Both the position numbers and the translations under genes were made by a program. Below are positions 1 through 64,000 of a stretch of 64,000 bases of DNA, one piece after another (the stretch's first letter is position 1; each line of letters begins with the position of its first letter). The stretch is taken from NCBI GenBank assembly GCA_012295275.1, contig CM022665.1, positions 21,576,001 through 21,640,000 of the forward strand, given 5' to 3'. The notes beneath the pieces are model-generated. The model made no database searches and was not told the origin of the DNA. It saw nothing but the letters and a program-made list of their open reading frames with translations. Origin of the DNA: Chrysomallon squamiferum (lineage: Eukaryota > Animalia > Mollusca).

Positions 1-2
1 CG

Positions 3-610
3 TTTAATGACATTTCTCTCAAACAGTAGTTAATAGCAACTTCTTGAGAGAAAAAACAACAACGTAGAACCGAATTAATGTTCAAAAAAGAAAAAAAGAA
101 AGAAAGAAAAAAAAAAAAAAAAAAAAAAAAAAAACTAGAAAAGAAAAGAAAAAGAAAGAAAGAACGGTAAATGAAATATCCTCAAACATACAGTAGTTAA
201 TAGCACATCATGACGAAATACGTGAAATTGAATTAAAAAAAAAAAAGGAAGAATGAACTTTTAACGACATTTCCTCAAAGTTAATACAGCTTCATGGAGG
301 AATATGTGAACTGAATTAAAATTAAGCAAAAACAAAAAACAAACAAAAAATTAACTTTTAATGACATTTCCTCAGATTAATAGCAACATCATGAAGAAAT
401 ATGTAGAACTGAATAAAGTGAAAAAAAATAAAATAATAATAATAATAAATACAAATAAAATAAATATCACTGTTTAACGACATTTCCTCAAACAGTAGTT
501 AACAGCAACTTCATGAAGAAATATATCTGGACCTGCAGTTTAAAAAAAAAACCCAAAAACCAGAACAATAAAAAACAAAGAATAAAGTTTAACGACATTT
601 CCTCAAGCGC
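3..610. repeat. Degenerate ~90-170-bp tandem repeat with A-rich spacers, about 6 copies
   Basis: Recurring TTTAAYGACATTTCCTCAAA...GTTAATAGCAACWTCATGA...GAACTGAATTAA. Confidence 0.8.
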
Positions 611-855
611 ACAATATCAACAACAATATCAGAATTTCGTAAATCTGCCTAAGATGTTTAAAATATGTTTTACTATAAACAACCATTTCCCAGACAGATT
701 TATAAAACAAGCTGAAGTTAGAAAACGTTCGTCTGGGGACCAGTAAGAGCTCTTGATCAATTAGCTTCGGCGTACTCGTTTTATTATCGCCCGTTCTAGA
801 CAGTGTTCCTTGAGAGGTTAACGAACACACGTGATATCTCATTTAATGTCTAGAG

Positions 856-1010
856 CAGTCATGGGCAAACGTCAGCCCCGCGGCTTTCTGAGAGGTCCGC
901 CTAATTTCTCAGTGAAATTAACTTTAATTGCCTAAATTAGTACCTGCGGCCCGCATGAGGATGAGCATGTCTCATGTGGCTCACTTCTCGAAAAAGGTTG
1001 CCCATGCCTG
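856..1010. mobile_element. hAT (Charlie/Buster-type) MITE, 155 bp
   Basis: TIRs CAGTCATGGGCAAAC / GGTTGCCCATGCCTG (13/15 match); perfect 8-bp TSD GTCTAGAG at 848-855 and 1011-1018, fitting the nTCTAGAn target preference. Confidence 0.9.
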
Positions 1011-2046
1011 GTCTAGAGCAAAGTGCGCGAGATATGATGTCTCGTCGCTATTGACAGAATGTAGTGGATCTTCTCTGAAGTCTGTCAGAGTTACGAAACG
1101 ACTGATACCCTGCAATCAGTGATGCTGCGATGTGTTTTTGTGATGTTATTAGAAACTTAGCATTCTGCAGTGTCGTTAGGTAAAATCAAATGAATTTAAT
1201 ATTGACTTTTGTTTAACATATTAACGCAACAACAACAATAATGACAACAAAAACATCAATGACAAGAGCAACACCAACAGTAAATAAATAAATGAAAACA
1301 TTAGGAAAGCTCAAGGATATGTGTCTAGCAACAAAACATCCTGGCTTGGCTTACAGATATTGTTTACTTGTGCAGACTGCGATTCTCTTCTTTGTTTTTT
1401 TTTTTTTTTTTTTTTTAAATTTTTGTCTTTGTGTGTGGTAAGAATGGGATAAATTGTGCTGTAGCCAAACAAGATAGGACGTCAGTTCACATCAGACAGT
1501 AAAACAGTCAAGATTACTTTTTATCGTGCAGAAAGCAAACTCGTTTCTTCCCCAAAGTAAATACAGACATTTAAATAAAACTATTCGCTTACGTTTTCCA
1601 GGTTGCTATTTAAACAGTGAATGCCGAACATAACTTGCAAAGGGTTAATAATTCAATCAGCACGGCAGTGATTCAGCAGCAGCGGGGCAACTGCACTATT
1701 ATTTCACATTAGCTTGCGAATTCCAATTTTTATTATTTTTATTTTTATTTTTTATTTTTGTTTCTAGAGTTTTTCTAGAGTTTTCGAATACGAATTATTA
1801 TTATTATTATTATTAGTAGTAGTAGTAGTAGCAGCAGCAGCAGCAGCTGTAGTAGTTCTATTTCAAATAAATGTATGTAAAAACTGGAGGGGGGGTTTAC
1901 ATAGATTTTATCTCAGTACATATTGATTATATGTGTTTCAAAACCCAGTGCAAAGAAACGTAATGATAATCTGTATTTTCATTCAGTGTTTGTGGATGAG
2001 CTGTTTCACTGTAACCTTTACACTGTGATTATACACACACATTCGC

Positions 2047-2079
<33 letters not shown>

Positions 2080-2927
2080 GATATGTATGTGTGCATTATA
2101 TATATAGATAGATACAGATATATATGAATATGTATTTATATACATAAATATGTGTATGTCTTTATGTTTGTATGTATTTCGTAGGTGTAAATTCTTTTAT
2201 TTAAATGTTTGAAAAGGTTATGCAGGTACAAAAGGGCTGCGTATTATATACGAATGTATTTATGTATGTATGTAGTATGTAAGTTATATATATATTTCAA
2301 CAGTTTAAATTCTACTTTTATTTTATTACGTACTTGATTACGTAGGTATACATACTGTGTGATATAATAATATAATAATAACATGCAGAAACGAATTCAT
2401 CTACTTTTTTCGTTCAAAACCTAAAATTATCCAATCTTTGGTCATGCTGAACAAGTATCCAAATAAATACGAGATTTGCAATTTTAAAAGGATGTTGAAG
2501 ATAGTATAAACGTGAATTTTATGTGATTTTTAGAAAGATTTCGTGTACTCTGTGTGTGCGTGCGTGCGTGTGTTCGTGCGTGTGTGTGTGCGTGCGTGTG
2601 TGTGTGTGTGTGTGTTTCGATACAGGTTAAAGAGAGCGAGGTAAGAAATGTTCCGTATTAAAACCGTTGAGTTTGGCAGTCTACACGGAATACATGTGAA
2701 GTGTGTGTTTGTATGTACTGTATGTATATAACGTAACAGAGTGTATGTGTTTGCTGAGCCGCCTCCACTTGGTTCGTGCACAGTGTAAAGTATTTTGAGT
2801 ATGTATTATGTAGTATGAGTATAGTAAAATGATATTATTTGTATGAATATATATATATATATTAATCTGTGAACCTATGTTATTTAGGTTTTGTGTATAT
2901 ATAGTATGAGTGTTATATGTATGTATG

Positions 2928-2986
<59 letters not shown>

Positions 2987-3006
2987 TTCTCTATGAAACA
3001 AATCAC

Positions 3007-3155
3007 CTGTCATGATCATTGAAAAGAAAGTGGTCCTCAGTGAGTTGTTTCTGAGTCTCCGAGTCCATTCCTTGCAGTGGGTTGTATTTACCCTTCAAGT
3101 CGTCTGGAAGTTGATCCAGAGCCTCGCACGTCTTCTTCTCCATCTCCTCTCGTTG
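3007..3155 (-). CDS. AK: AK-B exon 3 (QREEMEKK...[10 protein letters not shown])
   Basis: Acceptor tttctggcag|CAA, 149 nt, phase-2 donor AG|GTGATT. Confidence 0.93.
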
Positions 3156-4727
3156 CTGCCAGAAAAAACAAAACAAGCCATGAATTTTATTCAAGGATTA
3201 ACATATACAGACAACCCAGTAATATTTGTGATACTGGCAGCGTTGCAGTTAGAGAGAAAAACGAAAAACAAAACATGAATTTCATTAAATGATTAACATA
3301 CACCGACAACAGGGGAATTCTTGAGACACTGATGAAACAAGCCATAAATTTTATTAAAGGATTAATATACACAGAGCAATACTTGCAAGGCTGGTCGTGT
3401 TGCTGTCAGAATACAAACAACAACAGCTACAACAAGCCATCAGTTAAATGATTAACATACACCGACACCCGAGCATGGAAATACGCCAGAACAAAGGGTG
3501 TAGAAGATGATGGTCAAGTAACGTTTTGCGTAGCGAGTTAAAGAGAGGTCGAGAAGACGACCGTCTTCCTTGATTTTTATAATAATTATAATATCATCGT
3601 CGTTGACATCATCAGCATGACTACTACTACCATAGCTACCTCGAGCAATAACAGCAATAGCAGTTGGAGTCTTAATATCAGTAGTAGTAATAATAATAGT
3701 AGTAGTGGTGGTAGTAGTATCAATAATATTGTAGTAGTAACAGTAATAGTAATAGTAATAGTAGTAGCAATACTAACAATAGAACAGTAATTAATAATAG
3801 CAATAGTAGTGGTAGTAGTAGTAATAATAGCAGTAGAAAAAGTAATAGTAGTAGTAGTAGTAATAATAGTACTAATGGTAGTAGTAAATAAATTAATTAA
3901 TTAATAAAAATAAATACAATACAAAGTAAATTCTAATAGAATTCTTGATGTTATTTTTAAACCTGTAAAATTCTTTTTTTTTTCAAAATCTTATCGCAAG
4001 CCACAACAAATTATCTATTTTTGATTATATTTTAAAAAGAACCTCTTTCACAATGTTCCAGAACTTGCGACATTCCTTTGTATTTATTTGGTTATTAAAA
4101 AAACCTTTTCTCTTATAAATGAAAATCATTATTTCATTAACACATACACACATAGCCATCAACTATTTAATTCTGATTACACTTCTTACATAACTGTCAT
4201 CATATTTTTAATACAGTTATATCCACAAATTCAAAAACCACGTGATTTTGTAATAAGGATTGACAAACTATACTCTTTGTAAGGTGATACAAGAAAACAA
4301 ATAGATTAATGTTGATATGCATTATCTGAATGCACGGAGAATCCGAAGCTCCCGAGTGATAATAACAAAAGTAATCAAACCTGCGAAATTTCTAATTTTC
4401 CAGATGACTTCTGTTAGGAAGGGTTCAGGTTGCGAAGCAGATGAGAAACGTGATGTTAATAATATCAAACTGCAAATTATCCTGATTACAGTTTGGTAAA
4501 CTGTTTTTTGGAGAATTAAATAATAATTTTTCTTTTAGTATGATCGTAAATAATTATACGGCAGCAAGATTGTTCAATTTGTTTGTTTGTTTATTATTAT
4601 TATTATTATTATTAATTGATTGATTTATTTATCTTTTTTTTATCTACATCTATTTATTTACTAATTATTGTGTACACAAAACGATCGTACTTATTAAATT
4701 GCATATGATGCTATATGATGTGGTCAC

Positions 4728-4774
<47 letters not shown>

Positions 4775-6049
4775 GTTATTATTATTATTCTGTTTAATTG
4801 GTTTAGTTTACTTTTCATTACTGATTCTCAGTTATTTGTGTTTGGATATAAAAATATTCTCTAAAGATTTTAATATTATTTTTTTTTTTGTTAATGTCTC
4901 AAACAAACTCTCAGTTATAACTGTAGGTGTACACACCTCTTTAGTAAGAATAGGCGGGAAAGCCATGCCATCATGTGACCGACCAACGCGGACCCTGGTG
5001 GAGATGATGTATTTTCCTTCAGGATCGAGATCCTCCAATTTCAGTTTGTCGACGTCGCCGAAGTCGCACTGGGGGTGTTTGATTGGCTTGTTCTCTGGGA
5101 TCTTGTGGTAGTCTTTGATGACAGCGTCAAAGACGTCGGAGAACGTCGAGTATGCCTCCGGGTCGCAGGCGTAAATGCCAACGCCGCTGTCTAGATTTTC
5201 AACTCCTGAAATGTATTTTAAAAATTATAAAAACAGTCAAATGAATGAAACAGAAGAGAATAGAACAGAATAAAAATAAAAATAAAAACAGAAATAAACG
5301 ATAAAAAACAAAATAATAAGGCAAGAAAAAAAAATATTTTTAAGTTTTTAAAAACAAAACAAAAATAAAACAAAGCAATACATAAAAAAAGCACAAAAAA
5401 CCACAGGATAATGTAAAATTACCCAAAAGACAAATAAAACAAATACGATAAAAAGTAATAGCCGTACTCGTTTCTCTGGCGAATAATCTTAATAGGGTCA
5501 AGGACGTTTCAAACAAAACTGAACATTTAATTTCTACTGTAAACTTTTATAAGAGACGTCAAATAAATAAATAAAAAGAAAGAAAGAAATACGAAAGAAA
5601 AATGTATATAATAAGAAAGTAAGTAAAGAAAATAAGTAAAGAAAGTAAGTAAATAAATAAGTAAATAAATAAGTAAGTAAACTTTTCTAAGTAATCGACA
5701 GATCTACAAATCAACTGTACATCAGCTTGCGTTTCATCGCAAAGTACAGCGCATGTTCATTCTTATATAAAGCAAACACAGATTTGTATTTATTCCAAAC
5801 ACCAGCAGACGAGATGGCAAATACTACACAGCAGGCAGCAGTCTCGCAAAACCCCCATCGTCCTTGGCACTTAAATTTATTTATATATTCATGACCCGTT
5901 AGTTCTCTGTTTTCTACACGATGTTAATAACACGTATTTTTCCGTACGCTGCTAACTTTGAAAACTATTCCCAGTCTAACATATGGCCTGGCAGTAATGA
6001 ACGATGGAATGAATTATACAAATACCTCGTTTAAAGTACATCGGGAAGA

Positions 6050-6087
<38 letters not shown>

Positions 6088-9000
6088 ATATATTCTTGTT
6101 ACTCTTACTAACATTATTATTATTATCATCATTACTACTACCATTATTATTACTATTACTTCTACTACAGTTAATATTACAATAACAACAATAGTAGTAA
6201 TAGAAGAGGTAGCAGTAGCAATAGCAATAGCAGTAGTAGCGGTAGTGATAATAGCAACAGCTGCAGCAGTAGTAGTAGTAGTAGTAGTAGTAGTAATAGA
6301 ATTGGTATTGATAGTAGCAGTAACAGTAGCAGCAGCAGTAGCAATAGAAATAGTAGAAGTAGTAGCATCGGGTATAAGCTCTAATAATAATAATGAATTG
6401 ACCAAAATCCACCAGCTTTCTAACAGACTGAAAACAGAATCCGTTGTACACCGTTATGATGTGAACAGACACAAAACAAATGTTTGAATTTTGATTCCAG
6501 ATACAGGGGTTGTGGTGGTTTTTGTTTTCCGGGGACTTTCTTAGTATTCTGTTGTACATTTTGCTTGCAATTACTCTTATGTATTTAGGAACGCAAGTTT
6601 TATAGAACCGACCTGATCACTTTTACCACTAGGCAAGCAAGCAAGTATGCACAAATACCACTAATAATTGTCGCTGTTCTACTCTGATATAATAGATACA
6701 CATGCTTTACAAAACTGTACAAGAGTTGGTATTTGAGAATGTACGTAACCTGCCAAAGAGGCATGTAAGGATATCTGCGTGTATATTTGTGTATGTATGT
6801 GCATACATACATATATGTACGTGTGTGTACATAATTATATATATATATGTGTGTGTGTGTATTTGTAAATGTTTGTATACGTGTATATCTGTATGTACGT
6901 ACGTACCTATGCATGTATGAGTAATATGTATGTGTAGGTAGCTAGGTAGGTAGGTAATTAGGTATGTGTGTATGTATGTATGAATAGATGTGTGTAGGTA
7001 GGTATGTATGTATGTATGTATGCATGAGTGTATGTATGTATATCTACGTACTAGGTATGTATGTGTAATATGTATGTGTGGAGTTTGTACGCAATTAAGT
7101 ATATATGTATGTCTTATGAATGTAAATGTATTCATACATATGTGCATTTGTGAATGTTTAGACACACATACACACACACACATACACAAAGTATATACAA
7201 AGTGTGTTTATGTGTATGACATGATCCTTATAATACAAATCACGTGTGTATCAGTCAGAGTACTGCAACAAACGACATATTTCTTGTTGTTGCACTGCAT
7301 GTTTTAAAAACACAACCTCATCTTTTCTGTCAGAGACTGCTGTGACACTGTCTCATTTATACAACAGAGCGACAACAAAGTGTCTCTCTCAATCGATAAA
7401 CTATTCATTTTTTTTTATATATTTTTTTTTTTTCATTTCTCTTCTGACTGCCGTAACGGATTGCATTTGATACGCAGAAAATGAGGCGTCTGGAGATAAA
7501 ATGAACTGTAGGACAGAATTAAGGCGTGATGACACATGTTAAAGCAAGCAGTGAATATCTGCAGTATTATTATTATTTTTATTTTTTTTATTTTTTATTT
7601 TTTTGATCATTTTATTTATTTATTTATTCATATATTTATTGATTTATACATTATTTATTTATTTACTTATTCATTTTTACGATTATTTGTTTGTTTATAT
7701 ATATTTACTTACTTATTCATGTTTATTTTATCTATTCATATATTTCTTTATTTCTTACTTTATTTCTTCATTCATTCATATATTTATTTATTCAATTATT
7801 TCCTTGTTGTTTGATTGATTCATTGATTGATTTATTCGTTTATTTTTTAAACTAATAAATACATTAGACATTCTGACACCTGAACAGCTCAGTTGCAGCT
7901 CACTGGTATGACAAATAATCACTGGATCAGACCTAATCAGTGAAAATATTGAAGTATATCCCAATTCAGCTACAGCTCTAAGACGAACGAATTATTAACA
8001 GTGGAATATGTATGTTCGTATTCAACGTGAAAACGTAAAATAAGTAAAACACGGATAGGTAATATTAGACGTAATTTGACACAGAGCTTGTATTCATCCA
8101 GCTAATGTGCAATACGCAACGCACGGATACATAAGATTAGAGAGCTTGTTATCTAGGAGAAAAAAATATAATGATAAATAAAAATGATATCAAAGACTTT
8201 TTGCCAAGATCGATTTCAACAGCCGAAGAGGTTTTTTTTCGTGTCTTCGGTATCAGCTTACAAAATTATTGGATTACAAGATTACCAGATTACAAGATTA
8301 TCACATTCTAATATATGTTGTTGAAAATGTGGCAGAGAAACGTCAAATAAGGAATTCGGTTCAATAATACAAGTCAGTGATTAGTTTTAATGAGGTGACT
8401 CTTTAGCAGAAACAGCAGTAATTAGTTTTTGTCGGTCAATACATGGATATACATTTATATCTATTCATCTTCTTTTTTTTCATTTATTTTTTATTTTTTT
8501 TATTGTATATGTTGTTTGTTTTGTTTTGTTTTCTGTTGTTGTTAATTTCGCTCTATAAACTGAAATGAATGCATTACGATCTGGCTTCGTTGTATTGTAA
8601 CACTGCTACTTTCAACACTGAATAGTTAAGTCAACGGAAAACTACTTTAGAAATGTGGTCGAACAATAATATGCTGCGGCAGTCGTAATGAGTATGTTTG
8701 GATGTAAAAAAGGAAGACGTAAATTGTACCTTACGGCCAACTACTTTCTTTTTAAAGTTCGTTTTAAAAGTCTAAAGATGAACAACCGTGAACTGGCTCA
8801 CCGTGTTATCTCCTTGGCCGTCATTGGTTTTTACAAAACTGCAGATTTTAGCATGAGTGACCACACAGTGGAGAAGATTGTTAAGATAGAAATCCTCCGT
8901 TTTCCTCTGCTCTTTTAGTTATAATGGTTAGAAATGTCAGTGTAACAGACTGACGTTTCTGTCTTAGTTCAGTCAGCGATTTGTTAACTCATTTATAACC

Positions 9001-10937
9001 GTTAGAATTACCATCACGTTTGTACGTTTTCATATTTTAAGTGGTTATATATGTGTATGATGAATTCATTTCCGTATATTGATTGTTAACATACAGTACA
9101 GATTATAACACACATACACAAACACGTACATATGTACACATACATCCACTTAAACACATGCATAGACACAGAGACATACACCGAAACACATATAGAAACA
9201 GACACAAATATACATACGCACACAAACACACAAATATACACAGAGGCAAATACAGATACACAACATACAACCACACACACACACACTTCTCTACTTGAGA
9301 CTTTCCTTTCTCATTAAGAGAAATTTACAACAGCCTTCGGCTCAATCATTTCACTTAAAACTAGTCAAATACAGCGATGCCACAGCAAAAGTAAAATATT
9401 ATATTAGCTGTAATTCAGTAGTTCCTGATTTAACTAAAATGGTAAATAATCATTAAAAACTGTCAATTAAAACGGAGCTGTAACATAATCAGAAAGCAAA
9501 CGGGCATTAATCCTATCATATACGTGTATAATCAGTTCAACCAAAAACACAGATAACTTCATTCTGGCACTAATTCTAAACAGCTTTGAGGCAATTTCAG
9601 AGTTTGAAAACTACAAATTGAAGCGTAGCCATCATTTTCAGATGAATAAATCTTTTTCACTGTTATGTTTATGCTGACGATACCAGTGTTTGCAACTCTG
9701 TATGGCTTGATGCCAAGAGTCTCAGGAGGAAAAAAAAATTGTAAAAACTTACTGAATATACAATCATTTTTTAACTCAACTTGAAAGAATGAGAAAAAAG
9801 ATATAAACAAGATATAACGCACTGAATTTTGTACATTGTTATTATCAGTGACTGCCGTTATATATACAAGTACTAGTGTAATTTACCGTTATAAAAAAGT
9901 AATCTTAGAAAGTACATTTTAAAATGTGTGTACATAATTCGTGGATTAAGACTATAATTACCATTTTATACATTTACTAGTTCTTCAGCAGCAAATAACA
10001 AAATGCTTGCTGAAGAGAAATGCAAAAAACACGTACACTAACGCAACATTTTATATATATATATTACGCCCATACATACAGACACACACACAAAGATACA
10101 TATATACATACATACATTCATAAACACACACGCAAACGCAATTCCTTTAAAACAACAAGTATTACTTTCATTATAGACACACAAATATCATTACTAAACT
10201 CGCAGCGCGCTAGACATTATCAATAATATTTCATATTCACTGTTTGCTACTCCTGCAGCGATTTAACCATCATATCCGTGTTTTTATCAGTATTTAGTCG
10301 CTGTATTCTTGCGATTCGACAATCAGGTCAGAATACAGTGGCAGTCCTTTTATGGATAGTTTACTGTAGAACGATGATACAAGACAGAAATTAGTGACAG
10401 TCCTCTTACGGATATTAAGCTATGGAACGGTGTTACAAGTCAGAATGCAGTGGCATTACTGTTATTTATATTAAACTTTGGAGCGATGTTACTATCAAGT
10501 CAGAATATAGTGGCGCTCCTTTTATGGATATTAAACTAAAGAACGATTTTATCATCACGTTACAATATAGTGGCAGTTTTCTTATGAATATAAAATCATG
10601 GAACGATTTTACCATCACTCACAGAATTTAGAATCATTCCTCTAAGGACTATTAAATTGATATTTGTATTGGACGGAAAACCGACAGAGATTATCATTCG
10701 CGGAGCTGTATGAATATTCATGACAGAGGTAACCATCTGGGACTTTGACTGGGTGTGTTATTAAGCCGTGCAGAAAAACCACCTGTCTAACTAACTGGCA
10801 GTTTTGTCATTAATAGTTATGTACTTAACATATCGATGAGAAATTCAGAACCAAAATGTCATAATTAGCTTTCTGTTTAACTACAACTGAATGACAGCAT
10901 TTATCTTCTTTTTCTTCTACTCCTTCATTTTTTTAAT

Positions 10938-10968
<31 letters not shown>

Positions 10969-12163
10969 TATTATTATTATTGTTTTTTTGAGAGGCTAAA
11001 GTGAAAATGGACATTGCACATTTATATTTATAGCATGACTCACTCACACAATTTGATATTCATTATCAGTTATTTTACTATATACTTCACTATGAGCGTG
11101 GTTTAATGTTTTAAAATGGAGCAGCATGGGGAACTGGAAAACAGCATTATAGACACAAACTATTGCTAATAATTATGAATACAGAAGTTTAGTTGTTGTT
11201 GTTATTATTTTTTTTTTTTTTTTTTTTTTTTTAAGTATTTTGGAAATATGAACAAAACACCGTTTCTTTCTTTCTTTCTTTCTTTTTTACAGTAAAGAGT
11301 AATAACCGTCACACCCAAGTGAAGAAATGAGATTATCATTAACAGCAATCATTAATTTAAACTTTTGTCATATTACTGACATTAGCTGCGGCCTTCTCGA
11401 CATCGACGACAGCAATAACGGACACGACAATAATTAATTAATACAATTAATTAACCAGTCATCAATAACGGCTTTTACGTAAAGACTCTAGAGGAACGGG
11501 AGAGAAAAAGTCAAAAAAAAAAATATAAAAAAATCATTTTCTCGCGTATCAACGAGATTTAAGTGATTTCTGAAATACCAGTTCCGGTTACACTGCGCAA
11601 GGAATGCTGTATCCGTTACAGCGCTACGAACGTCAAGAACAAAAAGAAATGTGATAGAGTTTATTATCTGCTGTCTGTTGGAGTTAATGTGCTATTACAT
11701 CAGTATAGGATTGTTGTTACGTTGCGAAAACAGTTGTTGCAAAGCCATAACGCGACAAACAAAAAGCTATGTAAGTGATAAATATACAGATTGTGGATTA
11801 ACTGAAATATTAAACACGATTAAAATCAGCGTACTTAACACAAATTTCTGTGCCGTTTTGTTTATCGATGCTGGTTATTAGTCACCGATTATTGAAGATT
11901 CGAATATTTTATTTTTCAGTAAAAAAAAAAATTAATACTACTTTTATTCAAACGGAACGAATATTAATAATAAAACGAAGTCATTTAAATATTTATCATT
12001 ATACTTATAATGAACATTTTCTTTTTTGCTGTAAGTTATTGAAACCAGAAGTGTTTTGTATAATTTTAAGTAACACACAGACACACACACACACAGACAC
12101 ACAGACACACAGACACACACACACTCACTCACTCACTCACTCGCTGTCTTACTCAGTCTGTCA

Positions 12164-12196
<33 letters not shown>

Positions 12197-12430
12197 CTCT
12201 CTCCCTCTCCCTCTTCCTCTATCCCCCCTCTCCCTCCGCGCTCCTTCTCCCTCTCCCTTTCCTATCTCCCTCTCCCTCCCTCTCTCCCCCTCTCTCCCCC
12301 TCTCTCCCCTCTCTCCCCTCTCTCCCTCTCTCCCCCCGTCTCTCCCCATCTCTCCCTTTGTCTCTCTCTGTCTCTCTGTCTTTCTCTCTTTCAGTCTTTC
12401 TCTCTTTCAGTCTTTCTCTCTTTCAGTCTT

Positions 12431-12465
<35 letters not shown>

Positions 12466-12511
12466 TTCAGTCTTTGTCTCTCTTTCAGTCTTTGTCTCTC
12501 TCAGTCTCTCT

Positions 12512-12583
<72 letters not shown>

Positions 12584-13129
12584 CAGACAGTGGGCAGAAA
12601 GAGAAGAAAAATAAAACATTCTTACACACTATAAAGTATTTTTCAACGCTTCTTGTCAAGTCTAGTTCTCGTTACATAGAAGATAACAAGCCATCTGTTA
12701 TTTTACTCGTTTCTTATACGTCTTTAATGATGTTTCTCGCTTTCTCGGATTTATATTTACCTAACATTTGTGTTTCAGGGTTTTTCGACAGTCCGGTTAT
12801 CGCTTTGTTTTTGTTTTTCGGGCGGGGTGTGTGTGTGTTTTTTTATTATTTTTTTTTTTGGGGGGGGAGGGTTCTGCCCATCAGAGTCATCATATATCCA
12901 ACAAAAATTTGCATGGTTAACTGTTTTTATTATTCGTGTTAGCATTAGGCGGGCAAGAAGCATAGAGAGCAGAAGTAGAATGGGAAACTCGAACCTAGTA
13001 AATGAGAAATAATGAAGAATAACAGTTTAAATTATGTGTGGAATTGCGATAACAAATAAGTACCAACTGACTTTAATAATAACAACAACAACAATAGTAA
13101 TAATAATAGTAATAATAATAGTAGTAGTA

Positions 13130-13194
<65 letters not shown>

Positions 13195-14045
13195 GTGTTG
13201 CAGTGTGTAGAAAGGTAATTTCTTAAAATGTTATTGCCTTTTTTCTTTTCTCTCGTTCTAGTTTTAAAACAAAAACTTCTCTCGAAGTTACTAATTAAAC
13301 GACGACAAAATCCCGGTCTAGATATTTTGATAAATAACATTATTAGAAGAGAGAATACGATAGCTATTCCTATTAATAACCGAAACAGGTGCTCGAGAGG
13401 TCTTATCATTTTGCACAAATGATCCTCTTGGACTGAGCAGACAGCTTAAAGTATTGCTATCAAAGTACACGTGTAATAGACAGACAAACAGCTTATCGCG
13501 AATCATTCAACGCTAACATCTTAAGGTGCTTTCATATCGCAAGACTTCTGTTAACCTATCGGTAACATTAAAGAGAACTTTCGGTGATAATCACACGTGG
13601 TTGAAACATATTTTTGTATATTTCCATTTATCAGTATTTATAATATTTGACAGAAATAAAAAAAATACTCGGATATTTTAGAAAGGTATGTTTAAAAAAA
13701 AAAAAAAAAAAAAACTCTAAAACATGTATTCTCCGAAGTGTGAAAATGTATGTTCACTCCGAGCTATAAAAAGGTATGTTTGCTCGAAAGTACGAAAGTA
13801 CGAAAAATATGTAAGCTATTTCTGTCCTTATGTTAACAACACTATTTTTCTTTAAAAATTGAATGTTTTAATTCCATTTCAATTAACGATCCTAATTTAA
13901 TATTAATAGTTATTCGTTCGAATCCATGTTAAATAAAGATGTGTTAATTAAGTAATTAACAGTTTATTAAGAATGAGAATTAAAATTTAAAAAAAAGAAA
14001 AAAAAAAAAAAGGCTTATAGCACCATTAGGATTTAAATATTGTAA

Positions 14046-14090
<45 letters not shown>

Positions 14091-17000
14091 AATAATAATA
14101 ATAATAAGTGACCACATCATATAGCATCATATGCAATTTAATAAGTACGATCGTTTTGTGTACACAATAATTAGTAGTATGCCGTATTCATGTATAAAGT
14201 AGGATATCGGATCGTACCAAACGAAATTCATATTGTTGAAAATATCAATCGTTTAAGTATTTTATGCACACATGTATACAATAATACTAATATACACACA
14301 CAGCGAGAGACACACACAGACATATACGTATACACACACACAAAAGTCACACAAACGTCTATAGAATTATATCAAATTGTAAATCAATTATTCTTATTTT
14401 ATCATCGTAATGCTAACACTAAATCCAGACAGGTCGAAAAAAATACAACATATTTTTTCTTTCTTTGTTTTTGTCAGTTGTTTCTGTTTTGACGTTGACA
14501 TGGGCGTTACTAACATAAACATCCTGTGAAATGGCTGACATACCTCATCAGAATGAAATTTAAATGTATGATTGATTCTTTCCATGAAGAATGTTGATCA
14601 CGCCAAAACCGTGCGCAGATACAGGGGCGGGACGCAGTTAGCGCGGATAGACACACACACATACACACACTCACAGGCAGACAAACACGCACACGCACAC
14701 ACACTTACAAACATCCTACTTTATCCACCGAATTTATGAAATGTAATCAGGAAGAAGTATTAAGGTAATTAATTACTTCTTGTTTACATGTCGATACAAA
14801 TAATAAGCATTTGTTGACTTAGTTAATTACTTATCTACCGCAAACACTGAAGTCATCATTCAGTCACATAAACCTAATTTACAAAAAGAAAAAATTAGAT
14901 AGAAAAGGAAATAGGGTCGGAATCTCGAAGTCGGTTTTTGGAAAATTTAGCCAGTATCAGAACGAGTAACATCATCTCTTTTCAATACAACGTAAATTCA
15001 AATATCGTTAGGTTACAAGACAGCATCTTTGTTGATAGAAAGATAATAGCAGTTTAGTTTAATCCTAGTTCTAGCAATTAGATCTTTATGACTTACTATT
15101 TCAACTAGATTATATTTATTTTTATATATATATTGTTTGTTTTTGGGTTTTTTTTTTACTAAGACAAACTGCGATTTATCTTACTTTGAAACGGTTTAAT
15201 TAGCAGAAAATTGACGACTGCAAACACGCACGTATTAGAAAAATAATCTTAGAAAAAAATGTAAAACAAACTTAATAATACTTATTGTCGTCATCATCAT
15301 CATCATCATTAGTATTAGTATTAGTATTATTTACTGATTTGTTTTTGGATTTTTTTATTAACACATTTAATACCGTCAAATACTGCTTCCCTCGGTTCTC
15401 AGATGCTGGATTCGGCCCTACCACCACCATTGTGCGGGGAGTGTAAACCGTGTTTATCGATAACACGGCATATTAATAAAATATATTGTTACATACAGTG
15501 TGCGACTAGAACGTAACAAGGTGCTAATAAATCTTTCAATAAGCTCGACTTACGGCGTAAAATTAGTCTAAAGACAGTGACGTCACAGCAGTTGTTATGG
15601 TTACACCAACACAGAAAACGCGTTCCAATTTTAAAGCATGGGAGTGATTGTAACATTGTTAAACTATCGCTGATTCAAGTTGATGATACTTTAAATCATA
15701 ATCATCAACGTTGTTGTTGTTGTTGTTGTTGTTATTATTATTATTATTATTATCATCATCATCATTATTATACAGTAATATATAATGTTTGTCTGAATTT
15801 AAATTATTTTAAGAAGAAGTATTTTAAGTATCAACACTTTCAACACACTTTTGGTTTACTTTTATCTTACTTTATGTACTTTTAAGTCTAAGGACCAAAG
15901 ATAACGAAACAAGATACACGATAATATCATATTTTCGTTACTGTTAGTATATGTTTAATATGTATCTTTCGATATAAAGGAAGGCACATATTACAGCTTT
16001 TAATAAACCTAGCCTCAGCATGTTAATATTTCAGTAGAAATACCGAGAACGATCGACCCTGGGGTCAGTCACACCGCGCGTCATATCTCCATCATTAAAC
16101 AACAGTCTACATAGCTCCATTATTAAACAACAGTCTACATATCTCCATCATTAAACAACAGTCTACATAGCTCCATTATTAAACAACAGTCTACATATCG
16201 CCATCATTAAACAACAGTCTACATAGCTCCATTATTAAACAACAGTCTACATAGCTCCATTATTAAACAACAGTCTACATAGCTCCATTATTAAACAACA
16301 GTCTACATATCGCCATCATTAAACAACAGTCTACATATCGCCATCATTAAACAACAGTCTACATATCGCCATCATTAAACAACAGTCTACATAGCTCCAT
16401 TATTAAACAACAGTCTACATATCGCCATCATTAAACAACAGTCTACATATCGCCATCATTAAACAACAGTCTACATATCGCCATCATTAAACAACAGTCT
16501 ACATATCGCCATCATTAAACAACAGTCTACATATCGCCATCATTAAACAACAGTCTACATAGCTCCATTATTAAACAACAGACTACATATCGCCATCATT
16601 AAACAACAGTCTACATATCGCCATCATTAAACAACAGTCTACATAGCTCCATTATTAAACAACAGTCTACATATCGCCATCATTAAACAACAGTCTACAT
16701 ATCGCCATCATTAAACAACAGTCTACATAGCTCCATTATTAAACAACAGACTACATATCGCCATCATTAAACAACAGTCTACATATCTCCATCATTAAAC
16801 AACAGTCTTCATATCGCCATCATTAAACAACAGTCTACATAGCTCCATCATTAAACAACAGTCTACATAGCTCCATTATTAAACAACAGTCTACATAGCT
16901 CCATTATTAAACAACAAACTACACTGCTTACTTCATTATTCGTTAAAACTAATGAATTGTTTTTTGTTTTGTTTTTTTAAACACAAGAAGAAATTGTTGC

Positions 17001-20000
17001 TTTCTGAGAAAATAATGGATCCAATCGTCCATACTACAGTGATGTGTTGTTAGTTACAGTTTGGGTGGTAAGAAAGACATACACACGTAATATGTCACGC
17101 ATTACTGTGGATTCACGTAATAATGTTCAGATGGAATGACATCACAATGACTGAATATTAATTGTCATGTCAGTGTTTCTGTCGTCGACAAATTGGTTGG
17201 TTCTTACGATATTTATTACAAGTTATTATTAGTAACTGTTTATAATACTTTTATTTATCTTAAGCTTTTATTAGTTATTATTTACTGCACGTTTTACAAT
17301 TTAAAAAATTACTATTTATTATACATTTTACTGCAAGTTTTTAGCAGTTTGTTTGTTCTCTTTCTTCTTTTTTTTTCCGACATAACAATCCAATGCTTCC
17401 AAAACAAAAAATAAGCAAAATATTTTAGCTAAAAATACATAGAAATGTATCAAAATAAAAATCGCCTTCAGCTGACAGGTTTTTGTTTGCAAAGACAACA
17501 AGAAAAAGAAAAAATATATAAATAAATCCTAGGAAAAAAATAACAACCCAAAACACAATTAATAAAAAGCGCGATGTAAATCTCTACATAAAAGTGACTG
17601 AAATAATATTAGAAACAAACGATAGATACGAAAATAAAATCTGGTTTCTAAAAACAAGATTTCAAGAGGTGGGAAAGTTTAAAAAAAAAGAAAAAAAGAT
17701 AGCCTTTAAGCTTTTAACATCAGACAAGAAAATGGTGTGAAATTTAGATTTTTAAAACACAGGCGGCGAAAACATGAAACCGCTTCTATTCTTGCAGACT
17801 GCCTGGGGATGCACTTGCTAAGATATGTTGTTTTCGAAAGAAACTTTTTTTTTTTCTCTCTCTCTTTTTTCTGCTCTCTCCTCTAAGCAAAGAATCAAAT
17901 TACCGTTACTACCTACTCGCCACAGAACCTGAATAGTTCCTGCATCATGATATATTTTATAGCCCCCGTGTAGTCAGGCAACGATAAACAAAACATCGCT
18001 AGTTTTCTGTAAATCGCAAAAAGCAGACAAATGAGACGGTATCTTTGGTAACAGCAGCGAAAAACAAAATCCCTTTAGTTTACTGCTCTGAGGCGCGAAT
18101 TCAAGGTGGGAAGCACAAAGGACACGCTCGTTCTATTTTATTTTGTATTTATTCATGTATTCATTCATTCATTTTATTTTATTTTTAAGAAAAAACAATA
18201 TTTTTTATTTTTTGTTATTTTCTTTTCTTTTTTTTTCTTTGCTCTCTTCAGAAATAGTCTTGAAACAAAAAATAAATAATACCCTTTTTTCTTCTTCGTT
18301 CTGTACAAGTAACATGATGACAACTCAGTGCTGATTTATATAATACTACATACGCAGCCTTGCTATGCTGACGTAATATGAACGACGAGACAAAACAGTC
18401 TTGGACATGTTCCACATAGATGGTAATCCCGTTTTCGTTCAGGATTTATTTAGAAACGCCCATTTCAGAAAACAAAAATGTTTTCACAGTTTCTGTGTAC
18501 ATAAATAAATAAAATACCGTAACCACTGTGCCACTGCAGTTAGTAGCCTAACTACTACAATAGCGTAACCTCGGTGCCACATGGGAGAACGACAGTTTCT
18601 CCAATGACACTGTAGCCAATAATTTAATCCCACTCCACCGCGGTCACTTCCTTTATTATTACAGCTTCTATGGTTACATATCTACAAACATGTCTAATAC
18701 TAATCTAACACGGTCATTCATCAGTGGCGTTCCCAGTTTTTAGTTCACAACTTGAAACACAAACGAAAGAATAATAAATAAAACAGTCTTGTCCCCCCCA
18801 CCCTATGTCCTGCCCTTCCCTGTGGAGAATACAAGACTTTCTTTACACAACATTAGCACTGTTCTTCTGTTTATAATTTGGTTTTATCTTAGGATGATGC
18901 GTCAGTTCTGCTTTCATAGCATGAGTCAGTGAGTTAGTCAAATATTAATGATTTAATTATGACTGAAGAAACGGCACAGCATTTTAAAACGTAGACTGGA
19001 CAGAGATCATCATGAGAACATGTTCTGGTTTTCTAGAAAAGAATGATGCAATCGAAGTAAGGCTTTTACTGAGAGTTAGCTGTGTGTTTCCTACTGCAGC
19101 AGTTAGACTAAGAAGAAAGTATGTAGACAACGTAGAGACGCACATAAACGTACATATAATTTTATATTTTATTTTCATAAGTTATAGAGTTAATCTCGTT
19201 ATAAGCAAAATCTTAAACTTATTTAACTTAACTTATTTAAATGCACTTCACTGCCGTTACGAACAGCTAATTAAAAGTCGCTGGTATGTAATGTGAGTCT
19301 GTAAGAAAGTGATAAAATATTTTAATTTAGAATAACTCTAAAAATTATAGACCATTTCAGGTATATATATTCGATATATATTCAAGTAATATGTAGTACG
19401 TAATTAATCAAACACCAGTAGCAGTAGCAACAACAACAGCAGCAACAGCAGCGACGACAGCAGCAACAGCAACCACAGCTTCAATATCAACTTCAGTAGC
19501 AATAGTAGTAGTAGCAGTACTAGTAGTAGTGGCAGTAGTAGTAGTAGTAGTAGTAAAAATATCATTTAACGCACCGCGGAACGGTTAACCTAATTTCATC
19601 TCTAACATCTTCATAATTCAAAAACACCTTAGCAAAAATATGTCGTGGAACAAAAAGAAAAAATGAATCGTGCCCAGCGTGCTTCCTCTAAAAAGTCGCA
19701 CCTTGTCAGCATCGTCGTTCCCGTAGACACCGAGTGACCCAACCAGGACGTCAGGCACCCCGCACTGACAAACACCTAGCGTGGTATGCTAAAAACAACT
19801 GGCGTTCTTTCCTGCAACCTTGGATCCAGAGATTTAGCACGCCAATGTCAGATAGTATGTTCAGGGTCTTAAAGTGAGCAAGCAGACGAGAATGCCATTT
19901 CACGGTTGACCATTCGGGACATATTTCAGATCAACGATGTTCGTATTAAATATTATTAAATGGTTCCATACTGATACGTACGAATACGGGTACACAGGAA

Positions 20001-23000
20001 ATTACCTGATATTTTATATTTCTTTTTAAGATGCACAAAAAATAAAATAATATAAAGAAAGAACAGCAATATTAAATTAGAGTGACAGACAACCATTTAA
20101 ATAAGCTGTTTAAAGGATTATTACAGCTAGTGTTGCTGTAGGCGTGTACTCAGACATTTTAACACCATTACAGAAATAATTAACATGTATGTTAAACAGA
20201 GGTTGAACACGATTACTGTTTAATTATCCTGGTATTTTTGTTAAAGACTAAATTAAGACCAGAATGGCCAACCGTACTATTCTCGTCTGCATGTCAAATA
20301 CACATAAGACGACATTCTGCTGTGTCAAATCAATGTGGCGGCGCCTTTTGACGAAAATTATTTATCGATAGTGGTTCACCAGTTTCTTCTTCTTCTTCTT
20401 CTTCTTCTTCTTCTTCTTCTCCTCCTCTACCTTTTTATTTATTTATTTATTTATTATTTTTGATTATTTGTTTCTGTATGGTTGACCCTTAAACAGAATT
20501 TAAGTACAGAATTACGAACACGGTGCAGCAAACTCATTCTGTTGTTATTTGTACGCTGTAATGATAAAGAACGAAGCAGGAATACGGCCCGATAATTAAT
20601 TTTTAATCATTTAATGTATTTGAACTGTACATCTTTTGTCCATAATACTTTAAAATATCATCCTTATTTTATAATAATAATAATAAATACAACAATAATA
20701 ATAATTTACTATACAACATCACATATCTACATTTGGAAAAGACACAATAGCCGTGTCCCTTGTTAATCGGTAGTTGTGTTTATACAACTAGTGTTTAGAG
20801 GGAAATATTTCCGTCAATTATATTTATCTTTAAAATACCAAGGCAAATTTCCTGGAACGAAAATGAGTTTCATTCCAGACGCTCATAAAACATTTTGATA
20901 TAGAGGGGTCGTGTCAGAGATTTTCTTCCGAGGAGAGGTGAATGCCGTAATTTTTACTTCTGACTGGCAGCAAAGAACCTCTGTGTAAACTTTCTCAGAA
21001 AGAACAACAGTGGTTTTTAATTGATGAAAAATAACAAAGTAGTTGCTGGAACTGGATTAAAAAAAAAGACTTAACAGTAGCATCAAGAAAGAATTATTAA
21101 TTTTATCAGTTCTGTTAAACTGTTAAAAAGTTAGTTAAAAGTTACTCACAACTGTTGTTCATTAATAATGACGTATAAAATCGAAATATAATGAGATGTG
21201 TTTAAACAAATGTTCATTCTCTTATTTGTAACAAATGTTATAAATCTGTTAGACACATGTATTTATGTGTTTATTAGACGCGTTACAAATCTGAGTATGA
21301 GACACATTACAAATCTGTGTTTATGAGACACGTTACAAATCTGTGTTTATGAGAAACGTTACAAATCTGTGTTTATGAGAAACGTTACAAATCTGTGTTT
21401 ATTGGAAACATTACAAATCTGTGTTTATTGGAAACATTACAAATCTGTGTTTATTGGAAACATTACAAATCTGTGTTTATTGGAAACATTACAAATCTGT
21501 GTGCATTAGACGCGTTACGAAACTTTGTCTATGAGATGCTTTCAAGGCTGGATACTGTTCGTGTCTCTACACACCTGAATAACCTTCGTGTCTCTACACA
21601 CCTGAAAGCGTCCCTCGCAGCAGTCTTCCAGTTCTAGGTGTGACGGGAAAAGACACTTGTCGCGTTCTCGTACAAGGGTAAATATTTCCGGCGACTTGGA
21701 ATGCTTCAGCTGTTTAACGTTAAGATCGGACTGCGACCTAGACATGTTTTGTCGTGTTTGACTTGTTGTTGTTCTCGTCCAGTATTTGTCTTCGTCAGAT
21801 CCTTGTCGATACATCCTCTTGGCGTCATCTCCAGCGTTTGTAGCCTCGTTTTGAGATACCAGACAGGCGTGTCAGAGGTTACTGTCCAATATTTCCTGCT
21901 TATTCAACGTTACAGCCCTCTATTTTTTTGGACACATCAGTCTAGATATTGTGATTATATTTCCTAGATCAACTAACTTGTACATATGAATCTGACAGTT
22001 GGGATTCTAAGCCATAGACTAATGAACTTGGATCACTGTTTTGTATGAAAGGTCAACAAGTTTTAATACAAAAATATGAAATATAACCAGACCGTGCAAG
22101 CAACAGTAAAAGAAAACAAAAAATTCAAGTAAATGTAAATTAAGTAAGGAAGAACAAAAACAGTGAAAGAAAAAGGAAGGATGAGAACTGAATATTGAAA
22201 AATGGAGAGAAAGAAGAAAAAGAAAAAACTGGAGGCGGAGAGGTGGAAAAAGCTTTTTTAACCAGTATTTTCAGAAATCTTAGATCTGCATCTGAATTAC
22301 GTTCCTTTGGGAACTAAAATATACACTGTATTTATCATAATAGTGAAAAACAAATTTACAGTAACGAACTTTTCAAAACAATGGAAACTATAACAAAACT
22401 GAGCCTACAGGAGCGTAGTACAATCTTGTTTCTAATATTAACATCTTGTTTGTATTACTGCATTGAAACACGTGAATATAATAAACAGAGATAATAATCA
22501 CAGTGACATTTACTATAATCATAAACTGTTTCAGTTTAAAACTGAACGAGTTACAAACCCAAGGGCAGAGCCATTATATCAATTATTAATAATTATGAAA
22601 TATGCACGACAAACACGTTCTCCAAGTTCATCTCTCTCCGTTATTTCTGCATGGCTTATTTTGGTTAAAATGTGGCAAGACGTAACCAGTAAAGTATCTA
22701 CTACTCCAGGAAAAGGATTGTGTTCAGTAAATTCTTTCAATATCTGTGGTAAAGACAACTATAAAACCCCATATACTGTATAATCTAAAACGTAAAGGCT
22801 ACGTTTACAGTTATTAAACATTTTAGATCCCAGCCAAGATATTTTGTTGTTTCTGTCTGGACTAAGAAACAAAACTGGTCTAACAGTCCAGCAGAACATT
22901 AAAAGAAATCGTTACAGAAATTACAAACGGTAGTTTTAAACACAAGATAGAAACAGGTCCTGGGAGGTCTAGTGCATGTGCTGTGTACGGGATGGAATAG

Positions 23001-25728
23001 CAAGATTTATTCCACCCTCGGGACACAACGGATATTTTATTATATTCGCGTGTTGCGTTTAATTCCCCAAATGTCATTTTTTCAACTGCAGACGGTAATG
23101 GTGGTTTTGATAAATCAGATCAACGATTCTTCGTTCATTTTTTTATTACTGTTTGTTTAGAAATCGATATCACAAAGCTGATCTGGCAACATGTCGTCAT
23201 TGATATCTGGGAAGTTTAGCAAAACGGAACCGTCTAAATTAGCTGTACTTTTTTCTATTGCTCCTTGCCATCATATCTTATTAGCGGGTTTGTTTTCTTC
23301 TTTTTTTCTCTCTCTTCTTTTTATTATAATATTTTTAAAAATATGCAATTTAAGAATTAACAAGAAACAATAAAATTCAAGAATGAAAAAAAATTAGTGA
23401 TGCGTTGCAATCATTTTTAATATAATATATATAATTAATTGTTGTAGCAGCGGTTTGTGCAAACAAAAGCAAGTCCAAAAATTTACACAGACTTAGACCA
23501 CAATCATGGAGTTGATATAAGCTTTCAAGATGAAATGTGTATTTCCTTTTCATGCGTACATAAAAGTTTGTACATATCTCACTGCCTGTCTTTATTGTAA
23601 AAGTGTGTTCAAAAATACGTGTCTGCGTGTGCGTATCTGGTTGTCTGTGTCTGTGAGTGTGTGTATCTAACTCTAAATTTATAAACAAGCACAAATATAC
23701 AACCAACATGTTCGAAGATACGATCCCATTATCTAAGTCGTCTCAAAACATTTTATACTGAGTGACTTCTACAGTATTTTAATTACGCCTCTAATACAAA
23801 CTAATAACAGTGCAGCTTTAAATCCGCTTGATCTTAAAGGTGAATTATGCAGCAACCCGCGGCCAACTTAAGACAATAACGCTGATATTTGGTTTCAGCG
23901 AGAGAGATAAACATACAAGTGAATCAACCCTGAGCTCTTCAAACGGAGAGAAGTTATCGGCGCGTTCCGCTCACTGCAGCAAGGCTGATGTCAGCTACAG
24001 CAGCAGATACGGCGGCGGAGGCAAGGTCGGCAAGCAGGTGCGTTTGTCGTTATCGAAAAAGCTATCATTAGCTAACGTTTCTTTTTTTTTTTTTTTTTTA
24101 TACAGATTACTTGCCACACGAGACGATGCCCGTAACTGCGCTGAAGTCGAAACAAATCTTCGCCAATTAACGGAAACGAATCCCGTGCATTCTAAATTCG
24201 GAATTTTTCGTTCGTTTTCGCAAAGGTCCGTTCTAGTTACAATTACGAGATATATATTTTTTTTATTTTAAAAACTCTAACAAAGGGTATTTATTTATTT
24301 ATTTATTTACTTTTTAATCGTAGGATCATGGCTTGTTTTCTAAATCTATCTCACTAAGAATCATATTACGTTTTGTCACTAAGATCTAAGAATCCTATTA
24401 CGTTTTGTAACCGTAAGATCTATGAATCCTGTAATATTTTGTAACTGCAATAATTTTAAAATCCCTTTCATTATACATAAGACCATTTATTTATGACACA
24501 ACTTAGTATTTAACTGGCCAACAGTGAGATCTGAAAACTTTATCGTTTTAAAGGCACATCGCGCCTTATTATTACTCCTACTACTACTACGACGACGACG
24601 TTAAAAGCCAACCTCGACAATATTCCTACTAAGTTTGGTAAGCCCATATCACTAATGATCCATTATATCTTAACAATTCATTTCTGTGACTTGCATATAT
24701 CTGTTAAGATCATCTCACGAAGTACTCTATCACGTTTTATGAGACCATCCCAGAAAGAATATATCTCGTTTTACAGGTTTTAAAATATTGCATATAGATC
24801 AAAAGAAATTACAACAATAATCCTACTGAAATCTTTTTTTAAAGATTTTGCTAATAAAGCTACCAACAGTTTGTAAAGATGTGTAACAAAGTAATTTGTA
24901 CTAAAAGGTTTAATAAACAGAATCTTACCGATTGCAGAAAAATCTGTTTAAAAGAGGAACGTTTATTTCAAAACCACTGTTTGTTTACAGTTATACCTAT
25001 TAGTTTGTAGAACGTAGTATTATGTGACCGAGTATCAAAACCATTGGTATGTGCTGTGGTGTGCATGAGTAAAAATAGACACTGCCCACTAAAAAACAAT
25101 GGTATGTATTATCAGGTGCTTGAGAAAAGATATACATTCGTCTCTAAAGACTGCCTATCAGTAGTATAAAATGCTTTGGTGACGTCATTTAGAAAACAAA
25201 GAAAGAAAGAAAGAAAAAGAAATTAGAAAATAATAAATAGAAAAGCAGGAATTTTTCATCTTTCAGCCCGCGTGAAACAGCTGAACTGGAACATTATACT
25301 CATAAATGAAGCTAATTTTACAAACAAAACATTAATTACGAAGTAGAAATTCATGTTTTGTCGGCTTTTTATTGTAGCAAATAAAAGAGAGTATCTGACA
25401 CTTTTGATTAATGCTGAACCCTAAGGCTATAGATGAGACGTCACAGTACACGTTTTTCCTCGCTCTTACGTGAATGAAATATCCTTTAATCCTGAATATT
25501 ATTATTATTATTATTATTAGTGCTGCTGCTGCTACTACTGCTATTACTACTACAACTGCTGTTATTTCAATTATTACTAGAAGTATTAGTTATTACTATT
25601 ACTACCACTACCACTACTACTACCACTACCACTACCACTACCACTACCACTACCACTACCACTACCACTACCACTACCACTACCACTACCACTACCACTA
25701 CCACTACCACTACCACTATTACTATTAC

Positions 25729-25777
<49 letters not shown>

Positions 25778-28094
25778 GACAGCAGCCGTTAAACAGTCTG
25801 AACTGAAGCCGCTAATAGGTGGTGGCTGTTTTTTTTTTTTTTAAAATACCTGCATGGTTCATTTACCTGGCTAATTGAGTGTCGAAGAGACACTGATCAT
25901 CGAAGTAACTTGAGAAAGGTGTGTTTGCTCCGAGCTGTGCAATTATACCGTTATCTCTAACCCTATCGTTAACAGCGTATTGTTTATCCTGGCAAACAGC
26001 CTCTTTAATAACAAACACGGAACTAATGCGATCAAACTTCAGCGTGCAAATTAAGAAACACGGTTATTTCTCTAACAGTAATTCTCGTATCGAATTACGG
26101 ATGCGGTATGCTCATGTGGAATGCGGATATTTTCATCTTTCTTCTTTCTTTATTTCAATTATTTTATGTATGTATGTATGTATGATTCACTCAGTCACTC
26201 ACTCAAACACACACACATACACACAGAGAGAGACAATTATATTAATCTAATATTTTAATGAAAACTATCCTATGTTGTTTTGTTTACATCTTTATACTTT
26301 CTTGTTTATTGCTCAAGCTTCAAGCCTAGTCTCGTAGATATGTAATCAATTATCGCGTCTATTTATCCGGGTCAAACTTTTTTTTTAAACGTAATTGAAA
26401 ACCTGTCATGCATACACAAACACGCAGTAGGAAGGGCAAATATATAGAAAGACATACGCAGAGACAGAGAGAGAATCAGAACACACTGATGAAATTTATA
26501 ATACATCAGCATCTGATTATCAAAGATCCAAAACAAAGTAACAGATGAGTATTGTAATAAATTAAACAATCTAATAATTATTTTTTTCCAATGAATACAT
26601 ATTGTCAACCAGCTCAAGAAGGTTTTATTAGTCTTATTTTTATTTTCTAAGATCTGTTATTTAGTAACCTTGAGTACAAATACAAGTTGTGTTGCTCTTC
26701 ATATAGACTCCTGTTCAACTTGCCATTATCTACTGTAATTTAATTACACGTAATTGCTTTCGAGCATTAATTGAGACACTAATAAAACAGTGGTGTACTA
26801 TTAAAATTAATGAACAGCGGATGAATTTCAATCTGTTTAATAGCATTTTAAAATTTAATATGTTTAGTATACATTAACAGGGTACGAAACCCTCGGAGCG
26901 TTTTTTATATATTCAGAAATAAGGGTTATTTTATGTGCCATTTGTTAGAAACATATCCGTCGGCTTTTACTGATAAACAAATCGGAGGGAAATAGCACGC
27001 GGGAAAAGACGGATGAGAGAAAATTGATCATATGTGGTCGAGCATTCAAACCACTGAGCCAACACTAAGATAAGTAACAAAAATTTAAACGTAGCAATGT
27101 TTCAACTTATCCTTAAAAAAATCTCAACACGAGTTTATTTATATGCCGTCCAAATGAAACACTATCTCACTGGATTTATCAGCATCTCCCGTTAACGGTT
27201 CAAATGTTAACGGTTTCTTGGTTGTTGTTTTTTTTTCCTTTTTCTTTTTTTCTCTTCTGTTGAGAATTATTTAAACTGCTTGTCAAAAGACCGACTCTTT
27301 GCGCCGATCCAGATGGATTCAGTTACGAGCCAGGTTACATGTAGCGATTCCTCCGTCAACTCAGTTCGAGTTAAAATGCCAAGAGACACAGCGAGACCAG
27401 ACATGATGATTATTTCAACAAATCTGGCAGCTAAACGTTTCTTTTCCTGGACTTTATCTCAATAACCAGTGCTTTTCTCAATCCAAAAAATTAAAAAGTG
27501 AAATAAAATTTTCCAGGAAATCTGGCCTAAATTGAAAATGCCACAGTAGTTTTTCCTCGAAGAACACATAATCATAGCATTTAATCCGTGTTTGTAGATA
27601 GGAATGCAGAATCATTCCTCAGTAGTTCTTTAGACAAATAGCATCTACTGAGCAAAAGTTTAAAATAATAATAATTAAAAAAAAAAAGAAGAAGAGATAA
27701 AATACAATTTTCCAGGAATTCTGGCCTATAAAAGTAAAATATTATAATAAAAAAAAAAAAAAAACTACAAACAAACAAACAAAACACCATAGTAACTTTC
27801 CATCGAAGATGTATTTTGGTTGAAATACGACTTCACGGAAATTCGGTTGTGGCAGTTTAAGTTGAAACTGAAATCTAGCTGGATTCCTCAGAAATCGAGC
27901 CTAACGTACAAACCGGCCCATTAGCTGCAGGTAATTACAATGTACGTAGCAAGGTGCAGTCAGTAGGTTTCTGCTGAAAAGTTTTATGCACACCACTTGG
28001 TGTAAATCATCAGACGTCGTCCCACTGTAGATAAAAGAGTATCTGGTAACCGTGCAGACTGCTGTTGGTTACTAGGAAGCTGAACTTGTGAGAG

Positions 28095-28128
<34 letters not shown>

Positions 28129-28162
28129 ACTGAGAGTGAGAGACAGAGAGATACAGAGATAT

Positions 28163-28218
<56 letters not shown>

Positions 28219-31200
28219 CTACGCGGCCAATTTACCTGCTCTCTGCTTAATTTATTTCCCATCTGATGTTCTCTACATCATCAGCAATACCTCTGCGTTG
28301 CACATCAACGCCGACTGCCACGCTAATTTATTGTGTTAACCTGTTATTTTAGTCGTTTCTGTTTCTTAGTTCGTGGATTATTTCCAGTTCCAGCGCCGCA
28401 GATTAATGAATTGTACCCGAAAACCAGAGAATCATTCCTAATGTGTGCACGCCAGTGCTTCATTGGTTTTAGAAAAGATTATGGTACGCACTGTTTTGTC
28501 CATATAGTGCCACAGATAAATGAATTATATACGAAAGCCAGAAAACAGCGTATTTAGGCAAGTGCTCCACTGATTTTTAAAAAGGTTATGGTATGTATTG
28601 TCATGTCTTTTTATGGACTGATTACACATGACTGCAGGGATTCAATACGAGTAACACAAGATGTCGCTGAAATTGCATTCCTCTTAAAGACTGTACTTGA
28701 CACGTATCAACTCATTAATCAGCTTATTTTCTGTATGTGAAACTTACGGTAACATACCAAACTGACAGCTACACGGTCCTAATATGATTTATAAAGTAAA
28801 AATATATATATTTAAAAAAAGAAAAAAAAAAGAAGGCTAAATTACTTCCGATCTGACAGTTTTGATAACACGGTTTTCTAAGTAGTTAACGAAGCGAAAT
28901 AATTCCTTTTTCTTTTCCCTCCCTCCCTTTATCTATCCCTCTCCCTCGCTCTCTGTTTCTTTTTTCCTTTTAAGTATGAATAAACGTTTGCCATTTATAT
29001 GTGCAAGTATGTTGGGTAAATATGTACTACTAATATCTCTAATCCTATTAATGACAATGATATTGATGATTACAAAGATAATGATGGCTATGATGATGAT
29101 GATTATGATTATGATGATGGCTATCATACGATGACTGATGATAAAGTGAATGATGGCTATGATAATATTATGACTATGATGATGATTGCTCTGTTGATGA
29201 TGACTGATGATGATGACAATTAAGAAAAGAAAACAAAGTAGTAAATACTTATTAATCAAAAAGAGAGCTGTTTAATAGTAATTATTATTCTTACTAAATT
29301 AAAGAAAAGAAACGTTCTGTAACGTGTAATGAAATAAGATTCTCACAGACAAATCGTTGCTTCTGACCCTGGACCTATTTTCCAAACGTGGAAATGGAGA
29401 GAGAGAAAAAAAATTAGTTTTATCTTTCGTGATGTATGTTTTAAGAGCTATTTCTAGTAGCAGAATCAAGACAGAATGAGTCAGTAACAAACTCTCTGAA
29501 TCCTTTCATTTGGTTTTTATCTACCAAACTTACTTATCTACCTACTTGCCTGCCTATTTGTGCGTGAGTGTGTGTGTGTATGTCTGTCTGTCTGTGTCTG
29601 TCATATATATGCCTAGTTATCAGTGTCTATTCTGTTATGTGTCTACCTATTTATCTATGTATCTGTCTGTTAGTGCATAGCTATGTATCCAGTCTGTTTA
29701 TATCAGTCTACGAATCAGTCTATCTATATCTATGACCCAGTCTATTTGTTTCTATCTATCTGTCTGTCTGTCTCTGTCTATGTATCTACCTATATCTACC
29801 TATCTATTTTACTCATTTATTATTTCTCGTTTTATTCCCTGCTCTTAAATTTACTCTCTCCCTCCCTTGCTACTAGTCCGTTTCTGATTGTAAACAAATA
29901 CGGCTGGAAATACGATTCCAACTCAGATTAAAAGAAAAAAATGACTAGTTCTCCACGTGACTTCAGTAGATAAGACTGCACGCGCTTTTGGTTATGTTCA
30001 GAATACCTGTTCATATCACATTTGCGGTTTTGAAAAACCAAGAAAAAGAAAAAGAAATACCCAGAAAACAGATGTGGAAGTCTTTCGCTGGTCAGTGCTG
30101 TAGAAGACAAAATAAAAAAAAAACACAAGAAAACCAGTTTTTTGGGATGCCAGATATAAAAGAATAATTTCAAAGAGTTTATTTTCAAGTTTTACCATCT
30201 TATTTTAAAATAATACTCGTCTTCTCCAATGACACATCATGTTTAAAATACTTATTTATTTATTTATTTATGAATAATATCATCATCATCTTTAATATTA
30301 GTAGTATAGACAGACAGACAGACAGACTGGGAAATAGATACAGTCCCTTTTTACACTACATTTGACGGAAAGCGTGTTGAAAGATTATTTCATTTTATTT
30401 CATTTCATTTCATTTTGAATTATTATTTGTGTTTGTTCTGTGTTTTGACAATTTGTCGACTGACTGCATACGTAACCGACATACGCCCCTGACAAACAGT
30501 AACCTTGTCAATGCAATAGTCATCACTCGATCAATCATCATTCACCTGGTACAGGCGAGTGATGCGACAGAGGTCAAAAACGAGTTCACCAAAAAACGCA
30601 ATTCCAGTCTTTACAGGTGTAACACTTTTTTTTATTTCTTTTAATTACACGTAGTGGGAATTGCTGAATAAATTTGTTATTCCTCTTTCAAGTTAGCACA
30701 TTGGGCAATGCGTTTGTTTTGTTCACTTTTGTTTATTCTTCCTGGGGTGTTTTTTTATTATTATTATTTTAATTTAATTTAATTTAATTTTTGTTATTGT
30801 TGTTGTTGTTGTTGTTGTTTTTGTTTTTAACTTCGTCTTTTTCTGTTGTACGATGACCGAGATCTAATAAAGTTTGGAAGGACTGAATGAAATATTAATT
30901 GCTGTCAATTTTGTCGTGCGTGTGCGTGCGTGCGTGTAAATAAAACGTATGTCAATAATAATTGTTTTAAAAATAGTAAGAAAATAAAAACTTTATCTGA
31001 ATAGATATTCGAGACAAATGGACAAGCAAAGATATAAATGGAGTCGAACATCGATAAACTGAAACTGAAGGTCAACAAAACAGTTCGAGCGTCTGGGAGT
31101 TCGAGTTTTCGAAAATCATATTATAATATGTTCCCGTTAAAACGTGTATAACAAACTTGTTTAATTATAAAACTGCCTAATTTGACTTATTTTCAAATGC

Positions 31201-33629
31201 ATTAGTTTAAAACACCTAAATAAAGCATGTATGAAACAGAACACATAAACAATAGTCATCATTATAAACATTGTTAAATTTACCATAATGTAAATGAATA
31301 AATGAACGATGAATAAACTCCCAAAATGGCTGGCTACTGAAATTCAAAGTCAGCATAAATGCACTGATGTTAATATCGAGATAATACCACTAACAATAAC
31401 TACAGCAAGTACTACTAACACTAATACTACAACCACTACTACTATCATATCACTACGATTATTATTATTATTATTTATCATCATTGTTGTTATAATGATT
31501 ATTTTATGTTTATTGTTTGTTTTGTTTTGTTTTTATTGTTTTTCTTTAATATGATTAAATGCACATGAAATTAAATCTAAAACAAACTGGGCAGACATTT
31601 GTCCACACTTTTAAAAATCTGTCAAGTCATTAAGAGTTGACGAATTTTCTCAAAAAGGAAATTATCAAAAACCGGTAAGCGCTTAACATGAACATCAAAC
31701 ACTGAGCAGTAACTGAAAGTTCATAGCACAGTTTGACTTTCTGTAACAAAAAACCACATGAAAATAAAATAGCAAATAAGTTTTTACTGTAGACTTAATT
31801 TGGTTCTTAATGGCCACGGACGTACGCGTTTATCAGCGGAAAGTTTCCAGCTTATTAGTTTCGAATTGTATATATATAAATAAAGCTAAGAGCAAGCCAG
31901 AGAATGCTGGAATGTTGTTGGTTGTTGTTATTTTCCTCCGTCATTGACAGGTTGTTTTAAACGATTAATTCTTCTTACAATTACTTCCACTCTTTACAGA
32001 ACTAGATCGCGGAGCGCACCACTGTGTAAGCAGTCACCTGTCAGTCCATTTTAACCAATACAGATGTATTTATCCGCACGTGCGCGTGCCAATCTTCTGC
32101 TGCTGTGTAAAGCCGTGAATTCGTCTCGCGTTGCCCACTTAGTTCAGGTTTATTTTTATCTTTGGAAATTTGGCCCCATTATTAAAATCTGGTTCTTGAA
32201 TTACAAGGGCGCCCGGAGATCAGTGTAAATGATTTAAACAGTGGCAGGGTTGGGTTTCTTGAAAGAGCAGTCTGCTGCACACATTTGACGTCAGCAGAAA
32301 TTGGAAATGAGCATGCGCCCTCGTGCATCGTCTCATGTTTGAAATCAACATGCTGGTTACTATCAGGTGTCACGTCTGTACTTTTAAATTTGAAACTGGG
32401 TCGCATTTAAATATTCTTTTATTAAGTGATAATACTGTGTAGAGTTACAACGCCAGACAGAAATATTTTCATTTTCTGGCAGTGGAAAGAAAAGGTCAGT
32501 GATTCAAATAAAAGTATACACGATGTTTGTGTATGTATTACTGGCAGCGAGATATCTTTTTATGCCGAACTCCACGTAGATGGAACTAATTTTATCAATC
32601 ATTGTAAGATTCTAACGTGTATTGTCGACAGCGCTGATCTAGATATAATTAATGATTAAAAAAAAAAAAAAAAAAAAAATTAAGAATAAATAAAATAACT
32701 AATATAACATGATATTTAATAAATTATCAGAAACAGTAGTAACATTACATACAAACAGATATAGAGACGTACATATCAGTGTCGAATGAAATGAAAGGAA
32801 AGATGAATGGCAAAAAATAGATACAGACAAATAGACGTATCCATCATGAAATGCAAGAGAAGATGAATAATAAATAAAAGACAGACAGACACTCGTACAC
32901 ATCATAACCCAATGAAATGCAAGAGAAAATGAAAAATAAAAAGTTACAGTCAGACGTACACATCAGTACCTAATGAAATGAAAGAGAAGATGAATAATAA
33001 TTTTAAAAAAAAATTAAAAAAAGACAGACATTCAGACGAACACACAAGAGAGAAGATCAATGATTAAGAAAAAAAATAAAATAAATAGACACAAACAGAC
33101 AGTCGTGCTGATAAATATTTGTCTAAATGCTGATTGTTCTTAAACTGGACAAATCCCAAAACTCGTCAAAAGTTTTGCGAATCTTTGTGTTGCAGACGGC
33201 GATCACAGAGGCATCTCGCCAGACTGAGTTTGGTGAAGATTTCTGGTATGTGTGTAAATTAACTGCACTCAGTTTACGAATAGCTCTTCAGGAAAATTCA
33301 GTCGTATGGCTGCCCATTGGTGTAATAATTCAGTATGTGGATGGGCGTATTATAGTAATAAATTTAACTCACAGTTCGATCTTTAGAAAAAGACACTCCG
33401 CAACTCATTTAAAGTATTGATTATATTAGCTGATTCACACAGACGCATATCAATCTTATTGCATGGTAAATAGTACATTATTGTCCATTCACTATTAATA
33501 ATCTCGTAAATTCAATTTCATACACCTCCAAAGGAACTGAATCTAATTACCAAAAATATTTGTTTGCAAAGTATGCATTTTATTGATCATTTAGAAATCC
33601 GTATTATATATATAAACAAATAGTATTAT

Positions 33630-33677
<48 letters not shown>

Positions 33678-35532
33678 CACCACCACCACCACCACTGAAT
33701 TATGACCCAAATGGCCAACCGTATTTTTGTGTATTGCGACACACCTGCAAGCTTTTATTGGTGTAATTAACAACGGGTATAAAACAGACCCCACGTGCTA
33801 CACCTACACAGTATGTGTGATTAAGGTATCCGAGTAATAGTATATCTTGTAATTACCTATCATGTCGTGACATATGACCAGTTATCTCCCGGTCGTTGAA
33901 TACCACTGCAGAAAGAATGTCTCATATATAAACCGTTTTTGTACTTAGTGATTTTGTTCTAAACACATGAGACATTTTTTTAAAATAAATAAATTAATAA
34001 ATTAATGGATATTTAACGACACCGATGTCAAAAAGAACATCTGATTCGGAGATACTGAACATTAACAACTGTTTTTACGCGACTAGATTTCATTTCAACT
34101 CTTGAAAATCTATTAATTTTTTATTATTATTATTATTTTTTTTTTTTTTTTTTTTAAATTGCATTTAGTGAACTGAGGTACAGTGTCAATAACAAGAATT
34201 AAATCTCGAGCTAATAGATTTGACGTTACGTCACGATTGCTATCTCAGATTACAAAAAAAGGGTTTAGAAAAAATCATCATACTAACAAAACAAAAAAAC
34301 AACAACTATTATATGAAATAGAGAACTGTTAGTTATAGTAGGCCTAGACATAAAAACAGTATTTGTTGTAGTTTTAAATAGAAATGACTATTTCTGTAGC
34401 AATACTTGTAATACTAACAGCAGTAGTAGTGGTTGTAGTAGGGATAGCAGTAGCAGAAGCACAGCAGTAGTAATAGTTGTAGTAGTAGCAGCAACAGTAG
34501 AAGTAATAATAGTAGTGGTAGTGGTAGTAGCAGTAGTAGTAGTAGAAGTGATAGCAGGAGTAGTAGCAGTAGAAGTAATAGTAGTAATTGTAACAGTAGT
34601 AGATGTAGTAGTAGTAGTGGCGGTACTAATGATATAGATAGTAGTAGTGGTAGTAGTGATAGTGACAGTAGTAGCAGTAGCAGTAGAAGTAGTAGTGATA
34701 GTAGCAGTAGTATTAGTAGTGATAGTAGCAGTAGTATTAGTAGTGATAGTAGAGTAGTAGTAGTAGTGATAGTGATAGTAGTACAGTAGTGATAGTGTAG
34801 TCGCAGAAGCAGCTGCAGTAGGGATATTAGAACTAGTGGTCATTGCTGCTGGAGGCTTTTTAATATAAAGAAATGAAAACTCAGATAGCGAAGTAATCGT
34901 TTATAAATAATAATAAATAAAAAAAATACAAAAGAATTCTTCGAGCAGAATTAAAAACGTGATTGTGACAGTACTCAGAAGATTAATCGAATGCAACCTT
35001 CTAAAATAACCACAGAAATTGTCCGGATCGTCTGGAGGATGGCAGCAGCATACGACGTGTTGATACATTATTATGATTTCTGACAAGAAATATCTCCAAA
35101 TATTAAAACATAAGAATGTCGAGAAGGGATTTCTTTTTTTTTCTTTTTTCTTTTTTTAACAACACAGCGTGCAAACTACTAGCGAATGCTCTTCGTAGCC
35201 AGTGTCAGTTTTGGTGATCTTCCTTCGTTAACGTTATTTGCTCAGCTTAATACATAATCGCCGATTTTCGCAAGCATAAGTCATTAATTATTCATTAATG
35301 CTTTTGACAATATCAATTTAATGAAATAAAGAGTTGGGATTTTTTTAAAATAATATAAGAGTATCTTTCACACTGCACGAGAGACTTTATACTTTAATAG
35401 TTTCTATGTAACCTCATGAATTTCAACGACATAAAATAATTGGAACATTAATAGAATACACCTTTTTAAAAAACCGACAACAACAAAAAACAAATGAGAA
35501 CCAGTTTAATTTTCAATTCTGTTTTGTTAACG

Positions 35533-35592
<60 letters not shown>

Positions 35593-36559
35593 TGTGCGTG
35601 TGCGTGTGTGTGTGTGTGTGTGCATGTGTGTGTGTTTCTCTCTTTCTCTCTCACCCAAACACATGTAAGCCCGCACTCGTGCATTTTAAGTTATCCCAGT
35701 ACTGGAAACTGATTTTGGGTTTTAACATTACGACGTACTTTTAACGGACAATAACATTCGTTTAATTCCATTATCTATCAACCCATTCTGGTCTATAATG
35801 AAAAGAATATATTAATTATTATAAGTATGATAAAAAGCATCAATATATAATTTTTTTAACTGAAACGTCCAATTTTCGTTTACCCCAAGGAATGTCTAAG
35901 CTGGAAAACTAGAGAATATGGCCCGAATTCATGCAAAGGAACCAAGTCTAGAATTCACCTGGGCTCTGTAATTTGATAAAACTGTGAAACCGCACAGCTA
36001 TAAATCATCTTACATCGTAATGGTTTAGAATAATTCAAAACTATTCAGCAAAATTAATCTAAATGCTTCCTTCTTTAAAAAGGAAAGCAAGAAAAAGGTC
36101 TATGAAAAGTAAGAAAAGAAAAGAAAAGAAAAAGAAAAGTATAAACTTTGGCAAAAGAAGAAGAAATATACAAACAAAAGATTAAAGTTATAAAAGAAGT
36201 ATCGGGTTAAAATTCATTATAATTAATTTAAAGATCAAAACAAGAGTGAAAGAAAAATGCATTTTACAAACTTGTTTACTTAAAATAAAATTCAACGAGC
36301 TGTTTTCTGTAAACAAAAGACAAAATACGTGTGTAACAAGCATGTTTAGTCGGCAGTTACAATGACCCTTCAAAAAGCGTTCAAAGAAAAACAAACGTAG
36401 CTTACCTGAACGAATGCAATCGGCCAAAGTTCCTCCGAGTGTTGTTTTTTTATCTTTCAGTTTTTCAAAAACTTCCTTTGTCAAATGTTTTTTCAACAGC
36501 GATTTACAATCAGCCGCTTCACTCAATTTCTTGTACATCGCTTCCAATTCTTCTGCCAT
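3007..36559 (-). CDS. AK: Arginine kinase gene AK-B, partial (exons 1-3; the rest lies left of the window)
   Basis: Exon 1 (36406-36559), exon 2 (4937-5205) and exon 3 (3007-3155) join in frame. I found no other exon 2 between 36.4 kb and 5.2 kb, so a 31,200-nt intron is inferred. Confidence 0.85.
3150..3475. repeat. Degenerate ~80-90-bp tandem repeat overlapping the AK-B exon 3 acceptor
   Basis: Four recurrences of ACAAGCCAT...ATTAAA(G/T)GATTAACATACAC. Confidence 0.8.
4659..4790 (+). repeat. Dispersed 72-bp repeat with (TTA)n tail, copy 1; probably a truncated retroelement 3' end
   Basis: 4659-4730 is the exact reverse complement of 14105-14176. Confidence 0.85.
4937..5205 (-). CDS. AK: AK-B exon 2 ([16 protein letters not shown]...PPILTKE)
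   Basis: Acceptor tttcag|GA, 269 nt, donor GAG|GTGTGT; same boundaries as AK-A exon 2 but 3 aa longer. Confidence 0.95.
6050..6395. repeat. (TTA)n/(TAG)n/(CAG)n low-complexity tract; similar tracts at 3680-3890, 34400-34840, 37380-37740 and 40750-41260
   Basis: Direct inspection; source of the poly-L/Y/T/V pseudo-ORFs. Confidence 0.9.
10328..10650. repeat. Degenerate ~56-60-bp tandem repeat, about 5 copies
   Basis: Recurring CAGAATAYAGTGGCAGT...ATGGATATTAAA...GAACGAT. Confidence 0.8.
12073..12580. repeat. Compound (CA)/(CTGT)/(CT) microsatellite and ~400-bp polypyrimidine tract
   Basis: Direct inspection. Confidence 0.95.
14047..14176 (-). repeat. Dispersed 72-bp repeat with (TTA)n tail, copy 2 (inverted)
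   Basis: See copy 1. Confidence 0.85.
16082..16922. repeat. 28-bp minisatellite, 30 copies
   Basis: Units CATAGCTCCATTATTAAACAACAGTCTA and CATATCGCCATCATTAAACAACAGTCTA interspersed head to tail. Confidence 0.97.
21283..21520. repeat. 26-bp minisatellite, about 9 copies
   Basis: TTACAAATCTGTGTTTAT(TG/GA)GAAAC(A/G). Confidence 0.92.
23988..24225 (+). other. Candidate spliced antisense transcript inside AK-B intron 1
   Basis: 68-nt intron 24038-24105 with CAG|GTGCGT, CTAAC branch site near 24072, poly-T and TACAG|; GC-rich flanks; frame stays open across the junction. Confidence 0.4.
25590..25778. repeat. (CCACTA)n followed by (TTA)n microsatellite
   Basis: Direct inspection. Confidence 0.95.
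28390..28610 (+). repeat. Degenerate ~115-bp tandem duplication sharing a motif with 53921-54030 (possible old SINE-like fragments)
   Basis: CAGATWAATGAATT...CCAGA...AGTGCTYCAYTG...ATGGTAYG occurs twice; similar CCAGTACTCCAC...ATGGTATGTA at 53932. Confidence 0.45.
32755..33105. repeat. Degenerate ~60-70-bp tandem repeat, about 5 copies
   Basis: Recurring AGACGTACACATCA...ATGAAATG(C/A)AAGAGAAGATGAAT. Confidence 0.75.
36406..36559 (-). CDS. AK: AK-B first coding exon ([12 protein letters not shown]...[10 protein letters not shown])
   Basis: Strong Kozak context caccATGG; 154 nt = 51 codons + 1; donor TCAG|GTAAGC. Confidence 0.92.
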
Positions 36560-37381
36560 GGTGAACAATTAAATTCTTTAAAATTTGACTGTCTCTTTCC
36601 TTTTCTTTTGAAAAAAAAATTAAAATTTATCTCCTTCCAGACGATATGAAATTAAAGCAATCTGCACGTGTCAATCAATCAAACGATGTCAGTTTTCTTT
36701 TCCGGTATTTGAAAATAAAAAAAAATATATATATAAGAAACTGTTTCAAATGAACAAGGGAGGGTGTGAAAAAATTAAGTCTATTGCTAGTGAAGTGAAA
36801 ATGTTGGAAGTTAAATCCACGCTCAAACTATCGGTATCTTTCTTTGCCTGTCTGCAGACTGAATTTTACTTCCAGTTTATATTTAGCACACCACTGTGTC
36901 TCACGCTGCACCCTTCGGCTGCTTCAGCTGTACAAAACTGCTCGAGTAAAATCGATTTACAGCGAGGATGTAAGGGGCGGATATGGTTTCAATTCTTCAC
37001 ACTCTGTTTCCGCTTAGCAACAAACCAGCTACGTCATGCGTCACACGTGATTAATTAAACGAAATAAAGACGAAAACGTACTCATAAAAAAAATGTATAA
37101 CGTGATTAGGGATTAAAGATTTTTAATAAATATGTTGGTATTTGAAACCAACATCCCTCTCCCTTCAGTCCCCAGAGATGCAAAGTTGTCTTGGTTAGCA
37201 ACAGGCGGTATAATACTCCTGCGTTAAAATTGTCCACATTTTTTTCTGACAAGCAAATATGCTTGATGCGTTGGATTTATTATATCCTTGAATGGAATTC
37301 AGATACTCATCTTGTACAGTACACACCGGTCAGATTAATTCAGAGCAGTGAATAACATGTCCAAGCAGAAAACACCACTTT

Positions 37382-37421
<40 letters not shown>

Positions 37422-37680
37422 ATATACTATAGTTTTGCAAATATTTCTTTGAAACTAGTAGTAGTAGTAGTAATAATAGTAGCAGTGGTAGTAGCAGCAG
37501 CTATAGTAATAGTTGTAGTAATTAGTAGTAATAGTAGTAACAAGCCCAGAAACTAGTGTTAGTTCTACTAGATATTGTAGTAGCAGTAATTAGCAATATT
37601 TAAAGAAGCAGTAATGTTATACATGTATTCTAGTTATTATTATTGTTGTTGTTGTTGTTTTTGCTGTTGTTGTTACTACA

Positions 37681-37711
<31 letters not shown>

Positions 37712-37941
37712 TTATTATTATTATTATTATTATTATGATTATTATCAAATCATCAGCAGCAGCATTACGTTAGCTTTAAAGAATGTTTGAGTTGTTATTT
37801 TGAGAGTTGTCGCTGTTACTGTTGTAAGAAAACATTTCACTTCGTTGGCAGTATTTCCTATTTTTCATTTTTTTTATTTAATTAGTTAGTTAGTTATGTT
37901 ATTCTCCAAAGCAAATATTGTTTATTTTTGTTTCATTTTTA

Positions 37942-38018
<77 letters not shown>

Positions 38019-39225
38019 AAATCACCTGTTCGCATTATATCAGTCCCTACTTTGAATATAACCAGTATATTTTTATATTCAACGAACTGTTTTACGAAAA
38101 CAATGTTTACTGTTGTTTTATATTACACTGTGATTTACTAACACCAGATAAACTTTACACAACAGTGACGTAGTTAATTTATGCTTTATCTGCGTGAAAA
38201 AACACAAAACACTATTATATAGATTAAATCTTTGTTCAATTAACTCCTATTGAATATCGTAGCATGTAGGCACACGCAGATAATGTTAATATTCAGTAAT
38301 ATCAACAAAAGATATACTCGTCAAAATCCTAGTTTACTCCAGATTACTAATTAACATGCGTCTTTGTCAAGTAATTTAAAGCTTGACCGACGTAAGGTCA
38401 TAGTCACGGTTGATCGGATGACCAGTTACAACTAGTGGTCAGTCGCGGAATTGAGGTTTAGCCAATCAGAACCGCGTTGCTAAGTGATTATAAACTGCAT
38501 CGTCTGTTTCAAAACTGTGCCTTCAATATAATAATTGTTATAAAATACAGATTTTTTTTTTTTTAATTAAATAATAATAATAATAATAATAATCATAATC
38601 ATAATAATAAAAAATGTATCTATTTATGTATGTATGTATCTTTAAAAAAAAAAAATATAATCATTAACACACATACATATTTGCATGCATACATATATAC
38701 ATACAAACATACATATGCACATACACACACACACATGCACCCATTAACATACATGCATACTTACTCATACATTATCCGTATATCAACATACACGTACACG
38801 CATGCACGCATGTACGCATGCAAACACATATACACACAAACACATGGAGACGTGTAAATAGGTACTATATACACACACACAGAAAAAATAATAATAAAAT
38901 ATATATATATATATATATATATATAGATATATATATTACATCGTTGTTTTTTGTTTGTGTTTTTTCGCTGAGAAAAGTTGTAATTAATAAGCACTCTGTC
39001 ATACGCAGTGACGTATTTCTGACGTGTTTTGTGAGTTAGGTTACGCATTCCACGGTCGCTCGGTTACCATGTCAGATATATCACCGTTACGTTTTGCTAG
39101 CGTACACCCTACGTTTATATGCAGGGTTCATGTTTTTAATTTTCATTCTTTGTTTTATTTTGTTTCCTGTTGTGGGACTTGCTTGTGGTTATTTTATTTA
39201 TGTATTTATTTTTATTATTATTTTA

Positions 39226-39279
<54 letters not shown>

Positions 39280-39930
39280 TTTTAATTATTACTATTTTTT
39301 TTTTTCTTTCTTTCTTCGTTTATTATTATTATTATTTTTTAATAGTATTCATTTTATTAGTTTTTATTTATTTATTTATTTAACTAATTATTTTTATTTG
39401 TTTATTTTATTTTTAAAACTTATTTATCATTTTTTATTTTTATTTTATTTTAATATATTACTTTTTTTGGAGAGATTAAAGTAAAATAATGTGGGTGTGT
39501 GGGTGTGTGTGTGGGTGTGTGTGTGTGTGTGTGTGTGTACAGACTCATAGAGATCAAACGAAAATCTTTAAATGCGGTTTTGTAATTAGTGTATATAGCG
39601 TGCACGTTATAAATTGTACTGCACATATTCGAAAAAAAAGGAGAGAAAATAGAAGGTTATCTTTACATGTGCCTAGCAACCACAAACTGTTTATTACACG
39701 GAATGATGTTTTCTCCATTGTTTGTCTGCTTGTTTCTCGTGTGAGATACATACCGTATTGTACATGTATGTAAAGCATGTTTATTGCAGTTGTTATTTTC
39801 TCGTAAGAGTAAATTATTTGTTTATAGTTAGTTGTTTTGAGATATTCTGTACACGAACGCATGCACGCACATACATACATACATACATACATGCGTACAT
39901 ACACATACATGAGTGAACATTTTTGTATGC

Positions 39931-39982
<52 letters not shown>

Positions 39983-40307
39983 GCCTTATTCTTTTCTTTT
40001 TCTTATTTTGTTTTCAAAACATTTTTTTTTTTTTTTTTTTTTTTTTGTGTTGTGCATGTGTATAATTGGAACTGCTTTCAGTACACGACAGAACAAAAAC
40101 AGATTTCTGCATCAATTGACATCTGGCCATTGAAACGTTCTAATATGTTTACCACAGGTCAACAACGACTGTTACAATCGCATCATTCAGCAGCTACACT
40201 ACAAAGATATCTTCTTGCGAAAGGTAAATAAACTGGTTCATCAAACCATCAGTATGTGGAAAATACTTATAACGTTGTTTTCTTTTGTTTTTTGTTTCCT
40301 TTCTTTC

Positions 40308-40406
<99 letters not shown>

Positions 40407-42553
40407 TTTATTGGTTTCTCTCGCTGCTGGATCTTTTTTTTTTTTTTTTTTTGGTTTTTTTTTTTTCTATTTCTGTTTCACGTAGTTTCAAGTAAAACTG
40501 AACTGTTAAAATACATGTCAGACTTCTCGAGAAAGAATGAACAGAAGTAACAAACAATCTGGAAACCAAAAACAACCAAAAAAAAATTAAAATAAAATGG
40601 AAAATGTGATGTAAAAGAGCATTTTAAAAATGACAGAAAGAAAAAATGAGACAAAGGAAGAATAGAAGAGCAAACGTTTCCCATTAACTTTACGTCAGAA
40701 TGTTTGAATAACAAAAAAGAAAAAAGTGGTAGCAGTAACAGTTGTATTAGTAGTAGCAAACTGTAGTAAATAGCTGTAGTAGTAGTAGTTATGGCAGTAA
40801 TAGCAGTAGTAAGTAGTTCTAATAGTAGTAAATAGTTGTAGTCATAATAGTAAGTAGTTGTAGTAATAGCAGTACTATTAAGTGATTGTAATGGTGGTAA
40901 TAGTAGTAGTAGTAGTAATAATAGTAGTAATAGTAATAGTAGTAGTAATAGTAGTAAGTACAGTTGTAATAATAGTAATAGTAGCAGTAATAGTAATAAT
41001 AGTAGTAATAGTAATAGTAGTAGTAATAGTAGTAAGTACAGTTGTAATAATAGTAATAGTAGCAGTAGTAGTTTTAATAGTAAGAAGTAGTGGCAGAAAT
41101 AGTAGTACTAATAGTTTTAGTAGTAGTAGCTATGATAGTAGTGGTAGTAGTTGTTTTTGTTTTAGGAGCTACAGTGCAATGTTTGTGGTAATAGTAATAA
41201 ATCTGCTACTACTACTACTGCTACTACTGCTACTACTACTAGTACTCCTACTCCTACTAATAATAACAAAAATAAAATAAGAAGAAGCAGAAGAAAAATT
41301 ATCATTATATTGATTTGTTACAAGAGTGTGATAAAGTTAATTGGTTAAATTCTTGTTAATTCTCGTTCCAACCAGTACACGATAACAGGGCTTATTTAGA
41401 TCGTGGTTGGTACTCTACTGTTTATTTATTACATAGACATGATTTGTGTTTGATAATCATCCACACAAAAAATGGTCTAGGTAACATAAAGTTTTATCTA
41501 TTATTCGAAGGCTACGAAGTCTGGTATTGTTTTAGGAATGAAACCATAGGCTTGTAATCTATATTCCATTTTTTTTATTTTTTTTCCCCAGTAACAAAAA
41601 GGAATTTTGCAAACACATGCCGTTCTTGTAAACCCGTCAGTAGTCCACGAGCACAGCGATTCACGTGCAATGTTTGCACGAAACTGGTGCACGAGGAATG
41701 CTCGTGAGATACGTGACTCTAATCTCACAGAAAGGCAGGGTAAAAAATAATAAGAGTATGGAGTTTCACACTAAACATGTGAATCGTTTGCTTGTGTGTA
41801 CATTTTGTTAATTTTTACTGTGAGGCAGCAATATTTGATATTCCAGGATTCTGAGATTTGTATTTGTTTCTGTTGCTGTTGTTTTTTGTTTGCTTGTTGT
41901 TGTTTTTTTTTTTTTTTTTTTTTTGTTGGTGTTGTTGTTTTGTTTGTTGTTTTTTTGGCGGGGGTGTTTTTTTGTTCTGTTTTTTTTTTTTTTTTTTGGT
42001 AGGGGTCTTAATTAGGATTTACATATTATTTTAATTTTATAAATTTATTGTGTTTGTCGGAACATTATTCGTTATTATAACTGAACTGATACAGGTAAAC
42101 CTTGACTGAAAAAATAAAGAATGTAAAGGTAAAGGTCATTCAGGAAAACAGTATGAAACCATAAAGTTAAATAAGTTTTATAAAATAAAGAAAGAAGGAA
42201 AAAAAAATTAATATTACTGGATAATTGTAATAGTCATTTAATAGAATAACTATCGATGTAGCAAAAGTAATAAAAATAACAGCTGTACCAGTTCTAATAG
42301 TGATAGTGGTAGTAGTAGTAGTAGCAGTAGTAGTAATAGTAGTGGCAGTAGTAGTAGCTGTTGTTGTAATAGTAGTATAGTAGCTAGTTGTTGTTGTAAT
42401 AGTAGTATAGTAACTAGTAGTAGTAATAGTAACAGCTTTAAAATAATAATAATAAATAAATAAATAAATATTAAAATATTCGATTTAAAATAAAATTAAA
42501 TCAAATCAAACGATTACCTTGCTTGTTTGTTGTTTTATTTTGTTTTTGTTTTC

Positions 42554-42596
<43 letters not shown>

Positions 42597-43354
42597 TTAC
42601 TATTATTAATATTACGTCTTTTTGTTGTTGTTGTTGTTTTTAATATATTATTATATGCATTTTCCTGTTTGTAATTCGTACTAAGAGATAACTCTTGGAT
42701 TTCAGTCCTCTAATGAAACAAGAGTTATCTCCTATGTACCACCACTTTACATCTAACGTGCTTCTCATGTTTGGTTTGAAGGCGAGTAAGTATTAATTCT
42801 GTGCATATTAATTAATTTATTCATGTTACCTAGTTATTATGTTAGGGTCAAATGATAGAAATGTCAGAACCATGTAGACACCGATATAATTATCTCTTTT
42901 TTTGTGTGTGTATGACTTCTGACTTACAGAATTTACGAAATATGAACTTCAGTTACACGAGGGAAGTAATTTTTGGAATAGACCTGAAAAACTATTGTCG
43001 ATGCATTCAAGATGAAATTATTTGTCCGGAAAAAGTGTAGAAAGCAAGACAGACGTTTATGTCTATATAAAAATAACGTTTCTTTCTTTATTCATTATTA
43101 TTATTATTATCATTATTTAAATACTTTTTATCTGCCCTTTGTTTCTGCTGTATATCGAAAAATGTCTAGTATATTACATTACGTTTCATTTGTAACAGTG
43201 AAAATAGCTAGTATATGGAAAAAACAAAAGAAAAACCATTTATTTATTTATTCTTTCATTCATTCACTGCCTCGTTGATTTGTACTGTTCTCCGTTGTGT
43301 TTACTATTAAACTGACGTTAGAATTTTTATCTATTGTAGTGTTCGTTTTTATTA

Positions 43355-43391
<37 letters not shown>

Positions 43392-44461
43392 TTTTTTTTC
43401 ATAGCTTAAGAATTTAACATTCTATGATGTTGATTTGTAGGACTCAATACGATTGGTCTGTAGATCGTCGTATTTTAATAACATTGAGAAATGTAACGGT
43501 ATGTAATAACTATTTTAGTTCGGAGTTGAGGGGTTTTGTTGTTTGTGTCCGGGTTTTTTTTGTGTTTTTTTTTTTTTCTGTTCCGTCCCTCCCCCGCCTC
43601 AGTGTTTACTTTTCAGTAATTGCCAATTTTTAACTGCATGCCTCAAGTAGTAATTACATGATACACGTGTTCGGTAATTTTATTCAGACCTCACTTTCAC
43701 TAGTTATATTTACGTCATTTATTTATTATTTATTTTCAATGGCGTTGCTTGGATATTTGATATCGGTTATTTATCTTTAAGCTTAGCCATGCCAGTGACA
43801 TAATGTATTTTTCAGATATCGAATCGCTATCAAATCTTAGCAACGAAGCACTCCATTCAAACGCTTGTCTTACCTTTACACTTATTTTCTCAACTGTGCA
43901 CCGATCTATAGTAAGAATCAGTTCAGCTATTTCGATTATAATTCAAGTTTTAAAAGGATATTCAGCAATTTTCTTTTATTTGTTTATTTTCATAATTTTA
44001 TTTTTGTTAATTTACGTTTTTTAAAATAATATTAACCACATCAAATCGAGAACCGATACATTATATGGGGATAAAATTCGTTTCACTAACATTTAAATAA
44101 ACATGGTTAACTCACATTTTTTTAGAATAAAAATACACAAGTTATCCATAATTTTAAGATTATAGGTTCATTTTCACCAAAATAAAAGCTGAGAAACCTT
44201 TTATTTCACCCCCACCATCCCCTTTCCTTCCTTCGTTCGTTGTATACACCCCTGGTCACTTTTCACACCTGTAACAAGTTATGGTAAATGCCGATTTAAT
44301 TCTGAGACGATATTATTGTCCACGACAGATGACCTTTCAAGTTGTTATTTAAGCAAGCAATATATATGGTCTTTGTGTAATGTTATAGGGACGTTTTTGA
44401 AAAAGATTTGACATTCTTACTATATTAACTGAAGTGTCAACTTTTAGTAATAATTTAAATA

Positions 44462-44467
44462 TTTATT
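44462..44467 (-). terminator. Candidate poly(A) signal of AK-A
   Basis: AATAAA on the minus strand about 810 nt after the stop, near where CpG depletion ends; alternatives at 44552-44557 and near 44876. Confidence 0.35.
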
Positions 44468-45274
44468 TTACAGTTCCATAAAGATGTATTCTGCCAAATA
44501 AAAATATAAAAAAATTGGAAAGTGCAAACTGCAGATCCATAAATTTCTGAATTTATTAATTATATTCACTTGTTCAGATTTACAAGTTATCTGCATGTTC
44601 TTGTGTGTGCATGAAATTTAAAAAAAAACAAAGGAAAAAGTATACAGAAACTTCAACAGATGGAAAATAAAACCTTCAAATTTTACAAGAATCATTTAGT
44701 TTTTTTTTTTTTTTTTCAAATATTGTACAGAAAATATTTACAAGCTTTGCAATTCAAGAAATACCAACAAGAAAAATAAGTTGCTTTTTAAAAGTAATGG
44801 AATACTTTGTTTTGTTCAACATTTTCATAGACTAGCAAATAATAAAGAACAAAGGAAAATTTCATTCTGAATTTTTTTATTGGTTTTGAAAACGGTGGCT
44901 TTGGTGCAACAACTGACATTCGTATCACAGGCAAATCCTGGGAAATGGGTGAACAATTTTAAATTTTAATTTTAAATTTTTTTAAAACTAAGAACACAGC
45001 TGTACCCACACAAACTATTATAAAGTATGACAACAGGAAAAGAAAAACAAATTTTGTTGTCACACAAGGAACCGATATGCAAGCCCCAAAAAACAACTCG
45101 ATCATCTGATGATGAAAAACAATTCAACAAGAATCTTTGCAGCTGAATGCTGGCAATATCCAGTTAAAAAACTCTGTAAACAAGTTCCCAATTACATTTT
45201 TATAAAAAACAAAAGGGTTTGTTTTCAGTTGTGTCACATGATCTATGTACAAGTCTGAAATAAGTAATACTGAA

Positions 45275-45426
45275 CTATTTCCCTTGCAGTTTCTTCTCTT
45301 CAGCAATGACAGCTTCCACTCCTCTGCGCATCTCCTGCACTGCCTCGAACTCGGTCAGACCCAGACGGCGCTTGTTGGAAATATCATAAATTCCGCCTAC
45401 ACTTTCAGTGTGCTCTCCATGTATTC
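45275..45426 (-). CDS. AK: AK-A terminal exon 5 ([26 protein letters not shown]...EKKLQGK*)
   Basis: Not in the ORF track; translated by hand. Acceptor ccacccag|GA, TAG at 45277-45275. Confidence 0.95.
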
Positions 45427-46719
45427 CTGGGTGGAGGGAAAAAGGAAAATTAATTTTCCAGTTTTAAAAACTGCAACCCAGTACTAAATTTGTCATCCAA
45501 GATACTATCAAAGTTGTTAAAAAAAAAAAAAAAAAAAAATTCTTAAACTTGTAGGCAATTTGAAATATAATGTATCAGTATATTAATTGTTATACAGGCT
45601 GTTTGTAGACATTACATTTCAAGAATAATGCTCAGGACACTTAAATTTGAAGTTAAAAAGCTAAATCTGTTAATGGAATCAGAAATAAACTTGAAAAATG
45701 AACTTTAAAAATTTGCTAACTAATCTTATTTCTCCCTACTGTCTACAACTATCAGCAATTATCAAGTACTTTAGCTTGCTTGTTAAATTTTAAATTTATT
45801 TCAAACATTCTTCTGTTCATTGTCTTCCACTGGACAAAGTTTGAAGTAAACAACTTACCTCTAGCCTGAATGTTGAGTTTGTCACAGAATGCCTTGAAGT
45901 CTGGGGTTGCTGAGAGTTTGGGGATCTTGATGTGCACTGAGGCACGGAGTGTGGTTCCCAGGTTGCTGGGACAGAATGTCAGGTACCCAAGACCATCACG
46001 TTTTGCGAATCGTAGACCACTGTCTTGCAACTGGTTGACAGCCTGAATAATCAAAAGTAAAGAATATGTATATCAAATTTAATAACCAGGAGGTAAACAA
46101 TTACTTCCTTGTGTTACCTTTCTTACAACTGGCCATGAGGTACAAGAAATGTAAATTTCAGATTTTACCATTTTGCATTTATTTCATGAACTACTTGCAA
46201 TACAAAACTATTTTATGTCTAAATTACTTTTAATATAAATGACAGAAATTGAAAAGTTTATATATACTTCTGTATTTTTTGTACGTTTCTGTTGCTTCAA
46301 CTTTGTTATTCCTCCCCTTTTGCAACAGAATGAGATTACCAAACACAGATCCACATTCATCAAACAGCCTTTAAAAAAAGAAAACTTACGTTCACAAGCC
46401 TCGTGTACACCTCTCCAAGGTTACCTCCCTTCTGCATGGAGATGAATCGGAGGTGATCCTCCTCATTCACCCAGGTGAGGAACTTCTTGTCATCAGAGAA
46501 GTAGATTCCACGACCAATGGGCCAGTCATTGTAACCACCAGCCTCTCGCAAGAACCTGTCATGGTCGTTGAACAGGAAATGGTCATCTGTTAGCTGCTTC
46601 TGGGTTTCTGGGCTCATACCCTCAAGAGGGTAGTATTTTCCCTTCAGATCACCCTTCAGGGTACCAAGAGCTTTTACAGTTTCCTTTTCCATCGCGATGC
46701 GGTCCTGAAATTAAAAGAT

Positions 46720-46751
<32 letters not shown>

Positions 46752-48894
46752 GAATGTTTTGGTCAAAACATTCTAATAACAGTGTGTAGTTTTAAAATTT
46801 AATCATTCTGATGTCAGAATTTAAAAATATTAATCAGCTCCCTTTGGTATATTCCATTTTCAGTTTTATTTCCAATGGACAAATACATGAACAGATACTA
46901 AATAGTCAAGTACAATTCTGAATTCCAGTATGTCAGCAATACAATACCATTATAACTCAAATGTAAAAATATAAAATCTGATGCTTATGAATTTGAGCTT
47001 AGCTCAATTCATCAAATCAAATTTTCATGCAGTGAACAGCTTAAATATATATCAGTATTTACAGACTTGTGAAATGGACTTTCAAGACAATCATTTACAT
47101 TGTGTTGTAAAACTAATTTTAATACACATTTTAATTTAAAAAAAAAAAATTATATATTTTTATTATTACTGTTAATTTAAATGGAAATTTAACAAAATGA
47201 ATGTACATTTAAATTTTGTTATTTAAAAATCACCTCTTTGGTAAGAACAGGTGGAAAGCCATAGCTATCATGACTTCGGCCAATTCGGACGCGAGTCGAC
47301 ACGATCATCTCGCCAGATGGATCAAGGTCGCCAAAGCCCAGTTTGCTCACATCGCCGAAATCAGGTTTCGGGTGATTGAGTTTGTCAACCTTGTGGTAGT
47401 CCTTGATAACTTCATCAAGAACAAGCGCGAAGGTCGTGTACGCCTCGGGGTCACAGGCGTAGATTCCCACACCACTGTCCAGATTAATACATCCTGAAAA
47501 CAGGAATTAAAATTTAGAAGACTTACACCCATCTGCTTTTTCCCCCCTAAGATGCGCACGGTTCGATGCAAACTCAATATTAATTTGCGACTAAATTTAT
47601 AATTTCTTCCACATTTTGTCAGACGAAAGAAGCTGACACCTCCCCCACCTATTTGCCACGTGCACTGAACGATTCGTTATCTTGTCATTTACGGATGCCA
47701 CGTAAGATTAGCGACGCTGAGAGACGCCCGGCCGAGTACGAAAGAAAAAAATGTTTCTAAACAAAAATATTCGTTAAAAAAAAACATTCTGATCTATCAA
47801 TACTTTTGAAATACTGCCAGAAACACCTTTTTCCCATATGTGCTTTGACCTACAGAGAAAAAACCTTACCTGATCGAATGCAGTCGGCAAGCGTGCCGCC
47901 AAACTTAGTTTTCAAGCCTTTTAGTTTGTCGAACCTTTGCTGCGTTAAATGCTTTTTCAACAGGGATTTACAGTCGGTTGCAGTTTTCAGTTTATTCCAT
48001 AGTTCGTCTACAGACAGCTTGGATGGACCCTTGGACATTGTTATCACAGAAGGAAAAGAAAACGACCTGTATGACCAAAATACAACTAACGCTAGTGTAC
48101 ACTCCCTGTCTCTAGACAACCGGCGTTGCGAACTTCGACTGCTTTTATATTTCGTGACGTCAGCGGTAAGGCAACGGTCATCCAATGAAAATTTGATACA
48201 GGAACCGACGTGTCCAGTGACTGACGTGCCGGTTCACTGCTTTTTAATTTGAATATACGTATTAATAAAAATGATAGGAAGAAATAATGAAATGACAACG
48301 AACATGATTTGTTTATTGATTCGATTTCATCGATAAAAAAAAATATATATATATATACTTTTCTCTAAATACAAACATGACAATACATGTCTAATTTCTC
48401 ATGAATGCAAATTTATTCCGTTAAATTGTATACTTTACTTCAACTTTTCGAACGCAAGGTGCACAAAAAGTGCATAAACGTGCGAGTTGTTAATAATTAA
48501 TGACGTATTCAGTAGGCACTTAATGTCTCGCATGAAATGGCTATAATTTGGTTATTTTGTTTTACTAATGTTTCGACATTACTCACTCACTGCGCGTTTC
48601 CCGTAACACCCCTCCCACCCCCTTGCACACATACAGCCAGTGAAACATTTGTGTAAATTTTACTGAGGTGGTGTACAGCCATTTGTTTCTGGCTCGTTGA
48701 CCTTTAAACTTTGTCCCTAGATAGAGAAAATTAAACAGTGCTCCGAAGTCAAATATTTGTCTGCGTGGGGCAGTTTAACCGCAAACTAAATTTTCCCTTA
48801 CAGTTCCCCCCCCCAGGTCATCCTTTTTTTCTTTGCCGCTGTTTAACGAACACTACCCACCATGCTTTCTCCGTTCCATAAACAAAGCGGCTGG

Positions 48895-48938
<44 letters not shown>

Positions 48939-51900
48939 GTATGTTTGTCATTAACAGACTTGTTCAGAATAAAAATTGTCAGCGAAGTAAAATCAATTAA
49001 CTGCAAGTAAAGAGAACTATGCGCTCAACGATATACAGACATTTCGCCTTTTGTACAAAACTATACGCACCCAGTGAATGCTGACCCGGTATATAATCGT
49101 CCAGTGCTAAAATAAACTTTAGGGGGGGGCGAGAGTATGGGAGGGTATATAAAATATTCCCGTTACCAACCTGAACGAATGCAATCTTCGAGCCCTCCAT
49201 TAAATCTCGTTCTTTTATCTTTAAGGGCGTTGAATCTCTCCTCAGTTAGATGTTTTTTAAGTAACGAATGACATTCTGACGAAGAAGCATTTTTCAACTT
49301 GTCGTACAATTCCTGCACAGTCGAATTACCCCCACCCGCGTCCTTTTTCTGTTGACCATAGATGGCTCTGTACATGATCTGAAAATCTCGCAATATAGTC
49401 CCACGAATCGGCTGGGTGCGTGCAGGTTATGGTTGTGAGAGGTAAGGCAGTTTAACATTGTGGTTTCCATCAACAAACCTCCAGCTTGACAACCAATAAC
49501 CCAGTGACAATAGTCAACCGGAATAGCCGATTACTACAGTCAAAGGGAATTACCAGGCTTAAGCAAGCCAGACGACAGTTTTCAGTACGTGTAGATTTAG
49601 TATCTACTATCTAGTTGACGTCATTACAAGTTCAAATTCTTTGTTATCGTTATAATTATTAAAATAAACGTGCTCGAAAAGTAATTAGAAAAAAAATATA
49701 TAATAAAGTAGTCTTTGATTAAAGTTTAATTTTCACCCCTACAAAATCTCTAACATTTTAAAATGTAAAAGATTTCAAGATTTGTACGAATTGATTTACC
49801 GTGACCATAAAGTTATTATATTTCGTTACGCATCAACAATTTTTATTATTTCTGTGAAGTATGTGCATTCTACTTCATTTACTTTTACCTCTACCTCTAC
49901 TGAATAGAAAAATGAAATAAACTGAATTATCTGACTTTACAATGAAATTACAAGAAACCGTTTACAATTTGCACCTGGTACCGACCAGTGTCATTTACGC
50001 AATACGTAAAACCTATCGCCGACACTTTAGTTAGTTCAATTAATACTCCATTAATTATTGAAGTGCAGACAGTAGGTATGTCAATATACAACTCAAAATT
50101 TTGGCAGCTATTCAAAATCTGTTCCATACCAAGCTTACGACTTGCTTACGAATAAAAAATTGTCACAATAAATGTTTAGGCATTGTTTTGTATTGTATAG
50201 CAACATGTTGCTAATAGCGCATTACGAATCTGCAGTTTGAATGCGTGCGCGTGTATATGTAATCTATAATCATTCGATACATTGTTAAACTTGAACAATG
50301 AAATGCTACAGAATTCTCACTGTTGAACATTATTTATTCCCTAACAGACATTATCTGCTCCGTGTATGTCGAAATCGCAGTGGTTAAGCTATTAATTTGA
50401 TGCGTTACTTGCTTCTTATATAGTCACTGCTTGCTAGCGACCGTTATAAGATACTTAAGACTCTAACGCTTCTTGTAACGATACTTTGGGGAAGAAAACT
50501 CAATTTGTTATCAAGATACACGTTTGTATGTTCAAACAAGTAAGTCCGGACAAAAATCACAGGAACTCGGGGCGTGTTAGAAAGCCATCTTTTCACGACA
50601 AAGTTTCCATCATTTTTATCATTAGTATCATAACTACCATTACTGTTATCCGTTTATCAAACTCATGTGTATTAAGCTAAACAATTTTTTTTTTTAGAAG
50701 TGGAAAAAAAATCGATTCAATCGACTCCAGTTATTGAAAAACGTGTTGATACAAAGTATGCACTGTTATATCGTATATCAGTTATAAGGGGGACATTTAT
50801 CTCAAACTTGAAGTATTTTCAAGGATGTATGGTATATCAATATCAGCTTGGTACTTATCCGCCTTACGATCAGTTTAACGATGTGAGAACGTGGATTATC
50901 GGTACGGGCAGGATTAACGTTTAGACGTGCTAATCACTAATCAGGCTTTTCAGATTAGGATTGATACAATCCGTTTTTCAGATTCCTTCAACAATCTCGA
51001 AAAATTCTCATTAAAAACTGAATTCACCTTCGTCTAAAAAACAAAAAATAATAATGGTCTGAACTTCCAAGTATTATTAATTTTGGTAAATGGGCAATGA
51101 CAACACGAGTTGTAGCTGCAAATGTAAAAACTGAAAATCCATTTCTATCAGTTGGGGAAGGGGAAGGGCCGAAAACAAAAGAAACATTAAAAATAACTAC
51201 GATCCTAAATTGTTTACATGTACAATTTTATGTATCTTATTATTTTTTTTTTTTTTTTAAATAAAAATAAATGATCTTGGTGAATACAAACAGATCACGG
51301 AAATGAGTGAAGCTATACAGAGGACGAACCGGACACTGCTGTTTAAAATGCACAACATCCTAGAGTTGTACATTGGGTCGTGCATTATTACGTCAGGCGT
51401 GTCGAAATGACCTTTCTGTCATCAACTATCAGTCGGCGAGCGGGAAATAAAATGTTACCTAGAATCGATTTTCTTACGTTTTCACCCGTGTGGACGCCAC
51501 GATCTCATTCTGTCCCAAAAAGAAGCCAATATATAAAGGGCATTGTTAAACTGTAGTACAGTTATAAAACAAAACATGCTATTCAAAAATAAAACACGTG
51601 TCGTTTCCTTGCAAGCTTATATATCGATTTAAATTACTGTCGCAATTTCTGATGCATCGCCGACTATGAAACCGTTCGTTTATCGAACAATTTCCACTCG
51701 ATACATGAACCGCTTTATTTATAAAATAAATCCTTCACATTAAACATACAGTTGTTTAACCTGTACCGAGAAGAACTGATCCAGGAAACTCGTCAAAAAC
51801 CCAGCTAAGTACCTACCGACCTTATTCGTTGTACATTTAGCAAACAATACGGCTGTAGTTAATGCTTACATTTAGTAGTCGTGCTATTTGGTTTTATGAA

Positions 51901-52344
51901 ATGGTACTATGGTGGATTGGCTCTAATGGTAATATTTGTGTGGGTAATGGTGATTGAAATGATTTATAATTATGGCGATATGATCGAGATCTCCCCGATA
52001 TAAAGCTTGGAGAATGTATTTATGGGCTTGAAAACGAGGCCGTTTTGATGTCCCGTTACACTACCCGCCGGCGAAATGAAAATAACTAAAAAGACGTTCA
52101 AATGATGCCATTCGTATGCCATACTAAGATTGGTTCCTTTCCAAACAAGAACTGTCTAGCTTTTTTAAAAAGCAAAGTACCATTTCTTAGCATTTGACAC
52201 AAAGTCAAGATTAAAAATAGAATCGTTACAGTAAAACGGAATGTTTATAATTTTTTTTTCTTTTTTTTTCTTTTTAAATCAATGAATGAAATACAGAATA
52301 GTCCCCTTCGACCGACTTAAATTTAATAAAAATTAAAATGCGTG

Positions 52345-52388
<44 letters not shown>

Positions 52389-53093
52389 TGTTATTGGCTT
52401 ACCAAGAGATGTTCGTTATAACGAACATCTCTTTTCGGACATTGGTATTTAAAAACGGGCCGATTTCATTGATTTAACGACAGTCAGTCGAGTGATGTTT
52501 CTCAAGTCCATGTTTACCGATGGTTGGGTTTTGAGTCGAAAGAATTTAGGGCACCTCACGGTGATCGAAGATGTGCGCCGGCTGCTAGTAGTGCGCGCGC
52601 TGTCTATATACGGATCGAAGTCGCGTCTAGCTGCAAATGCCAATTATTTTATCTGGAGTGTATCCAACAACGAAAAGAAAATGTCAAAACTTCGGATAGA
52701 TTACGTTATCAGCATTTGTTTCTATTAGTTTTATTAACAGAATCTAGGTTCCATACAGTTAACATTTGTTGCATCATAATGAACAACAACGAATGATGTG
52801 ACGAAACACTTTAAAAACACTACACTATCGCTAAATCTCTTCATTCATTCGTATAGTCTGGTACGTTATTATACTGAACAAAAAAAAGAAATCGTTTCTG
52901 TTCATTGACGGTTCTGTAAACGTTCCAAATACACAAATAAAAACACTGCAGGTTAATTCATAAAATAAACATAAAATATAAACATTGACGATAAAAGTAG
53001 GTGGTGAGGAGAAAGCTTCAGGGTGCCAGAAACAAAACAAAACAAAAAAATGTATATATATTTTGTCAATTATTATTTTTTTATTATTTTTTA

Positions 53094-53127
<34 letters not shown>

Positions 53128-53292
53128 TTTACCTGACTGAATGCAGTCCGCCAAGGTGCCGCCAAATTTGGTCTTCAGTTCCTTGAGAGCATCGAATCGT
53201 TCCTTCGTCAGATGTTTCTTCAACAAAGATTTACAATCCGCACTCGCTGTGAGTTTAGCAAATAATTCATCGGCAGGCAATTTCGTACACAT
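45275..53292 (-). CDS. AK: Arginine kinase gene AK-A (ATP:guanido phosphotransferase), full span: three alternative first coding exons plus constant exons 2-5
   Basis: Exons join in frame through GT-AG introns (phases 1,0,0,1). Motifs: [76 protein letters not shown]. The short guanidino-specificity loop with Asp/Tyr and the KDYH tyrosine fit arginine specificity. Constant part is 911 nt including the stop. Confidence 0.96.
45859..46042 (-). CDS. AK: AK-A constant exon 4 (AVNQLQ...TFCPSNLGT...NIQAR)
   Basis: Acceptor ttattcag|GCT, 184 nt, donor AG|GTAAGT; contains the active-site Cys motif. Confidence 0.96.
46390..46704 (-). CDS. AK: AK-A constant exon 3 (DRIAMEKE...NEEDH...YTRLVN)
   Basis: Acceptor tttcag|GAC, 315 nt, donor AAC|GTAAGT. 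Confidence 0.96.
47234..47493 (-). CDS. AK: AK-A constant exon 2 ([16 protein letters not shown]...PPVLTKE)
   Basis: Acceptor ttttcag|GA, 260 nt, donor GAG|GTGATT. Confidence 0.96.
47870..48038 (-). CDS. AK: AK-A alternative first coding exon 1c ([14 protein letters not shown]...[10 protein letters not shown]), 359-aa isoform
   Basis: ATG at 48038 (acaATG); 169 nt = 56 codons + 1; donor TCAG|GTAAGG; 376-nt intron to exon 2. Confidence 0.93.
48140..48230 (-). promoter_or_regulatory. Putative core promoter of exon 1c: TATA, CRE and CCAAT
   Basis: TATAAAAGC (TATAAAA at 48149-48143), TGACGTCA at 48155-48162, CCAAT at 48182-48186, further TGACGT near 48223. Confidence 0.7.
49171..49375 (-). CDS. 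AK: AK-A alternative first coding exon 1b ([16 protein letters not shown]...GGLEDCIRS), 371-aa isoform
   Basis: ATG at 49375 (track start 49393 is TTG); 205 nt = 68 codons + 1; donor TCAG|GTTGGT; preceded by acceptor-like TTTTCAG|ATC-ATG. Confidence 0.85.
49490..49625 (-). promoter_or_regulatory. Possible regulatory region upstream of exon 1b
   Basis: TGACGTCA at 49616-49623, CCAAT at 49493-49497; no clear TATA box. Confidence 0.35.
52403..52645 (-). promoter_or_regulatory. Candidate extra promoter and non-coding leader exon for the 1b isoform
   Basis: CpG-rich patch, TATATAG near 52610, CCAAT near 52641, donor TTG|GTAAGC at 52403/52402; only short uORFs. Confidence 0.35.
53133..53292 (-). 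CDS. AK: AK-A alternative first coding exon 1a ([14 protein letters not shown]...[10 protein letters not shown]), 356-aa isoform
   Basis: ATG at 53292 (gccATG); 160 nt = 53 codons + 1; donor TCAG|GTAAAA, phase 1, matches exon 2. Confidence 0.9.
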
Positions 53293-53344
53293 GGCTACTG
53301 CAGGCGGAGAATCACACTTGTACTACTACACAACCCGTTCGGTG

Positions 53345-53390
53345 GATGTGACAACTACAGCTCGCGCACTGCACGCTTTTATAGACGTTG
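53345..53390 (-). promoter_or_regulatory. Putative core promoter of exon 1a
   Basis: TATAAAAGC on the minus strand (TATAAAA at 53383-53377), about 90 nt upstream of the ATG, in a CpG-containing patch. Confidence 0.6.
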
Positions 53391-53610
53391 CTACGATACA
53401 CTTGATGCGTGCACTTCTCGTATTGGCTTGCGATGTTCATTTCTCTCGATATGGCGACAACGACTCGCCTTCCAGTAACTGCTAGCAAACAATGCAATAA
53501 TTGATTAACGTTAGATCACACTATCTAGAATGAGTCTGTAAGGATAGCAGTAACGAAAGGTGTTGTCGTATTTCTGCGTTTTGTCTTCGTTTTTTTTGTT
53601 TTTGTTCTCC

Positions 53611-53690
<80 letters not shown>

Positions 53691-54542
53691 CACACACGCG
53701 TATATATATTATCATTCACGATTACGTTTTTATGTTTATAATTAAGATGTCGTTGATGGTGATAAATATAATAAATTAACAAGTTAAAAAACAAAAGTAA
53801 GGAAAAACATGTCTTTCCTTTTGAAGATCATGACTATCATCATCATCATAATCAGAATGTTCTTCATCAGATATTATTATTATTATTATTATTATTATTA
53901 AGAAAAACATAAATTTATTGTCCCGTTCTTCCCAGTACTCCACGATTTATCTATTAAATGCCATGGTATGTACTTTTCTGTCTGTGTGGAACTAACAAAG
54001 TAACAGTGGCAGCAGCGGGTTTACTCTCTAGCATCATCACTGTACAATATACGACAGCTTACCTGTTTGTCATTGGCAGCTGACTACATATATCAAATAA
54101 TAATAATAATAATTAACAAAACGTGCCAACATTTTTATCCCCTGTTCTAAAAATGAAAAATAATATTAAAAAAATTCCACTATTGGCTTAGCCAATTCGA
54201 CTCTCATCTTCACTGTATTCATTTAACGAATGTGTTTACATTCAGTTTTTTGAATGAATTGTTTACTGATCGTGTGTGTAAATGTTTACTTTCTTTGAAC
54301 CTTGACCTTTCTATTTACAAAAAGACGAGCACGGGCCTATTATAAGCGTTTCCTGTTTTACATCAGATTGTTCGTGCCGCCATTTTCATTTTTAGTAATT
54401 TTCTAAATACTTCCAGACTGCTAAATAAATAATTTAAAACTTTTGTACGTCACATAGACAGACAGATAGACAGAACGATACACTTTGTAAAATACACACA
54501 AATGCATTCATTCATACATACATACATACATACATATATACA

Positions 54543-54576
<34 letters not shown>

Positions 54577-54590
54577 CATACATACATACA

Positions 54591-54624
<34 letters not shown>

Positions 54625-55531
54625 CATACATACATACATACAAACATACATGCATGCATAGAAACATATACATAAATATATTCACATACACATGAATTTA
54701 TTTTCTCTAATTTGAATTCTGTATTAGTTCATGCAAAACTTATAAGTCAGGCGCGGAAAGTTTGGTATCAAGGGGATGTACGCCGTATAGCAGTTTCTTT
54801 TTTTTTTTTTTTTTTTATTTTTACAAAAGCCTTTGGAAATACGCAAGCACCAATCATTTATTTATTTACACTCATCATTAATATTTATAAGTAAATATTC
54901 CTATCACTGGCTTCAGAACACCTTTTACTCATGTAACTCCAGTATACCCGGGATAGTTACACTCCCTGCCCGCCCCCCCCCACAAAAAAAAAAGGTCCGC
55001 GCCTTACAAAGAAAAAAAATGCTGAAAGTTGAACAATCAGATTAAGCAGGTAATCCCGAATCACGTTTTGTAACGAACAAACGTAATTTAAGTTTGTAAG
55101 GCTTTGTTAGCGGCACACTAAAGACAGTGTGGTTTTTTGGCAAAGAGACGAAAACTCGCCAGTGGAACGTAATTAATACACTTTGATGATGAAACAGAGA
55201 TTACCATTGTTGAATAAGAACGTTATTCTGGGCAATGGCAGATAGAGGACGTTAGGTAAATCCGTCTGAAAATATCCGCTCGTGAAATCTCGTGCAGAAA
55301 ATCGTTTTAGTTTATTTATGCCTTTATTTATTTATCTTATTTATTTATAGAAAAATATTGTTGATATTTTTATTTCTTCTTTAGTGTATTTGTTTTTGTA
55401 TTTATAAACTTCTATGTATAATTTTACCTCCTTTCCGATTATTGTTTTACTACTAATAAAATATAACCACATACTCAGATAGAAATGTAGATGATGATGA
55501 TGATGGTGATGACGATAAGTTATTATTATTA

Positions 55532-55569
<38 letters not shown>

Positions 55570-56157
55570 GAGGACAACAGAGATGATTATGATGATGATA
55601 AAGATCATCATTACATTGAGATGATAGAAAGGAAAGGAGGAAAGAAAATAAACAAAACTTTTAAAAATGTTATACTGTTAAAGAAAATCTTTCCATGTAC
55701 TATGTGAACCTGAAAATAAATAAAACGAGCCACTCTATATTTAAACATCATGAGGCAGTGATGTCATAAAGTGATAATATTAGCATCTTCCGTGTTCGGA
55801 GACATCCGACCGCTCTCCTCTTCCGTGTTCGTGCTCCGGAAACAGCCGAATGTTGTTGTCTTTTTAGCGAGTTAATTTCGAACATACTATTTTACTTCTG
55901 CACGTAAATAATAATAATAATAATAATCAACTTATACACTAAGAAACGTTGAGACATATTTATATCATTTACTTTACTAACACCATTTGACGTCTGGTTG
56001 TTTGAAATTCATCAGACATCTTATTTACCATAACTAGAGCAACAGTGAATCTAAGATTGTGAGAAAGCGGTTTACTCAGTCTGTTCTTGGAGAGCCGCAC
56101 AGTTAAATCAGGGTGATGTTTGTCATGTGTACGTGACTTTACGTAGATATGTTTGTG

Positions 56158-56190
<33 letters not shown>

Positions 56191-57187
56191 TTAAAATAAG
56201 TACGATTTAATATACTTTAAATCTAACAGAAAAGTTATATTTCAATGAAATACATAAAACATTTTAACATTTCTTAGAAATTTATTCAAATCTTTTCTTT
56301 GTGTTTTGTGTATGTTATTCTTTGTAATATTCCTATTTATCCAGATTTAAAAAAAAAAATTTTTTTAATTTTTTATTATTATTTCAAGGACTGTTCTTGC
56401 TAGTATTTTACGAGGCTCTCCGACCTGTTAAATTAATTCTCAGGTATTAAGTGAAGCCATAAAAGCCAGGCAATTCGCCAGATCGATACATTAGCAGTGT
56501 GTTCATTCAAGCTCTATCGTTCACACAGGTCGATCAGTTTTGGCTTTATTTTATTTAATGTGATTTGGCTTCTCAGACAAAAGGTTATTGCCTAAATAAT
56601 AATAATCTAACGCTTAGAAACTTGGCACCATTGCTGACTAATAAATAATCATAATGAAGAAAGAAAAGGAAGAAGAAGAAGGGTGTTGAGTGAAAATTAG
56701 TAATGATAAATCATATTAATGACTTACGTCAAAATAAAAGCGACCTTGGTTATAAAAAGTTACGACGCGTTAAACAGATTGTTTAGACGTAATAATAATG
56801 TGCTTATTGAAATGTAACTTACAGTCATTCTCAAGGTCATATTTCATGTTACAGCAGACAAAGATATGGTGAATTACGTTCTCGGTAGGCAAATATACAA
56901 AACAGTATTTCTTTTTCAATAACGAAAGAAAAAAGAAAGAAAGAAAGAAAAAGTTAAGATATATCTGTGTGCCTGTGTTCATCGATGAATGAATGGATGT
57001 ACATGAATAGGTAGATACAAAGTATAATTAAGTAGTTAGGGACGTGTGTATGTACGTACGTTTGTATTTAGGAATGACTATTCAGTACGTCTGACAACAT
57101 TTGTGATTTTTTGTAAGTTTCCAGGCATTTTCCTTGTTTCTGTAAATGTTTTAAACCATGTGGCTGTTCAGCTGGTTTATAACGTTT

Positions 57188-57284
<97 letters not shown>

Positions 57285-57484
57285 CACACACATACACACA
57301 CACACAAAACACAAACACGAGCGCATTTTAAAGGTATTGCAGTTAATACTGGAAACTCATGTGTGATTTTAACATCGACATTCATTATGATAACACTTGT
57401 TTATATTCCATTACCTATATATATATATATATACACAGACACAGACAGAAACACATACATGCATATATACATACATACATACAT

Positions 57485-57531
<47 letters not shown>

Positions 57532-57584
57532 CATACATACATACATATAGATTCATACATACATACACATACATAGATACATAT

Positions 57585-57615
<31 letters not shown>

Positions 57616-57703
57616 ATCTCACACACACATATAATTGTTTATATATTCTCTCATTGTTTCCAGTATCTATGGAAACAAAAGATATACACACACAAATATA
57701 ACA

Positions 57704-57755
<52 letters not shown>

Positions 57756-57776
57756 CATTATTCTCTCTGTTTCCAG

Positions 57777-57926
57777 TATCTATGGACACAGTACAAAGTT
57801 TGGCTACTGGCCAGTTTATCGGGCACTTTAATGTCAGTGGGCCAGTCACTAAATGGATATCACTATTACATACGATTAAGAAAAGGCATTTATCTACGAC
57901 TGACATACGAAACACCTGCCCGCCAG
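57777..57926 (+). CDS. Candidate exon of an unknown small protein (MDTVQSLATGQFIGHF...KKRHLSTTDIRNTCPP)
   Basis: Acceptor ttctctctgtttccag|, ATG at 57782, donor CCAG|GTAACT; 150 nt of complex sequence between microsatellites. Confidence 0.55.
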
Positions 57927-58114
57927 GTAACTGCTGTATGAAATATCTAACAGAGGTGACCCAGACAAAACTACGTACAAAATGCAGAAGAAAAAAACGG
58001 TTCAGATATAGAAAAACAGAATCAAGGTCGAATATTTGTTTTCCCGTGGTGGCGAGAAGGTGGGACTGATATGGCCGACATTTGGTGAGAGTCGGATTGG
58101 ATGTTATTTCCTCT

Positions 58115-58149
<35 letters not shown>

Positions 58150-58249
58150 TTCATTTATTTATTTATTCATTTATTAATTATTATTATTATTATAACAGAG
58201 TATATATTCGCCACCCCAAGAAAATTTTAAAAACATTTATTGTTATATA

Positions 58250-58338
58250 TCTGTCTAGCTATCTGTCTATCTAGATAGAAAGATATAGGCAGATAGCTAG
58301 GTAGATAGGTAGACAGACAAACATACACACAGATATAC

Positions 58339-58369
<31 letters not shown>

Positions 58370-58467
58370 TAGACAGACAGACAGACAGATAGATAGATAG
58401 ATAAACAGATAGCTAGGTAGATAGGTGGACAGACAGACAAATATAGAGATAGATAGCTAAATAACTA

Positions 58468-58499
<32 letters not shown>

Positions 58500-58562
58500 T
58501 CTATTTATCTATCTCTATATCTATCTGTCTGTCTGTCTATCTATCTATCTATTTATCTATAT
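58250..58562. repeat. (GATA/GACA)n followed by inverted (TATC/TGTC)n
   Basis: Repeat strand switches near 58460. Confidence 0.85.
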
Positions 58563-58870
58563 ATGTTGTGTAAATTCAAACTTTAATCTGGTTCAAATCT
58601 GATCAGTAATTAACTGTATTTCAAACACAGCGTATGCTGTGAATGGTTGTATTTGTTTCATAAAATCAGTCTGCAACAAATTGACATGGCTATTTCTGTC
58701 TCTGTTCACGCACGCATACATACGTACGCACACGCCTAACTACACTTTGAAATAACCGACTAAATGATCTGTCCGTTTCATACGTAACTGCTTATTTATC
58801 GCTCTTTTTTATGTTTTCTTTTCTCTGACCACATTTGTCTGTGTGTCTGTCTGTCTGTCACAACTGTCAG

Positions 58871-58977
58871 TTCACTGTTACACGACTGTCTGGGATAGAG
58901 CCCAGGGTCACATACCTCTGTCAGTCTCTGCTGTATCTAATGTACCTGGTATGTGTATCGTAGACGGTGCATGTGTA
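58871..58977 (+). CDS. Candidate second exon (VHCYTTVWDRAQGHIPLSVSAVSNVPGMCIVDGACV)
   Basis: Acceptor ctgtcag|, in frame with the phase-1 donor at 57926; donor GTA|GTGAGT (alternative CTG|GTATGT at 58948). Confidence 0.5.
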
Positions 58978-59186
58978 GTGAGTTAGCATGCAGTTAAACT
59001 ATTCCTGATGTCTCAAATAATAATACTCTAAGTATGCTTGTCAGAGACTGTTTGTTTTGTTCTTATTAAACTGAAATGGTGCTGTTATACATTTACGTAT
59101 AAATTATTACTTCATTTGCTTACAAGCCCAATTTTTGCTAACAATAAAGTATGGCAATACAATACGTTTTTACAGAAACATCGTAG

Positions 59187-59285
<99 letters not shown>

Positions 59286-60278
59286 TTTTCTTTCTTACTC
59301 TTTTTCTCGATCTTGTTTTTTTCTTTCTTTCTGTCTCTCTCTTTCTCTCCTTCCTTTTTATCTTTTTATCTCTCTTGAACACTTCAGGATACAACCATAT
59401 TAAAACGCTGCTGAATAAATATCAGATGATATTACAGAGCTTCGCCTGAGAAATAACATATCCATTACCAACTCTACAACAATAAGAAAAGATAAACACT
59501 GATAAAATGCTGCGCTCTGAAATGTCAAGTTTCCCAGCTAAATAACACTTCCACCCACCACCCCTCAGTAAAATCGTAGCGTAACACTCCCCGCTACATT
59601 TCATTCATAAAACATCGATCTGCCAAATTTCCACGTTCGAGCACCAACAGCGAGAGAAACTGGACAGATTATGTACCGTCACAAAATCAATGAAGAAATC
59701 CATGGGAGAAAAAGACGCCGACTAAAAAGATCTTCGACACATAAGGGAGGTGCACGCACGAGCCGTTTAAATCCAGTGTGGAGTATCGATTTTCTAAGAT
59801 GAAGCTTATTTGAGTTTCGATAAAAGAAACCTTTCTTTCCTCCGAAATTATCAAAGAAGCTGTGTAATGATTTTATTTAAGCGAATTTCGAGATTCAGTG
59901 AACGCCATTCAGATTTAAAACAGCAGCAGATGGTATAAACAAAATAGTTTATATTTGAATTAGAAAATGTTTTGTTGTAAATTAAATTAGAAGATGTTTA
60001 TTAAAATTTAAAGTATAAAATGATTTACTGATACCGATAATGTAAGTTATGATAAGAACTGTAGATTATAATGGCCGAGGCAGGCGTACGCAGGATGCTC
60101 ATGGTTTATGCACAACACAAATGGCTGATGGGTAGGGCCGGGCGATGGATGTGTAGCCCCGGGGCTAATTCTGTTTTAGGAGGGGCCTTATATCGGCATA
60201 TAGAGACCTATACATAGATGAGAGTACATTATAATTCTGCTCTGTACTGTTTTGTTCTGTACTTACTGTCCTGTACAG

Positions 60279-60351
60279 TGCAGTACATACCATGGTTTTT
60301 GATACTGACTGGACTGACAAGCTGATCAAAGAGAGAACTGATGAGAAATGA
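60279..60351 (+). CDS. Candidate last coding exon (CSTYHGF* ending 60302, or VHTMVFDTDWTDKLIKERTDEK* ending 60351)
   Basis: Pyrimidine tract followed by tandem acceptors tacag|tgcag|. Confidence 0.35.
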
Positions 60352-61035
60352 ACCAGTCACCAATCGAGCCTCAGGCGAACTCTTAACCTCTAAGTTACAT
60401 AAAGTTATTTTTAACTCTTCATATCTGTCTGTTCTTGATAAATTAACATAATCAGTTTTATAAGTTTCCGCAACACAATACAATTATTTTTAACTTAGCA
60501 GATGTACAGTTAATTAGCTATATCAATCAATGCCTGAGGTGCGATAAATTTTGTTAAATTATTTCTGTAAGTAGGTTACTAAATATATTTACTGGCAGTA
60601 ACGAAATGTAAACGAAAACCGAGTTACATCTGATAAAGTTTGTAGTAGCTGCATCACATCTCGAGAGGTTCATTAATTACGACTGATTTTTCACCACCCC
60701 CCACTTCTTCCTCATTCCCCCGCTCTTTTCATTGTCCCTCACTCATCTCGACCCTTCCCGTGATGCCACTTGCATCACAGTGATCTCTAGAGAGAAATAT
60801 TTTTATCTACTTAATCAATAACATTGCAGTTCGGCCTGATATTTATTGATCTTAAGTGTTGAAGGCTAAACAATGTATCTTCATCCCGAGCACAAAGATT
60901 CCGTAAATTTTCAGATATAGTTGTGTCTGTACGTGTATGTGTGTGTATGTGTTTCTGCGTGTTTGCCTGTGTATTCACGCATGTGAGGTGTATGTGCATG
61001 TATATTATATATGTGTCTCTCTGTATGTTTTTCTA

Positions 61036-61072
<37 letters not shown>

Positions 61073-61450
61073 ATGTATGTATGTATGTATGTATACGTAT
61101 GTATGTATGTATGTATGTATGTATTTTTGTGTCTGTATGTGTGTGTGCGTGTAGGTGTGTATGTGTATTTGTGTCCTTTTGTATGTATACATATATGTGT
61201 ATGTATGCATGTATATGTATGTGTCCGCGTGTATTTCTGCACGGGTTTCTGTGTGTATGTATGTATTTTCGTCTTTTTCTTCTTTTTATTTGTTTGTTTC
61301 TTTATAATCTTATATAATATGTTTGGCATGTGTGAGTGTATCGGTATATAGATATGCATTTGTTATGTTTGGTCAAATATCAGTTTCAGCTTTGGAACAA
61401 AACCTCTTCAGTTACATGGGTCCCGAAATGGAGAGAAAAGTAAAAATATA

Positions 61451-61485
<35 letters not shown>

Positions 61486-62414
61486 ATTTAAATAAACAAA
61501 CACATAAATAAATCAATGAACAAATAATACATAAAAATATTTAACTAAGTAAGTAAACAAAGAAACAAACAAAAATAAATAAAACAAATAAATAAACATG
61601 TAAATAAATAAATCAGCAAATGATAAATAAATAAATACAAATAAGTAAGATAATAAATAAATAAATAAATGAAAGATAAGGTCAGAAATAAACAATAAAA
61701 TAATAAATAAATAAATAAACAAACAAACAAACAAACAAGTAAATAAATAAACAAACATATAAACAAGTAAATAAAAGATAAGGTAAGAAACAAACAATAA
61801 AAGAAGAAACTGGACAAAAAAAAAAAAAAAAAAAAGAAAAGAAGCAGATAATGTGAAATATGAAATTAGTATCTTACATAACCGAGGTTAATGCTTTTTT
61901 TTTTTTTTTTTTCATTCGGGATGAATGAAAGTAAAACGCTTCTTGGCAGCAGAAGAAAAAAAAAAGGGGAAAGAAAACATATTGTTACTTCCTATCTTTA
62001 CATATCGTTCTGCTTATCTGCTAATTTATCTCGCGAGGTTGTGTTGTGTTACTCAAACACACGGACAGCCAAGATGCAAGCTCGCTCCACCCAAAAAAGG
62101 TAAGAGGTTTCCCAACGTCGAGAAACAATATACACCGCGTATGCATAAGGAGCGATAGTAGCCCCCTGGCTGATACCACTGTTACATTGTGCTTGACGTA
62201 TGATACTTCACAAGAGACTGCTACAGAGGAATACAACAACTACATACCGACAGCCTCATTACATTTAACGACATGTCAGCAACATGCCCCACTGAGGCAC
62301 TGTTGAGTAAAAGATTCTCAATTTGCAGTACACATGTTCTTTATAGCTACGAAATGTTCGTTGCTATGGATATGTTAATTTAGATAGATATACAGGTGGA
62401 CAGGGGGTCAGTAA

Positions 62415-62447
<33 letters not shown>

Positions 62448-63061
62448 CAGTATAAAACTTATTCCGAAAATAATGAGTGAGAGATTTACTGGAAAAAGGA
62501 GATTTGTAAAAACCAATAAACACCAAATTTATATATAAGTGTATGCATACGTATGTTAGTCAAGTACTTTTATACACACATATATATACATATATACGTA
62601 CATACTTACATATATATGTATATACATACATACATACGTACATACATACATATATACATACATGCATACATGTGTGTGTATACATACACATACAAACATA
62701 TATATGTACATGCATACACATACACACACACCACCACCACATTCACATACATATATAAATACAAAAATATAAAAATGTCAAATTAGCTCTGATGTATTTG
62801 CTGTCTCACTTTCTGTGGATATCCTGCGTGTCGTTCACGGCGAAGCTTGCGATTAAGCGCTCTCCATGTGAAGAATACCATCATTTGTTCGATTAACGTT
62901 TCATTTCCTGCACTGGTCCTGAGTCGTTTTCTGCACTGGGTTACAAAATCAATATGTCTGGATAGGTGTCTTTAACAGAAAGAAGGAACATAATGGAGAT
63001 AGAATAATACAAATATAGGGAGACATGGAAATACGTAGAAGGGGTAAAAAAAGAAAAAGAG

Positions 63062-63097
<36 letters not shown>

Positions 63098-63234
63098 AAG
63101 AAAAAGAAGGTGAAATAGAGGAACAGAAAAATACAAATGAAATAAAAAGAAACAATAGAAAAGGGAAACTTGGGTCCATAAATTAATAAAATTTGCCCGA
63201 TTAATTTGCATGATCACAGCATCTAAGTGGAATT

Positions 63235-63732
63235 GACGTAAGATGTAATAGTACAATTTTTATGGGACGTATTACTGCAATAGTACTGTTTTCACATGCT
63301 TTATTGGAATTGTACGGTTTTCATATGCCCATATTATTGGAATAGTATGCTTTTCGTTTAACGTGTTACTTGAATAGTATGATGTGACTGTATTACGTAT
63401 TACTGGAACTGTACGATTTCCAGGTAAGTTATTACTGGAATAGTATGTTTTTCATGTGGAGTATAACTGGAATAGTGCGGATTTTCATGTGACGTCTTAC
63501 TGGGAAAAGTACGATTTTCAGGTGATTTATTACTGGAATAGTACGGTTTTCTTGTGATGTTTTAATGGTACATCGTGTGAGGTTTTATCTGACGTATAAT
63601 ACCACTTTCATGTGACGTATTACGGACATAGTATGGTTTTCATATGACGTATTCATGGAAAAGAACGGTTTTCATGTTGACGTAATAGTGGAAAAATACG
63701 ATTTTCCTCTGACCCATTACTGGAATAGTACA
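63235..63732. repeat. Degenerate ~32-bp minisatellite, about 15 copies
   Basis: Consensus approximately TATTACTGGAATAGTACGGTTTTCATGTGACG. Confidence 0.85.
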
Positions 63733-64000
63733 GCGCTTGTTTGTTTAAAAAAAAAAAAAAAAAATTATTATTATTTTTTTTTTATATATTATTATTGTTT
63801 TTCTTAATTACTATAATAAAAGCTATATGTAATGATAAATGTAAATCTGAGGTTTCGTTACAAAACCTAATTGGCAATTAACGTTTGACAAGTAACAACT
63901 CCAGTTTTCTTTACGTTAAGGATATCGTCACTATGAGCTCGTGCAAGTGAAAACATTAATTCTGACATCATTATATCTCGTCCTCTGCTGTTTGCTGTAG

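Follow-up and report, generated by a model that had tools for sequence, protein, structure and literature searches.

Structure of the arginine kinase locus

Arginine kinase (AK) stores the energy of ATP as phosphoarginine. In the window, that is, the whole 64-kb stretch of Chrysomallon squamiferum DNA analyzed here, a snail-type AK gene with three alternative first coding exons is located on the minus strand. Exon 1a extends from the ATG at 53292 to the donor site at 53133 (160 nt, 53 codons plus one base) and starts with Met-Cys, exon 1b extends from the ATG at 49375 to 49171 (205 nt, 68 codons plus one base) and has a Met-Tyr leader, and exon 1c extends from the ATG at 48038 to 47870 (169 nt, 56 codons plus one base). 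The shared part of the gene, on the same strand, consists of exon 2 (47493-47234), which encodes the remainder of the N-terminal domain and carries DSGVGIY, the guanidino-specificity motif, exon 3 (46704-46390) with the motifs DRFL and NEEDH, exon 4 (46042-45859) with CPSNLGT, and exon 5 (45426-45275), which ends at the stop codon. RNA continues beyond the stop codon to at least 44894.

All three first exons have the TCAG|GT donor in phase 1, each of exons 2-5 has an AG acceptor, and the first three of these four have a GT donor. The joined frames are open and yield proteins of 356 aa (1a with exons 2-5), 371 aa (1b) and 359 aa (1c). The computed pI values of the three isoforms are 6.8, 7.2 and 8.5, the 1c head being the most basic (net +8). 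This is the arrangement described in the earlier note, three intact phase-1 first exons ahead of a single set of exons 2-5. The same note had all three encoding one stretch of about 55 aa; the segment is indeed homologous (tandem 5' coding exons of one gene, tblastn E-values among 1a, 1b and 1c from 1e-14 to 1e-22, same Pfam segment), but the length does not hold for 1b with its 68 codons and longer leader.

By its domains, fold and motifs, the product is assigned to the arginine kinases of the phosphagen kinase family. In particular, the Pfam domains PF02807 (N-terminal) and PF00217 (C-terminal) were found using the window exons and the 92%-identical proteins of the relative Gigantopelta aegis, the AlphaFold2 model of the G. 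aegis 1b orthologue matches solved AKs (TM 0.83-0.88), and the motifs DSGVGIY, DRFL, NEEDH, CPSNLGT and GEHTES are all present, all of them in shared exons 2-5. We take DSGVGIY to contain Asp62 and Tyr68, and DRFL to contain Arg193. These residues of AK are named in PMC11492440.

Every exon 1 covers positions 1-36 of the 67 positions of PF02807, and exon 2 covers positions 40-67. The variable exon thus corresponds to approximately half of the N-terminal domain, with predicted helices 1-3 and the beginning of helix 4, in agreement with the previous suggestion that the swap affects the folded domain and not the leader alone. In the model of the 1b orthologue, helices 21-30, 39-43, 46-52 and 63-72 lie in or across exon 1, and residues 1-16 are a predicted unstructured leader (pLDDT <50). 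Among the head columns, 18 of 49 are kept in at least 27 of the 30 aligned sequences across classes, including SLLK and G.L.DCIRS, and over the last 35 residues, 1a, 1b and 1c show 5-13 differences.

One more homologous exon, absent from the earlier note, was found at 36559-36406. It belongs, as exon 1, to a neighbouring gene for a two-domain kinase and clusters with two-domain genes (100/99), so it was rejected as a fourth cassette at 36.5 kb.

Transcripts and upstream regions

RNA evidence comes from contigs of four runs (X1-X4), all from one study. The junctions 53133>47493, 49171>47493 and 47870>47493, predicted earlier from the DNA, are all present at exactly these coordinates, as expected if one gene makes three AK proteins by joining each first exon to common ones. 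The joint of 1a with exon 2 was found in runs X1 and X4, that of 1b in runs X2 and X3, and that of 1c in run X2 only; splice joints at exon 2 are seen in runs X1-X3. A 672-nt contig of run X1 holds exon 3, exon 2 (record positions 345-609) and 1a (606-672), and a loose end in run X4 is the literal 24-nt 1a|2 junction, differing from the 1b and 1c junctions and from the genomic donor. The joints of 1c (X2) and 1b (X2, X3) have CT..AC ends with 25 letters on the short side. Among the joints listed, none links two first exons, each of them being joined to the common exons, which corresponds to one first exon per transcript. That the layout is real and transcribed is practically certain.

The contig depths in run X2 (77, 7.67 and 58.9) sum to a value fitting that of the body (150.7), though they do not allow the isoforms to be ranked. 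The depth of 1b contigs (5.8-9.6) is similar to that of intronic contigs (3.1-9.6), and hence the 5' extension of 1b may be an unspliced 1a transcript.

A TATA-like box, a putative promoter, is located at 53375..53383 (minus strand), 91 nt upstream of the 1a ATG. The putative 1c promoter at 48141..48162 (minus strand) consists of a TATA-like box (48149-48141) preceded at a distance of 5 nt by a TGACGTCA palindrome (48162-48155). The 64-kb window contains two occurrences of the box TATAAAAGC, located 91 nt ahead of the ATG of 1a and 111 nt ahead of that of 1c; its presence at both exons had been noticed before, although the count is at the chance level (2 found vs. 1.46 expected) and the placement alone is telling. 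A TATAAAA box was not found at 1b, where a TGACGTCA palindrome, also a putative element, is located at 49616..49623 (given without strand), 241 nt upstream of the ATG. This palindrome, the CRE consensus, occurs five times in the window vs. 0.76 expected. Comparison of the DNA flanking the three first exons yielded two short low-complexity matches only. Separate promoters of 1a, 1b and 1c are likely; since start sites are not visible in contigs, promoter choice is what we infer.

Divergence of the first exons and isoforms of other molluscs

In pairwise comparisons of 1a, 1b and 1c, pS is 0.88-0.95 and pN is 0.16-0.25. As synonymous sites are saturated and amino acids are kept, the copies are old and under selection; with pN far below pS, this selection is purifying, which does not agree with neutral relics, the outcome that would have spoken against the initial proposal. 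Species-specific triplication was rejected (1a, 1b and 1c as a single clade, p-AU 0.003). In the same topology test, run on the set without Elysia marginata, triplication in neomphalids only is compatible with the tree data (p-AU 0.23), as is grouping of 1c with the heterobranch and caenogastropod class (p-AU 0.42). The exon classes may be deeply orthologous, which these trees neither support nor reject.

The 1a head is orthologous (45 of 53 residues identical) to that of RefSeq isoform X2 of G. aegis, and the 1b head (47 of 69) to that of isoform X1. These isoforms (XP_041355017/018) have a common body with 1b- and 1a-type heads for X1 and X2, respectively; a 1c-type isoform was not found among the database proteins of this species. 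Identical bodies with divergent heads were observed in ten other mollusc species, with three heads each in Aplysia and Biomphalaria, and of 22 same-species pairs picked by hand, 11 have bodies that are 100% identical over 290 aa and heads that diverge. Examples are the isoform sets of Aplysia californica (XP_005099406, XP_035825917/918), Biomphalaria glabrata (XP_055887810/811/812), Patella caerulea (KAK6169253/254), Babylonia areolata (XP_076444653/654) and Octopus vulgaris (CAI9720215/216). As in C. squamiferum, the body in these RefSeq and GenBank sets is identical starting from the same Gly, and the two or three heads are homologous and divergent; unlike it, they are automatic annotations known from proteins and not from the genomic exon layout. 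Haliotis X1 and X2 have the same head, and the bodies differ in the tested pairs from Lottia, Candidula, Mytilus, Mizuhopecten and Liolophura. The sample consisted of the best 120 matches per search and 30 clusters, so absence in other molluscs is not demonstrated. Exon 1b used alone as a query among longer proteins gave none of 6 candidates, and the full-length search was used instead. Judging from these protein records, the isoform layout is not peculiar to the C. squamiferum genome, and RefSeq already contains such isoforms of several molluscs.

We found no description of duplicated first exons in molluscan AK in the literature, though subscription papers on this enzyme, such as those on Biomphalaria and Semisulcospira, may contain one. 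The available portions of PMC11492440, PMC5427814, PMC11761897 and PMC6429109 do not mention them.

Alternative readings and comparison with known systems

A good case can be made for one AK gene with three diverged first exons and one active site, whose isoforms differ in expression and location. Each first exon is spliced to the same four downstream exons, likely from its own promoter, yielding three proteins with a common active site that likely differ in time, place and cell location; the functional differences would be carried by the leader and surface charge. The main effect is probably on expression and location rather than on the substrate.

The contrary reading that the layout is an artefact or a relic, with three full genes collapsed in the assembly or one live exon next to two decaying copies, is very improbable and already largely refuted. 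The locus is not spanned by any single record, the exons are uncovered in X5, a DNA-like run, and 1c is uncovered in X1 and X3, though such gaps in coverage prove nothing. Moreover, whole-gene duplicates do exist in the group, as 5-6 body residues distinguish Littorina records that share a locus tag and the two limpet head types of Lottia sit on separate bodies (86%). Against this, 1a, 1b and 1c join the same exon 2 in RNA, which speaks against the collapsed assembly that the earlier note had named as a possible refutation; over the shared coding exons, the exon contigs carry no variant letters in runs X1 and X2 and differ at two coding sites in X3; all three reading frames are open, and pN is much lower than pS; G. 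aegis has orthologous heads; and heads saturated at synonymous sites cannot come from three near-identical collapsed genes. It is also unlikely that splicing chooses among 1a, 1b and 1c as mutually exclusive second exons that follow a shared non-coding leader exon and depend on one promoter. Every ATG is preceded, at 2-30 nt, by an acceptor-like AG with a pyrimidine-rich run, the 5' side of 1c RNA gives no resolved end in contigs, and the X2 contig of 1a passes the TATA-like box by 29 nt. However, the 1a contigs are collinear with the genome to 53412 (X2) and 53364 (X3), 66-114 nt beyond the AG and with no loose end at the 5' end, the 1b contigs (collinear to 49641-49643) pass their AG by about 260 nt, and the TATA-like boxes precede the ATGs of 1a and 1c.

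The third reading concerns the substrate. Substrate specificity in UGT1A is determined by the variable exon, and the earlier note implied a similar change here. The swapped helices would then pack on the specificity loop, and altered substrate preference, kinetics, stability or oligomer state would be the reason for three copies. The variable exon is indeed a part of the folded domain plus a leader, with the above differences in the final 35 residues, and it stops five residues ahead of the Asp62 equivalent, whose bond to Arg193 matters for AK activity (PMC11492440). But all substrate and catalytic motifs are in the shared exons, and the 18 conserved head columns are kept across classes. A sequence test thus does not find a substrate-recognition site in the variable exon, and since it contains no substrate or catalytic motif, a UGT1A-like change of specificity has a low probability. 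Modest kinetic or stability differences among the isoforms are possible and compatible with the preferred reading of three isoforms differing in expression and location.

Tandem-duplicated first exons are a well-known class of event. Clustered protocadherins use stochastic cell-by-cell choice among many variable exons, compared to three at the AK locus. These short exons (53-68 codons) also differ from the 9-21 large ones of UGT1A and clustered protocadherins, and from UGT1A in lacking a substrate motif. Ellington, Yamashita and Suzuki reportedly described in 2004 that the alpha and beta chains of annelid glycocyamine kinase come from one gene with alternative N-terminal exons, the variable part being a short N-terminal piece. 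In the PDB chains 3l2e_A (374 aa) and 3l2d_A (390 aa), the ranges that match our query are shifted by exactly 16 residues relative to each other, which fits a difference at the N-terminus. Unlike molluscan AK, annelid glycocyamine kinase is a dimeric enzyme of the creatine-kinase type forming heterodimers. In vertebrates, the phosphagen shuttle uses separate genes for cytosolic and mitochondrial creatine kinases, and in flies it uses one gene with leader exons. Gastropods and octopus appear to take a third route, in which the exon encoding the first helices is duplicated together with its upstream region. The class is catalogued in Martinez Gomez et al. 2021 (PMC8373072), which lists 39 N-terminal cases among 236 human events of substitution derived from tandem exon duplication, mostly ancient (UGT1A and clustered protocadherins belong to the class). 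These have duplicated 5' coding exons on constant 3' exons, as here, and alternative promoters, which are likely at the AK locus too. Drosophila ArgK1 (PMC13215054, PMC13585230) is also one AK gene with several 5' exons and a common catalytic part, and a short first-exon peptide suffices for mitochondrial targeting; its variable exons, unlike those described here, precede one last catalytic exon and are not duplicates of folded N-terminal helices.

By analogy with ArgK1, the best candidate for a targeting signal is the Met-Tyr leader of 1b. A Met-Tyr-x(2-3)-Tyr start was observed in 21 of 164 proteins of single-domain length (a redundant set). The hydrophobic moment of the G. aegis 1b leader is almost nil (0.04; other Met-Tyr leaders have 0.25-0.76), and its second Tyr is displaced by one residue, so that the targeting idea loses weight in this lineage.

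It is a tentative and rather doubtful suggestion that the three-start AK gene is ancestral to gastropods, perhaps to cephalopods too, providing a molluscan compartmented phosphagen shuttle from one gene. If so, the 1b-class exon would send the enzyme to mitochondria or membranes, the other two heads would make tissue-specific cytosolic forms, and the exon classes would have been kept for hundreds of millions of years. The locus offers a natural experiment, three enzymes with a common active site and different N-terminal helices, and a specific peptide for organelle-targeting study, in a system accessible in Aplysia or Biomphalaria. A single AK cDNA from a snail or octopus (the allergen Oct f 2 group among them) may stand for only one isoform out of two or three.

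The Met-Cys start of 1a, kept in G. aegis, was considered as an oxygen degron and judged unlikely to act as one, because Cys is followed by Thr, a residue that, according to human data in PMC11199558 and PMC12377780, NatA prefers at this place and that is under-represented among Cys/Arg-degron substrates. The Met-Tyr leader of the 1b class was also found on bivalve AKs.

Layout and transcription of the three-start gene

The arginine kinase (AK) gene lies on the minus strand, in animal DNA that is AT-rich and microsatellite-rich (GC 27-37% per 2 kb). Its three homologous first coding exons, 1a (53292-53133), 1b (49375-49171) and 1c (48038-47870), all end in phase 1 with TCAG|GT, and are followed on the same strand by a single set of downstream exons (47493-47234, 46704-46390, 46042-45859 and 45426-45275). 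In-frame joining of 1a, 1b and 1c to this shared body yields 356, 371 and 359 residues, respectively, with no internal stops.

A tblastn search with the seven exons against the whole window gives exactly four exon-1-like, two exon-2-like and two exon-3-like pieces. The fourth exon-1-like piece and the second exon-2- and exon-3-like pieces are parts of a tandem neighbour gene (minus strand, exon 1 at 36559-36406, exon 2 at 5205-4937, exon 3 at 3155-3007), which comes after the three-start gene and has a first intron of about 31 kb. This neighbour is a two-domain arginine kinase, orthologous to Gigantopelta aegis XP_041355015 (database name "taurocyamine kinase-like"), and its exon 1 clusters with two-domain mollusc kinases (support 100/99). 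It has an additional intron after the DR motif, which the single-domain gene lacks. Since its exon 1 has the same phase-1 donor as the three-start gene, read-through splicing between the two would be possible in principle.

The stretch occurs in five public runs, all assembled contigs: four RNA runs from one study and one run of unspecified kind. The body exons are joined across all three of their introns in 3/3 RNA runs (X1, X2, X3; X5 was also examined), the 1b-exon 2 joint is present in 2/3 and the 1c-exon 2 joint in 1/3, the short side having 25 letters in both. The 1a-exon 2 joint was absent from the first joint listing (runs X1, X2, X3, X5), but was found on examination of runs X1-X4 at and upstream of 1a: a 672-nt contig of run X1 with exons 3 and 2 (record positions 345-609) runs on into 1a (606-672), and a loose end in run X4 is the exact 24-nt 1a|exon 2 junction, differing from the 1b and 1c junctions and from the genomic donor. 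A 1a contig of run X2 has 26 extra letters past the exon end. All three junctions onto exon 2 proposed in the earlier note are found in RNA contigs of this one study; the three-start locus is real and transcribed. Among the joints listed in the RNA contigs, none connects two first exons. Collinearly with the genome, contigs reach 5' to 53412 and 53364 for 1a and to 49641-49643 for 1b, where contig depth is about that of intronic contigs. In run X3, one contig has a non-canonical joint, 44976/47095 (TT..AT ends, short side of 21 letters), which is probably an artefact of a repeat.

Consequences of first-exon choice for the protein

The body shares 278/302 residues with G. aegis XP_041355018, which makes a gastropod related to that species the most likely source of the window. 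The G. aegis gene has two RefSeq isoforms with one body; the protein segment (head) encoded by 1a is identical to that of isoform X2 in 45/53 residues, and that of 1b to isoform X1 in 47/69. Of the 67 profile positions of the Pfam N-terminal domain, 1-36 fall within each exon 1 and 40-67 within exon 2. An AlphaFold2 model of isoform X1 (30-sequence alignment; pLDDT 87, pTM 0.85) resembles solved arginine kinases in structure comparison and has helices at 21-30, 39-43, 46-52 and 63-72, while residues 1-16 have pLDDT <50. Because Pfam positions 1-36 fall in exon 1 and the modelled helices in or across it, we accept the earlier suggestion that part of a folded domain is swapped.

The shared exons contain all of DSGVGIY, DRFL, NEEDH, CPSNLGT and GEHTES, among which the equivalents of Asp62, Tyr68 and Arg193 presumably fall. 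These residues are named for arginine kinase in a review (PMC11492440). Loci whose first coding exon is duplicated in tandem and served by alternative promoters form a catalogued class, with 39/236 human events plus the UGT1A and protocadherin clusters (PMC8373072). The likeness to these clusters, drawn before, holds for the layout but does not extend to the UGT1A substrate site: the variable exon of UGT1A carries it, whereas that of AK has no substrate motif, since the motifs sit in shared exons. The alpha and beta chains of annelid glycocyamine kinase reportedly have alternative N-terminal exons, and PDB chain lengths are consistent with an N-terminal difference between them. The literature searched, which did not extend to most specialist papers, gave no description of how molluscan AK genes are laid out; the layout is already in annotations, yet apparently without a published description.

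Most likely, exon 1 was duplicated together with its promoter and donor. The copy at which a transcript starts would be spliced to exon 2, and the resulting proteins would have a common active site but a different leader and charge (computed head net charge +3, +4 and +8, pI 6.8, 7.2 and 8.5 for 1a, 1b and 1c). By motif match alone, TATA-like boxes lie 91 nt before the 1a ATG and 111 nt before the 1c ATG, and TGACGTCA palindromes precede the 1c TATA-like box by 5 nt and the 1b ATG by 241 nt. The window holds five copies of TGACGTCA (15578, 25180, 32286, 48155, 49616), three of them within the two-domain gene's long first intron, versus 0.76 expected, and 0/100 shuffles reach five.

The 1b head starts with a Met-Tyr leader ahead of the domain segment, seen in 21/164 collected single-domain-length proteins, both gastropod and bivalve; in Mytilus, it simply lengthens a head that does not otherwise differ. 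Organelle targeting is the best lead for this leader, because a 16-residue first-exon peptide of Drosophila ArgK1 suffices for mitochondrial targeting (PMC13215054, PMC13585230). The G. aegis leader speaks against this by its low hydrophobic moment (0.04). Some bivalve single- and two-domain AKs (collected proteins P0214, P0219, P0233, P0050, P0061, P0070) have a Met-Tyr-x-x-Tyr leader resembling that of the gastropod 1b class, although their domain segment does not cluster with it. The longer Octopus isoform (P0274, P0277) has a 48-residue basic, hydrophobic leader on its own exon-1 domain copy, which by eye looks like a mitochondrial transit peptide. Isoform 1a begins with Met-Cys-Thr-Lys (53292-53281, minus strand), as does its G. 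aegis counterpart (P0086), a start found in only 1 of the collected single-domain-length proteins; it is a possible acetylation, lipid-attachment or oxidation site; human rules disfavour an oxygen degron.

Age and spread of the exon copies

The comparison of substitution rates proposed earlier gives, among 1a, 1b and 1c (35-46 codons), pN of 0.16-0.25, far under the saturated pS of 0.88-0.95. Trees built on about 50 columns pair 1a with the G. aegis isoform X2 head (99/80) and 1b with that of isoform X1 (98/98), and holding 1a, 1b and 1c as one group is rejected (p-AU 0.003), so the copies are older than the split from G. aegis. Holding 1a, 1b, 1c and the two G. aegis heads as one group is not rejected (p-AU 0.23). 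A single, older origin of the copies is possible. The Met-Tyr class lies on one side of a weak branch (18/88) in one tree, while the other tree separates it into two groups at an open fork.

Of 315 collected proteins, 146 were divided into head and body at the exon boundary, 169 being long, short or unsplit; the former include 10 groups with divergent heads and bodies at least 97% identical. In a hand-picked set of 22 same-species pairs, the 290-residue bodies are 100% identical in 11 pairs and 98% identical in two (Littorina), and the remaining nine are separate genes (63-93%). An identical body with different heads occurs in ten species: G. aegis, Patella caerulea, Batillaria, Babylonia, Aplysia and Biomphalaria (three heads each in the last two), Bradybaena, Arion, Octopus vulgaris and O. 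bimaculoides. The other species are known from proteins, their exon layout being inferred from the common breakpoint and from isoform or locus names. The Elysia marginata gene model has two tandem exon-1 copies, of Met-Tyr type and then of a type with a 1c-like ending, matching the order of 1b and 1c in the window. Heterobranch heads form three classes, each a supported clade, one of which reaches caenogastropods (99/96). The three-start layout is real, transcribed, old and widespread.

In limpets, the two head types occur on one body in Patella caerulea (P0133, P0254) and on separate, 86%-identical bodies in Lottia (P0118, P0159), which may reflect a change from one mode of duplication, of the exon or of the whole gene, to the other.
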